From contig PKTZ01000163.1 in assembly GCA_002868925.1 (NCBI GenBank), forward strand, positions 1 through 56,156: DNA of 56,156 nt, read 5' to 3'. Made by a program: the position numbers and the translations under genes. Below the pieces are notes generated by a model. The model was not told the origin of the DNA and ran no database searches. It was given only the letters and a program-made list of their open reading frames with translations. This DNA comes from Desulfuromonas sp. Lineage in GTDB: Bacteria; Desulfobacterota; Desulfuromonadia; Desulfuromonadales; UBA2294. Of the stretch, positions 1-56,156 are shown one piece after another (within the stretch, counting starts at the first letter, position 1; each line of letters starts with the position of its first letter).

Positions 1-1
1 T

Positions 2-100
2 GCATTCAGTCTGACCCATCGGCCGGCACCTGACACCCGACTGGAAATTCTGGTCCCGAGCATCAGCGCCCTGTTCGACGCCGATTTATGGAGGCGATAG
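2..100 (+). CDS. 3' end of an unidentified CDS entering from the left edge
   Basis: Open frame 2..100 (...AFSLTHRPAPDTRLEILVPSISALFDADLWRR*) ending in TAG one base before the next ATG; contains the GGAGG SD of the next gene. Confidence 0.5.
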   Translation, partial: AFSLTHRPAPDTRLEILVPSISALFDADLWRR

Positions 101-101
101 G

Positions 102-470
102 ATGTCATCTCGCCTCGCCGCCGATCTCATCGTCCTTCTCCACTTCAGCTTCATCCTCTTCGTCGTCTGCGGCGGATTGCTCGTCCTGCGCTGGCCGAAG
201 CTGGCCTGGCTGCACCTGCCGGCGGTGGTCTGGGGAGCGGTGGTCGAGCTCGCCGGGTTCATCTGCCCCTTGACCCCGCTCGAAAACGACTTCCGCGCCG
301 CCGCCGGAGAACAGGCCTACAACGGCGGCTTTATCGAACAGTACCTGATCCCAACCATCTATCCATCTGGACTGACCCGCGATATTCAGGTTATGCTAGG
401 GCTCGGTGTGATCGCGATCAATGTTGTCATCTACCTGCTGTTGATACGACGGCGGCGCGCCAGAACCTAG
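102..470 (+). CDS. DUF2784 family membrane protein
   Basis: LAADLIVLLHFSFILFVV, HLPAVVWG, ICPLTPLEN, GGFIEQYL..IYP motifs; GGAGG upstream. Confidence 0.85.
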   Translation: MSSRLAADLIVLLHFSFILFVVCGGLLVLRWPKLAWLHLPAVVWGAVVELAGFICPLTPLENDFRAAAGEQAYNGGFIEQYLIPTIYPSGLTRDIQVMLGLGVIAINVVIYLLLIRRRRART

Positions 471-486
471 AAACAAGGAGCCCGCG

Positions 487-939
487 GTGCTGCATATTTA
501 CATCGACGCCGACGCCTGCCCGGTCAAAGCCGAAACCTACCGGGTGGCCGAGCGCTACCAGTTGCCGGTGACCCTGGTCGCCAACACGCGGATGCGGGTA
601 CCGGATAATGCGCGCATCCGGCTCGAGGTGGTCAACGACGGCTTTGACGCAGCGGACGACTGGATCGTTGAGCAGGTCGAAGAGCACGATATTGTCATCA
701 CCGCCGATATCCCGCTCGCCAGCCGTTGCCTTAAAAAGGGGGCAAAGGTCGTCGGCACCAGCGGTAAACCGTTCACCGAGGAGAACATCGGCGATACGGT
801 GGCGACCCGCGACCTGCTGGCCGAGCTGCGCGGCGCCGGAGAGATAACCACCGGACCGCCGCCGATGACCCAACGCGATCGCTCGCGCTATCTGCAGAGT
901 CTCGACCAGGTGGTCCAGGCGATCAAGCGACAGGGATAA
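487..939 (+). CDS. YaiI/YqxD (UPF0178) family protein
   Basis: IYIDADACPVK, DAADDWI, DIVITADIPLA motifs; AAGGAG SD before GTG. Confidence 0.9.
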   Translation: MLHIYIDADACPVKAETYRVAERYQLPVTLVANTRMRVPDNARIRLEVVNDGFDAADDWIVEQVEEHDIVITADIPLASRCLKKGAKVVGTSGKPFTEENIGDTVATRDLLAELRGAGEITTGPPPMTQRDRSRYLQSLDQVVQAIKRQG

Positions 940-954
940 ACCCGAGGGAGTGGC

Positions 955-1455
955 ATGAACATCCGTCCGGCAACAGAACAGGACATCCCGGCGATCACCG
1001 AGATCTACAACCAGGCGATCCGTGCCGGCGGCATGACCGCCGACCTGGAAGAGGTGACGCAGGGAGAGCGGCGGCAGTGGCTGGCGGCGCACAACCCGGC
1101 GACCCGGCCGGTCTTCGTTGCCGAGGAGAAGGGGACGGTTTGCGGCTACCTCAGCCTCAGCGACTACCGCTCCGGCCGTTCGGCATTGCACCACACCGCC
1201 GAGATCAGCTACTACCTGCACCACGATTTCCTGCGGCTCGGGATCGGCTCGGCCTTGATGCGGCACGCCCTTGCCGCCTGCCCGGCCTGCGGCATCGACA
1301 CCCTGATCGCCATCGTACTCGAAGGGAACGCGGCGAGCATCAAGCTGCTCGAAGGGTTCGACTTTGCCCGCTGGGGACACCTGCCGGAGGTCGCCCACTT
1401 CGGGGACCGACGGATCGACCATCTCTACTTCGGAAAACAGTTGAAGGAGAACTGA
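955..1455 (+). CDS. GNAT N-acetyltransferase (Pat/YncA-like)
   Basis: IRPATEQDIPAITEIYN, acetyl-CoA motif variant RLGIGSALM, NAASIKLLEGFDF. Confidence 0.85.
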   Translation: MNIRPATEQDIPAITEIYNQAIRAGGMTADLEEVTQGERRQWLAAHNPATRPVFVAEEKGTVCGYLSLSDYRSGRSALHHTAEISYYLHHDFLRLGIGSALMRHALAACPACGIDTLIAIVLEGNAASIKLLEGFDFARWGHLPEVAHFGDRRIDHLYFGKQLKEN

Positions 1456-2156
1456 TGCGCGCCCACTACCTGCAGCACGTCCCGTTCGAAGGCTACGGCA
1501 GCATCAAGTCGTGGCTCAACGAAACCGGTTACGAATTGACCTGCACCCGTTTCTTTGCCGACGACCCGCTACCGGATGTCGAGGAGATCGACTTTCTGGT
1601 GATCATGGGTGGCCCGATGGGGGTCAACGACACCGATGACTACCCCTGGCTGACCCGGGAGCAGACGTTCATTAAGGAGATGGTCGCTACCGGCAAGCCG
1701 GTGCTCGGTATCTGCCTCGGGGCCCAGCTGATCGCCAGCGCCCTCGGCGCCCCGATCTACCCGAACCGGTGCAAGGAGATCGGTTGGCTTCCGGTGCAGC
1801 GGACGACCGACCATGACGGACATTTCCACTTCCCGGACGAGGAGTTGGTATTCCACTGGCACGGCGAAACCTTCGACCTGCCGGAAGGAGCGATGCGGAT
1901 CGCCAGCAGTGCCTGCTGCGAAAACCAGGCGTTCCAGATCGGCCGCTCGGTGATCGGCCTGCAGTTTCACCTTGAAACCACCCCCGAGTCGGCGCGGGCG
2001 ATCGCCGAGAACTGCCGCGCCGAACTGGTGCCGGGGGAATGTATCCAGAGCGAAGAGGAGATTCTCGCCGCGCCACCGGAGAGGTACGCCTGCATCAATT
2101 TTCTGATGGCCGAGGTTTTGAACTACCTGCACCAGAACCGGATCAATTCAATTTAA
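1455..2156 (+). CDS. Class I glutamine amidotransferase (GMP-synthase-like GATase)
   Basis: Start moved to ATG 1455 (TGATG overlap, AAGGAG SD); HVPFEG, GGPMG, GICLGAQL, WHGETFDLP, LQFHLE triad motifs. Confidence 0.9.
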   Translation: MRAHYLQHVPFEGYGSIKSWLNETGYELTCTRFFADDPLPDVEEIDFLVIMGGPMGVNDTDDYPWLTREQTFIKEMVATGKPVLGICLGAQLIASALGAPIYPNRCKEIGWLPVQRTTDHDGHFHFPDEELVFHWHGETFDLPEGAMRIASSACCENQAFQIGRSVIGLQFHLETTPESARAIAENCRAELVPGECIQSEEEILAAPPERYACINFLMAEVLNYLHQNRINSI

Positions 2157-2434
2157 CTCTTACAGAATTGATCTGGAAAGGTTATTTGTTAACATCAAAG
2201 TTGACAGCTGAACAGAGCTATTTGCCCTCACAATTTAAAGAATTATTGTTCCTTTCCTAAGCACCTCAAGTCTAAATCGAATCCACAACATTAGCTATTT
2301 ATAATTTCAAATCAGCTACTTAGCCGGCGCTACATGCTTGACTCACCTGAGCCTCAAGCTATATTTATATATTAAATACACAGTCTATATTTTATTTAGA
2401 TTTCAAACGCAGATTTCGCTGAAATATTTGAGCT

Positions 2435-2836
2435 ATGGTTCAATACGAAGAATCCATTGATGAAAAAAGACGTATCATAACCGTCAGGGTTTCCGGTCGC
2501 CTCGCCAAGGATACCTGGGTCCCCAATACAATCAAGTTCCGCACCTGGGCCAAGGAGAACGGATACGGCATCCTCTACGATTTCCGCAACGCCGAGAATT
2601 GCCTTTCAATCCTTGACGGGCATACCTGGGTGGAGGACAACCTCGACCCGGTCGACCCCTGGCTGCGGTATGTTCCGACCGTCCATCTCGCCAAGGAAGA
2701 GGATAGTGAATTTTTCCATTTCGTCGAAACTTCCTGGACCAACGCCGGCATCCCGGTTCACATGGCGACTGAAGAACGTGAAGGGCTGGAATGGATCGCA
2801 GGGAAGTTATCCCATTACAGCAAGCTGAATCACTAA
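2435..2836 (+). CDS. Hypothetical protein, possibly STAS/SEC14 (SpoIIAA-like) fold
   Basis: 133 aa; IITVRVSG...ILYDFRNA...EEREGLEWI pattern; candidate promoter TTGACT-16-TATATT from 2338. Confidence 0.55.
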   Translation: MVQYEESIDEKRRIITVRVSGRLAKDTWVPNTIKFRTWAKENGYGILYDFRNAENCLSILDGHTWVEDNLDPVDPWLRYVPTVHLAKEEDSEFFHFVETSWTNAGIPVHMATEEREGLEWIAGKLSHYSKLNH

Positions 2837-2894
2837 AGGTCAGAAGTCAGGCGGCCGGCCGGGGTATTCTTCCCCGAAAAACATCAATCCCACT

Positions 2895-2995
2895 GAAAAA
2901 ACAAAAAAAACGCCCCACAGTATGGAGGGTTGACTGCGGGGCAAAGGGTTCTGTTGTTTTAGGGAGGCAGAACCTGAAGAAGTTGGTTTGTTGGG
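2895..2995 (-). ncRNA. Candidate small RNA with two CCUCC-loop hairpins and an intrinsic terminator
   Basis: Minus-strand TTGACA (3026-3021)-16-TAATAT (3004-2999); hairpin GGUUCUG/CAGAACC with loop CCUCCCUAAAACAA; hairpin GCCCCGCAGU/ACUGUGGGGC with loop CAACCCUCCAU, then a U-tract. Confidence 0.6.
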
Positions 2996-3097
2996 TATAT
3001 ATTACCAATATGGTTATATTTGTCAACATAAATCTGACTTTTTTTATCAGATATTTTTCAGGTTAAGTTTTCCAATGAAAATAAGTATACTCCTGCC

Positions 3098-3487
3098 ATG
3101 AATATCCTGTTCAGGACGATCATCGCGCTCGTCTCATATATTATCCTCGGTTTCTTCTTTTACTGGTTCCCTTTCTCCCTGTTCGGACTCGATGATACGA
3201 TGCACTCCGCGTTGACCCATCTCAGCGCCGCTTTACTCGCCATGGTCCTCTGGTGGAAACTCCGGGAACGCCAACCCGGCCCTGTAACAAGCGCCCTGGT
3301 CGGAGCAATTCTGATCGGCACCGTCGGCTTCGCCGCTGGCTTCTTCGGACCGATGCTGCTGACCCCCGAGGCAAACCAGGGGCCGTTGCTCGGAATTTTC
3401 ATTACCGGCCCGGGAGGCTTCCTGCTCGGGGCCATCGGCGGTGTACTCTACTGGCGCTGGAAGTTGTCACCCAATGACGATTCCTGA
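3098..3487 (+). CDS. Hypothetical membrane protein (about 4 TM)
   Basis: Hydrophobic segments; GFFGPMLLTPEANQGPLLGIFITGPGG Gly-rich motif. Confidence 0.7.
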   Translation: MNILFRTIIALVSYIILGFFFYWFPFSLFGLDDTMHSALTHLSAALLAMVLWWKLRERQPGPVTSALVGAILIGTVGFAAGFFGPMLLTPEANQGPLLGIFITGPGGFLLGAIGGVLYWRWKLSPNDDS

Positions 3488-3533
3488 CTCCGTGAACTTC
3501 ACCTTTATCTGCAGATGATGTAGAATGCCGGAC

Positions 3534-3740
3534 ATGTGCAGCGACAACCCCGAAAAATCCCCCTGGATGTGCCATGTCTGCAGCCACACCTCCAACGACA
3601 GCGAGCCGATCGCCTGCTCGGTCTGCTACAAGGTGACCTGTGCCCTGCACCTGGCGCACAAGACGGTGCTCAATGAGGAGAGTGGACTGTATGAGTTGCA
3701 GCCGATTTGTGTTGAGTGCCAGATTAAGCCGCATCTTTAG
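3534..3740 (+). CDS. Small Cys/His-rich putative zinc-binding protein
   Basis: CHVC...CSVC-x4-CALH...CVEC; start placed at ATG 3534, 7 nt after TAGAAT (alternative ATG 3525). Confidence 0.7.
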   Translation: MCSDNPEKSPWMCHVCSHTSNDSEPIACSVCYKVTCALHLAHKTVLNEESGLYELQPICVECQIKPHL

Positions 3741-3796
3741 TCATTTCTGTTTTCTTTTTTAAGATCAAAGTCGTGGGGTCCCGGCCTCACACTCCG

Positions 3797-3841
3797 GGTT
3801 CGTTTCTTTATTAAGCCATAAAGAAACGAACCAAAGAAACG
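3797..3841. repeat. Perfect 15-bp inverted repeat with a duplicated arm (REP/MITE-like)
   Basis: GGTTCGTTTCTTTAT-taagcc-ATAAAGAAACGAACC followed by a second AAAGAAACG. Confidence 0.6.
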
Positions 3842-3866
3842 GCTCCCTTGCAGGGGGCTTTTTTTC
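3842..3866 (+). terminator. Intrinsic terminator-like hairpin
   Basis: GCTCCCT-tgc-AGGGGGC followed by T7. Confidence 0.6.
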
Positions 3867-3893
3867 GTTTAGTCGTTTTTCCTCTTTTGTGAA

Positions 3894-4090
3894 CTCGGTG
3901 GTAGGGAGATCGCCTTGAGGCGATCACAGTATTTCTTCGTGGTTGTCCCGTACAGTCTGCGTTCAAGGAATCGCGCTGACTAACGTGCTCCTCAAGAGCA
4001 ATGGGAGGGGAAGTCAAAATCTTTAATGCTGGAACCACCGGAGCCGTTGATACTTACACCCCGTTTCAGGTTCGAGAGCCACGAAGACGC
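3894..4090 (+). ncRNA. Candidate highly structured, pseudoknotted RNA of unknown class
   Basis: Seven or more helices found by eye; G-U pairs consistent with the + strand; no credible ORF. Confidence 0.55.
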
Positions 4091-4098
4091 GGAATTCG

Positions 4099-4132
4099 GG
4101 GGACACTTCCCGAAGTTCAGGGAAGTGTCCCC
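4099..4132. repeat. REP-like 13-bp perfect hairpin
   Basis: GGGGACACTTCCC-gaagttca-GGGAAGTGTCCCC. Confidence 0.6.
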
Positions 4133-4175
4133 ACCCAAACGGTCGGGTTTCAGCCGTACGAGCATGGAAACAAAC

Positions 4176-4205
4176 AAAAAAGACCCGGACAGCAATGCCC
4201 GGGCC
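4176..4205 (-). terminator. cysS operon terminator
   Basis: Minus strand GGCCCGGGCA-ttgc-TGTCCGGGTC followed by T6, 25 nt after the cysS stop. Confidence 0.7.
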
Positions 4206-4228
4206 TCGTATCTACCTATCAATCAAAC

Positions 4229-5707
4229 CTATTTCAACTTCCAACTCGTCCCCTCACGTGAATCGAGCAGGATAACCCCCTTCTCATCGAGCTCGTCGCG
4301 AATCTCGTCGGCGCGAGCGAAGTTCTTATCAACCCGCGCCTGCTTGCGCTCGGCGATCAACCCTTCGATCTGCTCGGCGCTCAGGTCACCATCCTGCAGG
4401 GCGTCGCTCTTCTGCTTCTCCAACCAATCGGTCGGATCGGAAGCGAAGAAGCCGAGGACCGCGCCGAGGCGACGTAACTTTTTGACGCCGTCTGCAAGCA
4501 CCTTGAGTGACAGTGGACAGTCGTCGAACCGCTTCTCGCCGAGCAGGCGATTGAGGGCACGAACCACATCGAACAGGTTGCCGAGGGCGAGGGCGGTATT
4601 AAAATCGTCGTCCATCGCCTCGGCAAATTTTTCCTCCATCATCTCGACCCGATCGAAGATCTCGCGCTCTTCGTCCTTGATTTCCGGGCAGACCGCCTTG
4701 GTCGCCGGATTGCTGGCGATGATTTCATCGGCCGCCTGCAACATTTCGTAGAACCGGGTCAATCCGGCCTTGGCATCCTCGAGGTTCTTATCGGAAAAAT
4801 CGATCGGCGAACGGTAGTGGGCCGAGAGGATAAAGAAACGGACCACCTCCGGATCATACTTTTCGAGGATGTCACGGATGGTGAAGAAGTTGCCGAGCGA
4901 CTTGCTCATCTTCTCCTGATTGATATTGACGAAGCCGTTGTGCATCCAGTACTTGACGAACGGCTTGCCGCTCGCCCCTTCCGACTGGGCGATCTCGTTC
5001 TCGTGATGCGGGAAGACCAGGTCCTTGCCACCGCCATGGATATCAAAGGAGTCGCCGAGCAGCGACGAGCTCATGGCCGAGCACTCGATGTGCCAGCCGG
5101 GACGGCCCGGTCCCCAGGGCGATTCCCATGCCGGTTCATTCGGCTTGGCCGCTTTCCAGAGGGCGAAGTCCATCGGGTTGCGCTTCTGCTCGCCCGGTGC
5201 GATACGGGCGCCGGCCTGCATCTCGTCCATGTTGCGTTTGGAGAGCTTGAGGTAGTTGTCGAACTTTTCGACCGCGTAGTAGACGTCGCCGCCCGACTCG
5301 TAGGCGATCCCCTTGTCGACCAGGGTCGCGACCAGGGCGACGATCTGCTCGATGTACTCGGTCGCCTTCGGCTCATGGGTCGGCCGCTCGAGGCCGAGCG
5401 CCGCCATATCCTCGTCGAAGGCCTTGATGAACTCCTCCGAGAGAGCCTTGCTCGAAATCCCCCGCTCGTTGGCACGGTTGATAATCTTGTCGTCGACGTC
5501 GGTATAGTTGCGGACGTAATTGACGTCGTAACCGGCGTACTTGAGGTAGCGGTAGATGACATCGAAGACGATGTTGGCGCGGGCGTGGCCGATGTGGCAG
5601 TAATCGTAGACGGTGACGCCGCAGACATACATCCCGACCTTGCCCGGGACCAGCGGCTCGAACGGCTCCTTGCCGCCACTCATGGTGTTGTAAAGACGTA
5701 ATGCCAT
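4229..5707 (-). CDS. cysS: Cysteine--tRNA ligase
   Basis: [45 protein letters not shown]; ATG 5707 with AAGGAG SD. Confidence 0.98.
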
Positions 5708-5768
5708 GTCCTGAAAAACTCCTTGCTTAATATTCCTCGGGTGGCGAGAGGCTCGCCATGACCGTTTT

Positions 5769-7430
5769 CTACTTGTTCTGGACCTTGGCCCAGGTATCGC
5801 GCAGGGTGACCGTCCGGTTGAAGACCGGGCTTCCCGGCGTCGAGTCGTTTCCGTCGGCGGTGAAGTAGCCGACCCGCTCGAACTGGAACGCCTCACCCGC
5901 TTCGGCCTTTAACAGCTGCGGCTCGACCCAGGCGGTGATCTCCTGCAGCGACTCCGGGTTGATCCCCTGGTGAAAGTCTTCGAGTTTGTCCGGGTTCTCG
6001 TCGCAAAACAGACGATCGTAAAGCCGCACCGGGACCTGCGCGCCGCGAGTGGCGGAGACCCAGTGGATCGTCCCCTTGATCTTGCGCCCGTCCTTCGGGT
6101 TGGCGCCGAAGGTCTCCGGATCGCAGCTGCAGTGCAGGGCGATCACCTCACCGGTTTCGTTCTTTTCGACCTCGTCGCAGCGGATAATGCAACCGTTACG
6201 CAAACGGACTTCACGGCCCGGCCCGAGCCTGAAGAACTTCTTCGGCGGATCCTCCATGAAGTCGCTCCGCTCGATCACGATCTCCCGGGTCAGCGGCAGT
6301 GAGCGTTTACCCAGCTCCGGCTTCTGCGGATGGTTGGCGGCACTGCATTCGATTTCGTCCTGCGGCAGGTTGGTAATGATCACCTTCAGCGGGTCGAGAA
6401 CCGCCTGCCGGCGCGGGGCGGATTCGTTGAGTTGTTCCCGGACCGTATCCTCGAGCACCGAGAGATCGATGCGCGAGTCGGCCTTGCCGACCCCGATGCG
6501 GTCGCAGAAATCACGGATCGCCTCCGGCGGGTAGCCGCGGCGCCGCATCCCGACCAGGGTCGGCATGCGCGGGTCATCCCAACCGGAAACCCGTTTCTCG
6601 GTGACCAGCTGCAGCAGCTTGCGCTTGCTCATCACGGTGTAACTCAGGTTGAGCCGGGCGAACTCGATCTGCTGCGGCGCGAAGATTTCCAGCTCCTGCA
6701 CCAGCCAGTCGTAGAGCGGCCGATGGTCGGCGAACTCGAGGGTGCAGATCGAGTGGGTCACCCCCTCGATCGAGTCGGACTGGCCGTGCGCGAAATCGTA
6801 CATCGGGTAGATGCACCAGCTATCGCCGGTGCGGTGGTGAGCGGCATGCAGGATACGGTAGAGCACCGGGTCGCGCATATTGAGGTTGCCGGATGCCATA
6901 TCGATTTTGGCCCGCAGGACATGCTCACCATCGGCGAATTCGCCTTCCCGCATTTTACGGAAGAGATCGAGGTTCTCCTCGATCGACCGCTCGCGGTAAG
7001 GGCTCTCCTGACCCGGTTCGGTCAGGGTCCCGCGCAGTTCGCGGATCTTCTCCGGCGGCAGGCTGCAGACGTAGGCCTTCCCCTTTTCGATCAGCTTCTC
7101 GGCATACTGGTAGAGCTGCTCGAAATAGTTGGAAGCAAAATAGAGGTGTTCGCCCCAGTCGAAACCGAGCCAGCGCAGGTCGTCCTTGATCGCCTCGACA
7201 TATTCATCCTCTTCCTTGACCGGGTTGGTGTCGTCGAAGCGGAGATGACAACGCCCCTTGAAGTCCTCGGCGAGGCCGAAGTTGAGGCAGATCGACTTGG
7301 CATGGCCGATATGCAGGTAGCCGTTCGGCTCCGGCGGAAAACGGGTGACGACGGCATCGCGTCGTCCCTGCTCAAGATCGTCCTCGATGATATTACGGAT
7401 AAAGTTACTGGTCGGTTCCTGTTGACTCAC
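5769..7430 (-). CDS. glnS: Glutamine--tRNA ligase
   Basis: [43 protein letters not shown]; GTG start at 7430 preferred. Confidence 0.97.
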
Positions 7431-7452
7431 CTTATTATTGTTCCTTTCCAAC

Positions 7453-7947
7453 TCAGATCATTTCGGCGGTATCGCCCCACTGCAGCAGCGCGACCGCATG
7501 GGCGGCAATCCCTTCACGACGACCGACGAAACCGAGTTCCTCGGTCGTCGTCGCCTTGACGTTGACCCGGTCCGGTTCGAGATTGCAGTCGCTCGCGATA
7601 TTCTTCACCATGGCAGCGATGTGGGGCGCCATTTTGGGCGCCTGGGCCAGAATCGTAGCGTCGATATTGCCGACCCGGTAGCCCCTGCTGTCGAGCAGAT
7701 CGACGACGTGGGCCAGCAGCTTGCGGCTGTCGATCCCTTTGTACTGAGGATCGCTGTCGGGGAAGTGCCGGCCGATATCACCCTCGCCGGCCGCACCGAG
7801 AAGAGCATCGCAGATGGCATGCAGCAGCACGTCGGCATCGGAGTGGCCGAGCAGCCCGGTCTCATGCACGATCTCGACCCCGCCGATGACCAGCCTGCGA
7901 CCTTCAACCAGCCGGTGCACATCGTAGCCATGACCGATCCTGACCAT
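7453..7947 (-). CDS. ispF: 2-C-methyl-D-erythritol 2,4-cyclodiphosphate synthase
   Basis: [38 protein letters not shown]. Confidence 0.98.
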
Positions 7948-8645
7948 CACTCCTCCTCATCCACCTGCCGCAGAAACGATTCGGCCAGCAGCAGATCTTC
8001 CGGGGTTGTTATTTTCAGGTTGCAGTAGCTCCCCGACACGATCGCGACCGGCTTGCCGAGCCATTCGACCAGCTGGGCGTCATCGGTCGCCTGGTACGCT
8101 TCCTTATACGCTTTTTCGTGGGCCGAAGCAATAAGCTGATAACGGAACGCCTGCGGGGTCTGGGCCAGCCAGAGCCGGCTCCGATCAGGGGTCTTGACCA
8201 CCATCCCGTCTTCGACCTCCTTGACCGTATCCTTGGCCGGCACCGCGACCAGGGCGGCACCGCACCGCTGCACCGCAGCGATCGCCTCATCGACAACATC
8301 CGGTGGCAATAAAGGACGCGCCCCGTCATGGATCAGCACGACATCGTCGGCGTCTGCCCCGCAGGCCTGCAGGCCGTTGCGCACCGAATCCTGGCGCTCC
8401 TTGCCTCCGGCAATAACCGCCTGCACCTTGCTGAAGCGGTAACGCTCGACCACCTCTTCCCGGCAGAAATCGAGCTCCTGCAGCGGGACGATCAGGGTTA
8501 TTTTGTCGATAGCGGGGTGTTTTTCAAAAAGGGAGAGGGTATGCGCCAGGACCGGCCGGTCACCGAGGAAAAGATACTGCTTGTTGATATCGGTGCCCAT
8601 GCGGCGTCCGCTGCCGGCCGCCGGGATCAGAACATGAACGGTCAT
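7947..8645 (-). CDS. ispD: 2-C-methyl-D-erythritol 4-phosphate cytidylyltransferase
   Basis: [43 protein letters not shown]. Confidence 0.98.
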
Positions 8646-8743
8646 TGGAATCAGCCGTGTCCGAGCATCAGCTCCGAGCGGAGCTTTTCATGTCAAAAAT
8701 AAAAACCGGATGGAATGCATCCGGTTGAAGAATCCAGGAAAAA

Positions 8744-9226
8744 TCAGTTGAACAGTTTTTCGACCCGCTGGGTCACGGCATCTTCGTCGGCCCCTTCGGC
8801 CAGCGCGACCTCCTTGACCAGCAGCTTGCGCGCCAGCTCGAGGACCTTCTTTTCGCCGTAGGAGAGTTCCTTGTCCTCACGGATGCAGTAAAGCTCGCGC
8901 AGGACTTCGGCCACCTCGAACAGGTCGCCGGTTTTCAGCTTGTCGTTGTATTCGCGCTGACGACGGCTCCAGGAAGCGATGTTGCCGGCAATCTTGGTTT
9001 TCTCGCCGAGGATATCGAAGAGAGACGAGACCCGCTTCTTCTCGATCGGACTGCGCATGCCGATGTTGGAGGCATTTGTGGTCGGCACCATGATGGTCAT
9101 GTCGCTGTCGACAATCCGCAAAATATAGAAATCGGCCTTGACGCCACCGAAATCCTTTGATTCAATCGCTTCTATGACGCCTATACCCTGGGTCGGGTAA
9201 ACGGCGCTATCTCCAACTTTAAACAT
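8744..9226 (-). CDS. carD: CarD/CdnL family RNA polymerase-binding regulator
   Basis: MFKVGDSAVYPTQGIG, conserved W in ASWSRRQRE, LSYGEKKVL; upstream of ispDF as usual. Confidence 0.92.
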   Translation of the reverse strand: MFKVGDSAVYPTQGIGVIEAIESKDFGGVKADFYILRIVDSDMTIMVPTTNASNIGMRSPIEKKRVSSLFDILGEKTKIAGNIASWSRRQREYNDKLKTGDLFEVAEVLRELYCIREDKELSYGEKKVLELARKLLVKEVALAEGADEDAVTQRVEKLFN

Positions 9227-9386
9227 CAATAGACTCCTTAAGGCGAACGTAAATATTATCAAAATAAGGGCTTTTCGTCAAGTTGTGGTTCAATACCACC
9301 CCCTGCGACCATCCGGACCGAAGATTTGACCGGGCCGGTTCGGACGAAAGCCGCCACAATACCAGCCACTTACACGGGAGAATTCA

Positions 9387-10304
9387 TTGCGTATCGCGAT
9401 TGTCGGTTCCGGCGCCCTCGGCCTCTTCTACGGCGCCCGCCTGCTCCATTCCGAACAGAATGTCCATTTCTTGCTAAGGCGGGACTACGAGGCAATCCGT
9501 AGCGGCGGGCTTCAGGTCTACTCCGTCGACGGTGACTTTCACCTCGACCGGGTGAACAGCTACCGCAACAGCGCCGACATCGGCCCGGTCGATCTGGTCC
9601 TGGTCGGCCTGAAGACCTTCTGTAACGATCGCGCCATCGACCTGATCGAACCGCTGGTTTCAGAACGGACGACCATCCTGACCCTGCAGAACGGCCTCGG
9701 CAACGAAGAGCTGTTGGCAAAAAGGTTCGGGGAGAAACAGATCATGGGCGGAGTCGCTTTCCTCTGCGCCAACCGGGGCGAACCGGGAACGGTGCATCAC
9801 CTCGGCCAGGGCGCAATCCGCATCGGCAATTTCTCCGGCGGCCATAACGAAAAGGGCGAAACGATTGCGACCGCCTTCCGGCAGGCCGGGATCAGCTGCG
9901 AGTATGTCGACGATCTCAAACGGGCACGCTGGGAAAAGCTGGTCTGGAACATCCCGTTCAACGGCCTGACCGCCCTGACCGGAAAGTGCGTAACCGACCT
10001 GCTCGCCCACCCACCGACCCGACAACTGGCGATCGAGATCATGCGGGAGGTGGTCGCCGCCGCCAACGCGCAGTCGCTTTCGGCTCCGATCGAAGGAGAA
10101 CCTTTCATCGACAGGATGATCGCCGCCACCGAGACCATGGACGGCTACCGACCGAGCATGATGATCGATCGCCTCGAAGGGCGGCCCCTCGAACTGGAGG
10201 CGATCTACGCCCTGCCGCTTAAGGCCGCAGGCGCAAAAGGGATCGCCATGCCGCGCACCGAAATGCTGCACAGTCTGCTCGATCTGGGCGAACCGCCCGC
10301 CTGA
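9387..10304 (+). CDS. panE: 2-dehydropantoate 2-reductase (ketopantoate reductase)
   Basis: IVGSGALG, TLQNGLGNEE, WEKLVWNIPFN, SMMID...LELEAI. Confidence 0.9.
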   Translation: MRIAIVGSGALGLFYGARLLHSEQNVHFLLRRDYEAIRSGGLQVYSVDGDFHLDRVNSYRNSADIGPVDLVLVGLKTFCNDRAIDLIEPLVSERTTILTLQNGLGNEELLAKRFGEKQIMGGVAFLCANRGEPGTVHHLGQGAIRIGNFSGGHNEKGETIATAFRQAGISCEYVDDLKRARWEKLVWNIPFNGLTALTGKCVTDLLAHPPTRQLAIEIMREVVAAANAQSLSAPIEGEPFIDRMIAATETMDGYRPSMMIDRLEGRPLELEAIYALPLKAAGAKGIAMPRTEMLHSLLDLGEPPA

Positions 10305-10345
10305 ATCGATCAAACCTGAATGAAAAGATTATTTCTTGTTGCTGC

Positions 10346-11128
10346 CTAGCGGTAGGGAGCCAACACAATCGTTCCGACATCGAGGAGCTGACCCGCCACG
10401 GCCCGGCGGCAGGCTTCATCGCCCTCGCCGAGGGTGCCGTACGGCTCGCCGGCCCGCGGCTGGCCGCGACTGCCGGTTCGGGCGGCCAGGCAGTAGGTTC
10501 CCGGCTCCGGTACGAACAGGGTGAATTGCCCATCCCGATCGGAGGGCGGCGAGGTCAAGTCGGGCATGCGGTGAAACTCCGGGGTGCGGTACGCGAGCAC
10601 GAGCGCATCGGGAAAGGGGTGTCCATCGGCCGCGATCAAACGACCACGAAACCCGGTATCCCCCGAGGTCAGAGTCCCCTGCTTGCCCTGGCGAGGGGTG
10701 CCGCTCTCCCGCAGCCTGAAATCGATGCTGACGATCGACTGCGGTGCAACCCGGACCGGGTTGTCCGGATAGATCGCCCAGGCGTCGCCCGGGCGGGGCG
10801 GGCCGGCATCGGAGCCACTCTTGCGCAGCCGCGCGACCAGGTGATACTCCCCTTCGACCAGATCGAGGAAATAGCTCCCGTCCGGCTCGACCCGGGCCCC
10901 GAAATCGGCCGGGCCACGCAGGCCGCGGCTGGCCGAGCGGTAGGCATAAACGAAGGCGCCGTCGGCCGGCCGGCCATCCTGTAGCACTTGCCCACCGACG
11001 CCGGTCGCGCCAGTCAGATCGGCCAGGTCATCCGTTCCCGGTGGCGCCGCGCAGGCCGCCATCAGCAACAGGATCGGAAGCAGGATCGCTCTAGATGTCG
11101 GGAGTGTACTCTTCGGGAATCGCAACAT
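10346..11128 (-). CDS. Lipoprotein with two carboxypeptidase-regulatory-like (Ig-like) repeats
   Basis: Lipobox LMAAC; two repeats of G...AFVYAY/LVLAY...DG.Y/F.L....G.Y.L.AR; GAGGA SD before ATG 11128. Confidence 0.7.
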   Translation of the reverse strand: MLRFPKSTLPTSRAILLPILLLMAACAAPPGTDDLADLTGATGVGGQVLQDGRPADGAFVYAYRSASRGLRGPADFGARVEPDGSYFLDLVEGEYHLVARLRKSGSDAGPPRPGDAWAIYPDNPVRVAPQSIVSIDFRLRESGTPRQGKQGTLTSGDTGFRGRLIAADGHPFPDALVLAYRTPEFHRMPDLTSPPSDRDGQFTLFVPEPGTYCLAARTGSRGQPRAGEPYGTLGEGDEACRRAVAGQLLDVGTIVLAPYR

Positions 11129-13079
11129 CGACTTCCTCGTCCAGAAGGGTGTCCTGCCCGGCATCGGGACCATTGATCTGGGTGATGTTGCCGTTTTGAA
11201 CCTGCAGCAGGAACAGAATCTTTTCGGCGTCGCCGACCAGGTTGAAGGTGGTCGCCCCGGTCACACCGGGATAGTTGCTCAACTGGCTCAGGGCGAGACG
11301 GAGGTCGTTACGGCTCCTGACGTTATCGCGGCTGAGCAGGGAAATAAAAATATTGGCGACATCGAAGCCCTGCGCTTCGAGGATGGTCGGCTCCTCGCCG
11401 TACTTGGAAAAGTAACGGTTGGCGAATTCCTGGACGAACGGATAGGGGCTGTAGGGAAAGAACCCGTCAACGAATATCGCCCCTTCGACGAACGGACCGG
11501 CCAGACGCACCAGGTCGGGTGAGTTCCAGCCGTTGATGCCGAGCAGCGGCAGCTCTTCAATCCCGTAGTAGGCGAGCTGGGGTGCGATCATCCCGACCTT
11601 GTCGGCGTAATCGGGGATGAACAGGGCGTCAAAATCGACCGGCGGGAAATCGGGGACGAACAGATCCTCGAGCATCTCCTGCTCGGTCATATACTCTTCG
11701 CGGAAATCGGGGTCTTCCCCCTTGAGCAACCTGATCTGCCTGCCGAAATCGGTTGCATCCTCCGGGTAGGATTCAGAGGTTGTGACCAGACCATTCCGCT
11801 TGAGGACTTCCTGCGAAAAAAGGTCGAGCATTTCGCGCCCGAGGCGGTTATCCGGATAGAGGACACCGAAGCCGGTCATGCCGAGTTCGTCGACCACGTA
11901 GCGGGCAAGTTCCTGGACCTGCAGTCTGGCGGTCATCGAGTTTCGGAAAACGAAAGGACCGATCTCCGGCAAACCCTTATGCTGCGACAGGGTCAAAAGC
12001 GGGATCTTCTCGACCTCGGCCTTGCGTGCCGCCGCCTCGGAGGCGGCGGGTGTAATCGGACCGGCGACCGCGACCGCCTTGTCGGCCGTTGAAAGCTGCT
12101 CGACCAGCGCCCGGCTTCGCGCCGGGTCGCCACCGTTGTCGCGATAGATGAAACGGATGCCGCTCTCCTCGAGATCCTGCATCTCGACCGCGAGGTCGAT
12201 GCCACGCTTGACCAGTTGGCCGTAGGCGGCGAAGCGGCCGGAGAGCGGCAGCACGACTCCGACCGACCGCTCAAGCCAGCTCTGACCGGTCAGTTCGGTG
12301 TAGAGGCGGATAGCGCCACCACGATACGCGGCCGGAATCAGGCCGAGATCGGTCTGGGCGATCAGTCGGGCCGCCTGCACCCGGTCACCGGCGGCGAGCT
12401 CCAGCTCCACCTGCTGTAACCGCGCGGCGGCGCCGACCGGCGAACCGGCAAACATGAAAGCGATTTCGGGAAGGATATCGTTAGAAATTTGGGTTTCGAC
12501 AACCTGCTGGGCGAACCGGTAAATCCCTCTGACATCTTCGGAAGGAGCAGAACGCATCGCCCGATTGGCAAACCAGAGCGCTCTTTGATAATTGCCGAGG
12601 GCGGCGTTCCCTTCGGCGAGAATCCGCAGCCGGATGCTCTGGTCGGACGGCGGCAGCACCTGCGGGTCGACCCCCTGCAGGGCAGCCATCCCCTCGCGCG
12701 TCAACGAGATGGCAACCAGCGCCCGCCCTTCGAGGTAGCGTGCTTCATCGTTGCGCTCCTCGACCGGGATGGCGGCGATCTGCGCCAGCACCGTATCGAA
12801 CTGCTTCTCGGCGAGATAGATCCGCGCCAGGGCGATATGGGCCTGTTGCAGACGTTCGGCGTCGGTTTCGACTTCGATCGCCGCGATCAGCATCGGCTTG
12901 GCCGCCTCCGGCTGCTCCGCCTCGAACAGCGCCAGCCCTTCGGTAAGCAGGTCGATTTCGCTCGGCGCCTCGACCGCCGCCGGAGTTTCCTCGGCGGGGT
13001 CGGCGGCAAAGGTGACCACCGGGACCAGCAGCAGCAAGGCCAGCAACAGAAGCACTGTTTTTTGAATCCGGATGAACAT
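11091..13079 (-). CDS. LpoA/LppC-like penicillin-binding protein activator (TPR-like N-terminus plus type I periplasmic binding fold)
   Basis: Signal peptide; helical repeats; VGVVLPLSGRFAAYG, DALFIPD, YPGVTGATTF. Confidence 0.8.
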   Translation of the reverse strand: MFIRIQKTVLLLLALLLLVPVVTFAADPAEETPAAVEAPSEIDLLTEGLALFEAEQPEAAKPMLIAAIEVETDAERLQQAHIALARIYLAEKQFDTVLAQIAAIPVEERNDEARYLEGRALVAISLTREGMAALQGVDPQVLPPSDQSIRLRILAEGNAALGNYQRALWFANRAMRSAPSEDVRGIYRFAQQVVETQISNDILPEIAFMFAGSPVGAAARLQQVELELAAGDRVQAARLIAQTDLGLIPAAYRGGAIRLYTELTGQSWLERSVGVVLPLSGRFAAYGQLVKRGIDLAVEMQDLEESGIRFIYRDNGGDPARSRALVEQLSTADKAVAVAGPITPAASEAAARKAEVEKIPLLTLSQHKGLPEIGPFVFRNSMTARLQVQELARYVVDELGMTGFGVLYPDNRLGREMLDLFSQEVLKRNGLVTTSESYPEDATDFGRQIRLLKGEDPDFREEYMTEQEMLEDLFVPDFPPVDFDALFIPDYADKVGMIAPQLAYYGIEELPLLGINGWNSPDLVRLAGPFVEGAIFVDGFFPYSPYPFVQEFANRYFSKYGEEPTILEAQGFDVANIFISLLSRDNVRSRNDLRLALSQLSNYPGVTGATTFNLVGDAEKILFLLQVQNGNITQINGPDAGQDTLLDEEVDVAIPEEYTPDI

Positions 13080-13116
13080 CGTCTCTCCCCCGAAGAAGGG
13101 GTAGCATATCATAAAA

Positions 13117-14229
13117 TCAGTCGAAAAGTTCTTTAACCTTGTCGAAAAAGCCCTTGCCCATGGGATTGACATCCTCCCCACCTTCGCGGGCAAATTCCTC
13201 GAGCAGCTCTTTCTGCTTGGACGTTAATTTGGTCGGCGTCTCGACCCGGATCACGACCAGCTGGTCGCCACGGCCGTAGCCCTGCAGCGACGGAATCCCC
13301 TTGCCCCCAAGCTTGAGGACCTTGCCCGACTGGGTACCGGCCGGTACTTTCAGCTTGACCTTGCCGTCGAGCGTCGGCACCTGCAGTTCGCAGCCGAGCG
13401 CCGCCTGGCTGAAGCTGACCGGGACCTCGCAGATCACGTCCCGCCCTTCCCGTTCGAAGATCGGGTGATTTTCGACCGAGATCACGACGTAGAGATCGCC
13501 CGGCGGGCCGCCCTTCTCCCCCGATTCCCCTTCCCCGCTCATCTTGAGCCGGGTTCCGGTTTCGACGCCGGCCGGGATTTTCAGTGAGATCGATTTTTTC
13601 TTCCTGACCCGGCCGCTGCCGTGACAACTCTTGCACGGCTTGTCGACGATCTTCCCTTCGCCGGAGCACTCCGGGCAAGGACGGGTCAGCGAGAAGAACC
13701 CCTGTTGGTACCGGACCTGGCCGGCCCCCTGGCAGGTGCCACAGGTCCGCGGCTCGGTCCCCTCGGCGGCACCGGAACCGTTGCAGGTTTCGCAGGGCTG
13801 GTGCCGCGGGATCTGGATCTTGGTCTCCAGGCCGAACGCCGCCTCCTCGAAGGAGATCGAGAGGTTGTAGCGCAGGTCGTCGCCGCGCCGGCCGCGTCCA
13901 CCGCGCCGGGTCTGGCCACCACCGAAGATATCGCCGAAGATGTCACCGAAGATATCCTCGAACGGCGAACCGCCACCGAATCCACCGGAAGAGAACCCGC
14001 CGCCGCCCAGGCCGGCATGGCCGAACTGGTCGTAGGTCGCCCGTTGCTGGGCATCGGAGAGGACCGCGTACGCTTCGGAAAGCTCCTTGAACTTTTCTTC
14101 GGCCGCCTTGTCGCCCGGGTTCTTGTCAGGATGGTACTGGATCGCCAGTTTGCGGTAGGCCTTCTTGATCTCGGCCTCGCTGGCGTTGCGATTGACCTCC
14201 AGCACCTCGTAATAATCACGTTTACTCAA
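13117..14229 (-). CDS. dnaJ: Chaperone DnaJ
   Basis: J domain with HPD, G/F-rich region, four CxxCxGxG repeats. Confidence 0.99.
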
Positions 14230-14263
14230 AACGATTTTCCTTGCTTACTGCTAAATGTCAAGC

Positions 14264-14301
14264 AGCAGAAGCCGGGCTTGCCCGGCTTCTGCTTTCTTTT
14301 T
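14264..14301. terminator. Hairpin between dnaK and dnaJ
   Basis: AGCAGAAGCCGGGC-tt-GCCCGGCTTCTGCT long inverted repeat. Confidence 0.6.
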
Positions 14302-14323
14302 ACTGATCAGAAAAGACGATGGC

Positions 14324-16240
14324 TTACTTCTTTTCGTCACCCTTGTCGTCATCGACTTCTTCGAACTCGGCGTCGACGACGTTCTCGTCACTACCGGCCG
14401 CTTCGGCGCCGCCGGCAGCTTCCCCGCCTTCGCCCTCGGTCTCGGCATACATCGCCTCGGCGAGTTTGTGCGCCGACTGGGCGAGGGCTTCCATCTTGCT
14501 GTTGATGGCGTCCTTGTCGTCACCGTCCATCACCGCCTTGAGCTCTTCCAGTGCTGTTTCGATATTCTTCTTGGTCTCTTCATCAATCTTGTCTGCGTGT
14601 TCCTTGAGCGACTTCTCGGTCGTGTAGACGATTCCGTCGGCCTGGTTGCGAATCTCGATCAGTTCGCGCTTCGCCTTGTCCTCGGAGGCGTGCGATTCCG
14701 CCTCCTTGACCATCTTGTCGATCTCCTCTTCACTCAGGCCGCTGGAGGCGGTGATCCGGATCGACTGCTCCTTGCCGGTACCGAGGTCCTTGGCCGAAAC
14801 ATGCAGGATGCCGTTAGCGTCGATATCGAAGGTAACCTCGATCTGCGGTACGCCGCGCGGCGCGGCCGGGATCCCGACCAGCTCGAAGCGACCGATGGTC
14901 TTGTTGTCGCCCGCCATCTCGCGCTCGCCCTGCAGCACGTGCACCGATACCGCCGGCTGGTTGTCGGCCGCGGTCGAGAAGATCTGGCTCTTCTTGCACG
15001 GGATGGTGCTGTTCTTTTCGATCAACTTGGTCATAACCGAACCGAGGGTCTCGATCCCGAGCGACAGCGGACTGACGTCGAGCAGCAGCACATCCTTGAC
15101 CTCGCCCTTGAGGACACCGCCCTGGATGGCGGCGCCGATGGCGACCACTTCGTCCGGGTTGACCCCCTTGTTCGGCTCCTTGCCGAAGATCTCCTTGACC
15201 TTCTGCTGGACCGCCGGCATCCGGGTCATGCCACCGACCAGGATGATCTCGTCGATATCGGATGCTGTGAGGCCGGCATCCTTGAGCGCGATCTTGCACG
15301 GATCAACCAGCTTGGAGATCAAATCTTCGCAGATGCTCTCGAGCTTGGCCCGTGAAAGCTTGATGTTGAGGTGCTTGGGCCCCGACTGGTCGGCGGTGAT
15401 GAACGGCAGGTTGATGTCGGTCTCCATCGAAGAGGAGAGTTCGCATTTCGCCTTCTCCGCACCTTCCTTGAGGCGCTGTAGCGCCATCTTGTCGCCACGC
15501 AGGTCGATCCCCTGCTCTTTCTTGAACTCGTTAGCGACGTAGTCGATGATGCGCTGATCGAAATCTTCGCCACCGAGGAAGGTATCACCGTTGGTCGCCT
15601 TGACCTCGAAAACACCGTCACCGAGCTCGAGGATCGAGACGTCGAAGGTACCGCCGCCGAGGTCGAAGACGGCGATCTTCTCGTCTTCCTTCTTGTCGAG
15701 TCCGTAAGCGAGCGAGGCCGCGGTCGGCTCGTTGATGATCCGCAGGACGTTGAGGCCGGAGATCTTGCCGGCATCCTTGGTCGCCTGGCGCTGCGAGTCA
15801 TTGAAGTAGGCCGGCACCGTGACCACGGCGTCGGTCACCTCTTCACCGAGGTAATCTTCGGCGGTCTGTTTCATCTTCTGCAGGATCATCGCCGAGATCT
15901 CCGGGGCGCTGTACTTCTTGCCGCGCGCCTCGACCCAGGCGTCGTTGTTATCCGCCTTGATGATTTTGAACGGGCTGATCTCGATATCCTTCTTGACCGC
16001 CTCCGAATCGAACTTGCGGCCGATCAGACGCTTGATCGCAAACAGGGTATTTTCCGGGTTGGTCACTGCCTGGCGCTTCGCCTGCTGACCGACCAGACGC
16101 TCACCGCTCTCGGTGAAAGCGACCATCGACGGCGTGGTCCGTGCTCCTTCGGCATTGGCGATAACTTCCGGCTCGCCACCTTCCATAACGGCAACACACG
16201 AGTTGGTGGTCCCGAGGTCTATTCCTATTACTTTACCCAT
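14324..16240 (-). CDS. dnaK: Chaperone DnaK (Hsp70)
   Basis: [38 protein letters not shown]. Confidence 0.99.
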
Positions 16241-16312
16241 GACGTTATTCCTCCTTTATCGTTCAACGATTTTATCTTTTTGTTAATCCGTATCCGGTTT
16301 TCCACCTGCAAC

Positions 16313-16918
16313 TTACTCCGACTCGCTCTCCGCTTCGTCGGCACTGTTTTTTTCAGGCGTCTTGGCCACCATGACCATCGCCGGCCGCAGCAGGCGGTTG
16401 TTCAGGGTGTACCCCTTCTGCATCTCCTGTACCACGGTGTTCGGTTCATACTCGTCCGACTCGACCTGTCCCATTGCCTGGTGGAAGTTCGGGTCGAACG
16501 GCTGTCCGATCGATTCGACCGGCTTGACCCCGAAGGTTTCGAGCACCTTGCGGAATTGGACGAGGGTCATCTCGACCCCTTCGAGCAGACTACTTCCCTG
16601 ATCGTCGTTGGCATGTTCGACCGCCCGCTCGAGGTTGTCGATCACCGGTACCATCTCGCGCAGCAGGTTGTCGTTGGCGAAGCGGATCGCGTCTTCTTTA
16701 TCACGCTGGGCCCGCTTGCGGTAATTCTCCAGGTCGGCCAGCGCCCGCAGGTAGAGATCCTTGTTCTTGCCCGCCTCTTCCTGGTAATCGACCGGCGCCT
16801 CCTCGGCCGTCTCTTCTTTCACCTCATCAGGCTCCGGTGCAGCCTCCTGGGCCGACTGCTCTTCCGTCGCCTCGACTTCTTCGACGACCGACTCCTGCTT
16901 CTTTTTCTTTTTTGCCAC
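16313..16918 (-). CDS. grpE: Nucleotide exchange factor GrpE
   Basis: ADLENYRKR, FDPNFHQA, QKGYTLNNRLLRPAMV; GTG 16918 with AAGGAG SD. Confidence 0.97.
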   Translation of the reverse strand: MAKKKKKQESVVEEVEATEEQSAQEAAPEPDEVKEETAEEAPVDYQEEAGKNKDLYLRALADLENYRKRAQRDKEDAIRFANDNLLREMVPVIDNLERAVEHANDDQGSSLLEGVEMTLVQFRKVLETFGVKPVESIGQPFDPNFHQAMGQVESDEYEPNTVVQEMQKGYTLNNRLLRPAMVMVAKTPEKNSADEAESESE

Positions 16919-16922
16919 CTTC

Positions 16923-17972
16923 TTATTTCTCCTTGCCAAGTCCGGTCTCCATGAGCCGACTGATCAACCTGGCGGTGTAGTCGACGATCGGGATGACCTT
17001 GGAATATTTCATGCGATTCGGACCGATGACCCCGAGGGTACCGATGGTCCCGTGTACGTTCCTGTAGCTCGAGGTGATCAGGCTGCACCCCTCGATCTCG
17101 TTGTAGCTGTTGGCGCTACCGATAAAGATCTGGACACCGCTCGCCTCCTGGCTTTTGTCGAGCAGGTCGACCAGGCGGCTCTTCTGCTCGAAGGCCAGGA
17201 ACAGCTTCTTCATTTTTCCGACGTCGGCGAAATCGGGCAGCTCGAGAAAGCTGGAGGCGCCTTCGATATAGACCCTCTCTTCAACATCCTCGGCCAGTGC
17301 CTTGTCGGAAAGATTGAGCGCCCGCTGCATCAACTCGTCGTAGAGCGCCTTCTCCTGCTTCATTTCGGCCGCGACCTTCTCCTTGACCTCCTGGATGGTC
17401 ATGCCGGAGAGGGCGTTGTTGAGATAGTTGGTAATCTTCTCCAGTTCGCGCTGGCTCAAATCCTCGTCGAGTTCGATCAGCTTGTTCTGAACCAGCCCCG
17501 ACTGTGAGACGAAAACCACCAGCACCTTGCCGCCGGAGAGCCGGACGAACTCGATGTGGCGGAAGACGGTCGAGGTGAAGCGGGGGGCCATCACGATGCC
17601 GGCATAGCTGGAGAGCGATGAGAGCGCCTTGCCGGTCTCCTGCAGCAGGCTCTCCACCGATTTTTTCTCGACGTTGCAGTGATCCTCGATCCGCTGCTTC
17701 TCGCGACTGGTCAGCTCCCTGAGCTGCAACAGGCTGTCGACGTAATAGCGGTACCCCTTATCGGTCGGGATGCGGCCGGCAGAGGTATGCGGCGACGCGA
17801 GATAGCCCATCTCCTCGAGATCGGCCATGACGTTGCGCACCGTCGCCGGCGAAATATCCATGTTATGGCGCCGGGTCATGGCCCGGGAGCCGACCGGATC
17901 ACCGGAGGATATATAGTCGTCGACGATCGCTTCGAGGATCGTGCGGCTGCGGTCGTTCAGGTCGTTGCCCAT
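16923..17972 (-). CDS. hrcA: Heat-inducible transcription repressor HrcA
   Basis: SPATVRNVMADLEEMGYL, PHTSAGRIPTDKGYRYYVD, GVIGPNRMKY. Confidence 0.98.
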   Translation of the reverse strand: MGNDLNDRSRTILEAIVDDYISSGDPVGSRAMTRRHNMDISPATVRNVMADLEEMGYLASPHTSAGRIPTDKGYRYYVDSLLQLRELTSREKQRIEDHCNVEKKSVESLLQETGKALSSLSSYAGIVMAPRFTSTVFRHIEFVRLSGGKVLVVFVSQSGLVQNKLIELDEDLSQRELEKITNYLNNALSGMTIQEVKEKVAAEMKQEKALYDELMQRALNLSDKALAEDVEERVYIEGASSFLELPDFADVGKMKKLFLAFEQKSRLVDLLDKSQEASGVQIFIGSANSYNEIEGCSLITSSYRNVHGTIGTLGVIGPNRMKYSKVIPIVDYTARLISRLMETGLGKEK

Positions 17973-18025
17973 GACGAAATCCTACAAAAATAACTGAAGC
18001 CGGCAAAACCGGCCCAACCATCCCG

Positions 18026-18052
18026 TTAGCACTCATGATTGACGAGTGCTAA
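18026..18052. promoter_or_regulatory. CIRCE operator
   Basis: Perfect TTAGCACTC-N9-GAGTGCTAA upstream of hrcA. Confidence 0.97.
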
Positions 18053-18059
18053 CGGGGTC

Positions 18060-18088
18060 AAGATAACAACGGCCCTGGGCTTTGTCAA
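18060..18088 (-). promoter_or_regulatory. sigma70-type promoter of hrcA-grpE-dnaK
   Basis: TTGACA-17-TATCTT with extended TG, just upstream of CIRCE. Confidence 0.8.
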
Positions 18089-18126
18089 GGCATTAGGCGT
18101 GGAAAATTGGCGGGGCTGAAAACCGC

Positions 18127-19257
18127 CTACAGAAAGTGGCTCAGAAGGGTATTGAACAGCAGCCAGCCGTCGATGTTAAAACGCCAGCGGCCCTCTTCGC
18201 AAACGAGCATGTCGTCACATCTGGCGATAGCGTCGGCATACCGCATTTGCAGGTCGACACCGAAGGCGGCACGGAAGGTTTCGGCATCGACGCCACGGTC
18301 GGTGCGAAGACCGAGGTAGAGCATCTCCGCCATCGCCCCTTCCCGGTCAAAGGTTTCGATCGTCTGCGCCGTATCACGGCCGGCGGTCACGTTTTCGGCA
18401 TAGCGATCCAGATCGGCGGCGACTGCGCGCCTCTCCCCCCAGCCGGTGGCAACGAAACTGTGTGCGCCGGCGCCGAGACCGAGGCAGGGGAGGCGCTGCC
18501 AGTAACCCTGGTTGTGCCGACAGGCATAGCCGGGGCGGGCGAAGTTGGAGATCTCGTAATGACGATAACCGGCGGCGGTCAAACGCGCATCGACCCGCAG
18601 AAAGAGCTCGGCGTAGAGATCCTCGTCCGGGAGCACGATTTTACCTCCGGCAACCTGCTCTCCGAGCGGGGTGCCGGTCTCGGCGGTCAGACCATAGCAG
18701 GAGAGGTGCTCCGGTTCGAACTCCAGCAAAGCGTCGAGGTCGTTCTCAAGTTCCGTCCGGGACTGCCCCGGCAGGGCGAACATCAGGTCGAGGGAGAGGT
18801 TGTCGAAACCGGCCTGCCGGGCCAGCCGAACCGCCTCACGGCTCTCGGCGACGCTGTGCGGCCGACCGAGCTTTGCCAGGAGGTTTGGCTGCAGGCTCTG
18901 CATCCCGAGCGACAATCGATTGACTCCCGCCGCCCGATACCCTTGGAGCTTCTGGGCATCGACCGTACCGGGGTTCGCCTCGAGGCTGATCTCGGCCTCA
19001 GCCGACAACCCGAAGTGCTTAGCGACTCCCTGCAACAGATCGGCGACAACCCCAGGCGCCAACAGGCTAGGCGTGCCGCCGCCGAAAAAGAGGGTGTCGA
19101 CCGGCCCCTGCCAGCCGTTTGCGGCTGCCCTCTCCAGATCCTTGCGCAGCAGTTCACCATACGCGTCGACAGCCCCTTCGTTCTTCTCGACCGAGAAGAA
19201 ATCACAGTAGGGGCATTTGCGCAGGCAGAACGGAATATGGAAATAGAGTCCGGTCAT
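18127..19257 (-). CDS. hemW: Radical SAM heme chaperone HemW (HemN-like)
   Basis: LYFHIPFCLRKCPYCDF, GGGTPS, YEISNFA, HNQGYW (HNxxYW); adjacent to hrcA. Confidence 0.93.
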   Translation of the reverse strand: MTGLYFHIPFCLRKCPYCDFFSVEKNEGAVDAYGELLRKDLERAAANGWQGPVDTLFFGGGTPSLLAPGVVADLLQGVAKHFGLSAEAEISLEANPGTVDAQKLQGYRAAGVNRLSLGMQSLQPNLLAKLGRPHSVAESREAVRLARQAGFDNLSLDLMFALPGQSRTELENDLDALLEFEPEHLSCYGLTAETGTPLGEQVAGGKIVLPDEDLYAELFLRVDARLTAAGYRHYEISNFARPGYACRHNQGYWQRLPCLGLGAGAHSFVATGWGERRAVAADLDRYAENVTAGRDTAQTIETFDREGAMAEMLYLGLRTDRGVDAETFRAAFGVDLQMRYADAIARCDDMLVCEEGRWRFNIDGWLLFNTLLSHFL

Positions 19258-19261
19258 AAAT

Positions 19262-19294
19262 AAAAGAGGCGGAGCCCGAAGCCCCGCCTCTTTT
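19262..19294. terminator. Terminator-like hairpin after nhaD, immediately before the hemW start
   Basis: AAAAGAGGCGGAGC-ccgaa-GCCCCGCCTCTTTT. Confidence 0.7.
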
Positions 19295-19315
19295 CATACC
19301 ATATTTAAATACAGC

Positions 19316-20800
19316 CTAGTGGAAATAACTGTCGTTGATCCAGATATGGGCAACGATACTGGCGGCGTAGCCGATTGCTACTGCCCAGGAACACTTGAGG
19401 TGATTCATGAAGGTGTAGGTACCGCGGGCGGTCCCCATCAGGGCGACGCCGGCGGCCGAACCGATCGACAGCATGCTGCCGCCGACCCCGGCGGTCAGGG
19501 TGACCAACAGCCACTGGCCGTGCGACATCACCGGGTCCATGGTCAGGACGGCGAACATGACCGGGATGTTGTCGACGATCGCCGACAGAATGCCGACCAG
19601 CACGTTGGCGGTGGTGGCACCGAGATCATGGTACATGAACTGCGAGGTCATCGCCAGGTACCCGAACTGGCCGAGGCCGCCGACACAGAGGATAACTCCG
19701 TAGAAGAAGAGCAGGGTGTCCCACTCGGCGCGGGCGATCTTGCGGAACAGGTCGAAGCCGGCGACCGGCGCATGGCCGTGCCCCTGGCTCTCGGCCGGCG
19801 GCTCGCAGTGATCGTCCGGATTGTGGCCGATCATATCGAGCGGCTGATCGCCCCCTTTAAGCAGCCGGTGCTCCTTGATCTTGAGATAGTAGGAGAAGAA
19901 GCTGAGGTAACCGAGGCCGAGCATCATCCCGGCTGCCGGCGGCAAGTGCAGAAAGTTATGGAACGAAACCGCGGTGGCGATGGTGCAGCCGAACAGAGCC
20001 ATGATCCGCTTGGCGCCGAGCTTCATCGAGATCGTCTCGTCCATCGCCTCCGGCCGATCCTTGGCAACCGTCATACTCATGATCGCCGCCGGGATGACCC
20101 AGTTGATCAACGACGGAATGAAGATGGCGAAGAACTCGACGAACTCGACCTTCCCTTTCTGCCAGACCATCAGGGTGGTAATGTCACCAAACGGGGAGAA
20201 AGCGCCACCGGCGTTGGCACCGACGACGACGTTGATGCAGGCGACGATGACGAACTTGCGGTTGCTGCCACCGACCGCCATAACGACGGCGCCCATCAGC
20301 AGGGCGGTAGTCAGGTTGTCGGCGAGCGGTGAAATGACGAAGGCGAGAGCACCGGTCACCCAGAAGACGGTGCGCAGGGTGAAGCCGCGGCTGACCAGCC
20401 AGGAGCGCAGCGCCTGGAAGACGTTGCGCTCGTCCATGGCGTTGATGTAAGTCATCGCTGCCAGCAGGAACAGAAACAGTTCGGCGTATTCGATCAGGTT
20501 GTGCTTGATCGCCTCGTGCGGGGTATGGGTATCGCCCATCGCCTGGTAGGCGAAGACGACCAGCACCCAGATGATCCCGGCGGCGAGCAGCACCGGCTTG
20601 CTCTTGCGCAAATGCAGCTGTTCTTCGAAGATGACCAGGGTGTAGGCGGCAACGAACAGGACCAGGGCGATGATGCCGAGGCCGGTACCGGTCAGGTTGA
20701 CAAATTCGCCTCCTCCTTCACTGCCGCCGGAACTGGCAAAAGCCGGCAAGACACCGGCGAGCAGCAAGAATGTAGATATCCATAAACTCTTGAATGGCAT
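19316..20800 (-). CDS. nhaD: Na+/H+ antiporter NhaD
   Basis: EEQLHLRKSKP, SPLADNLTTAL, ANAGGAFSPFGDITT, SAIVDNIP, GGSMLSIGSAAGV; AGGAG SD before ATG 20800. Confidence 0.93.
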   Translation of the reverse strand: MPFKSLWISTFLLLAGVLPAFASSGGSEGGGEFVNLTGTGLGIIALVLFVAAYTLVIFEEQLHLRKSKPVLLAAGIIWVLVVFAYQAMGDTHTPHEAIKHNLIEYAELFLFLLAAMTYINAMDERNVFQALRSWLVSRGFTLRTVFWVTGALAFVISPLADNLTTALLMGAVVMAVGGSNRKFVIVACINVVVGANAGGAFSPFGDITTLMVWQKGKVEFVEFFAIFIPSLINWVIPAAIMSMTVAKDRPEAMDETISMKLGAKRIMALFGCTIATAVSFHNFLHLPPAAGMMLGLGYLSFFSYYLKIKEHRLLKGGDQPLDMIGHNPDDHCEPPAESQGHGHAPVAGFDLFRKIARAEWDTLLFFYGVILCVGGLGQFGYLAMTSQFMYHDLGATTANVLVGILSAIVDNIPVMFAVLTMDPVMSHGQWLLVTLTAGVGGSMLSIGSAAGVALMGTARGTYTFMNHLKCSWAVAIGYAASIVAHIWINDSYFH

Positions 20801-21028
20801 GTTGTTTCTCCTGAAAAATTGAATCTGGTAATTTGAAAAAACCCGCCTTGTCGACGGGGAATAGAACGCCTTGTTTTTTATCATTCCGGGAGATTCACGT
20901 CAAGGCAAACCGGACAAGAGCAAAGCACTTGTCATCTTGGTTAAGATGCCATAATATTGCCTTTATTCAAAAACGTTTTAATTTCAGATAATTAGCAAAA
21001 CATTGTTTTAAAAACTAACGGAGCACCC

Positions 21029-21820
21029 ATGAAGGAAACGATAACCGCCGCCACCGTCCAATTCAACCTCGCCCTCGGCGAGATCGAGACAAACCTCGAA
21101 AAAGCCGAAGCCGGCCTGCGCCGGGCGAGCGAACAGGGCGCCCAACTGGCGGTCCTGCCGGAGATGTGGAGCGCCGGTTACGACTACAAGCGGCTGCAGC
21201 GCCACGCCGAGCAGACGCCGCGAGTGCTGGAAGTGATACAGAAACTCTCGGCCGAACTCGGCCTGGTCATCGTCGGTAGCCTGCCGGAAAAGGAAGGGGA
21301 GAAGATCTTCAACACCGCCTCGGTCATCGATGGCGGCAAGATCGTCGGCAGCTACCGCAAGCTGCACATGTTCTCGACCATGGGCGAGGACCGTTTCCTC
21401 TCCCCCGGCGAGACTTCGTTGGTCGCCCCGACCTCGATCGGCCGGATCGGGGTCGCCATCTGCTACGATCTGCGCTTCCCCGAGCTGTTCCGCAAGATGG
21501 CACTGGAGGGGGCCGAGGTCATCTGCGTTCCGGCCGAGTGGCCCAAGCCGCGCCAGGAGCACTGGCGGACCCTGCTCCGCGCCCGGGCGATGGAAAACCA
21601 ACTCTTCATTGTCGCCACCAACTGCTGCGGCATCCAGGGCAAGCTCGACTTCTTCGGCATGAGCCTGCTCCTCTCGGCCCGCGGCGAAGTCCTCGCCGAA
21701 GGGGGCGAGACCGACACCGAGCTGGTCGCTACCTTCGAACGGGAAGAGATGGAATCGTACCGCAAGCAGATCCAGTGCTACACCGACCGCCGGCCCGAGA
21801 TCTACGGCACCCTGCCTTAA
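21029..21820 (+). CDS. Carbon-nitrogen hydrolase (Nit/omega-amidase family)
   Basis: VLPEMW, YRKLHMF, ICYDLRFPELFR (E-K-C triad), RARAMENQ. Confidence 0.92.
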   Translation: MKETITAATVQFNLALGEIETNLEKAEAGLRRASEQGAQLAVLPEMWSAGYDYKRLQRHAEQTPRVLEVIQKLSAELGLVIVGSLPEKEGEKIFNTASVIDGGKIVGSYRKLHMFSTMGEDRFLSPGETSLVAPTSIGRIGVAICYDLRFPELFRKMALEGAEVICVPAEWPKPRQEHWRTLLRARAMENQLFIVATNCCGIQGKLDFFGMSLLLSARGEVLAEGGETDTELVATFEREEMESYRKQIQCYTDRRPEIYGTLP

Positions 21821-21829
21821 AGATTTATC

Positions 21830-22082
21830 ACCACGAAGTACACGAAGGGCATGAAGAAAATCAAAATCGGTTTTCACGCAAAGACGCAAAGAAATGCAAA
21901 AAAGCAGTTTCAGGTAAAAAGACAAAACTTTGAAATTATTGCACAAATAAAGGTTTTGTTTTTCACCCCACATAAAGGGTTTCAGCTTTTCAGTTTTCGA
22001 TTCTCTTCGCGACTTTGCGTCTTTGCGTGAGAAAAGCTTTTAAGAATCAGCCTTTCTTCGTGCCCTTCGTGTTCTTCGTGGT
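21830..22082. repeat. Nested inverted-repeat element built from short tandem units
   Basis: Outer arms 21830-21859/22053-22082 (28/30 match, CACGAAG x3); inner arms 21874-21891/22013-22030 (18/18, ACGCAAAG x2). Confidence 0.85.
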
Positions 22083-22111
22083 TAACCTTTTCTCGACCAA
22101 TATGTCCGGAC

Positions 22112-22147
22112 AAAAAAGCGGAGAAGGCACTCCGCCTTCCCCGCTTT
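22112..22147 (-). terminator. Terminator for the 22189-22536 gene
   Basis: AAAAAAAGCGGAGAAGGC-actcc-GCCTTCCCCGCTTT; G-U pair and U-tract on the minus strand. Confidence 0.65.
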
Positions 22148-22188
22148 AATCGTTTCAGTTTTCAGCAATAGATCCTTACCTTGCCCGA

Positions 22189-22536
22189 TCACTCCTCCAT
22201 CCGCTCTGCACTCTCCCGATACTGCGGCGGGATATCCTCCATGCTGTCGGCGAACTGCAGGACGCCGCTGTCGTCGGCATAAACATAGCGGGGGGCGTTA
22301 TCCGGTTTTGCCATCGGCGCCGCCGGTTGCTGTTTTTCGGCGATCACCTCCTCGACACTTTTGGCACCGGAGCCGGGAGTGAGCCCGAACAGGCGTTGGC
22401 GAAAATCGAGATAGAACTCCTGTGTCACCTGCATCCCCCCCTTTTTGAACTCGACCCGGATCATGAACTGATCGACGGCGAGCAGGCAGCAGAAAAAGAT
22501 GATGATCCAGAATATTGCTTTTGATGTCTTGCCCAT
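22189..22536 (-). CDS. Membrane-anchored hypothetical protein with DUF4124-like C-terminus
   Basis: N-terminal TM; YVYADDSGVLQFADSMEDIPPQYR. Confidence 0.7.
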   Translation of the reverse strand: MGKTSKAIFWIIIFFCCLLAVDQFMIRVEFKKGGMQVTQEFYLDFRQRLFGLTPGSGAKSVEEVIAEKQQPAAPMAKPDNAPRYVYADDSGVLQFADSMEDIPPQYRESAERMEE

Positions 22537-22631
22537 GGTCGACGATTCTCAGGGTTCCGGCGTAAAATTGCAACCTAAAGGATGAAATGACGTGAGCGGG
22601 CCGGCGCAACAGGCACCGGCCGCGCTTTATC

Positions 22632-23588
22632 TTACTTGTGATACTTGGCGGCAAAAAGGAGTTTGTGCAGATTCTGCGACAGCTCCTGGTTGTCCTCGCC
22701 CTTGGCATACATTTCGGTCAGGTTGGAAAAGACCCCCATGTAATGGTTGACCAGACGCGGCTTGTCGGTCGCGAGGTTGAAGACGAGGTCGTCCCGGCCA
22801 CGCTGAACCAGGCGGGCAAACTCCTTGGCGTGATCGAGCTCCAGGGTGCCGTCTTCGTACCAGAGCCGGGTCATCTTGTAGTTTTTGCCGAGCGTCCAGT
22901 TGGTATCGACGATGCCGAAACCGGACTGGGCGCCGGTATCGAAGCGATAGATACCGAGCCCCTGCACCTCGGAACAGGAGAGGCTCTGGATCGCCGTCAT
23001 CCTGCCGTCGACCAGCTCCATCTGGGTCGGGTCGATCAGCCGCGCCAGGATGCTGAGGCTGCTGACGCCGCCGTCGATCCAGGCACCCGCCTTACCGACG
23101 GCGCCGAGGGTCAACGCACCGTTGAGATAATAGATATCGGAGAAACAGGACTCGAAGCCCTGCAGACGGCCGAGCTCGAAGTTCTCTTCCTCCTGCTGCA
23201 GTACCCACCACTCGACTTCGCGGCCATACGAGGCGTGAAACGCCGTGTAGAGCGGCAGCTTGCGGGTCGAGGCGGCGGTCAGCAGGGCATCTTCCTGCTC
23301 GGGGCTGATGCAGAGAGGCTTTTCGACCATCGCCACCCGATCGGCCTCGATCACTTTCATCACCACCTCGAAGTGGCTCGGGGGCGGGGTCGAAATCAGA
23401 AAAGCGTCCGCCTTCGACCGCAGCATCATCTGGTCCAGATCTTCGTAGAAGGTGACGCTCCCCGGCAGTTCCTCGGCCCGCGCCGGATCGAGGTCATGGG
23501 CATCGACCAGACTGATCCCCTTGGTATGAGAAATCGCCTGCATCTGGTAGTTGGCTATTTTCCCGATTCCGATCAGTCCGATTTTCAT
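22632..23588 (-). CDS. Gfo/Idh/MocA family oxidoreductase
   Basis: IGLIGIGKIA, ISTPPPSH, VEKPL; GGAG SD. Confidence 0.85.
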   Translation of the reverse strand: MKIGLIGIGKIANYQMQAISHTKGISLVDAHDLDPARAEELPGSVTFYEDLDQMMLRSKADAFLISTPPPSHFEVVMKVIEADRVAMVEKPLCISPEQEDALLTAASTRKLPLYTAFHASYGREVEWWVLQQEEENFELGRLQGFESCFSDIYYLNGALTLGAVGKAGAWIDGGVSSLSILARLIDPTQMELVDGRMTAIQSLSCSEVQGLGIYRFDTGAQSGFGIVDTNWTLGKNYKMTRLWYEDGTLELDHAKEFARLVQRGRDDLVFNLATDKPRLVNHYMGVFSNLTEMYAKGEDNQELSQNLHKLLFAAKYHK

Positions 23589-23768
23589 AAGGATACTCCA
23601 TAGTTATTAGTTTTAATGAAAACAATAGCGGCGGTTTTGCTAAAAAGTGTATACAATTTTCGTGAAATTTCATATAGTATTTTTTCCTCTTACGCTCGAT
23701 CCGTTCGGGGCGGATCATGTGAGCGGGAGGTTTGTTATTTGAGATGTTGGCAAAGGGAATAATGTGCC

Positions 23769-24245
23769 ATGGGATTTTTCAAGCGCAAGAGCGGGAGTCC
23801 GAGCGACGTCCCGGCGCGACCAGTTGAAAGCCAGCCTGAGATCGAACTCGTCGACCACTGCTACTGCGATGACGGGCACGACCTTATCAGCGACAAGGCA
23901 TCCTTTGCCGGCCATCCTGGCATCACCCTGAAGCTACGTAACGATCGCCAGGAAGGGCTGCTCTCCCTGAGCCCGATCATCGGCTACAAGGAACGGACTT
24001 TTTTCGGCACCGAGTGGATCAATGGTGAGGTTGTCGAGATCTGCTGTCCGACCTGTTCGAAACCATTACCGGTTTACAACGAGTGTTTCTGCGGTGCGGA
24101 CCTGGTTGCCATGTTCACGACGAACAATAACGATTTTGCCAACTGTATCGGTATCTGCCAGAGAATCGGCTGTACCCACGCTGAAATCATCAGCAACCGC
24201 AACCTGCGGGTAAACAGTCGGCACGGGATATTCGTCAAAGACTGA
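23769..24245 (+). CDS. Cys-rich hypothetical protein (putative metal-binding)
   Basis: CYCDDGHDL, CCPTC, CFCGA, CIGICQRIGCTH. Confidence 0.75.
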   Translation: MGFFKRKSGSPSDVPARPVESQPEIELVDHCYCDDGHDLISDKASFAGHPGITLKLRNDRQEGLLSLSPIIGYKERTFFGTEWINGEVVEICCPTCSKPLPVYNECFCGADLVAMFTTNNNDFANCIGICQRIGCTHAEIISNRNLRVNSRHGIFVKD

Positions 24246-24559
24246 TCTTTCGACGGATAGATAACGAACCCGGCCCGATCAGAGCTGATCGACCGCTTTC
24301 GTTCAAACCCGCTCCAGAATCCAAATAGACGACCGGGCAAAGTGCTGCTGCTTTGCCGGTCCGGGCAACGGCGCCTTGGAGACATTATATGTAATGCTCC
24401 AATGGCGCTTTTTTATTTTTAAGACTAATACATGGTAAGTACCATTCGCCCAAACCGCATCTTTTTTGAAAAGATCGGTGACTAGAAAAAGCAAACCGGG
24501 GCCAACACGCAATATGCCTACTTTATAATCAACAGTTGCACAATATTTAAACTTTATAA

Positions 24560-25993
<1,434 letters not shown>

Positions 25994-26088
25994 TATCGCC
26001 TCAAACGGGGCGGGCACCAAGACAGGTGTCCGCCCCGACATTGACCCGGGATATTGCAGACAAGCCGACTTACAACCAAGGAATAATC

Positions 26089-28683
26089 ATGACGAAATCA
26101 GAACGCGCATCAACAGGATATTGTGGCCTTGACATAATTCTCGACGGCCTGCGCATCGGTGACAATGTCGTGCTCAAGGTCGATTCAATCGATGACTACA
26201 GATACTTTGTCGGACCTTTCGTCGACCAGTCCCTCGCGAGCGGAAAACGACTGATCTATATGCGATTTGGAGACCATCCCCCGCTCGTTGAATCTTCACC
26301 TCATGTCAAAACCTACGAGTTTGACCCGAAGCTCGGGTTTGAATCATTTGCAAGCAAAATCCACAAGGTCATTACCGAAGAAGGGCCGGGAGCTTTTTAC
26401 GTTTTCGACTGCCTCTCCGACCTTCTGTCCGCCTGGGCAACCGACCATATGATCGGCAATTTTTTCCGCGTTACCTGTCCCTATCTTTTCGAGCTCGACA
26501 CCGTCGCCTACTTCGGCCTCATTCGCGGACATCACGCGCTCCGAACCCTTGAGCGAATCCGCGAAACGACACAAGTTCTCTTCGACGTATTCCGGCATGA
26601 GGGGGACATCCATGTACAACCGCTCAAAGTCTGGCAACGCAACTCACCGACAATGTTTCTTCCCCACCGCAAGCAGGGAGAGGACTTTTTGCCGCTTGCC
26701 AACAGTTATGAAGCGACCCGCGTCATAAACGCCCTTTCGTACAGTCAAACAGAGAGCACGACCCGCCAACTCGATCATTGGCAAAAACTGTTTCTCGAGG
26801 CCGAACAACTACTGGAGCTATCCTCTTCAAAGGAAGAGCAGGACCATATGGTGAAGCATATTTGCCGCCATATAATCGGAGTGGAAGAGAGGATTCTGGC
26901 GCTTGCTATCAATCACTTCAGCCTTGAAGACCTGCTCCACATTAAGTCGCGCATGATCGGCACCGGCTTCCTGGGTGGCAAGGCTGCTGGGATGCTCCTC
27001 GCCCAAGCTATCCTTGCAAAAGACGGCTCTTTTGACTGGAGCCCTCATCTGGAAACCCATGACTCGTTTTTTGTTGGTTCAAACGTCTATTATTCTTACA
27101 TCGTCCACAATGACCTGTGGCGCCTTTTCATGCGCCAGAAAACGCAGGATGGGTATTTCTCGATGGCCGGGGAACTCCGTAAAGAAATGATGCTGGGCAG
27201 TTTCCCCGACTCCGTTCGTGACGGCTTCAGAAAAATCCTCGACTATTACGGGCAATACCCGATTATTATTCGATCCAGTTCGCTTCTTGAAGATGGTTTC
27301 GGCAACGCTTTTGCCGGCAAATATGAGAGCTATTTTTGTGTTAATCAAGGCCCTCCCGAAGAACGCCTCGAACAACTGGAAGAAATCGTTCGTAAAATTT
27401 TTGCCAGCGCTATGAGCGAAGACGCCCTAACCTATCGTCTACAAAGAGGTCTCAACCTGCAAGACGAGCAGATGGGCCTCCTCATTCAACGCGTTTCCGG
27501 GTCCTACAACAAACATTACTACTTCCCAGAACTGGCAGGCGTCGGCGTATCTCACAACACGTTTGTCTGGGACAAGTCGATGGACCCCAATGCCGGCATG
27601 CTGCGCCTAGTCCTGGGACTGGGAACGCGCGCTGTTGATCGTGTTGATGACGATTACCCCAGAATTGTTGCCCTTGACGCCCCAGAAAAGCGAGTACATA
27701 AGGGAATAGATGACACTAGAAAGTTTTCACAAAAAGCCATCGATCTTCTCGACATCGATGGAAACAGGCTGGAAACCATTTCCCTCTTAAAGCTTGCCGA
27801 GGAAGGGTTGGAAATACCCTGGGAACGATACGCTGTTCCAGACAAAGAGACGATGCAGTTACTCGACCGGCGAGGAAAGAGGCAACCTGTTTGGCTCGTC
27901 ACCTTCGATCGTTTTTTTGCAGAAACATCATTTATCAATCTGATGCAAAAAATGCTCAAGACCTTGGAGTCAGCCTACAAATATCCAGTCGACGTAGAGT
28001 TTACGATCAACTTTACCTCGGACAGGACTCCTAAAATCAATGTCGTACAGTGCCGTCCCCTGCAAACCAAGGGGGCAAAAACTGAAGTAACAATTCCTGA
28101 CACTGTTGAGGAAGAGAAGGTGTTTTTCAAAACAAGTGGCAAATTTATGGGAGGCAACATATCGCAGCCGATCAAATGGATTATTTTTGTCGACCCTCTC
28201 GAATATACAAGCCTCTCGCTGAGTGATAAACACGAAGTGGCACGCTTGATTGGCCGACTCAACAAGAGGGTTGCTGACAAGCAGAACAGCCCCGCCATGC
28301 TGCTTGGCCCCGGAAGGTGGGGAACATCAACCCCTTCCATGGGCGTCCCCATTAATTTTTCCGAAATCAACAACTTTTCCGTCTTGGCAGAGGTTGCGTT
28401 CTCAAGTGGAAATCTGATGCCTGAACTCTCTTTCGGATCGCATTTTTTCCAGGACCTGGTTGAAACGGATATCTTCTACCTCGCCTTGTATCCAGAAAAT
28501 AAGGATTGTTTTTTTAATACAGATTGGCTCCTGAACCAGCAGAATTCGCTTGAAGGCTTAGCGCCGACAAGTGCCCGATTTAAAAAAGTCGTCAAGGTCA
28601 TAAAGAGACCAGAAAAGGATTTGCTTGTTATGGCAGACGTTCTGTCACAACAACTGATCTGCTTTGAGGGCAAACAACCCTGA
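26089..28683 (+). CDS. PEP/pyruvate-binding (PPDK-type ATP-grasp) protein with KaiC/RecA-like N-terminal domain
   Basis: STGYCGLDIILDG and VFDCLSDL at the N-terminus; GGKAAG, RSSSLLEDG..AFAGKYES, VDVEF, VQCRPL; C-terminal SFGSHFFQ. Confidence 0.85.
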   Translation: MTKSERASTGYCGLDIILDGLRIGDNVVLKVDSIDDYRYFVGPFVDQSLASGKRLIYMRFGDHPPLVESSPHVKTYEFDPKLGFESFASKIHKVITEEGPGAFYVFDCLSDLLSAWATDHMIGNFFRVTCPYLFELDTVAYFGLIRGHHALRTLERIRETTQVLFDVFRHEGDIHVQPLKVWQRNSPTMFLPHRKQGEDFLPLANSYEATRVINALSYSQTESTTRQLDHWQKLFLEAEQLLELSSSKEEQDHMVKHICRHIIGVEERILALAINHFSLEDLLHIKSRMIGTGFLGGKAAGMLLAQAILAKDGSFDWSPHLETHDSFFVGSNVYYSYIVHNDLWRLFMRQKTQDGYFSMAGELRKEMMLGSFPDSVRDGFRKILDYYGQYPIIIRSSSLLEDGFGNAFAGKYESYFCVNQGPPEERLEQLEEIVRKIFASAMSEDALTYRLQRGLNLQDEQMGLLIQRVSGSYNKHYYFPELAGVGVSHNTFVWDKSMDPNAGMLRLVLGLGTRAVDRVDDDYPRIVALDAPEKRVHKGIDDTRKFSQKAIDLLDIDGNRLETISLLKLAEEGLEIPWERYAVPDKETMQLLDRRGKRQPVWLVTFDRFFAETSFINLMQKMLKTLESAYKYPVDVEFTINFTSDRTPKINVVQCRPLQTKGAKTEVTIPDTVEEEKVFFKTSGKFMGGNISQPIKWIIFVDPLEYTSLSLSDKHEVARLIGRLNKRVADKQNSPAMLLGPGRWGTSTPSMGVPINFSEINNFSVLAEVAFSSGNLMPELSFGSHFFQDLVETDIFYLALYPENKDCFFNTDWLLNQQNSLEGLAPTSARFKKVVKVIKRPEKDLLVMADVLSQQLICFEGKQP

Positions 28684-28732
28684 AAGCAATCACAAACCCA
28701 TAAAATAGTTAAAGACAAAAGAAAGAGCTTTC

Positions 28733-29545
28733 ATGTTAGCAATTGCCTGTATCAAACAGGTCCCGGACACCACCCAGGTGCAGATCGATCCGGAGACCAA
28801 CACCCTGGTGCGCGAGGGGATCCCCTTCATCGTCAACCCCTACGACACTCACGCCCTGGAAGAATCGCTGCGCATGCATGACCAGTTTGGCATGCGCTCG
28901 ATCGCCCTGTCGATGGGCCCACCGAACACCGAGGCGACCCTGCGCAAGGCGTGCGCCCTCGGCGTCGATGAGGCGATCCTCCTCTCCGACCGCTGCTTCG
29001 GCGGCGCCGACACCCTGGCGACCAGCAACGTCCTGGCGACGGCGATCGACCGCCTGGCGCAGGAGGAAGAGCTCGGTATCGTCTTCTGCGGCAAGCAGAC
29101 GATCGACGGCGACACCGCCCAGGTCGGACCGGGCATCGCCTCCCGGCTCGGGCTGCAGCAGCTAACTCTGGTCGACAAGATCGAGCATCTCGACCTGGAA
29201 AAGAAGACCATCCGGGTCCGGCGCAAGCTCGAAGGCCGCCACGAGATCGTCGAGGCGCCGCTGCCGGTAATGATCACCACGGTGCGCGAACTGAACCGCC
29301 CCCGCTACCCGACCGTGCCGATGAGGCTCGCCGCCCGGGACGTTGAAGTCAGAACCTGGGACAACGCAACCCTGCAGATCGATCCGGAGACGGTCGGCCT
29401 CAAGGGGTCCCCGACCTGGGTCTGCAAGATCTTCTCGCCGGAGCGGGACCAGGGAGAGATCATCGGCGACGGGGTCAACGACCCGGACGGAACCGCCGAC
29501 CTGCTGATCGACAAGCTGCTGAGCAAGGATCTGCTCGCCCTGTAA
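28733..29545 (+). CDS. etfB: Electron transfer flavoprotein beta subunit
   Basis: CIKQVPD, NPYD, GADTLATS, GKQTIDGDTAQVGP, GLKGSPT. Confidence 0.95.
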   Translation: MLAIACIKQVPDTTQVQIDPETNTLVREGIPFIVNPYDTHALEESLRMHDQFGMRSIALSMGPPNTEATLRKACALGVDEAILLSDRCFGGADTLATSNVLATAIDRLAQEEELGIVFCGKQTIDGDTAQVGPGIASRLGLQQLTLVDKIEHLDLEKKTIRVRRKLEGRHEIVEAPLPVMITTVRELNRPRYPTVPMRLAARDVEVRTWDNATLQIDPETVGLKGSPTWVCKIFSPERDQGEIIGDGVNDPDGTADLLIDKLLSKDLLAL

Positions 29546-29572
29546 GCGGGCGATAAAAAGAGGAAGAGATAG

Positions 29573-30910
29573 ATGACGGAGAAAAAAATAAAGAAACCGC
29601 GCGGCAAGGCGCGGCGCATCGAGGGGCGCTGTATCGCCTGCGGCGAACGTTGCTTCACCGCCTGCCCGGTCGATGCGATCAGGATGTCGGATGAGGGCGA
29701 ACCAGAAATCGTGCTCGAGAGCTGCATCGGCTGTGTCAAGTGCCTAAAGGTCTGCCCGGCCGACGCCATTGAGATCTTCTATACCCCGGAGGAGGAAGAG
29801 CTTCTGCGCCAGTGGGAAGCGCAAAAAGGGGCCGACGAGGAGGAGATCGATGAGGAGGAAAAAGAGCGCCGTGAGATGCGTGCCCGCTATAAGGGGGTCT
29901 GGGTTTTCGTCGAGCAGTACGCCGGTGAGGCGGCCAAGGTCTCCTGGGAGTTGCTCGGCGCCGGTCGCGAGCTGGCGGAGTCTCTCGGAGTTGAGTTGTG
30001 CGCTGTCATTATTGGCGACAAGGTTGCCCACCTCTGCAGCGAAGCCTTTACCTACGGTGCCGACAAGGCCTACCTGCTCGAGGCCCCGGTCTACGCCAAC
30101 TATCGGACCACACCGTTCAACGATGCCCTGGTCCACCTGATCGATAAATACCGCCCCGAGATCGTGCTGATGGGAGCCACCGGCCAAGGGCGCGACCTCG
30201 CCGGCGCGGTGGCGACGGTAGTCAAGACCGGCCTCACCGCCGACTGCACCGGGCTCGCCATCGACGCCAACGGCGACCTCGCCCAGACCCGTCCCGCTTT
30301 CGGCGGTAACATCATGGCGACCATCATGTGCGACCGCTTCCGGCCGCAGATGTCGACGGTACGACCGCACGTGATGAGCATGCCGGAAGCGCAACCGGGT
30401 CGGAGCGGCGAAGTTGTCCGCGACGACTTTACCCCGGCCGAGGAGGACATCCTGACCAAGGTTATCGAGGTTATCGACGACAAGGACGGCAAGGATAAGA
30501 TCAATATCGCCGGCGCCGAGATCATTGTCTCGGGAGGACGCGGCATGCTGAACAAGGAGAACTTCGCCCTGCTGCAGGAGCTGGCCGACGAGCTCGGCGG
30601 CGTGGTCGGGGCTTCCCGCTCGGCAGTCGATGCCGGCTGGATGCCGCACGATCGCCAGGTCGGGCAGACCGGCAAGACCGTCCGCCCGAAAATCTACATC
30701 GCCTGCGGTATCAGCGGCGCGATCCAGCACAAGGTCGGGATGCAGGACTCGGACGTCATCATCGCCATCAACCGCGACCCGCGGGCCCCGATCTTCGAGG
30801 TTTCGACCTACGGCATCGTCGGCGACCTGTTCCAGGTGGTGCCGTCCCTGATCCGTCGGATCCGGGAACTGCGCATGGACAAAGAGCCGCAGCAGCGGGC
30901 CGCATCGTAA
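29573..30910 (+). CDS. etfA: Electron transfer flavoprotein alpha subunit with N-terminal 2x[4Fe-4S] ferredoxin domain
   Basis: CIACGERCFTACP and CIGCVKCLKVCP; GLTADCT, RPAFGGN, QVGQTGKTV, GISGAIQH. Confidence 0.95.
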   Translation: MTEKKIKKPRGKARRIEGRCIACGERCFTACPVDAIRMSDEGEPEIVLESCIGCVKCLKVCPADAIEIFYTPEEEELLRQWEAQKGADEEEIDEEEKERREMRARYKGVWVFVEQYAGEAAKVSWELLGAGRELAESLGVELCAVIIGDKVAHLCSEAFTYGADKAYLLEAPVYANYRTTPFNDALVHLIDKYRPEIVLMGATGQGRDLAGAVATVVKTGLTADCTGLAIDANGDLAQTRPAFGGNIMATIMCDRFRPQMSTVRPHVMSMPEAQPGRSGEVVRDDFTPAEEDILTKVIEVIDDKDGKDKINIAGAEIIVSGGRGMLNKENFALLQELADELGGVVGASRSAVDAGWMPHDRQVGQTGKTVRPKIYIACGISGAIQHKVGMQDSDVIIAINRDPRAPIFEVSTYGIVGDLFQVVPSLIRRIRELRMDKEPQQRAAS

Positions 30911-30942
30911 ACATTTATTTTTAACGATTCAGGATAAACACC

Positions 30943-32919
30943 ATGACTTCCAGCAAAATAATCATTCTGCTTTTATTCAGCGCTTCCGGACTCGCTTTCG
31001 TCTGGAGCCTCTATCGCCGGCTCAGCCTGGTCCAGCTCGGACAGGGTAAAGGTCGCTTCGACCGCTTCGGCGAGCGGTTCGGCAACATGCTGCTCTACGC
31101 CTTCGGCCAGAAAAAGGTGCTGGCCCGCCCTTACGGCGTCAACCACGCCATCTTCTTCTGGGCCTGCCTGTTCCTGGTCGCGGTCAACCTCGAGTTCGTC
31201 CTCGCCGGCATCTTCCCGGCCCTGCACCTGTCGCACCTGCCGGACGCCCTCTACGTACCGATCCGGCTCGGCTCCGACCTTTTCAGCTTCCTCACCCTCG
31301 GTGCGGTCGCGGCCGCCCTGGTGCGGAGAACCTTCTTCCCGCTCTACCCGGAAGCGCGCAACATCGAAGGCTACTTCATCGTTATCATCATCGCCGTGCA
31401 TATGCTCGCTTACTTCGGTATCAACGCCACCGAAATCGCTCAAGGTCAGGAACGGGCCAGCGCCTGGATGCCGATCTCGCTGTTCGCTTCCGGCTTTATC
31501 AAGGGCGCATCGCCGGCCGAACTGGCCTCGCTGCACAGCCTGTTCTGGTGGGTCCATGCCGTCGCCCTGCTGGTGATCTTCAACTACCTTATCCCGTTCA
31601 GCAAGCATCTGCATGTCATCACCGCCATCGGCAACTGCTTTTTCCGCGACCTCGACAAACCGAACACCCAGCCCCGCGAAACCTTCGAGATCGGGGCTGA
31701 CTTCGGGGCCGACTCGGTCGCCAAGCTCTCGTGGAAAGATCTCTTCGATTCCTTCGCCTGCACCGAATGCGGTCGTTGCGAAGAGGCCTGCCCGGCCCAC
31801 CATACCGGTAAAAAGCTCTCGCCGCGCCAGCTGATCCACGACATCAAGCAGAACCTGCTCGCCAACCGGGAGGCGATCAAAAACGGCCAGGAACCGCCGC
31901 TGCCGCTGATCGGCGAAAATGGTGAAGGGAGCTGTTCGGAAGAGTCGATCTGGGACTGCACCACCTGCGGTGCCTGCCTGCAGGCCTGCCCGGTCTTCAT
32001 CGAGCATCCGCTCAAGACGGTCAAACTGCGTCGCCACCTGGTGCAGGAGAAGTCGAGCTTCCCGGAAGAACTGCTTAACCTATTCGAGAACAGCGAGCAG
32101 CGCTTCAACCCCTGGGGAATTCCGCCCTCCGACCGCGGCAAGTGGTGCCAGCCCTTCGGCGACCGCACCTTCGATGCCGAGCAGAACGAGTACCTCTTCT
32201 TCGTCGGCTGCGCCGGCGCCTTCGACAACCGGAGCAAGCACGTCACCGCCGCCGTCGCCATGATCATGGAGGCCGCCGGTGTCACCTGGGGCATCCTCGA
32301 CAAAGATGAACTCTGCTGCGGCGACTCGCTGCGGCGGCTCGGCAACGAATACGTCTTCGATCAACTGGCCGCAAAAAACGTCGCCCTGTTCAAGGAGCGG
32401 GGGGTCAAGAAGATCGTCACCCAGTGCCCGCACTGCTTCACCACCCTGGCCAACGATTACCGGCAGTACGGTCTCGACATCGAGGTCATCCACCACAGTG
32501 AGCTGATCGAGAAGTTGCTCGCCGAGAACAAGCTCACGCTGCCCCAACAAAAGAAGCAGGGCAAGATGCTGTTCCACGACTCCTGCTACCTCGGCCGCCA
32601 CAACGACAACTTCGACGCACCGCGTCAGGTACTCAAGCAGGCGACCGGCAGCAGCCTGCTAGAATTCGGACGCAACCGGGAGAACGGCTTCTGCTGCGGC
32701 GCCGGCGGCGGCCGCATGTGGATGGAAGAGTTGAGCGGGACCCGCATCAACCGCGAGCGGGTCCAGGAAGCGTTGCAGCAGAAACCGGAAACCATCTGTA
32801 CCGCCTGCCCCTACTGCATGACCATGCTCGGCGACGGGCTCAAGGACGAAGGGGCCGGCGAGGTCAAGGTCAAGGATATCGCCGAGGTGGTCGCCGAGGC
32901 GCTGGAGGGTCAAGCCTGA
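30943..32919 (+). CDS. Membrane heme b/Fe-S oxidoreductase (FadF/DUF224, ETF:menaquinone oxidoreductase-like)
   Basis: TM domain with His ligands (NHAIFF, VHML, WVHA, KHLH); CTECGRCEEACP, CTTCGACLQACP; two CCG domains. Confidence 0.9.
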   Translation: MTSSKIIILLLFSASGLAFVWSLYRRLSLVQLGQGKGRFDRFGERFGNMLLYAFGQKKVLARPYGVNHAIFFWACLFLVAVNLEFVLAGIFPALHLSHLPDALYVPIRLGSDLFSFLTLGAVAAALVRRTFFPLYPEARNIEGYFIVIIIAVHMLAYFGINATEIAQGQERASAWMPISLFASGFIKGASPAELASLHSLFWWVHAVALLVIFNYLIPFSKHLHVITAIGNCFFRDLDKPNTQPRETFEIGADFGADSVAKLSWKDLFDSFACTECGRCEEACPAHHTGKKLSPRQLIHDIKQNLLANREAIKNGQEPPLPLIGENGEGSCSEESIWDCTTCGACLQACPVFIEHPLKTVKLRRHLVQEKSSFPEELLNLFENSEQRFNPWGIPPSDRGKWCQPFGDRTFDAEQNEYLFFVGCAGAFDNRSKHVTAAVAMIMEAAGVTWGILDKDELCCGDSLRRLGNEYVFDQLAAKNVALFKERGVKKIVTQCPHCFTTLANDYRQYGLDIEVIHHSELIEKLLAENKLTLPQQKKQGKMLFHDSCYLGRHNDNFDAPRQVLKQATGSSLLEFGRNRENGFCCGAGGGRMWMEELSGTRINRERVQEALQQKPETICTACPYCMTMLGDGLKDEGAGEVKVKDIAEVVAEALEGQA

Positions 32920-32947
32920 ATACAGGCTGTTTCATCCTTAAAACCTG

Positions 32948-32979
32948 ACGGGGACGGAAATTATTCCGTCCCCGTTTTT
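32948..32979 (+). terminator. Intrinsic terminator of the etf cluster
   Basis: ACGGGGACGGAA-atta-TTCCGTCCCCGT followed by Ts. Confidence 0.8.
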
Positions 32980-33050
32980 GTACGATGACCCGATATACTT
33001 TTAGGTAGCACAGGACTTCGTATCAACTCCAGGTTGATCCCCTATCAGGC

Positions 33051-35303
33051 TCATTCAGCGACGGAAATTTCATAGAAGATCTCATCGGCGGCACTCAAGA
33101 TATCGACCGGAGGGTTATAACCTATTTCTTTTGCCGTCTTCATGTTAATCGCAAACTTGGGCGGGTTACGAAATACCTGGGTTAACTGCCTTGGCTTCGC
33201 ACCGTTAAATATTTTGGCGATGGTTGTCGCGTAAAAACGCCCGATACCGGAGAAATCTTTCACCGAGACACTCAACAGTGATCCATGTTTGACTTCATCG
33301 GACAAACCCTGCGAGAAAGTGGGGACTTTGTGCTTGTTGAGTGGGGCAAGAATATTCGGTAAATTTTTCAACGACACTCCAGGATGGCGAGCAATGAAAG
33401 CGGCATCGACTTTTGGTGCGAGAGTCGCATAGCATTGCGCAATATTTTCTTCTGCCTGCTCCTGGGAGAGGTCTTTAAAGTCTGCATAGCAGGGAATAAA
33501 TTGAACGCCGAGCTTGGCGCACATCTTTTCAACATTGCCGATGGCGCCAATGGCTCTGCCTGCTTCGGTGTCTTCAAAAGCGACCCCCAGTTTTTTAAAC
33601 TTGAAAAAGTCATAAAAAAGGGTGACCTGCCGTTCATGTCGGGTCGGGTCGATTTTGGCGTGGATATGATCGTAGCCGGAGTCCTCAACACTTTTGATGA
33701 TCTTCGCCTCGAGTGGGTCTGTCGTGGATGCCACCAGTGTTGGTGTGTGATGCTGATCGTTGGCCATGTCCTGTCCTGCCCAGGTGCCGAGAGCTAAAAT
33801 CAGATCAAGGTCTTTCTGCGTGTTAAGACGATTAATGAGTGTCTCTTGCGTGCGAGGACGCTGTGATTTATCCCAGCGTGAATCATAATAAGCATCCGTG
33901 CGGAATTCCACAAAATCACTTTTAAGTTCGGATGCCATCCAGGACCATAATTTGTCGGTGTCTTTTTCATTTTCCTGAAGGGGGATCTCCTGCTTTTCAA
34001 CCCAGCCCAAATCCATTAAAGCTTCAACGATGGCAACGAGGGAGGTCTGATATGACTTGTAAGCACCACCCTGAAGGTAGCCGATGCTCCACTTCTTACC
34101 GTTGTTGGTTCTGGGGGCAGTGGCGAAGTCGGCGGCGGGGCTTTGCTGCTCAATCGTTCTGAAAATTTCATCGGCGGCAACCAGAACTTCCACCGGGGGG
34201 GTATAGCCGATTCTGTTGGCGGTTTCGAGATTCAGTGCGAGTTTGGTTGGATCTTCATACAGCATTGGCAACTCGCCAGGTTTTGCACCGTTGAAAATCT
34301 GTCCAGCTGTTCGGGCGTGAAACTCGCCAACATCCTTGAACTTGCTCCGGGCAATACTCATCAGCGCTCCGAGTTTAACCATCCCTAGCCCCGGTTGCGA
34401 AAAGGTCGGGATCTTCTTCGCGAGAAGAGGCTTAATGATTTCGGGCATGTTTTCAGCATTGACCCCTGTTTGATTGGTAATGTAGAGAGCGTCTACCTTT
34501 TCTGCCAGCTCCTGGTGGCACTTGTTGACGCTGGCGTTTGCGGCGTTAATATCCGGTGTACTGTTAAGGGTAAAACATTCAACGACCTCAAAACCTCTCT
34601 CCCGGGAAACTTTTCGAATGGTCTCTATCGCCGCATAGGTTCTTCCCTCGGCGCTATCTTCGTATGCGACACCGAGCTTTCTAAACCCAGTAAGATCATG
34701 GAACAGACGAACCTGACGTTCATAGCGGCCGGGGTCGACCCGCGCATGGAGGTTGCTGAGGCCAGAATCTTCTGCGCTCACAACGATATTGGCCCTGATC
34801 GGATCGCTGGAAGAAAAAACCATGGTCGCTGTACGGTTCTGCTTATCCGCAAGATCCTGTCCGGCCCATGTCCCCATCGCAATCATGAAATCAATGTCCG
34901 AATTTGCGCCGAGTCGCTGCAGAATATTCTTTTTGGTCTTTGTTCTTTTTTTCTTGTCCCAGTTGTTCGAGTAGAAACCATCCTCAACAAAAACGAGGTA
35001 ATCGCTTTTGCCATGGGTTACAAGCCATTGCCAGACCTCTTTTGCATTTGCCGGTTCAGTAAATGCCGGGAAGAATGGATCTTCAAGCCAATTCAGTTTG
35101 ACCAGGCCATTGACGAAGGCAATCAGGTTTTGCGGGTAGTTCTGGAACGGTCCTCCCTCGAGGTAACCAATACGGATTTTTTGTTCCTGTTTTAGCTGGG
35201 GGGTCGCAGAGAATTCGGTTGCATTAACGCTCATGGCACTGGCGGAGATAATAAAGCAAAACAGTAGCGTTATTGCCCCGGTTTTAATGGTGTGAAAAAG
35301 CAT
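33051..35303 (-). CDS. Periplasmic protein with two tandem ABC substrate-binding (type I) domains
   Basis: Signal peptide; internal duplication (IGYLEGG...GTWAGQDLA vs IGYLQGG...GTWAGQDMA; PTFSQ twice). Confidence 0.85.
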   Translation of the reverse strand: MLFHTIKTGAITLLFCFIISASAMSVNATEFSATPQLKQEQKIRIGYLEGGPFQNYPQNLIAFVNGLVKLNWLEDPFFPAFTEPANAKEVWQWLVTHGKSDYLVFVEDGFYSNNWDKKKRTKTKKNILQRLGANSDIDFMIAMGTWAGQDLADKQNRTATMVFSSSDPIRANIVVSAEDSGLSNLHARVDPGRYERQVRLFHDLTGFRKLGVAYEDSAEGRTYAAIETIRKVSRERGFEVVECFTLNSTPDINAANASVNKCHQELAEKVDALYITNQTGVNAENMPEIIKPLLAKKIPTFSQPGLGMVKLGALMSIARSKFKDVGEFHARTAGQIFNGAKPGELPMLYEDPTKLALNLETANRIGYTPPVEVLVAADEIFRTIEQQSPAADFATAPRTNNGKKWSIGYLQGGAYKSYQTSLVAIVEALMDLGWVEKQEIPLQENEKDTDKLWSWMASELKSDFVEFRTDAYYDSRWDKSQRPRTQETLINRLNTQKDLDLILALGTWAGQDMANDQHHTPTLVASTTDPLEAKIIKSVEDSGYDHIHAKIDPTRHERQVTLFYDFFKFKKLGVAFEDTEAGRAIGAIGNVEKMCAKLGVQFIPCYADFKDLSQEQAEENIAQCYATLAPKVDAAFIARHPGVSLKNLPNILAPLNKHKVPTFSQGLSDEVKHGSLLSVSVKDFSGIGRFYATTIAKIFNGAKPRQLTQVFRNPPKFAINMKTAKEIGYNPPVDILSAADEIFYEISVAE

Positions 35304-35667
35304 GCGTCACTCCTTAAGCTATCCGTCCAGCAAAGAATTGCTTGCTGCTGAAACTGCAACGAAATTGACTTGATGGCACTTCTTGAATATAGAAATTCAT
35401 AAGAATGTTACTATGGGGCCATTTGATGTTCAAGACCATTGCTTGCTATTTATCGAGATACTTCGGTACAATGATACGTTCAGATGATACGTGTCGAGAC
35501 AGGTGACAGGCTGAGACCTGTATGCGTTAATCTGTAGATAGTAAATTTACGCACACGCTTAATGGGCGCCGGAAGCATCAACAAGAATGACTGCGCGCCT
35601 TGTTCAAGGGGATGGCAGTATTGCAAATAATGTGTGATGGTCTCCTTGGGGGAATCAAGCATTGCGG

Positions 35668-38535
35668 ATGAGCAGTCTCAAAACGAAAGCTTTTCAAGGC
35701 CTGTTTGTCATTTTCTGTCTGAGTGCCGCGATGGTGCTCTATGTTGGCGTTCGTGAAGTCGGCCCGGCATTGGGCGAGGCTAAAGAACAATCCGTTGACA
35801 ATATTTTTCGGCTGGTTGATCTGAATGTAATCGATACTTATAACTATTTACTTAATGAAAAAATTGCTGATATCGATCGCTATAAGCAGAGGCTTTACAG
35901 TGATGTCGAATTAGCCGTAATCACTTTTGATCAGCTTGACAGGTCCGGGGTTGACCGATCTGTGGCACAGGAGTCCGCCCTTAAGTGGATTCTTCAGACA
36001 AGAGAAAAGCTTAACACAGACTGGCGGATTATTAGTAAGTCTGGCCAGTATATCAGCCATCCCGACACGCAACGCATCGGGACTTCAGCCCTCAAGGTGA
36101 AGGATCTTTTCGGCCGGCCTGTGGTCGAAAAGGTTTCCTCCGATGATTTCAACCAAAAATCCGAATACATTGTCTTCAATGACCCGTTCAAAAGGGGCGG
36201 AAAGCAGCTCGGTATATTCTATTATTTTTCTACCTGGGACTGGGTCATTGCCCATATGGTTGATTTGGGTGATGTTGAATTTAACTACAATCAAAAACAG
36301 CAGGAAGTTCTGCAGGACCTCCAAAACAGCTTCAACCAGATAAACCTGCCCGGCAACGGCAGCGCCTTTATATTTAACAGTCAACTGCAAAGCCTCGTTG
36401 CCCCGAAAAAAAGTTTTTCAGATACCTATCTGCCGCAACTGGATAAAATCCAGAAGCAGATCATTGCGAATGTCAAAACCTCATCGGACGGCGAGGCCTC
36501 CCCGTCTTTTATACTGATTGAAAATGAGCTGCCGGGGAAGGACTCTTTGCAGGTCTATGCTTCTTATTCGGAGCTCTTTGACTTTTACACGGCTGTTGCA
36601 AGTCCCGAAGCAGCACTGATCAAACCTGTCTCCAACCTGCTGTGGCAGCAGGGGACAGTAGTGGCCTTGATTTTTTTAATCGGGTTCATGCTCGCCCTCA
36701 TGTATCTCAATAAAATTACGACTCCGCTGCTACAGCTTGTTGCAACGATGCGCAAAGTCTCCGAGACAGGCAACTATTCTTTGCGAAGCGACCGGGACTC
36801 CAATGATGAAATTGGTCTGCTCGTTGATGGTTTTAACGAGATGCTCCAGCAAATTGAAGTGCGGGGACATGAACTCGAGGATCACAAGAAATTTCTTGAA
36901 CAGACGGTTTCCGAAAGAACAGCAGAATTACATGAATCAGTAAAATCGCTTGAATTGGCCAAGCAAAGTGCGGATCTGGCGAATCAGTCCAAATCGACTT
37001 TCCTGGCCAACATGACGCATGAGTTGAGAACCCCCCTGGTCGGAATCATGGGCATGAATGAACTCATGATCGAAAGCCGACTTGACGATCACCAACGCTT
37101 CCTGGCCAAGACGATAGAGGGGTCTGCCCAGGACCTTCTTCAGTTGATCAACCAAATCCTCGATTTTTCCCGCATCGAAACGGATAACCTGCAGTTGCAT
37201 CCTGAACCGGTCGACCTTCTTGAACTGGTTGAAAATGTGGTTTTCCTGATCGGGAAAATCGCCTACCAAAAAGGATTGGATGTCGTCCTTAACGTTGACT
37301 CAGATGCCTCCTGGCAAGTTATGGCCGATCCTCAAAGAATACGGCAAATTCTGCTGAATCTTATTAGTAATGCCATCAAATTTACAGAGCAAGGGTATGT
37401 CGGTATAGAATTGACCCGTTCCGAGAATGATCATTTCTGCTTCAAAATATCAGATACTGGTATCGGCCTGACTGCTCAAGAGCAAGAGATTGTATTTGAA
37501 GCCTTCTCACAAATTGATGAGACCAGTGCGCGGGTTTTTGATGGCACCGGTCTCGGCCTTTCGATCGTCAGGGAGCTGGTTGAGCTTATGTCAGGCCAGG
37601 TCCGTGTTGAAAGCCAACCCGGTGTCGGTTCTATTTTCGAGGTTGAGCTAACTTTCCCCCTCGTACAGGAGACATTCATCCAACTCCCCGAGTCGCTGCA
37701 CGAAGAGTCGGCCCTTCTTTACGATCCTTGTCAGGCAACGCGTGATGCCTATCGAAAGCTTTTGTCCGACCTCGGGTTTTCCACAGTTCTTGTTTTTTCC
37801 GATACCGGCGATGCTTTACGAAAACTAGAATCAGCGGCGCAAGATAACAGCCCTTTCGAATTGGTGGTTTTGGCGAGTGGGGGCACCGGTTCTGAGCTTG
37901 ACAAGTTGATCCGACATGCAGAAAAGGCCAGCCGGACTCTTGTCTGCCTGCAGAAGGGCCTTACCGGGTCGACGGGACAGAGTGGTGTCATCTTCGTTTA
38001 TGGCCCCGCCCTCCGCCGGGACCTGATCAAGCATTATGTGCAGAATCAAGACGGGACAAACCAGGAAAGCCAACAGACGCTAGAACCTAACCCGGCGAGT
38101 CTTGAAAGAGTAACAGCCTCTCAAAACAGCCGTATCCTGATTGTTGATGACAAGGAGACGAACCGGATGCTGGTGCGCCTGATCCTTGATAAGTACGGCT
38201 GGGAATATGATGAAGCGGCTAACGCTGATGAAGTTTTTATTGCCATCGCCCACCAGGATTATAGTCTGATCCTCATTGACATCAACCTGCCCGGCACGGA
38301 TGGTATGCAAATAACACAATCTCTTCGCGAACAGGGGCTGGATACACCGATCTATGCGATGACCGCACATGGCGAAGAGCATGTCTTTGAGCTTTGTGTG
38401 AAATCAGGTATGCAGGGCATTCTGCGCAAGCCTTTCCGTAAAAGAGAGCTTCTGGCGATTTTGGAAAATCACCAGAAGCACGCGCAAGAGAACGATCAAG
38501 AGGATCATTCTCAACCCCTGCGATGCCTCAATTAG
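35668..38535 (+). CDS. Hybrid sensor histidine kinase (Cache-HAMP-HisKA-HATPase-degenerate REC-REC)
   Basis: Two TMs, DEIGLLVDGFNEM, FLANMTHELRTPL, NLISNAIKFT, DTGIG, GTGLGLSI, ILIVDD..LIDINLP..KPF. Confidence 0.92.
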   Translation: MSSLKTKAFQGLFVIFCLSAAMVLYVGVREVGPALGEAKEQSVDNIFRLVDLNVIDTYNYLLNEKIADIDRYKQRLYSDVELAVITFDQLDRSGVDRSVAQESALKWILQTREKLNTDWRIISKSGQYISHPDTQRIGTSALKVKDLFGRPVVEKVSSDDFNQKSEYIVFNDPFKRGGKQLGIFYYFSTWDWVIAHMVDLGDVEFNYNQKQQEVLQDLQNSFNQINLPGNGSAFIFNSQLQSLVAPKKSFSDTYLPQLDKIQKQIIANVKTSSDGEASPSFILIENELPGKDSLQVYASYSELFDFYTAVASPEAALIKPVSNLLWQQGTVVALIFLIGFMLALMYLNKITTPLLQLVATMRKVSETGNYSLRSDRDSNDEIGLLVDGFNEMLQQIEVRGHELEDHKKFLEQTVSERTAELHESVKSLELAKQSADLANQSKSTFLANMTHELRTPLVGIMGMNELMIESRLDDHQRFLAKTIEGSAQDLLQLINQILDFSRIETDNLQLHPEPVDLLELVENVVFLIGKIAYQKGLDVVLNVDSDASWQVMADPQRIRQILLNLISNAIKFTEQGYVGIELTRSENDHFCFKISDTGIGLTAQEQEIVFEAFSQIDETSARVFDGTGLGLSIVRELVELMSGQVRVESQPGVGSIFEVELTFPLVQETFIQLPESLHEESALLYDPCQATRDAYRKLLSDLGFSTVLVFSDTGDALRKLESAAQDNSPFELVVLASGGTGSELDKLIRHAEKASRTLVCLQKGLTGSTGQSGVIFVYGPALRRDLIKHYVQNQDGTNQESQQTLEPNPASLERVTASQNSRILIVDDKETNRMLVRLILDKYGWEYDEAANADEVFIAIAHQDYSLILIDINLPGTDGMQITQSLREQGLDTPIYAMTAHGEEHVFELCVKSGMQGILRKPFRKRELLAILENHQKHAQENDQEDHSQPLRCLN

Positions 38536-38788
38536 GCACCAACAACAAAGCTTCTCGCATGCGCATAAACTGGATGCGATACCAAGCTGAATCCCTTTTT
38601 ATCGATCACAACTTAATAAAAACCACACAACTCCTTGTAAACAGAGTATGAGCTTGCAATATCAGGAAATCGGTCTCTAACACGAACCAATCCCCGCCCC
38701 CAAACTCCTGCCGCGACACGAAAAGAGACGTGATTTCTCCCCCCTTCTGTGTTAAGTTTTGTGGCGATTTTCACCAAGGGAGAGTGCA

Positions 38789-39721
38789 ATGTCCGAAACG
38801 ATCTACGATGTTATTATAATCGGTGGCGGCCCGGCCGGGCTGACCGCCGGTCTTTACACTTCACGCGCCAAACTAAAGACCCTGCTGCTCGAACGGATGA
38901 TCATGGGCGGCCAGGTCATGACCACGACCAAGGTCGAGAACTACCCCGGCTTCCCGGGCGGGATCGACGGCCCCGAGTTGATGATGAAGTTCCAGGAACA
39001 CTGCCAGGAGTTCGGGCTCGAAGTGGTCACCGGTGAGGCGGAAGGTCTGGTCGACAACGGCGACTATAAGAGCCTGACCGTCGACGGCAAGGAGATCAAG
39101 ACCCGGTCGGTGATCATCACCACCGGCGCCGAACCGAGCAAGCTCGGTATCGACGGCGAGGCGAGCCTGGTCGGTCGCGGCGTCTCCTACTGCGCCACCT
39201 GCGACGGCGCCTTCTTCCGCGATGTCGAGGTGGCGATCATCGGCGGCGGCGACACCGCGGCCGAGGAAGCCCTCTTCCTCACCCGCTTCGCGAGCAAGGT
39301 TTACCTGATCCACCGCCGCGACGAGCTGCGCGCCACCAAGATCCTGCAGGACCGGATCGCGTCGAACGAGAAGATCGAGGTTCTGTGGGACACGGTGGTC
39401 GAAAAAGCGAATGGCGACAACAGCGGACTGACCTCGGTCACCCTGAAGAATCTCAAGAGCGGCGAGAGCAGCGAACTGCCGCTGGCCGGCATGTTCATCG
39501 CCATCGGCGTCACCCCGAAGGCGCACTTTCTGGCAGAAATCCTGGAGCTCGACGCCGACGGTTACATCCTGACCGACGCCGAATGCCGAACCTCGATGCC
39601 GGGTGTCTTCGCCGCCGGTGACGTACGCAAGAAGATTCTCAAGCAGATCGCGACCGCGGTCGGTGACGGCGCCGTGGCGGCGATCATGGCAGAGAAATAC
39701 CTCGACGGTTTCGTCGAATAA
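38789..39721 (+). CDS. trxB: Thioredoxin-disulfide reductase
   Basis: GGGPAGLTAG, VENYPGF, SYCATCDG, GGGDTAAEEA, AAGDV. Confidence 0.97.
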   Translation: MSETIYDVIIIGGGPAGLTAGLYTSRAKLKTLLLERMIMGGQVMTTTKVENYPGFPGGIDGPELMMKFQEHCQEFGLEVVTGEAEGLVDNGDYKSLTVDGKEIKTRSVIITTGAEPSKLGIDGEASLVGRGVSYCATCDGAFFRDVEVAIIGGGDTAAEEALFLTRFASKVYLIHRRDELRATKILQDRIASNEKIEVLWDTVVEKANGDNSGLTSVTLKNLKSGESSELPLAGMFIAIGVTPKAHFLAEILELDADGYILTDAECRTSMPGVFAAGDVRKKILKQIATAVGDGAVAAIMAEKYLDGFVE

Positions 39722-39745
39722 CAAAAATAAAAAACGATTCTTTCC

Positions 39746-39773
39746 AGAGCGGCCCTTGCGGGCCGCTTTTTTT
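39746..39773 (+). terminator. trxB terminator
   Basis: AGCGGCCC-ttgc-GGGCCGCT followed by Ts. Confidence 0.8.
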
Positions 39774-39843
39774 GTGCAATACTCATAACTATTCGAATTT
39801 ATTACATTCTATACGCCATATATCTTGAATTCAGGAGGGGAAA

Positions 39844-40530
39844 ATGCTGGCAAAAGTACTGTCCGGGGCACTGCTCGGGATCGACGCCTACCCGGTTGAG
39901 GTCGAAGTCGATATCGCCCAGGGGTTACCGCAATTCGCAACGGTCGGCCTGCCGGAAGGGGCGGTCAAGGAGAGCAAGGACCGGATCAAGTCGGCGATCA
40001 AAAATTCCGGCTACGAATTCCCGGCCCGCCGGATCACGATCAACCTGGCGCCGGCCGATATCCGCAAGGACGGCGCTGCTTTCGACCTGCCGATGGCGGT
40101 CGGCCTGCTGCAGGCGACCGGCACCCTCAAGCCGGAGCAGGAAAAACCCTACCTGCTGATGGGCGAACTCTCGCTCGACGGCCGGATCAAGCCGGTCCGC
40201 GGTGTCCTGCCGGTGGCGGTCGCCGCCCGTGACTGGGAGATCGCCGGCCTGATCGTGCCGCTGGAAAACGCCCGCGAAGGGGCGCTGGCCGGCGGCAAGC
40301 CGGTCTACGGCGCCGCCTCTCTCGGCGAAGTCGTCGACTTCATCGCCGGCAAAAACGTGATTGAGCCCTGCCGGGTCGAACCGGAAACCCTGTTCAACGA
40401 CCTGCTGAGCAGTGCCGAGGATTTTGCCGAGGTTCGCGGCCAGGAGCACACCAAGCGGGCTCTGGAAATTGCTGCTGCCGGCTCACACAACCTGTTATCG
40501 CGTTTATACCTTCACCACTTGGCGCGGTGA
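39844..40530 (+). pseudogene. comM: Truncated ComM/YifB Mg-chelatase-like ATPase
   Basis: VGLPEGAVKES, ITINLAPAD, GELSLDG, VRGQEHTKRALEIAAAGSHNLL, then loss of homology and a stop at 228 aa, before Walker A (family length about 500 aa). Confidence 0.85.
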
Positions 40531-40699
40531 GAACCTGGCTAAGCCGCTTGCCAAAGACCTGATCAACATGCTGAAGCAGAAAACCGAGGAGCAGGCCTAT
40601 AAAATTTATTTTGTGCCGACCTCCGGCCTGCGCGCAGCCGGTTGGCAGTTTGCTGACAACGAGTTGGTCGGCGAACCGCAACGGGTCAGCAAAGAATAA
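40496..40699 (+). pseudogene. Orphan 3' fragment of an unidentified gene fused behind the comM break
   Basis: Protein-like frame YRVYTFTTWRGENLAKPLAKDLINMLKQK...VSKE* with no SD/start at the junction; terminator follows. Confidence 0.45.
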
Positions 40700-40728
40700 C
40701 TTTTTCAGAAAGATCCGTCCATTTATCG

Positions 40729-40755
40729 GGGATCCGTTTTCGGATCCCTTTTTTT
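40729..40755 (+). terminator. Intrinsic terminator
   Basis: GGGATCCG-tttt-CGGATCCC followed by T7. Confidence 0.8.
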
Positions 40756-40870
40756 ATACCCTCCGCACCATCCAGTGAAATAGTTTTCACAAACTTTCCC
40801 GCTTTTATGACAGAACTTCTATTGTTGCCCGCCGCCTCTCTCATTAAAATGACCGTTCGAGAGGGAAGCA

Positions 40871-41122
40871 ATGAACTATAAAATCAATACACTCTATGTA
40901 AGCGATGTCACAATCAACGCGACCACGAAGTGCGCCAAGGAACATGCCTGTCTCTCCGGCGGTGGTGTCGGCCTCTGTTCGGTCGAGTACTGCATCAACC
41001 AGGGGCTGACCTTCGTTGAATGTGTCGATGAAAAAGAGTGTCCCTACTGCACCCCTTTCGGCAGCAGCAATATCTGCCTCTGCCCGGTCCGCAACGAGCT
41101 CTTCAACAAGTACAAGATCTGA
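40871..41122 (+). CDS. Small Cys-rich hypothetical protein
   Basis: 83 aa with 9 Cys; CPYC...ICLCPVRNELFNKYKI; GAGGGA SD. Confidence 0.75.
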   Translation: MNYKINTLYVSDVTINATTKCAKEHACLSGGGVGLCSVEYCINQGLTFVECVDEKECPYCTPFGSSNICLCPVRNELFNKYKI

Positions 41123-41154
41123 TCAATCCCTGTTGCTGTAATTATTTACAATAT

Positions 41155-41185
41155 AAAAAACCGGCCCTGTTAAGGCCGGTTTTTC
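41155..41185. terminator. Bidirectional terminator
   Basis: AAAAAACCGGCC-ctgttaa-GGCCGGTTTTT between convergent genes. Confidence 0.8.
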
Positions 41186-41214
41186 GTTATTCGCAGCTGG
41201 GATTAAATCGGTTT

Positions 41215-41592
41215 TCAGGCTGCCTTCTCCGGGCAGACCATGCGGGTCACCGCCAACAGCTGATTGGGACAGAACGGCTTGGTGACCCAGCCGGAGGCTC
41301 CCGCCTTGCGGCCTTCGGTTTTTAAATCGATCTGGGTCTCCGAGGTCAGCATGATGATCGGGATAAAGCGGTAGCCGGGTGTCTTGCGCAGGGCCCGGAT
41401 CAGCTCGAGACCGTTCATTTTCGGCATGTTGAGATCGGTTACGAGCAGGTCGATCTTGCATTCCTCGAGCATGCGCATCGCTTCTTGCCCGTTCGATGCT
41501 TCTACCACGATGTAACCGGCATCGGTTAGTGTTGATTTGAGAACCGTGCGAACCGTCGGCGAATCATCTACTGCCATCACTTTTTTCGACAT
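41215..41592 (-). CDS. cheY: Single-domain CheY-like response regulator
   Basis: AVDDSPTVR, VTDLNMPKMNG, IIMLTSE, GASGWVTKPF. Confidence 0.85.
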   Translation of the reverse strand: MSKKVMAVDDSPTVRTVLKSTLTDAGYIVVEASNGQEAMRMLEECKIDLLVTDLNMPKMNGLELIRALRKTPGYRFIPIIMLTSETQIDLKTEGRKAGASGWVTKPFCPNQLLAVTRMVCPEKAA

Positions 41593-41894
41593 CGTTCTCC
41601 TCCCCGCAAGTAAAGGCGCGTCCTCTTTTCCCCGTTTTTATTTCGCTTAACGCCCCTTTTTCAGCACATCATCAGATAGGATCAAACACAGGAGCAACTG
41701 GTCCCCCTTTGTAAACAGTTTATGTTCAACCCATATCAAGGGACAATAGAAGTCCTGTTGACTTTTACGCACCCCGATGTGAACCCGGGTTGTCAACTTC
41801 ACAACCAACACAATTGACCTATTCTTTATCGACGGACCAAACAAAAAAAGACGGCCGGATGGCCGTCTCGAAGATAATTCTATTTTCCGTATTT

Positions 41895-42686
41895 CTATTT
41901 CAACTTTTTCAACCGCTCGCCCGCTTTTTGTGCCGCATCTGTCCCCGGGTAGAGCTTCACCACTTTTTGCAGCAGGACCTTGGTGGTCGCGGCATCACCG
42001 AGCGCGCTGAATGCCAACGCCTGCTTCAGCTGGGCCGCGGCCGCCTTGTTGTGCTCCGGATACTCCTGCATGATTTTCTGGAATTGTAAAATGGCATCCT
42101 CGTACCGTGCCTCGCCATAATAAGCTTCACCGATCCAGTAGAGGGCATTGACCTTGAGCTCATTCTCCGGGTAGGTTTTGACAAAAGTCTGCAACGCCTG
42201 ACGGCCACGCTCGAACGACTCCTCTTTCTGAACCAGGGTCAGGGCGGCCTCGTACTCGGCTTTCGGATCGCCCTTTTGCGGCTCCGGCTCCGGTTCGGGT
42301 TGCGGCTTTGTGGCAACCGGCTGCGGCTTTGCTTCGAGCGCGGCAATCCGTTCATCGAAGTTATTAAGCTTTAGCTCCATTTCACTGCGCATCATGTTGA
42401 GCAGCTCGTGCAGCTGGTCCCGGGTGTGCTCGAGGTCATCGAAGCGACCCTGTAGTTTTTGAAACTCGACCCGCAGGGCATCGAGCTCAGCCTGTTGATC
42501 CGCCAACATCCTGGCCGTAGTCGCCTCGTCCTCCGTCGCCGGTGCAATGGTTGCCTGCTCGACCGCCTCCAGCCGGCGCTTCATCTCTTCGAGATCACGC
42601 TCGACCTTCGACGCCGCAGAAGCGGTCCCGACCACGAACAGCGCCAGGAGAACAAATAAGGGTAAGATATATTTGAATCGCATCAT
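41895..42686 (-). CDS. cpoB: Tol-Pal system protein CpoB/YbgF
   Basis: Signal peptide, coiled coil, TPRs (NALYWIGEAYY, YPEHNK); follows pal. Confidence 0.9.
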   Translation of the reverse strand: MMRFKYILPLFVLLALFVVGTASAASKVERDLEEMKRRLEAVEQATIAPATEDEATTARMLADQQAELDALRVEFQKLQGRFDDLEHTRDQLHELLNMMRSEMELKLNNFDERIAALEAKPQPVATKPQPEPEPEPQKGDPKAEYEAALTLVQKEESFERGRQALQTFVKTYPENELKVNALYWIGEAYYGEARYEDAILQFQKIMQEYPEHNKAAAAQLKQALAFSALGDAATTKVLLQKVVKLYPGTDAAQKAGERLKKLK

Positions 42687-42748
42687 CGTTGTTCCGAAAA
42701 CAGAAAAGGCCGCGCTAAACGCGGCCTTTTCCCTGATCAAGAAAAATA

Positions 42749-43264
42749 TTATTTGGCAACAAATTCAGCCCGACGATTCTTGGCCCACGCCATTTCGGCA
42801 TGACCGGGATCGAGCGGCTTCTCTTCGCCGTAAGAGATGGTCGACATCCGCGAGGAAGATACGCCGAGGGTCGTCATGTAGTTCATGGCCGCCTGCGCCC
42901 GACGCTCGCCGAGGGCGAGGTTGTACTCGTCCGAACCGCGCTCGTCGCAGTGCCCTTCGATGCGAACCTTGAGCCCCGGAATCGCCTTCATCACTTCCGC
43001 GTTCTGGGCCAGGGTCTTGCGTGTGGCTGAGGTCAGCACGTAAGAGTCAAAATCGAAATGAACCCGGGTCAGGTCGGATACCGTATAGGACCCTGCTCCC
43101 TCAACATCGGTCTCCTGCATACCGGAATCGGTCTGCTTCAGCGGCTCGGTCGCCGGCGCTTTCGTGGGCTGCGGCGTGGGTGCCGGCTTCTTGGCACAAC
43201 CGATGGTCAAAAGGGAGGCCAGTGTAACAAGCAATACAAAACGCATGACATTCATTTTCTTCAT
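42749..43264 (-). CDS. pal: Peptidoglycan-associated lipoprotein Pal
   Basis: Lipobox LTIGC; IEGHCDERGSDEYNLALGERRA; KNRRAEF. Confidence 0.97.
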   Translation of the reverse strand: MKKMNVMRFVLLVTLASLLTIGCAKKPAPTPQPTKAPATEPLKQTDSGMQETDVEGAGSYTVSDLTRVHFDFDSYVLTSATRKTLAQNAEVMKAIPGLKVRIEGHCDERGSDEYNLALGERRAQAAMNYMTTLGVSSSRMSTISYGEEKPLDPGHAEMAWAKNRRAEFVAK

Positions 43265-43392
43265 TGTCCACTCCTCTATAAATTAACTTTGACGAAATTC
43301 ACTCCTGCAAAGAAAAAAGCAGCATAGCAAAATGTAATTCTATTTTGATGAAGCACTAATTATACAGAACTCGTTTGAAAAAACAACCTCCT

Positions 43393-44682
43393 TTACCGGC
43401 GCGGCGACCAGGCCGGGTGCTGGCAGTTGCCGGAGGAGGAAATTTTCCGCACGCCGGTCCCATCAAGGCGCATCATGTAAATCCCCCGCTTCCCGTCGGC
43501 ATCGGAAGAGTAGACGATAAACCGACCGTCCGGGCTCCAGCGCGGGTGCTCCTTGTTGCCGGAGCCGAAGGTCAGGCGCCGCTCCTCGCTACCGTCGGGG
43601 CGGATGGTGTAGATGTCGAACAGGCCGTTTTCGAGGCGGCTGAAGGCGATCAGGTCGAGGCGCGGGTTCCAGGCCGGGGTGGCGTTGTACTTGCCGTTGC
43701 GGGTAATCCGCCGCGCCGATTCATCGCCAATTTCGGCGATGAAAATATGCGGGTTGCCCTGACGGTCCGACATGAAGGCGAACCGGTCGCCGTCGGGACT
43801 GAAGGTCGGGTTGATATCGATTCCCCAGGAACTGGTCAGGCGGTTGATCATCCGGCCACCCGCTTCGATCATGTAGATCTCGGTATTGCCACTTTGTGAC
43901 AGGGTCAGGGCGATTTCTTCCTCGCCGGGCCGGAAACGGGCGGTCACGTTGAGCCCCTTGCGCGACGAGATCCGTTTTTCGACCCCGCTCGCCAACTGCT
44001 TGCGGTAAAGGTCGGGGTTCCCCTCCTTGAACGAGGTGAAGACGATCTCGCTGCCATCGGAGGAGAAATCGGGGTTGAGGGCAATACTGCGGTGGTCGGT
44101 CAGACGCAGGTCGTTGTGACCGTCGCTGTCGGTAATGTAGATTTCCTTGTTGCCGGTGCGATCAGAGACATAGGCGATGCTGCTGTTGAATGGTCCCTCG
44201 AACCCGGTCAGCGCCTCCAGAACCTGGTCGGCGAAGGCGTGCCCCATCCGTCGCAGGTCGGTAAGGCGACCGACGTAGCGCCGACCGGCGCTGAGCCGGT
44301 TGCGGTTGACATCGAACAGGCGCGCTTCGACCACCAGCTCTTCACCCCGGATCGAATAGGCGCCCTTGATCAACACCTCGGCCCCGAGCAAACGCCACTG
44401 GTCGAAAGCGACATCGATACTGATCAGTCCGATCTTGTCGGCATCGGAGAGGAACGCCTCCGGGTCGACCATGTCGAAGAGACCGGAAAAATCGAGATCA
44501 CCTTCCAGGACCTCGTGCAGTTCGGCGGCGATCTCCGGACGGACGTTTTCATCAAGCGGCAGGAATTCGGTCAGGGCGAGCGGAATCAACTGCTGGCCGG
44601 GCGAACTGATCTCGATCTGGGCCGCGGCCGGAACAGCGAGCCCGATCAGGATGGTAAGACTTATTGCGATTCGTTTAAGCAT
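43393..44682 (-). CDS. tolB: Tol-Pal beta-propeller protein TolB
   Basis: TolB_N domain plus PD40 repeats (PTFSPDG, PRWSPDG). Confidence 0.95.
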   Translation of the reverse strand: MLKRIAISLTILIGLAVPAAAQIEISSPGQQLIPLALTEFLPLDENVRPEIAAELHEVLEGDLDFSGLFDMVDPEAFLSDADKIGLISIDVAFDQWRLLGAEVLIKGAYSIRGEELVVEARLFDVNRNRLSAGRRYVGRLTDLRRMGHAFADQVLEALTGFEGPFNSSIAYVSDRTGNKEIYITDSDGHNDLRLTDHRSIALNPDFSSDGSEIVFTSFKEGNPDLYRKQLASGVEKRISSRKGLNVTARFRPGEEEIALTLSQSGNTEIYMIEAGGRMINRLTSSWGIDINPTFSPDGDRFAFMSDRQGNPHIFIAEIGDESARRITRNGKYNATPAWNPRLDLIAFSRLENGLFDIYTIRPDGSEERRLTFGSGNKEHPRWSPDGRFIVYSSDADGKRGIYMMRLDGTGVRKISSSGNCQHPAWSPRR

Positions 44683-44686
44683 TGTT

Positions 44687-45475
44687 CTAGTTCAACAAAT
44701 CCTTGAGGTTGAATTCGACATCGACCTCCCGGAACCGGACCGGCTCGGGAAGCGGCAACTGCCGACTCTTCAGTATAGCGCTCTTGACCGAATCGTCAAA
44801 AATGGCATCGCCCGATTTTTCGAGAAAGCGGAAATCGGTCAATCGCCCTTTTTTGTCATATTGTAACCGGACCAACGCTTTCAGGTCGAGGCGGGTCACC
44901 TGGTATTCGGAAAGGGCCCACTGCTGTTTCAGGTAAGCCTGCAGCCAGGCCATATCGCTCGGGCCGGCCTGGTCACCACTCCCCTCCGGCATGCCGATCG
45001 GCGCATCGGGGACCGCGTCTTCGCCTCGCGTCTCTTGGCTGGTCAGGGCTGCCAGCTTCTCTTTCAGCGCGTCGATCTCCTTGCGCTTCTCCTTCTTCTT
45101 CTGCATGGCGGCGATGCGCTCGGCAATCTCGCTGTCGCTCGGACCGGCCGGAACCTTTTCTTTGGGCGTAACCGGAACCGTTGCGCTCTTTTCGACCTTG
45201 GGCGACGACTTCTTGACCACCGGCGTCTTCGCTTTCGGCTTCTCCTTTTTCACAGGGGCCGCCGCCGGCCGACCCGCCTGCGGGCGCTCGACCGGAAGGT
45301 TGACCAGGTCGACATAGTAGACCGGGCGCTTTTCACCGGAGAGGTTCGGCCAGATCAGTCCGGAAAAGATCAGGAAGACCAACAGGTGTAACGTCAGGGA
45401 GGTTAAAAAGGCGCGGCCGAGCTTCGGTTCGATATCGGTCCGCGTGCCACGCCGTATAAAACGATTTCCGGTCAT
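44687..45475 (-). CDS. tolA: TolA/TonB C-terminal domain protein
   Basis: TM with SLTLH motif, Lys/Pro-rich linker, SGDAIFDDSVKSAI. Confidence 0.85.
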   Translation of the reverse strand: MTGNRFIRRGTRTDIEPKLGRAFLTSLTLHLLVFLIFSGLIWPNLSGEKRPVYYVDLVNLPVERPQAGRPAAAPVKKEKPKAKTPVVKKSSPKVEKSATVPVTPKEKVPAGPSDSEIAERIAAMQKKKEKRKEIDALKEKLAALTSQETRGEDAVPDAPIGMPEGSGDQAGPSDMAWLQAYLKQQWALSEYQVTRLDLKALVRLQYDKKGRLTDFRFLEKSGDAIFDDSVKSAILKSRQLPLPEPVRFREVDVEFNLKDLLN

Positions 45476-45498
45476 AGCAAAAAAGAAAAAACCTCTAT

Positions 45499-45920
<422 letters not shown>

Positions 45921-45921
<1 letters not shown>

Positions 45922-46586
45922 TACTTTCTCCGCCCCATATGTTCGATGATGTTGAGGAACTCCTGGGAGAAGTTGTCCATCTCGCCGCTCAACAGGTTGA
46001 CCTTGTTGACGAAGTGGTTGTAGGCGACAACCGCCGGGATCGCTGCCACCAGGCCGATGGCGGTCGCTACCAGTGCTTCCGAGATGCCGGGCGCCACCAC
46101 CGCCAGCGAGGCGGAGCCGGTCTGGCCGATGCTGCGGAACGAGTCCATGATTCCCCAGACCGTACCGAACAGACCGATGAACGGCGCGGTTGAACCGGTG
46201 GTCGCCAAAAAGGTGAGAAACTTCTCCAGCCGCTGCAGCTCCTGGGTCGTCGCCCGGCGCAGCGCGCGGGCGACGTTGTCGGCACCTCGCATGTCGATGC
46301 CGAAGGCTTCATCATCATCGGTCTGGCGCTGGCTGCGTGCCAGCTCGTGATACGCTTCGCGAAAGAGAACGGTCAACGGCGAGTGGGCGAACTCCTTGAG
46401 GTTCTGTTGCACGACGTCGAAGCGCTTCTTGCTCCAGAACATCTCGAGAAAGGCCTCGGAGTCCTTCTTCGCCCGGTTGATGGTTTTCATTTTAAGGAAA
46501 ATGATGGCCCAGGAGACCACCGAGAAATATACCAGTACCAGTAATACGCCCTTGACGACCGGGCCGGCCCCCATGATCAGATCCAA
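45921..46586 (-). CDS. tolQ: TolQ
   Basis: LATTGSTAPFIGLFGTVWGIM, VAPGISEALVATAIGL. Confidence 0.95.
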
Positions 46587-46655
46587 AACGTCATCCTCCC
46601 GCGAAGTAGTTTAAGCTGCTGCGATTATCGACTATCGGCACCGGCAAGTCAACGG

Positions 46656-47321
46656 CTACGCCGTCGACCGGAGCAGGTGTGACAACTCGCGCCGGATATG
46701 GACGGCGGTCGCCGATTCCGGCGAGCGCTCGACCAATGCCAGCAGCGACGCTATATCGTCGAGATCGTGCCAGCGGTCGATCTCGGTGTAACACAGTCCA
46801 TGCTCTCGCGCCAGCTGCCGGGTCCGCGGCAGAACCTCCGGCGTGCTCCAGGGGACAGCGCTGAAAACCTCCGGACAGGGACCGCTGGTCCCGACCAGAA
46901 CATAACCGCCATCGGTCGCCGGAACGGTGACGACCTGGTTCTTTGCCAGCGCGGCAAAGGCCTTGTCGACCAGTTCGATCGGCAGGTCGGGACTGTCGCT
47001 GCCGATCAGGGCAGCCGCACCGCAACTATCGGCATGAAGCAGTGAAAGGGCGTTGGCCATCTTCTGACCGAGGTCGTCGCCATCCTGAGGGAACTGTTTA
47101 AAATCGGGGTAGTGTGTTCGAAAGAACTCGGCCGAACCGACAAAAAAGAGGATCGGCCTTGGCGAGCGATCGGCAAAACGGTGGAGGGTTTCGGCCAGCG
47201 CTACTCCGTAAAGGCGGGCCGCCTGTTCAGGTGAAAGGGGCGGGGTCAGGCGGGTCTTGACGAAACCGGCGATCGGCTCCTTGACAAAGATGCCGAGCCG
47301 AGCCGCGTCATTCCTATTCAT
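46656..47321 (-). CDS. DUF2064/TIGR04282 family CofC-like nucleotidyl/glycosyltransferase
   Basis: FVKEPIAGFVKTRL, QDGDDLGQKM, IGSDSPDL, PATDGGYVLVG, WHDLDDIASL. Confidence 0.85.
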   Translation of the reverse strand: MNRNDAARLGIFVKEPIAGFVKTRLTPPLSPEQAARLYGVALAETLHRFADRSPRPILFFVGSAEFFRTHYPDFKQFPQDGDDLGQKMANALSLLHADSCGAAALIGSDSPDLPIELVDKAFAALAKNQVVTVPATDGGYVLVGTSGPCPEVFSAVPWSTPEVLPRTRQLAREHGLCYTEIDRWHDLDDIASLLALVERSPESATAVHIRRELSHLLRSTA

Positions 47322-47346
47322 TTTCGACAAACTCTCAATTACTCGG

Positions 47347-47381
47347 GGTTTTTCCACTGTTTGCACAGAGTTATCAACAGG
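47347..47381. promoter_or_regulatory. Triple DnaA-box-like module, copy 1
   Basis: TTTTCCACT-GTTTGCACA-gag-TTATCAACA; each one mismatch from TTWTNCACA. Confidence 0.55.
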
Positions 47382-47389
47382 TTGGGCGA

Positions 47390-48166
47390 TCAGCGCTCGA
47401 GCATGGCGTAGGCGGAATGGTTGTGGATCGACTCGAAATTCTCACATTCAACACGAAACCAACTTATCTCATCGATTTTACTCAGTTTTTCGGTAACGGC
47501 CCGGACGATATCCTCGACGAACATCGGGTTGTCGTAGGCGAGCTCGGTGACCGCCTTCTCGTCCTCCCGCTTGAGCAGGGAGTAGACCGGCGAGCTGCCG
47601 CACTGTTCGATCCACATAATCAAATCTTCGATCCAGATAAAGCTCTCCATCCGGATATCGACCCGCACTTCGCTGCGCTGATTGTGGGCGCCGCGGCTGC
47701 TGATCTCGCGCGAGCAGGGACAGAGCGAGGTGACCGGGACCGAGACTCCGAGCACGAAATCGGTCTGGTCGTTTTCGTCGAGTTGACCGTGCAGGCGGCA
47801 GCTGTACTCCATCAGCCCCTTCGCCTTCGACACCGGAGCTTCCTTTTCAATGAAATAAGGAAACTCCATCTCGATATGGGCGCTGCTCGCCTCAAGCCGC
47901 CGTTTCATCTGTTCCAGGATCTCCCCCATGTTGCGGTCGATTTCACCGCGGTACTGGTTGAGGATCTCGACGAAGCGGCTCATGTGCGTCCCCTTGAAAT
48001 GGTGCGGCAGGTCGACGTACATGTTGATCCGGGCGACGGTATGCTGCTTTTCCTGGCTGCGGTCCATGACCACGATCGGATAGTGGATATCCTTGACCCC
48101 GACCTTGTCGATCGGGATATTGCGGGTATCGGCTGATTGCTGCAGGTCGGGCATTTCGTTTTTCAT
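47390..48166 (-). CDS. folE2: GTP cyclohydrolase FolE2
   Basis: [48 protein letters not shown]. Confidence 0.96.
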
Positions 48167-48855
48167 GATCCCACCTCCACGGCATAGTCGACCGGGTCAC
48201 TGCTGCCGACCTCGCGAAACCCCTTGAGCCGGAGTTGACAGGAGTCGCAACGGCCGCAGGCGAGCCCCTCCGGGGTCGGGTCGTAACAGGAATGGGTCAG
48301 GCCGTAATCGACGTCGAGCTCAAGACCACGCCGGATGATCTCCGCCTTGGTCAGGTCGATCAGCGGCGTGTGAATTTTCAGGCCACCCTGCTCGACCCCG
48401 GCCTTGGTCGCCAGGTTGGCCATCTTCTCGTAAGCGGCGATATACTCGGGCCGGCAATCGGGATAACCGGAGTAATCGAGGGCATTGACCCCGATGAAGA
48501 TATCGGTGGCGCCGAGGACCTCGGCCCAGGCCAGCGCGTAGGAGAGGAAAATGGTATTGCGCGCCGGTACGTAGGTGACCGGGATCGCGTCGTCAATCGG
48601 CCTATCCTTCGGCACCTCGGTATCGGCGGTCAGGGCACTGCCGCCGAATTGGCGCAGGTCGATATCGACCACCCGGTGCTCGGCCGCGCCGACATGCGGC
48701 GCATACTCCTTTGCTTTTTCCAGCTCAAAGGAATGGCGCTGGCCGTAGGAGAAGCTGAGGGCGTAAGGGACGAACCCTTCGGCCTTGGCGATCGCCAGGC
48801 AGGTCGTCGAGTCGAGCCCGCCGCTATAGAGGACAACTGCTTTTTTCATAATCAT
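48163..48855 (-). CDS. queC: 7-cyano-7-deazaguanine synthase
   Basis: [29 protein letters not shown]...[10 protein letters not shown]. Confidence 0.97.
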
Positions 48856-50309
48856 CAGTAGACTTCAAAAAAGGGACCGGTTCCGAGCCGATGTACCTTC
48901 ATCAGGTTGGTCGTCCCTGGATCGGAAACCGGGCTGCCCATGGTAATGACGACGACATCGCCCCGCTCCAGCTCGCCGACCGTGAGCACTGCCTTCTCGA
49001 CCGAGCGGATCTGGGCTTCGGTGTCCCCCTCGATATCGACCCGGATCGAACGGACGCCGCGATAGAGTGCCATCCGGCGACGCACTGCCTGGGTCGGGGT
49101 CACCGCGTAGATCGGCAGGTTCGGCCGATACTTGGCGACCAGCGCCGCGGTACTGCCGGTCTGGGTAAAGGCGAGAATCGCCGCTGCTTCGACCACCTCG
49201 GCGGTCCGGCAGGCGGCCTGGCCGATCGCCTCCGGCAGCTCGCGATAACCCTTTCCTTCCGAGATCGGGTGAAACTCCTTGGCCAGCAACTGCGGATCGC
49301 TCTCGACATCGGCCGCAACCCGGACCATCAACTTGACCGCTTCGACCGGGTACTTGCCGGAGGCGGTTTCGGCCGAAAGCATAATCGCATCGGTCCCGTC
49401 GAGAATAGCATTGGCGACGTCGGAGGTCTCGGCCCGGGTCGGACGCGGGTTGTTGACCATGCTCTCCAGCATCTGGGTCGCGGTAATGACCGGCTTGCCG
49501 GCGATGTTGCATTTGCGGATAATGTTCTTCTGAATCAGCGGCACTTTCTCCGGCAGGATCTCGACCCCGAGATCGCCGCGCGCCACCATGACCCCGTCGG
49601 TCGCGGCCAGGATGGCGTCGAAATTCTCCACCGCCTCCGGTTTTTCGATCTTGGCGATGACCCGGATATCGGCCTTCGACTCGTGCAGCCGTTTTTTCAG
49701 CTGGATCACCTCGTCGGCGGTCCGGACAAACGACAGCGCCAGGTAATCAACCCCTTCGCGCAGGCAGAATTCGAAATCCTCGATATCCTTTTCGGTCAAC
49801 GCCGGCGCCGAGACCTTGACCCCCGGCAGGTTGATCCCCTTGCGGTCCTTCAGGGTGCCGCCGACGATCACCTCGCAGCGTACATCGCCGTTGTCAACGG
49901 CGAGAACCATCAGTTCCATCAGTCCGTCATCGAGCAGGATCCGATCTCCCGCCTCGACATCGTCCGGCAGCTGCCGGTAGGTCGTCGGGATCAGTCGACC
50001 CTCCCCCTCAACCTCGCGGGTGGTAATGGTCACCTCTGCACCGGCGGTCAGCTCAAGGGCGCCACCCTTCATCAGGCCGGTCCGGATCTTCGGACCCTGC
50101 AGGTCGCCGAGGATGGCGACCGCCCGTTGACGCTTTTTCGACAGGCTCCGGATGCGACGGATGACCTCGGCCTTGTTGGCGTGGCTGCCGTGGGAGAAGT
50201 TGAGACGGAACACATCGGCGCCGGCCTCCATCAGGGCCGTAATTTGTTCTTCGCTCTCCGAGGCCGGCCCGACGGTGGCGACGATTTTGGTATGGCAGAA
50301 CTGTTTCAT
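48855..50309 (-). CDS. pyk: Pyruvate kinase
   Basis: [48 protein letters not shown]. Confidence 0.98.
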
Positions 50310-50478
50310 GTGAATCCTTCTGAATTAAAACCGTGGTGCCGGCAGCGGCCTCTTTGATTAAGGCCGGAAAGTATCTTTTGCCGTCCACGCTGCAGGCGTC
50401 CCAACTATAGCACAGGGTGTTTGCAGGACAAGTAAAATCATTGCCTGAACCGCCGCCTTTATGCTATTTTGCGGCGTT

Positions 50479-52929
50479 ATGGAGAAACGAAAACTATCTT
50501 TCAAAAACTGGTCGAAAGAGAACTGGACCAAAGAGCGGATCATCCGCATTCTTCTGCTGGCGACGACCGTCTGTGTCGTTTCCGGCTTCCTTCTCTTTGC
50601 TTCAGCCTACCTCTACATCGCCGGCGACCTGCCGCGGGTCAACACCCTGGCCGACTATCGTCCGCCGATCATTACCCGGGTTCTGAGCGACGAGGGTGAA
50701 GTCATCGCCGAGTTCGCCAAGGAACGGCGTATCGTCGTCCCTTACAAGCGGATTCCGCAAAAGCTGGTACAGGCTTTCGTCGCCGCCGAGGATTCGAACT
50801 TTTTCGAGCATTCCGGAATCGACTTCATTTCGATCCTGCGCGCCGCCTACAAGAACATCAAGGCGGGCGGCATCGTCCAGGGCGGCAGCACCATCACCCA
50901 GCAGGTTGCCAAGTCACTGCTGCTCACCCCGGAGAAGAAGTTCAAGCGCAAGTTCAAGGAGGCGATCCTCTCCTGGCGGATGGAGAAGGCGCTCTCCAAG
51001 GAGGATATTCTCTTCCTCTACCTGAACCAGATCTATCTCGGCCATCGCGCCTACGGGGTACAGGCGGCGGCCGAGAACTATTTCGACAAGGATATCGATG
51101 AGCTGACCCTGGCCGAGTGCACCATTATCGCCGGCCTGCCGCAGGCACCGAGCCGTTACTCCCCCTACAACCATTTCGACCGGGCCAGAGAGCGCCAGAA
51201 ATACGTGCTCAAACGGATGGTTGCCGACGGATACATCTCGCAGAACGAGGCGGACGAGGCGCTGGCCGAGGAGCTGACCATCCGGCCTCGTCTGAACGCC
51301 CACATCGCCCAGGCCTACTACTTTACCGAGCAGGTCCGGCGTTATCTCGAGAACAACTACAGCCAGGAGGTTCTGGAGACGCAGGGGTTGACGGTCTACA
51401 CCTCGATGAACCTCGGTATGCAGCACGCCGCCCAGGAGGCGGTCCGCAATAATCTCCGGGACCATGACAAACGCCAGGGCTTCCGTGGCCCGATCGGGGT
51501 TCTGACCGAAGAAGAAGCGGCTGAGTTTCTGGCTGAGCAGACCGAAAAGATGGAACGCAATCCGCTGGCTGCCGGTGATCTCGTCGAGGCGGTTCTGGTC
51601 GGTGGCGACGACAAGGAACTGCACCTGAAGGTCGGGGCGAATGCGGCGACCATCGATACCGAAACGGCAGAATGGGCGGGCCGTCTGACCTTGGTCGGCG
51701 CCGAGGTCGAACCGACCCACAACCCGGAAAGCAGGCGGCACAAGCTGCCGCTCGGATCGCTGCTCGAAACCCGGGTCGAAACCATCGGCGAGGACGGCTC
51801 GCTGGTTCTGACCCTTGAACAGAAACCGCTGGCCCAGGGAGCAATCGTCGCCCTCGACCCGCAGACCGGTCTGGTCAAGGCGATGGTCGGTGGCTACGAC
51901 TTCTTCGAGAGCCAGTTCAACCGGGTGCTACAGGCACGACGCCTGCCGGGGTCGGCGATCAAGCCGCTGATCTATGCCGCCGCTCTCGACAAAGGCTACA
52001 CCCCGGCGACGGTCATTCTCGACACCCCGCTGATCTACAAAGAGGTCTCGGAAGCCGGCCTCGAAACCTCATGGAAGCCGAAGAACTATTCCCAGAAGTT
52101 CTACGGGCCGACTCCGGTGCGTACCGCCCTGGCCAAGTCGCATAACGTCATCACCATCAAGATCCTCGAGGATATCGGAGTCCGCTACGCGACCAATTAC
52201 GCCAGGAAACTCGGTATCACCTCGCCGCTCAACCAGGACCTCACCTTCGCCCTCGGTTCGACCGCGATCACCCCGCTCGAACTGGCGACCGCCTATACCG
52301 TCTTTGCCAACGGAGGCGTCCGTATCACCCCGTCCTACATCGCCAAGGTCGTCGACCGCGACGGCCGGGTCCTCGAATCGATCGACCCTTCCGATTTCAC
52401 CGGCGGTATCCAGGAAGGCCAGCGCCTGATCAACCTGGGACAGGAACGGGTGATCTCACCGGAGACCGCCTACCTGGTCACCAACCTGCTCGAGAGCGTC
52501 GTCCGCCACGGCACCGGCTGGCGGGCCAAGGTCCTGCGCCGCCCGGCGGCCGGCAAGACCGGCACCACCAACGATCTCAAGGATGCCTGGTTCGCCGGCT
52601 ACATCCCGCAGTTGGTCACCGTCTCCTGGGTCGGCTATGACCAGGAGCGGCCGCTCGGTCGCCACGAGACCGGATCGAAGGCGGCCGCCCCGGCCTGGGT
52701 CGATTTCATGCAAGAGGCGATCAAGGAGATCGAACCGGCCGAGTTCCCGGTTCCGGACCAGATGGAATTCTACCCGGTCGATCCGAAAACCGGTCTGCTC
52801 ACCCCGGAGGACAACAGCGATGCGGTGGTCGAGGTCTTCGCCCCAGGCACCGCGCCGACCCGTTACTCCCTCGATGAGAGCAAACCGAAGGCCCGCGATT
52901 TCTTCCGACTCGATTTCGAAGAGAACTAG
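50479..52929 (+). CDS. mrcA: Penicillin-binding protein 1A
   Basis: TM; EDSNFFEHSG, GGSTITQQ, RKFKE; SAIK (SxxK), SHN, KTGTTN. Confidence 0.95.
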   Translation: MEKRKLSFKNWSKENWTKERIIRILLLATTVCVVSGFLLFASAYLYIAGDLPRVNTLADYRPPIITRVLSDEGEVIAEFAKERRIVVPYKRIPQKLVQAFVAAEDSNFFEHSGIDFISILRAAYKNIKAGGIVQGGSTITQQVAKSLLLTPEKKFKRKFKEAILSWRMEKALSKEDILFLYLNQIYLGHRAYGVQAAAENYFDKDIDELTLAECTIIAGLPQAPSRYSPYNHFDRARERQKYVLKRMVADGYISQNEADEALAEELTIRPRLNAHIAQAYYFTEQVRRYLENNYSQEVLETQGLTVYTSMNLGMQHAAQEAVRNNLRDHDKRQGFRGPIGVLTEEEAAEFLAEQTEKMERNPLAAGDLVEAVLVGGDDKELHLKVGANAATIDTETAEWAGRLTLVGAEVEPTHNPESRRHKLPLGSLLETRVETIGEDGSLVLTLEQKPLAQGAIVALDPQTGLVKAMVGGYDFFESQFNRVLQARRLPGSAIKPLIYAAALDKGYTPATVILDTPLIYKEVSEAGLETSWKPKNYSQKFYGPTPVRTALAKSHNVITIKILEDIGVRYATNYARKLGITSPLNQDLTFALGSTAITPLELATAYTVFANGGVRITPSYIAKVVDRDGRVLESIDPSDFTGGIQEGQRLINLGQERVISPETAYLVTNLLESVVRHGTGWRAKVLRRPAAGKTGTTNDLKDAWFAGYIPQLVTVSWVGYDQERPLGRHETGSKAAAPAWVDFMQEAIKEIEPAEFPVPDQMEFYPVDPKTGLLTPEDNSDAVVEVFAPGTAPTRYSLDESKPKARDFFRLDFEEN

Positions 52930-52930
52930 T

Positions 52931-53581
52931 TCAGCGTGATCGCTTGACCCCGTTGCGGGGACACGCTTCCAGGATCGGGCAGACGCTGCAGAGCGGTGTC
53001 GGTGCCTTGCAGATCGCCCGGCCGTGATGGATCAGGGTGTGGCTGGTCTGGGTCCAGCGCTCGGTCGGCAATAATTTCATCAGGTCCTGTTCGACCTTTT
53101 CCGGGTCGCTCTGCCGGCTCCAACCAAGACGGTAGGCGATCCGCTTGACGTGGGTGTCGACCACCATACCGGGAATTGAAAAGACGTTACCGAGCAGGAC
53201 ATTCGCCGTCTTCCGCCCGACCCCGGGCAGCGACACCAGCCCCGCCATATCGTCCGGAACCTCCCCGCGGAATCGTGCACAGATTTCCCGGGCCGCCCCG
53301 ATCAGATTTTTCGCCTTGTTCCGGTAAAAGCCGGTACTTTTGATCAGCTCTTCGAGCTCGTCCGGATCGGCCTGCGCCAGATGCAAGGGTTCGGGGTACT
53401 TGCGGAACAGCCCGGGCGTTACCTGGTTGACCCGAACATCGGTACACTGGGCGGAGAGGATGGTGGCGACCAACAGTTGGTAAGGGTTGGCGTGCACCAG
53501 GGCGCACTCCGCTTCCGGGTAGAGCGCATCGAGACGATCGAGGGTGGCGAGTGCCTGTTTTCGGCCGCTACGAAATGCCAT
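52931..53581 (-). CDS. nth: Endonuclease III
   Basis: LSAQCTD, LPGVGRKTAN, VDTHV, C-x6-C-x2-C-x5-C. Confidence 0.97.
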   Translation of the reverse strand: MAFRSGRKQALATLDRLDALYPEAECALVHANPYQLLVATILSAQCTDVRVNQVTPGLFRKYPEPLHLAQADPDELEELIKSTGFYRNKAKNLIGAAREICARFRGEVPDDMAGLVSLPGVGRKTANVLLGNVFSIPGMVVDTHVKRIAYRLGWSRQSDPEKVEQDLMKLLPTERWTQTSHTLIHHGRAICKAPTPLCSVCPILEACPRNGVKRSR

Positions 53582-53656
53582 CGCCTTTATTTCCGCCCTG
53601 GTCGAACCGGTCTGTCCAGATCGCCGAAATCGACCTTCACAATCCGCAATCTCAAT

Positions 53657-53691
53657 GGTTTATCAACTGATTCCACAGGTTTATCAACAGG
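53657..53691. promoter_or_regulatory. Triple DnaA-box-like module, copy 2
   Basis: TTATCAACT-GATTCCACA-ggt-TTATCAACA; 29/35 identical to 47347-47381. Confidence 0.5.
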
Positions 53692-54217
53692 CCTGCTGAC
53701 GTTGCTTTAGAATATCGGAAAAACAGCGGTAATCCTCATCACTGAAAAGACAGACCCGGATGGTTTCGAGCGAAGATGGCCGCTTGAGGAAGGTTATCGC
53801 CTCGTCGATAATGATTTCGGCCGCACGCTGCAGCGGAAAGCCGAAGATACCGGTCGATATCGCCGGCAGGGAGATACTCTGCAACTGGTGCGAAGCGGCA
53901 ATATCAAGACTGCCGCGCACTGCGCCGGCGAGTTTCGTCTCCTCGTCCCCCTCGCCCATCCGCGGCCCGACGGCGTGAATCACGTAGCGCGCCTTCAGCT
54001 CGCCGCCGCCGGTAATGGCCGCCGTCCCGACCGGCGTGCCACCGATCCGGTCACACTCCTCTTGAATCGACGGGCCGCCCTTGGCCCGGATCGCTCCGGC
54101 GACTCCGGCGCCGAGCTGGAGTCGGCTGTTGGCCGCGTTGACGATAGCGTCGGTCGCCTGCTCGGTAATGTCGCCCTGGACCAGTTCAAGCCGTCTGCCG
54201 TCGATGTCGACCACCAT
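53684..54217 (-). CDS. Macro domain protein (YmdB/MacroD-like ADP-ribose hydrolase)
   Basis: GDIT, AIVNAANS, GAGVAGAI, VIHAVGP, PAISTGIFGFP. Confidence 0.92.
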   Translation of the reverse strand: MVVDIDGRRLELVQGDITEQATDAIVNAANSRLQLGAGVAGAIRAKGGPSIQEECDRIGGTPVGTAAITGGGELKARYVIHAVGPRMGEGDEETKLAGAVRGSLDIAASHQLQSISLPAISTGIFGFPLQRAAEIIIDEAITFLKRPSSLETIRVCLFSDEDYRCFSDILKQRQQAC

Positions 54218-54234
54218 AGAACCTCCCACCAGGG

Positions 54235-54984
54235 TTAGCCGTGAACGATTTCCATCCGCCGGCCGGTCGGCAGCGGTTTCTTGTCGCGCAGGTAGATACG
54301 GGGATCGACCATCTGCAGGGTCAGGATCAACGGAAGGTGTAGCGCCGCGCTGCGGCAGCGCTGAGAACGGATGACCTTGCTGTCGAGAATCCGGAGTTCG
54401 CCCTGAACATAGGCGCGGTCGCGATTGAATAGAGGGAATTTGGCCGGATAGGTACCGCTCCAGAAGACCGGCCGCTTCGCTCCGGTTCCCTGCAGCATCA
54501 ACCTGAGGGTCAGGTTGCCGGCCCCAAACCAGTTGTCGGCAAAATCGCCGAGCAGCAGCACCGGGCAGCTGATCTCACGGCTGCTCAGCAGGTCGGGACC
54601 GAGCAGGGTCTTGATCTGCTCCTTTCGGGCCCGGGCCCCGGAGCGTAGCCTGACGTTGAAGATATGAATTTTTTTGCCGTCCTTGTCGAGATCGGCCTTC
54701 TGGCAAATGCCGCCGTGGCCGAGATCGAACTCGCGGACACCGTTTAGCGGATAATAGGAAAGAAAGGCATTGGCCCCCTGGCGCCGGTGACCGTAGGCGT
54801 TCATACCGAGCTGTTCGGCGAGGAGATCGAGCTGCCCCGCCTGCGGCGAGGCATCGATATCCTGCAGGGCAACGATATCGACCGCCCGATCCTCAATGAT
54901 GCTGGAGATACGATGCGGGTCGTAGATCCCGTCGCCACCGCGGCAGCCGTTGATGTTGTAGGTCATGATGCGGATGCTGATCAT
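54235..54984 (-). CDS. Endonuclease/exonuclease/phosphatase family protein (degenerate active site)
   Basis: IMTYNI, DIVALQD, LLGDF, TYPAKFP, HLPL. Confidence 0.8.
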   Translation of the reverse strand: MISIRIMTYNINGCRGGDGIYDPHRISSIIEDRAVDIVALQDIDASPQAGQLDLLAEQLGMNAYGHRRQGANAFLSYYPLNGVREFDLGHGGICQKADLDKDGKKIHIFNVRLRSGARARKEQIKTLLGPDLLSSREISCPVLLLGDFADNWFGAGNLTLRLMLQGTGAKRPVFWSGTYPAKFPLFNRDRAYVQGELRILDSKVIRSQRCRSAALHLPLILTLQMVDPRIYLRDKKPLPTGRRMEIVHG

Positions 54985-55038
54985 CCGCGCCTCCCGGTCC
55001 GCCGCTCGCCCATCGGGGCGACCGCATAGACCTGTCGG

Positions 55039-55608
55039 TTATTTATCGATCCTCTTGACCGAAACAATCTCGACCATGGTTGCCGGCAGGTTGGCGAACG
55101 GACCGACCCCCTTCTTGACCGGCGCGTTGGCGATCTTGTCAACTACCTCCATGCCCGATACGACCTTGCCGAAGACGGCATAGCCGTAACCGCGGGTCGA
55201 CTTGTCTTTAAAGTCGAGGAAAGCGTTATCCTTGTGATTGATGAAGAACTGGCTGGTGGCGCTGTCGACAATCTGAGTCCGCGCCATGGCGATGGTGCCG
55301 CGCTTGTTCTTCAGGCCGTTGTCAGCCTCGTTCTTGACCGGCGGTGCCGTCGGCTTGCGCTTGAGGTCGGTATCGAAGCCTCCACCCTGGATCATGAAGT
55401 CCTTGATCACGCGGTGAAAGATAGTCCCGCTGTAGAAACCCTCATCGACATATTTGAGAAAATTGGCGACCGTTAGCGGTGCCTTCTTATCGTCCAGTTC
55501 GAGGGTAATGGTACCGGCGCTGGTTTCCATTTTCACCTGTACCGCGGCGAAAGCCGAGCCGGCAAACAGCAGGGTTGCCAAAAGAATGGTCAGAATCGTT
55601 GTACGCAT
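55039..55608 (-). CDS. ppiA: Periplasmic cyclophilin-type peptidyl-prolyl isomerase
   Basis: Signal peptide; [37 protein letters not shown]. Confidence 0.92.
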
Positions 55609-55624
55609 CGTCTCTTCTCCTTTA

Positions 55625-56156
55625 CTAAACTCCTTCCGGCTTGAGGTCGCGCTCCATCAGGTCGCTTACCGCCTGCCGGGGATCCTTGTTATTGTACAAT
55701 ATTTCGTACATCTGATCGATCAACGGTGCCTCGACGCCGAGCTTTTGGCAGAGCTGGTAGGCCGATAGGGTCGTCTTGACCCCCTCGGCGACCATGTGCA
55801 TACCGTCGAGGATCTGCTTAAGGGTTTTACCCTGGCCGAGTTCGAAACCGACCGTCCGGTTGCGCGACAGGTCGCCGGTACAGGTCAGAACCAGGTCCCC
55901 CATCCCGGCCAGGCCGGAGAAGGTCAACGGCTCGGCCCCCATGGCAATGCCGATCCGGGTGATCTCGGCCAGCCCCCTCGTGATCAGCGCGGCCCGGGTG
56001 TTGTAACCGTAGCCGAGACCGTCCGACACTCCCGCCGCCAGCGCAATGACGTTCTTGAGCGCGCCGCCGAGCTCGACGCCGACGGCGTCGCTGTTGGTGT
56101 AGACCCGGAAATAGTCGGTACTGAAAAGCTGCTGAACCGTGTCGGCGACTGCAGCA
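55625..56156 (-). CDS. gpsA: NAD(P)H-dependent glycerol-3-phosphate dehydrogenase, 3' part (5' end beyond the window)
   Basis: [38 protein letters not shown]. Confidence 0.95.

Follow-up and report, generated by a model that had tools for sequence, protein, structure and literature searches.

A non-coding stretch beside cysS is the inner part of a truncated repeat copy, probably of a genus-specific, modular interspersed repeat

The window (the whole 56,156-nt stretch of DNA that was analysed) carries cysS on the minus strand at 4229-5896 (Pfam tRNA-synt_1e, E 3e-139), to the right of the non-coding stretch 3894-4090. The left neighbour is a 71-aa cysteine-rich frame, for which no Pfam match was retrieved. 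A terminator scan placed two convergent terminator-like hairpins on either side of 3860-4180, one at 3841-3859 on the plus strand, with a T tail, and one at 4207-4180 on the minus strand. The single sigma-70-like site detected in 3400-4400 by a promoter scan is at 3498-3526, ahead of the 71-aa frame. A preliminary description of this DNA, made from its letters, had presented 3894-4090 as an orphan RNA of ~200 nt with several helices and one or two pseudoknots, matching no family that it recognised. On that last point the searches agreed: Rfam 15 at gathering thresholds gave 0 matches in the whole window, and at E <=10 nothing was retrieved inside 3894-4090 but one chance match to a microRNA model (E 6.6). 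In E-value mode, 3700-4260 gave 19 sub-threshold matches, none of them meaningful; the best two, BTnc231 (27.4 bits; threshold 80.4) and Phe_leader (27.6 bits; threshold 55), mirror two hairpins described below, H2 and H3.

The stretch is not an orphan, since at least 14 copies of it are present in its own genome, that of a Desulfuromonas (G000; 2.57 Mb, 216 contigs, 87.7% complete). Searching this assembly with 3860-4180 retrieved at least 12 further places, with matches of 120-230 nt at 67-83% identity, together with many copies of a palindrome at 4099-4132. With an extended query, similarity was found to begin near 3740-3765, and other copies continue well past 4090. A 475-position HMM based on 10 full copies had 43 hits in G000, corresponding to ten full-length and about 12 partial copies. 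The window copy covers HMM positions 1-331 only (3766-4100, E 1.8e-88), and other copies in this genome extend ~145 positions further. Besides the window copy, there are three other partial copies, and six copies hold only positions 236/242-475. What 3894-4090 represents, therefore, is the inner portion of a single copy of a non-coding repeat, a copy truncated on its right.

Three other genomes of the genus (G001-G003) were compared with G000, the four assemblies being 82-98% complete. A full copy used as query retrieved 57, 20 and 71 matches in G001, G002 and G003, respectively; there, conservation is limited to the first ~250 positions, after which several different continuations follow. A covariance model of the core (R1, 3891-4018) detected 14 copies in G000, at least 23 in G001, 11 in G002 and at least 23 in G003. 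The same model retrieved nothing in the other 147 genomes of the order (4 of 151 genomes and 1 of 64 genera positive) and, in a sample drawn from the whole class, nothing beyond the genus (57 genera searched; 2 of 151 genomes positive). Modules occur singly, in tandem (on contig C101 of G000 and on several G003 contigs) and as inverted pairs. All 22 hit clusters are intergenic, and two of them lie between divergent genes. When we tallied the open-frame table ourselves, the neighbouring frames were directed towards the element on 19 sides and outwards on 12, an orientation bias that is suggestive and not significant. In our view, the stretch is probably part of one truncated copy of an interspersed repeat that is modular, gene-free and specific to the genus.

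The unit conserved in all four genomes is a module of ~250 nt. The features of the window copy and its surroundings are as follows.

3766-4100, plus strand: right-truncated copy of the 475-position non-coding repeat (HMM E 1.8e-88)
3766-4018, plus strand: the ~250-nt module, the unit conserved in four of four genomes of the genus (module HMM positions 2-247, E 7.8e-61; aligned from 40 copies)
3773-3790, no strand assigned: H1, a G+C-rich hairpin of 6 bp with a 6-nt loop, at the module's outer end (98.3% of cells paired; double changes in 3 of 6 pairs)
3797-3841, minus strand: H2, a hairpin with an A-rich tail, forming a three-tract triplex/pseudoknot motif (double changes in 13 of 15 stem pairs)
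3842-3865, plus strand: H3, an intrinsic-terminator-like hairpin (stem 3842-3847/3853-3858) with a T run at 3859-3865 (terminator scan; 94.6% of cells paired)
3908-3925, no strand assigned: H4, the hairpin of the preliminary description, 7 bp with a 4-nt loop (98.9% of cells paired; double changes in 4 of 7 pairs)
3926-3940, plus strand: H5, a short helix, 3926-3929/3937-3940 (89.4% of cells paired; weak support)
3941-4018, no strand assigned: the rest of the module core, with conserved blocks (helices d, e1 and e2 paired in 68%, 60% and 46% of cells)
4070-4093, minus strand: innermost remnant of a diverged, inverted second module (module HMM on full copies; our own limits, set by eye)
4099-4132, no strand assigned: a perfect palindrome of 34 nt, REP-like, a sub-module of the mosaic (1 match in the window against 0 expected)
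4180-4207, minus strand: the terminator-like hairpin of cysS itself, outside the repeat (terminator scan)

From the outside inwards, the module thus consists of H1, H2 with its tail, H3, a spacer, a short hairpin domain (H4 and H5) and ~80 nt that are conserved and unstructured. When the module HMM was run against the 475-nt copies of G000, it also matched their right ends on the opposite strand (positions 2 to ~110-179, E 1e-11 to 1e-17), so the 475-nt form is a module followed by a diverged, inverted one. The window copy breaks off at about 4093-4100, with the 34-nt palindrome sitting at the cut, and has lost its right-hand inverted module but for ~25 nt. The remnant at 4070-4093 holds the 3' partner of the most conspicuous element of the preliminary description, an 11-bp long-range helix (3934-3944/4077-4087) crossing its closing stems. 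This helix is paired in 82% of cells among 13 copies of G000. It is a by-product of inverted module duplication and not a designed feature, because its 3' strand comes from the surviving inner end of the inverted module and is hence the reverse complement of the same block. A false lead is thereby removed. The palindrome has 14 copies on 11 contigs of G000. Twelve of them lie within or next to modules, and some copies have it in the tip of H2. The preliminary description was right that the hairpins flanking the stretch belong to the same thing as the stretch itself.

To see which helices are kept, two alignments were used, one of 40 distinct copies from the four genomes (A1) and one of 13 copies from G000 (A2). 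In A1, double changes were found in 35 of 57 counted pairs (five module helices plus three helices of the preliminary description), against 26.2 +/- 2.4 in shuffled alignments, and none of 500 shuffles reached 35; taken whole, the structure scores above every one of the 500 on four of five measures. RNAalifold predicted 33 pairs from the same copies, 21 of them with double changes. H2 is paired in 86-91% of cells, against a slid background of 43-45%. The four double-change pairs of H4 are seen in 19, 14, 8 and 4 sequences, numbers to be read with the fact that copies of one species share stem variants, so that independent events are few (~4-5 H4 variants by reading the alignment). Compensatory changes support four hairpins, H1, H2, H3 and H4, which implies that the repeat is under selection for folding. 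H5, which is rich in G-U and absent from the preliminary description, is weakly supported as a real helix; it competes with the 11-bp helix for 3937-3940, and in the window copy it has one A-C mismatch.

The preliminary description had also held that the wobbles favour the plus strand. This is the case for H3 (40 G-U against 1 A-C on the plus strand, 40 copies) and H5 (38 against 9), whereas in H2 the minus strand is favoured (8 G-U against 45 A-C on the plus strand), and the strand signals therefore conflict. Over the 40 copies, the stretch of H4 and H5 has a mean folding z of -1.27 on the plus strand and -2.04 on the minus strand. The stretch after H5, from 3941, shows no folding advantage over shuffles (mean z -0.23 and -0.18, respectively); no supported structure was found in 3941-4018 among the 40 copies, though it contains conserved sequence blocks.

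Read off the sequence, every pairing of the preliminary description is complementary as it was listed. Its closing stem, 3894-3902/4034-4043, has 9 bp and one bulge, its long-range helix has the full 11 bp, and its pseudoknot joins 4007-4014 to 4052-4055 plus 4059-4062. Across copies, one helix of this design covaries, the hairpin 3908-3914/3919-3925, which is H4. In A1, the stem 3946-3951/4001-4006 and the hairpins 3954-3981 and 3986-4000 are paired in 68%, 60% and 46% of cells, respectively, against 43-45% when slid, and are unsupported. The same applies in the 13 copies of A2 to the closing stem (77% of cells paired, zero double changes), the stem 3927-3933/4025-4031 (56%) and the two halves of the pseudoknot (40% and 48%). 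Taken whole over those 13 copies, the proposed structure is paired in 70.4% of cells against 36-44% when slid, a figure favoured by the structure having been derived from one of the same 13 sequences. Double changes were found in 13 of its pairs, against 10.3 +/- 2.0 in shuffles, and 67 of 500 shuffles reached as many; covariation of the crossing helices is thus not above shuffles.

Folding energies point the same way. The minimum free energy of 3894-4090 on the plus strand is -63.6 kcal/mol, against -59.6 +/- 4.1 kcal/mol for 200 dinucleotide shuffles (z -0.97), 31 of which fold as well; the minus strand has a z of -1.00. Folding no better than shuffled controls had been named in the preliminary description as telling against its proposal, and this is what was observed on both strands (z about -1). 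The multi-helix junction and the pseudoknots are not supported, nor is a pseudoknotted multi-helix RNA or ribozyme of ~200 nt. The same weak folding of the window copy is what a chance fold in ordinary spacer DNA would give, but this explanation is refuted by the dozens of copies in four genomes and by four hairpins with compensatory changes, and we give it practically no weight.

Several smaller candidates were set aside. The long hairpin after H5 (3954-3981 in the preliminary description) is often drawn in single-sequence folds; with 60% fixed-column pairing and folding no better than shuffles, it was rejected. In a few sequences, changes that look compensatory by eye would let the H4 loop pair with a conserved block, CTCAAG. 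This pairing was dropped because eight G000 copies, counted from the alignment, carry an uncompensated change in the loop, which is just 4 nt long. As to protein coding, open frames of at least 120 aa traverse the element in 12 sources, but the frame is not kept between copies, and these frames look like translated repeat DNA. Nor, as judged by eye, do other copies keep a frame of 22 codons that follows GGGAG/TTG in the window copy.

The interpretation first preferred for the stretch was that of the guide or bridge RNA end of an IS110 element, or of a TnpB/IscB-like one, whose enzyme is lost or acts in trans. Such an RNA would be non-coding, repeated and hairpin-rich, all of which the repeat is; it also adjoins REP-like palindromes and matches no Rfam family. 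However, DEDD_Tnp_IS110 (PF01548) was detected neither in G000 (0 of 1) nor in G001-G003 (0 of 3), assemblies that are 82-98% complete, with controls positive in 7 of 14 known genomes. The TnpB zinc ribbon (PF07282) and the Y1 transposase (PF01797) each gave 0 hits in G000. Y1_Tnp is also absent from G001; G002 has one such gene and G003 two, and neither module nor palindrome was found near them. No RAYT-type gene was found beside the repeat or anywhere in G000, no gene family recurs beside the modules in the four genomes, no gene in G000 is enclosed by a pair of repeat ends, and the repeat copies are not the ends of any longer element. An element free of genes and without a recombinase beside it is what the preliminary description had reported, and so much of it is borne out. 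With regard to the RNA itself, a bridge RNA needs two internal loops, for programmable target and donor guides, in a conserved stem scaffold; such loops appear in no supported structure, the supported stems within the stretch being H4 and H5. No Rfam omega-RNA or HEARO-type match was obtained. We regard the guide-RNA interpretation as close to refuted and its probability as very small. It would have been important, if true.

As regards mobility, G000 has the element at the C178 locus, in a spacer of 625 nt, whereas in G003 the spacer there measures 175 nt and the element is missing. At the cysS locus, G001 has a reversed fragment and G003 a copy in the opposite orientation, and the genes flanking the C29 copy abut modules also in G001 and G003; every genome that was inspected has the C29 and cysS loci occupied. 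No target-site duplication stands out: the longest flank repeat averages 4.0 nt among the 10 full copies and 4.2 nt among 90 mismatched pairs, and the 7-nt direct flank repeats seen in two of the 10 are at different offsets. The four assemblies are drafts that break at repeats, so a long autonomous relative could be unassembled. The lack of a mobilising enzyme, the lack of a clear target-site duplication, the conflicting strand signals and the conserved, unstructured block at 3941-4018 count against the interspersed-repeat explanation.

H2 is the part of the module with the widest distribution. Its stem pairs 3797-3811 with 3818-3832 and is followed by an A-rich tail (3833-3840), and its loop (3814-3817) is complementary to 3841-3844. 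The motif contains the tracts TTTCTTT, AAAGAAA and AAAGAAA, that is, pyrimidine, purine and mirror purine, and in three genus variants, read from the 40-copy alignment, all three tracts change in step. When one genome per species was scanned for 17 nt taken from the H2/H3 junction, this word was found at 120 or more loci, a spread that is a lower bound under uneven sampling. The loci listed are from Bacteroidota, Bacillota, Pseudomonadota, Desulfobacterota and other phyla. Of 120 listed loci, 97 match the module HMM, nearly all over positions ~30-80, and the whole module is present in two, both in one Desulfuromonadales MAG. No conserved neighbour genes were found around the motif in the 120 listed loci, and Rfam gave 0 matches for 16 motif-bearing loci of other phyla. 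Of 128 sites, 64 have mirrored A runs of equal length, whereas shuffles gave 43.1 +/- 4.7 (maximum 63 in 2000). The longest complement between loop and tail has a mean of 4.23 nt, against 2.88 +/- 0.10 nt when shuffled (84 distinct sites, 64 distinct loops). On the plus strand, 108 of 112 sites have a conserved A-C mismatch in the stem, which reads G-U on the minus strand; the window copy has G-C at this position. Where longer conserved elements carry the motif in other phyla, it is found at their extreme end, which in the minus sense is the 3' end. A widespread three-tract motif can thus form the outer end of much larger composite elements, beside a terminator-like hairpin. This context beside H3 suggests a testable role for the triplex motif, in forming or protecting the ends of transcripts.

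On the minus strand, the elements of H2 follow one another as a strand of stem 1, a U-rich loop, a strand of stem 2, the partner of stem 1, a short loop and the A-rich partner of stem 2. In telomerase RNA and in riboswitches of the SAM-II and preQ1 type, the U-rich loop of an H-type pseudoknot forms major-groove triples, and the order of H2 corresponds to that layout; the likeness is one of layout only, known here from sequence alone. The modules could accordingly be real RNA genes or processed RNAs on the minus strand, with the H4 core as body and a telomerase-like H-type pseudoknot as 3' cap. The U-rich loop would lie in the major groove of the H2 stem, with U-A-U and C-G-C triples, and would protect the RNA or serve as a protein handle. 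This would agree with the G-U reading of the H2 mismatch and of the H2 wobbles in the genus, with the loop and tail covarying as a pseudoknot stem, with a third tract that mirrors the purine arm and changes in coordination with the others, with the 3' position of the motif in other phyla and with the better folding of H4 and H5 on the minus strand. Nevertheless, the scan found no promoter-like site inside the module on either strand, and none is conserved among the 40 aligned copies by eye; the wobbles of H3 and H5 are on the opposite strand, and the body has no supported structure except H4. We therefore find RNA genes an unlikely explanation. It is about as doubtful that the module and the wider family of H2 motifs encode RNAs capped at the 3' end by a telomerase-like triple-helix pseudoknot, with the genus-specific H4 core acting as a protein handle or as a guide for some unlinked enzyme. 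End protection by a triple helix is known from eukaryotic and viral long non-coding RNAs, and such a cap, if real, would be its bacterial counterpart.

Alternatively, the element might act as DNA, its hairpins and three-tract motif extruding or folding where the DNA is single-stranded or supercoiled. The folded parts would serve as binding sites for nucleoid or replication proteins or would trigger rearrangement locally, as has been suggested for the elements PIT, BoxC and TMECO. These consist of three consecutive tracts with short loops and are intergenic and multicopy, at loci that differ from strain to strain (Holder et al. 2015, PMC4666352). TMECO, reported from Proteobacteria, is G/C-rich with 9-nt tracts, and its consensus is CCCTCNCCC N3-6 GGGNGAGGG N3 GGGNGAGGG (PMC4666352). 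The order of tracts in H2 is the same as in TMECO as given there, and the variation of the loci between species in orientation and content fits the instability described in PMC4666352. By our own reading, H4 is a perfect 18-bp palindrome in several copies, and the conserved unstructured block could be a protein site. In contrast, the text of PMC4666352 reports no stable TMECO triplex in vivo, and earlier work cited in it ascribes neither promoter nor terminator activity to PIT elements. Moreover, the stems have kept their pairing from one species to another although their sequences differ, a pattern that speaks for a folded strand over a sequence-specific duplex site, and folding as DNA and folding as RNA look alike in the present data. 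Action as DNA seems to us improbable.

As for the interspersed repeat that we favour, it is possible, though we advance it only tentatively, that it works like REP/BIME, BOX/SPRITE or MITE-type elements, combining a transcript-end cassette with a recognition hairpin. The selected features would then be local folds of a single strand. H3 has the layout of an intrinsic terminator, a G+C-rich stem followed by a T run, and a T run of at least four follows it in 32 of 40 copies; a transcript running in would accordingly meet H1, H2 and then the predicted terminator and, in an inverted pair, would do so from both sides. In this manner, transcription entering from flanking genes could be brought to an end, and the transcripts protected, by the outward-facing cassette of H1, H2 and H3. 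H4 may be the hairpin through which an unlinked protein, one that binds or spreads the element, recognises it; the element would not itself be a free-standing multi-helix RNA gene. Two observations count against a role in termination or protection: the neighbour gene at the C178 locus apparently, as judged by eye, has its own terminator-like hairpin before the element, and two hit clusters lie between divergent genes.

In comparison with known triplex repeats, the H2 motif resembles PIT and TMECO in its pyrimidine, purine and mirror-purine register and in tracts that change together. It differs in failing the G/C-rich consensus, being A/T-rich, with a longer hairpin and a conserved mismatch, and in having a covarying loop-tail helix (a pseudoknot) and a spread over many phyla. 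AAAGAAA and TTTCTTT are both absent from the main text of PMC4666352. Literature searches on triplex repeats, on triple-helix pseudoknots in bacterial intergenic repeats and on repeats of Desulfuromonas and Geobacter retrieved no account of either the module or the A/T-rich motif, although supplements (for example the ITxF tables, PMC4666352) may list such elements. On sequence grounds, the H2 motif is of the same kind as PIT and TMECO and not a member of either.

The BOX, RUP and SPRITE repeats of Streptococcus pneumoniae are small and non-autonomous; they cluster, insert into one another and differ in length through the loss of parts, and SPRITE may carry hairpins resembling rho-independent terminators (PMC10969869). 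Chunjie, a MITE from Geobacter uraniireducens, a related lineage, has 38 full and 57 partial copies (PMC10969869). Compared by description and not by sequence, the present repeat is similar to these in its modular, small units and its terminator-like hairpin. In contrast to BOX, SPRITE and Chunjie, it shows no clear target-site duplication, and its core was found in no other genus of the class-wide sample. With MITEs in general it shares a small, gene-free form of 475 nt, whose terminal inverted repeats are inverted copies of the module's outer part, and a filled and an empty site between relatives at the C178 locus. A related autonomous element with the same ends was not found, which is a weak difference, as draft assemblies break at these repeats.

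The REP, BIME and REPIN sequences of Proteobacteria are intergenic, gene-free and present in many copies, with short palindromic units combined in varied orders and orientations. REP and BIME units occupy transcribed spacers near gene ends. The repeat described here is likewise intergenic, gene-free and multicopy, a mosaic that includes a palindrome. Its unit of ~250 nt is far longer, with a terminator-like hairpin and a motif of the triplex type, and no RAYT-type gene was found beside it. Rather than a new guide RNA or ribozyme, what is defined here is an undescribed, genus-restricted bacterial mosaic repeat of the REP/BIME/MITE kind.

Between the same two flanking genes, the 475-nt element, composed of the module and a diverged inverted module, is present in the assembly that contains the window (G000, contig C178, 5692-6163) and absent from a congener (G003, contig C92, 51043-51217), with the spacer DNA outside the element too divergent to be aligned between the two contigs. 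By eye, the G003 spacer (51043-51217) contains two ordinary terminator-like hairpins.

Two further features lie in the window close to the repeat:

4099-4132: perfect palindrome of 34 nt, with 13-nt arms and an 8-nt spacer
3525-3740, + strand: Cys-rich frame of 71 aa with several CxxC pairs, left of the repeat

The palindrome occurs in 14 copies spread over 11 contigs of G000, 12 of these copies being within or adjoining modules, and there are many further copies in G003. At some places in G000, the palindrome lies in the tip of H2, a hairpin of the module (window 3797-3832). The Cys-rich frame is preceded by a sigma-70-like site (3498-3526), the sole such site in the region, and a Pfam search with the frame returned no match. 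Another congener, G001, retains the frame at the equivalent position before cysS, with 79% nucleotide identity.

Matches to Y1 (IS200-type) transposases were retrieved at three loci in G003 and G002 (L070, L071 and L072). One corresponds to a 149-aa frame at the start of a contig; weaker matches are contained in two longer frames (318 and 343 aa), which could be REP-associated transposases. Neither the module nor the 34-nt palindrome was found in the fetched flanks of these loci.

At position 3800, in the 5' arm of H2, the window copy carries G; A is found in 32 of the 40 genus copies and at the matching position in 108 of the 112 H2-type sites from elsewhere. Owing to this G, the window copy lacks an otherwise conserved stem mismatch.

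H2-type motifs also open multicopy elements in other bacteria. In Desulfurivibrio-type MAGs and relatives (L085, L102, L112, L134, L140, L179, L184 and L185), the start of a multicopy element of ~215 nt, without a match in Rfam, coincides precisely with that of this triplex hairpin; next comes a small G+C hairpin, and after it a long hairpin showing compensatory changes among copies. Luteimonas and allied Gammaproteobacteria carry several copies per genome of elements starting with the motif, with a second conserved block ~90 nt downstream (L092, L097, L117, L121, L125, L144, L161, L177 and L181), and several copies of elements with the motif at their start are likewise present in one Clostridium MAG (L093, L096, L103, L109 and L166).
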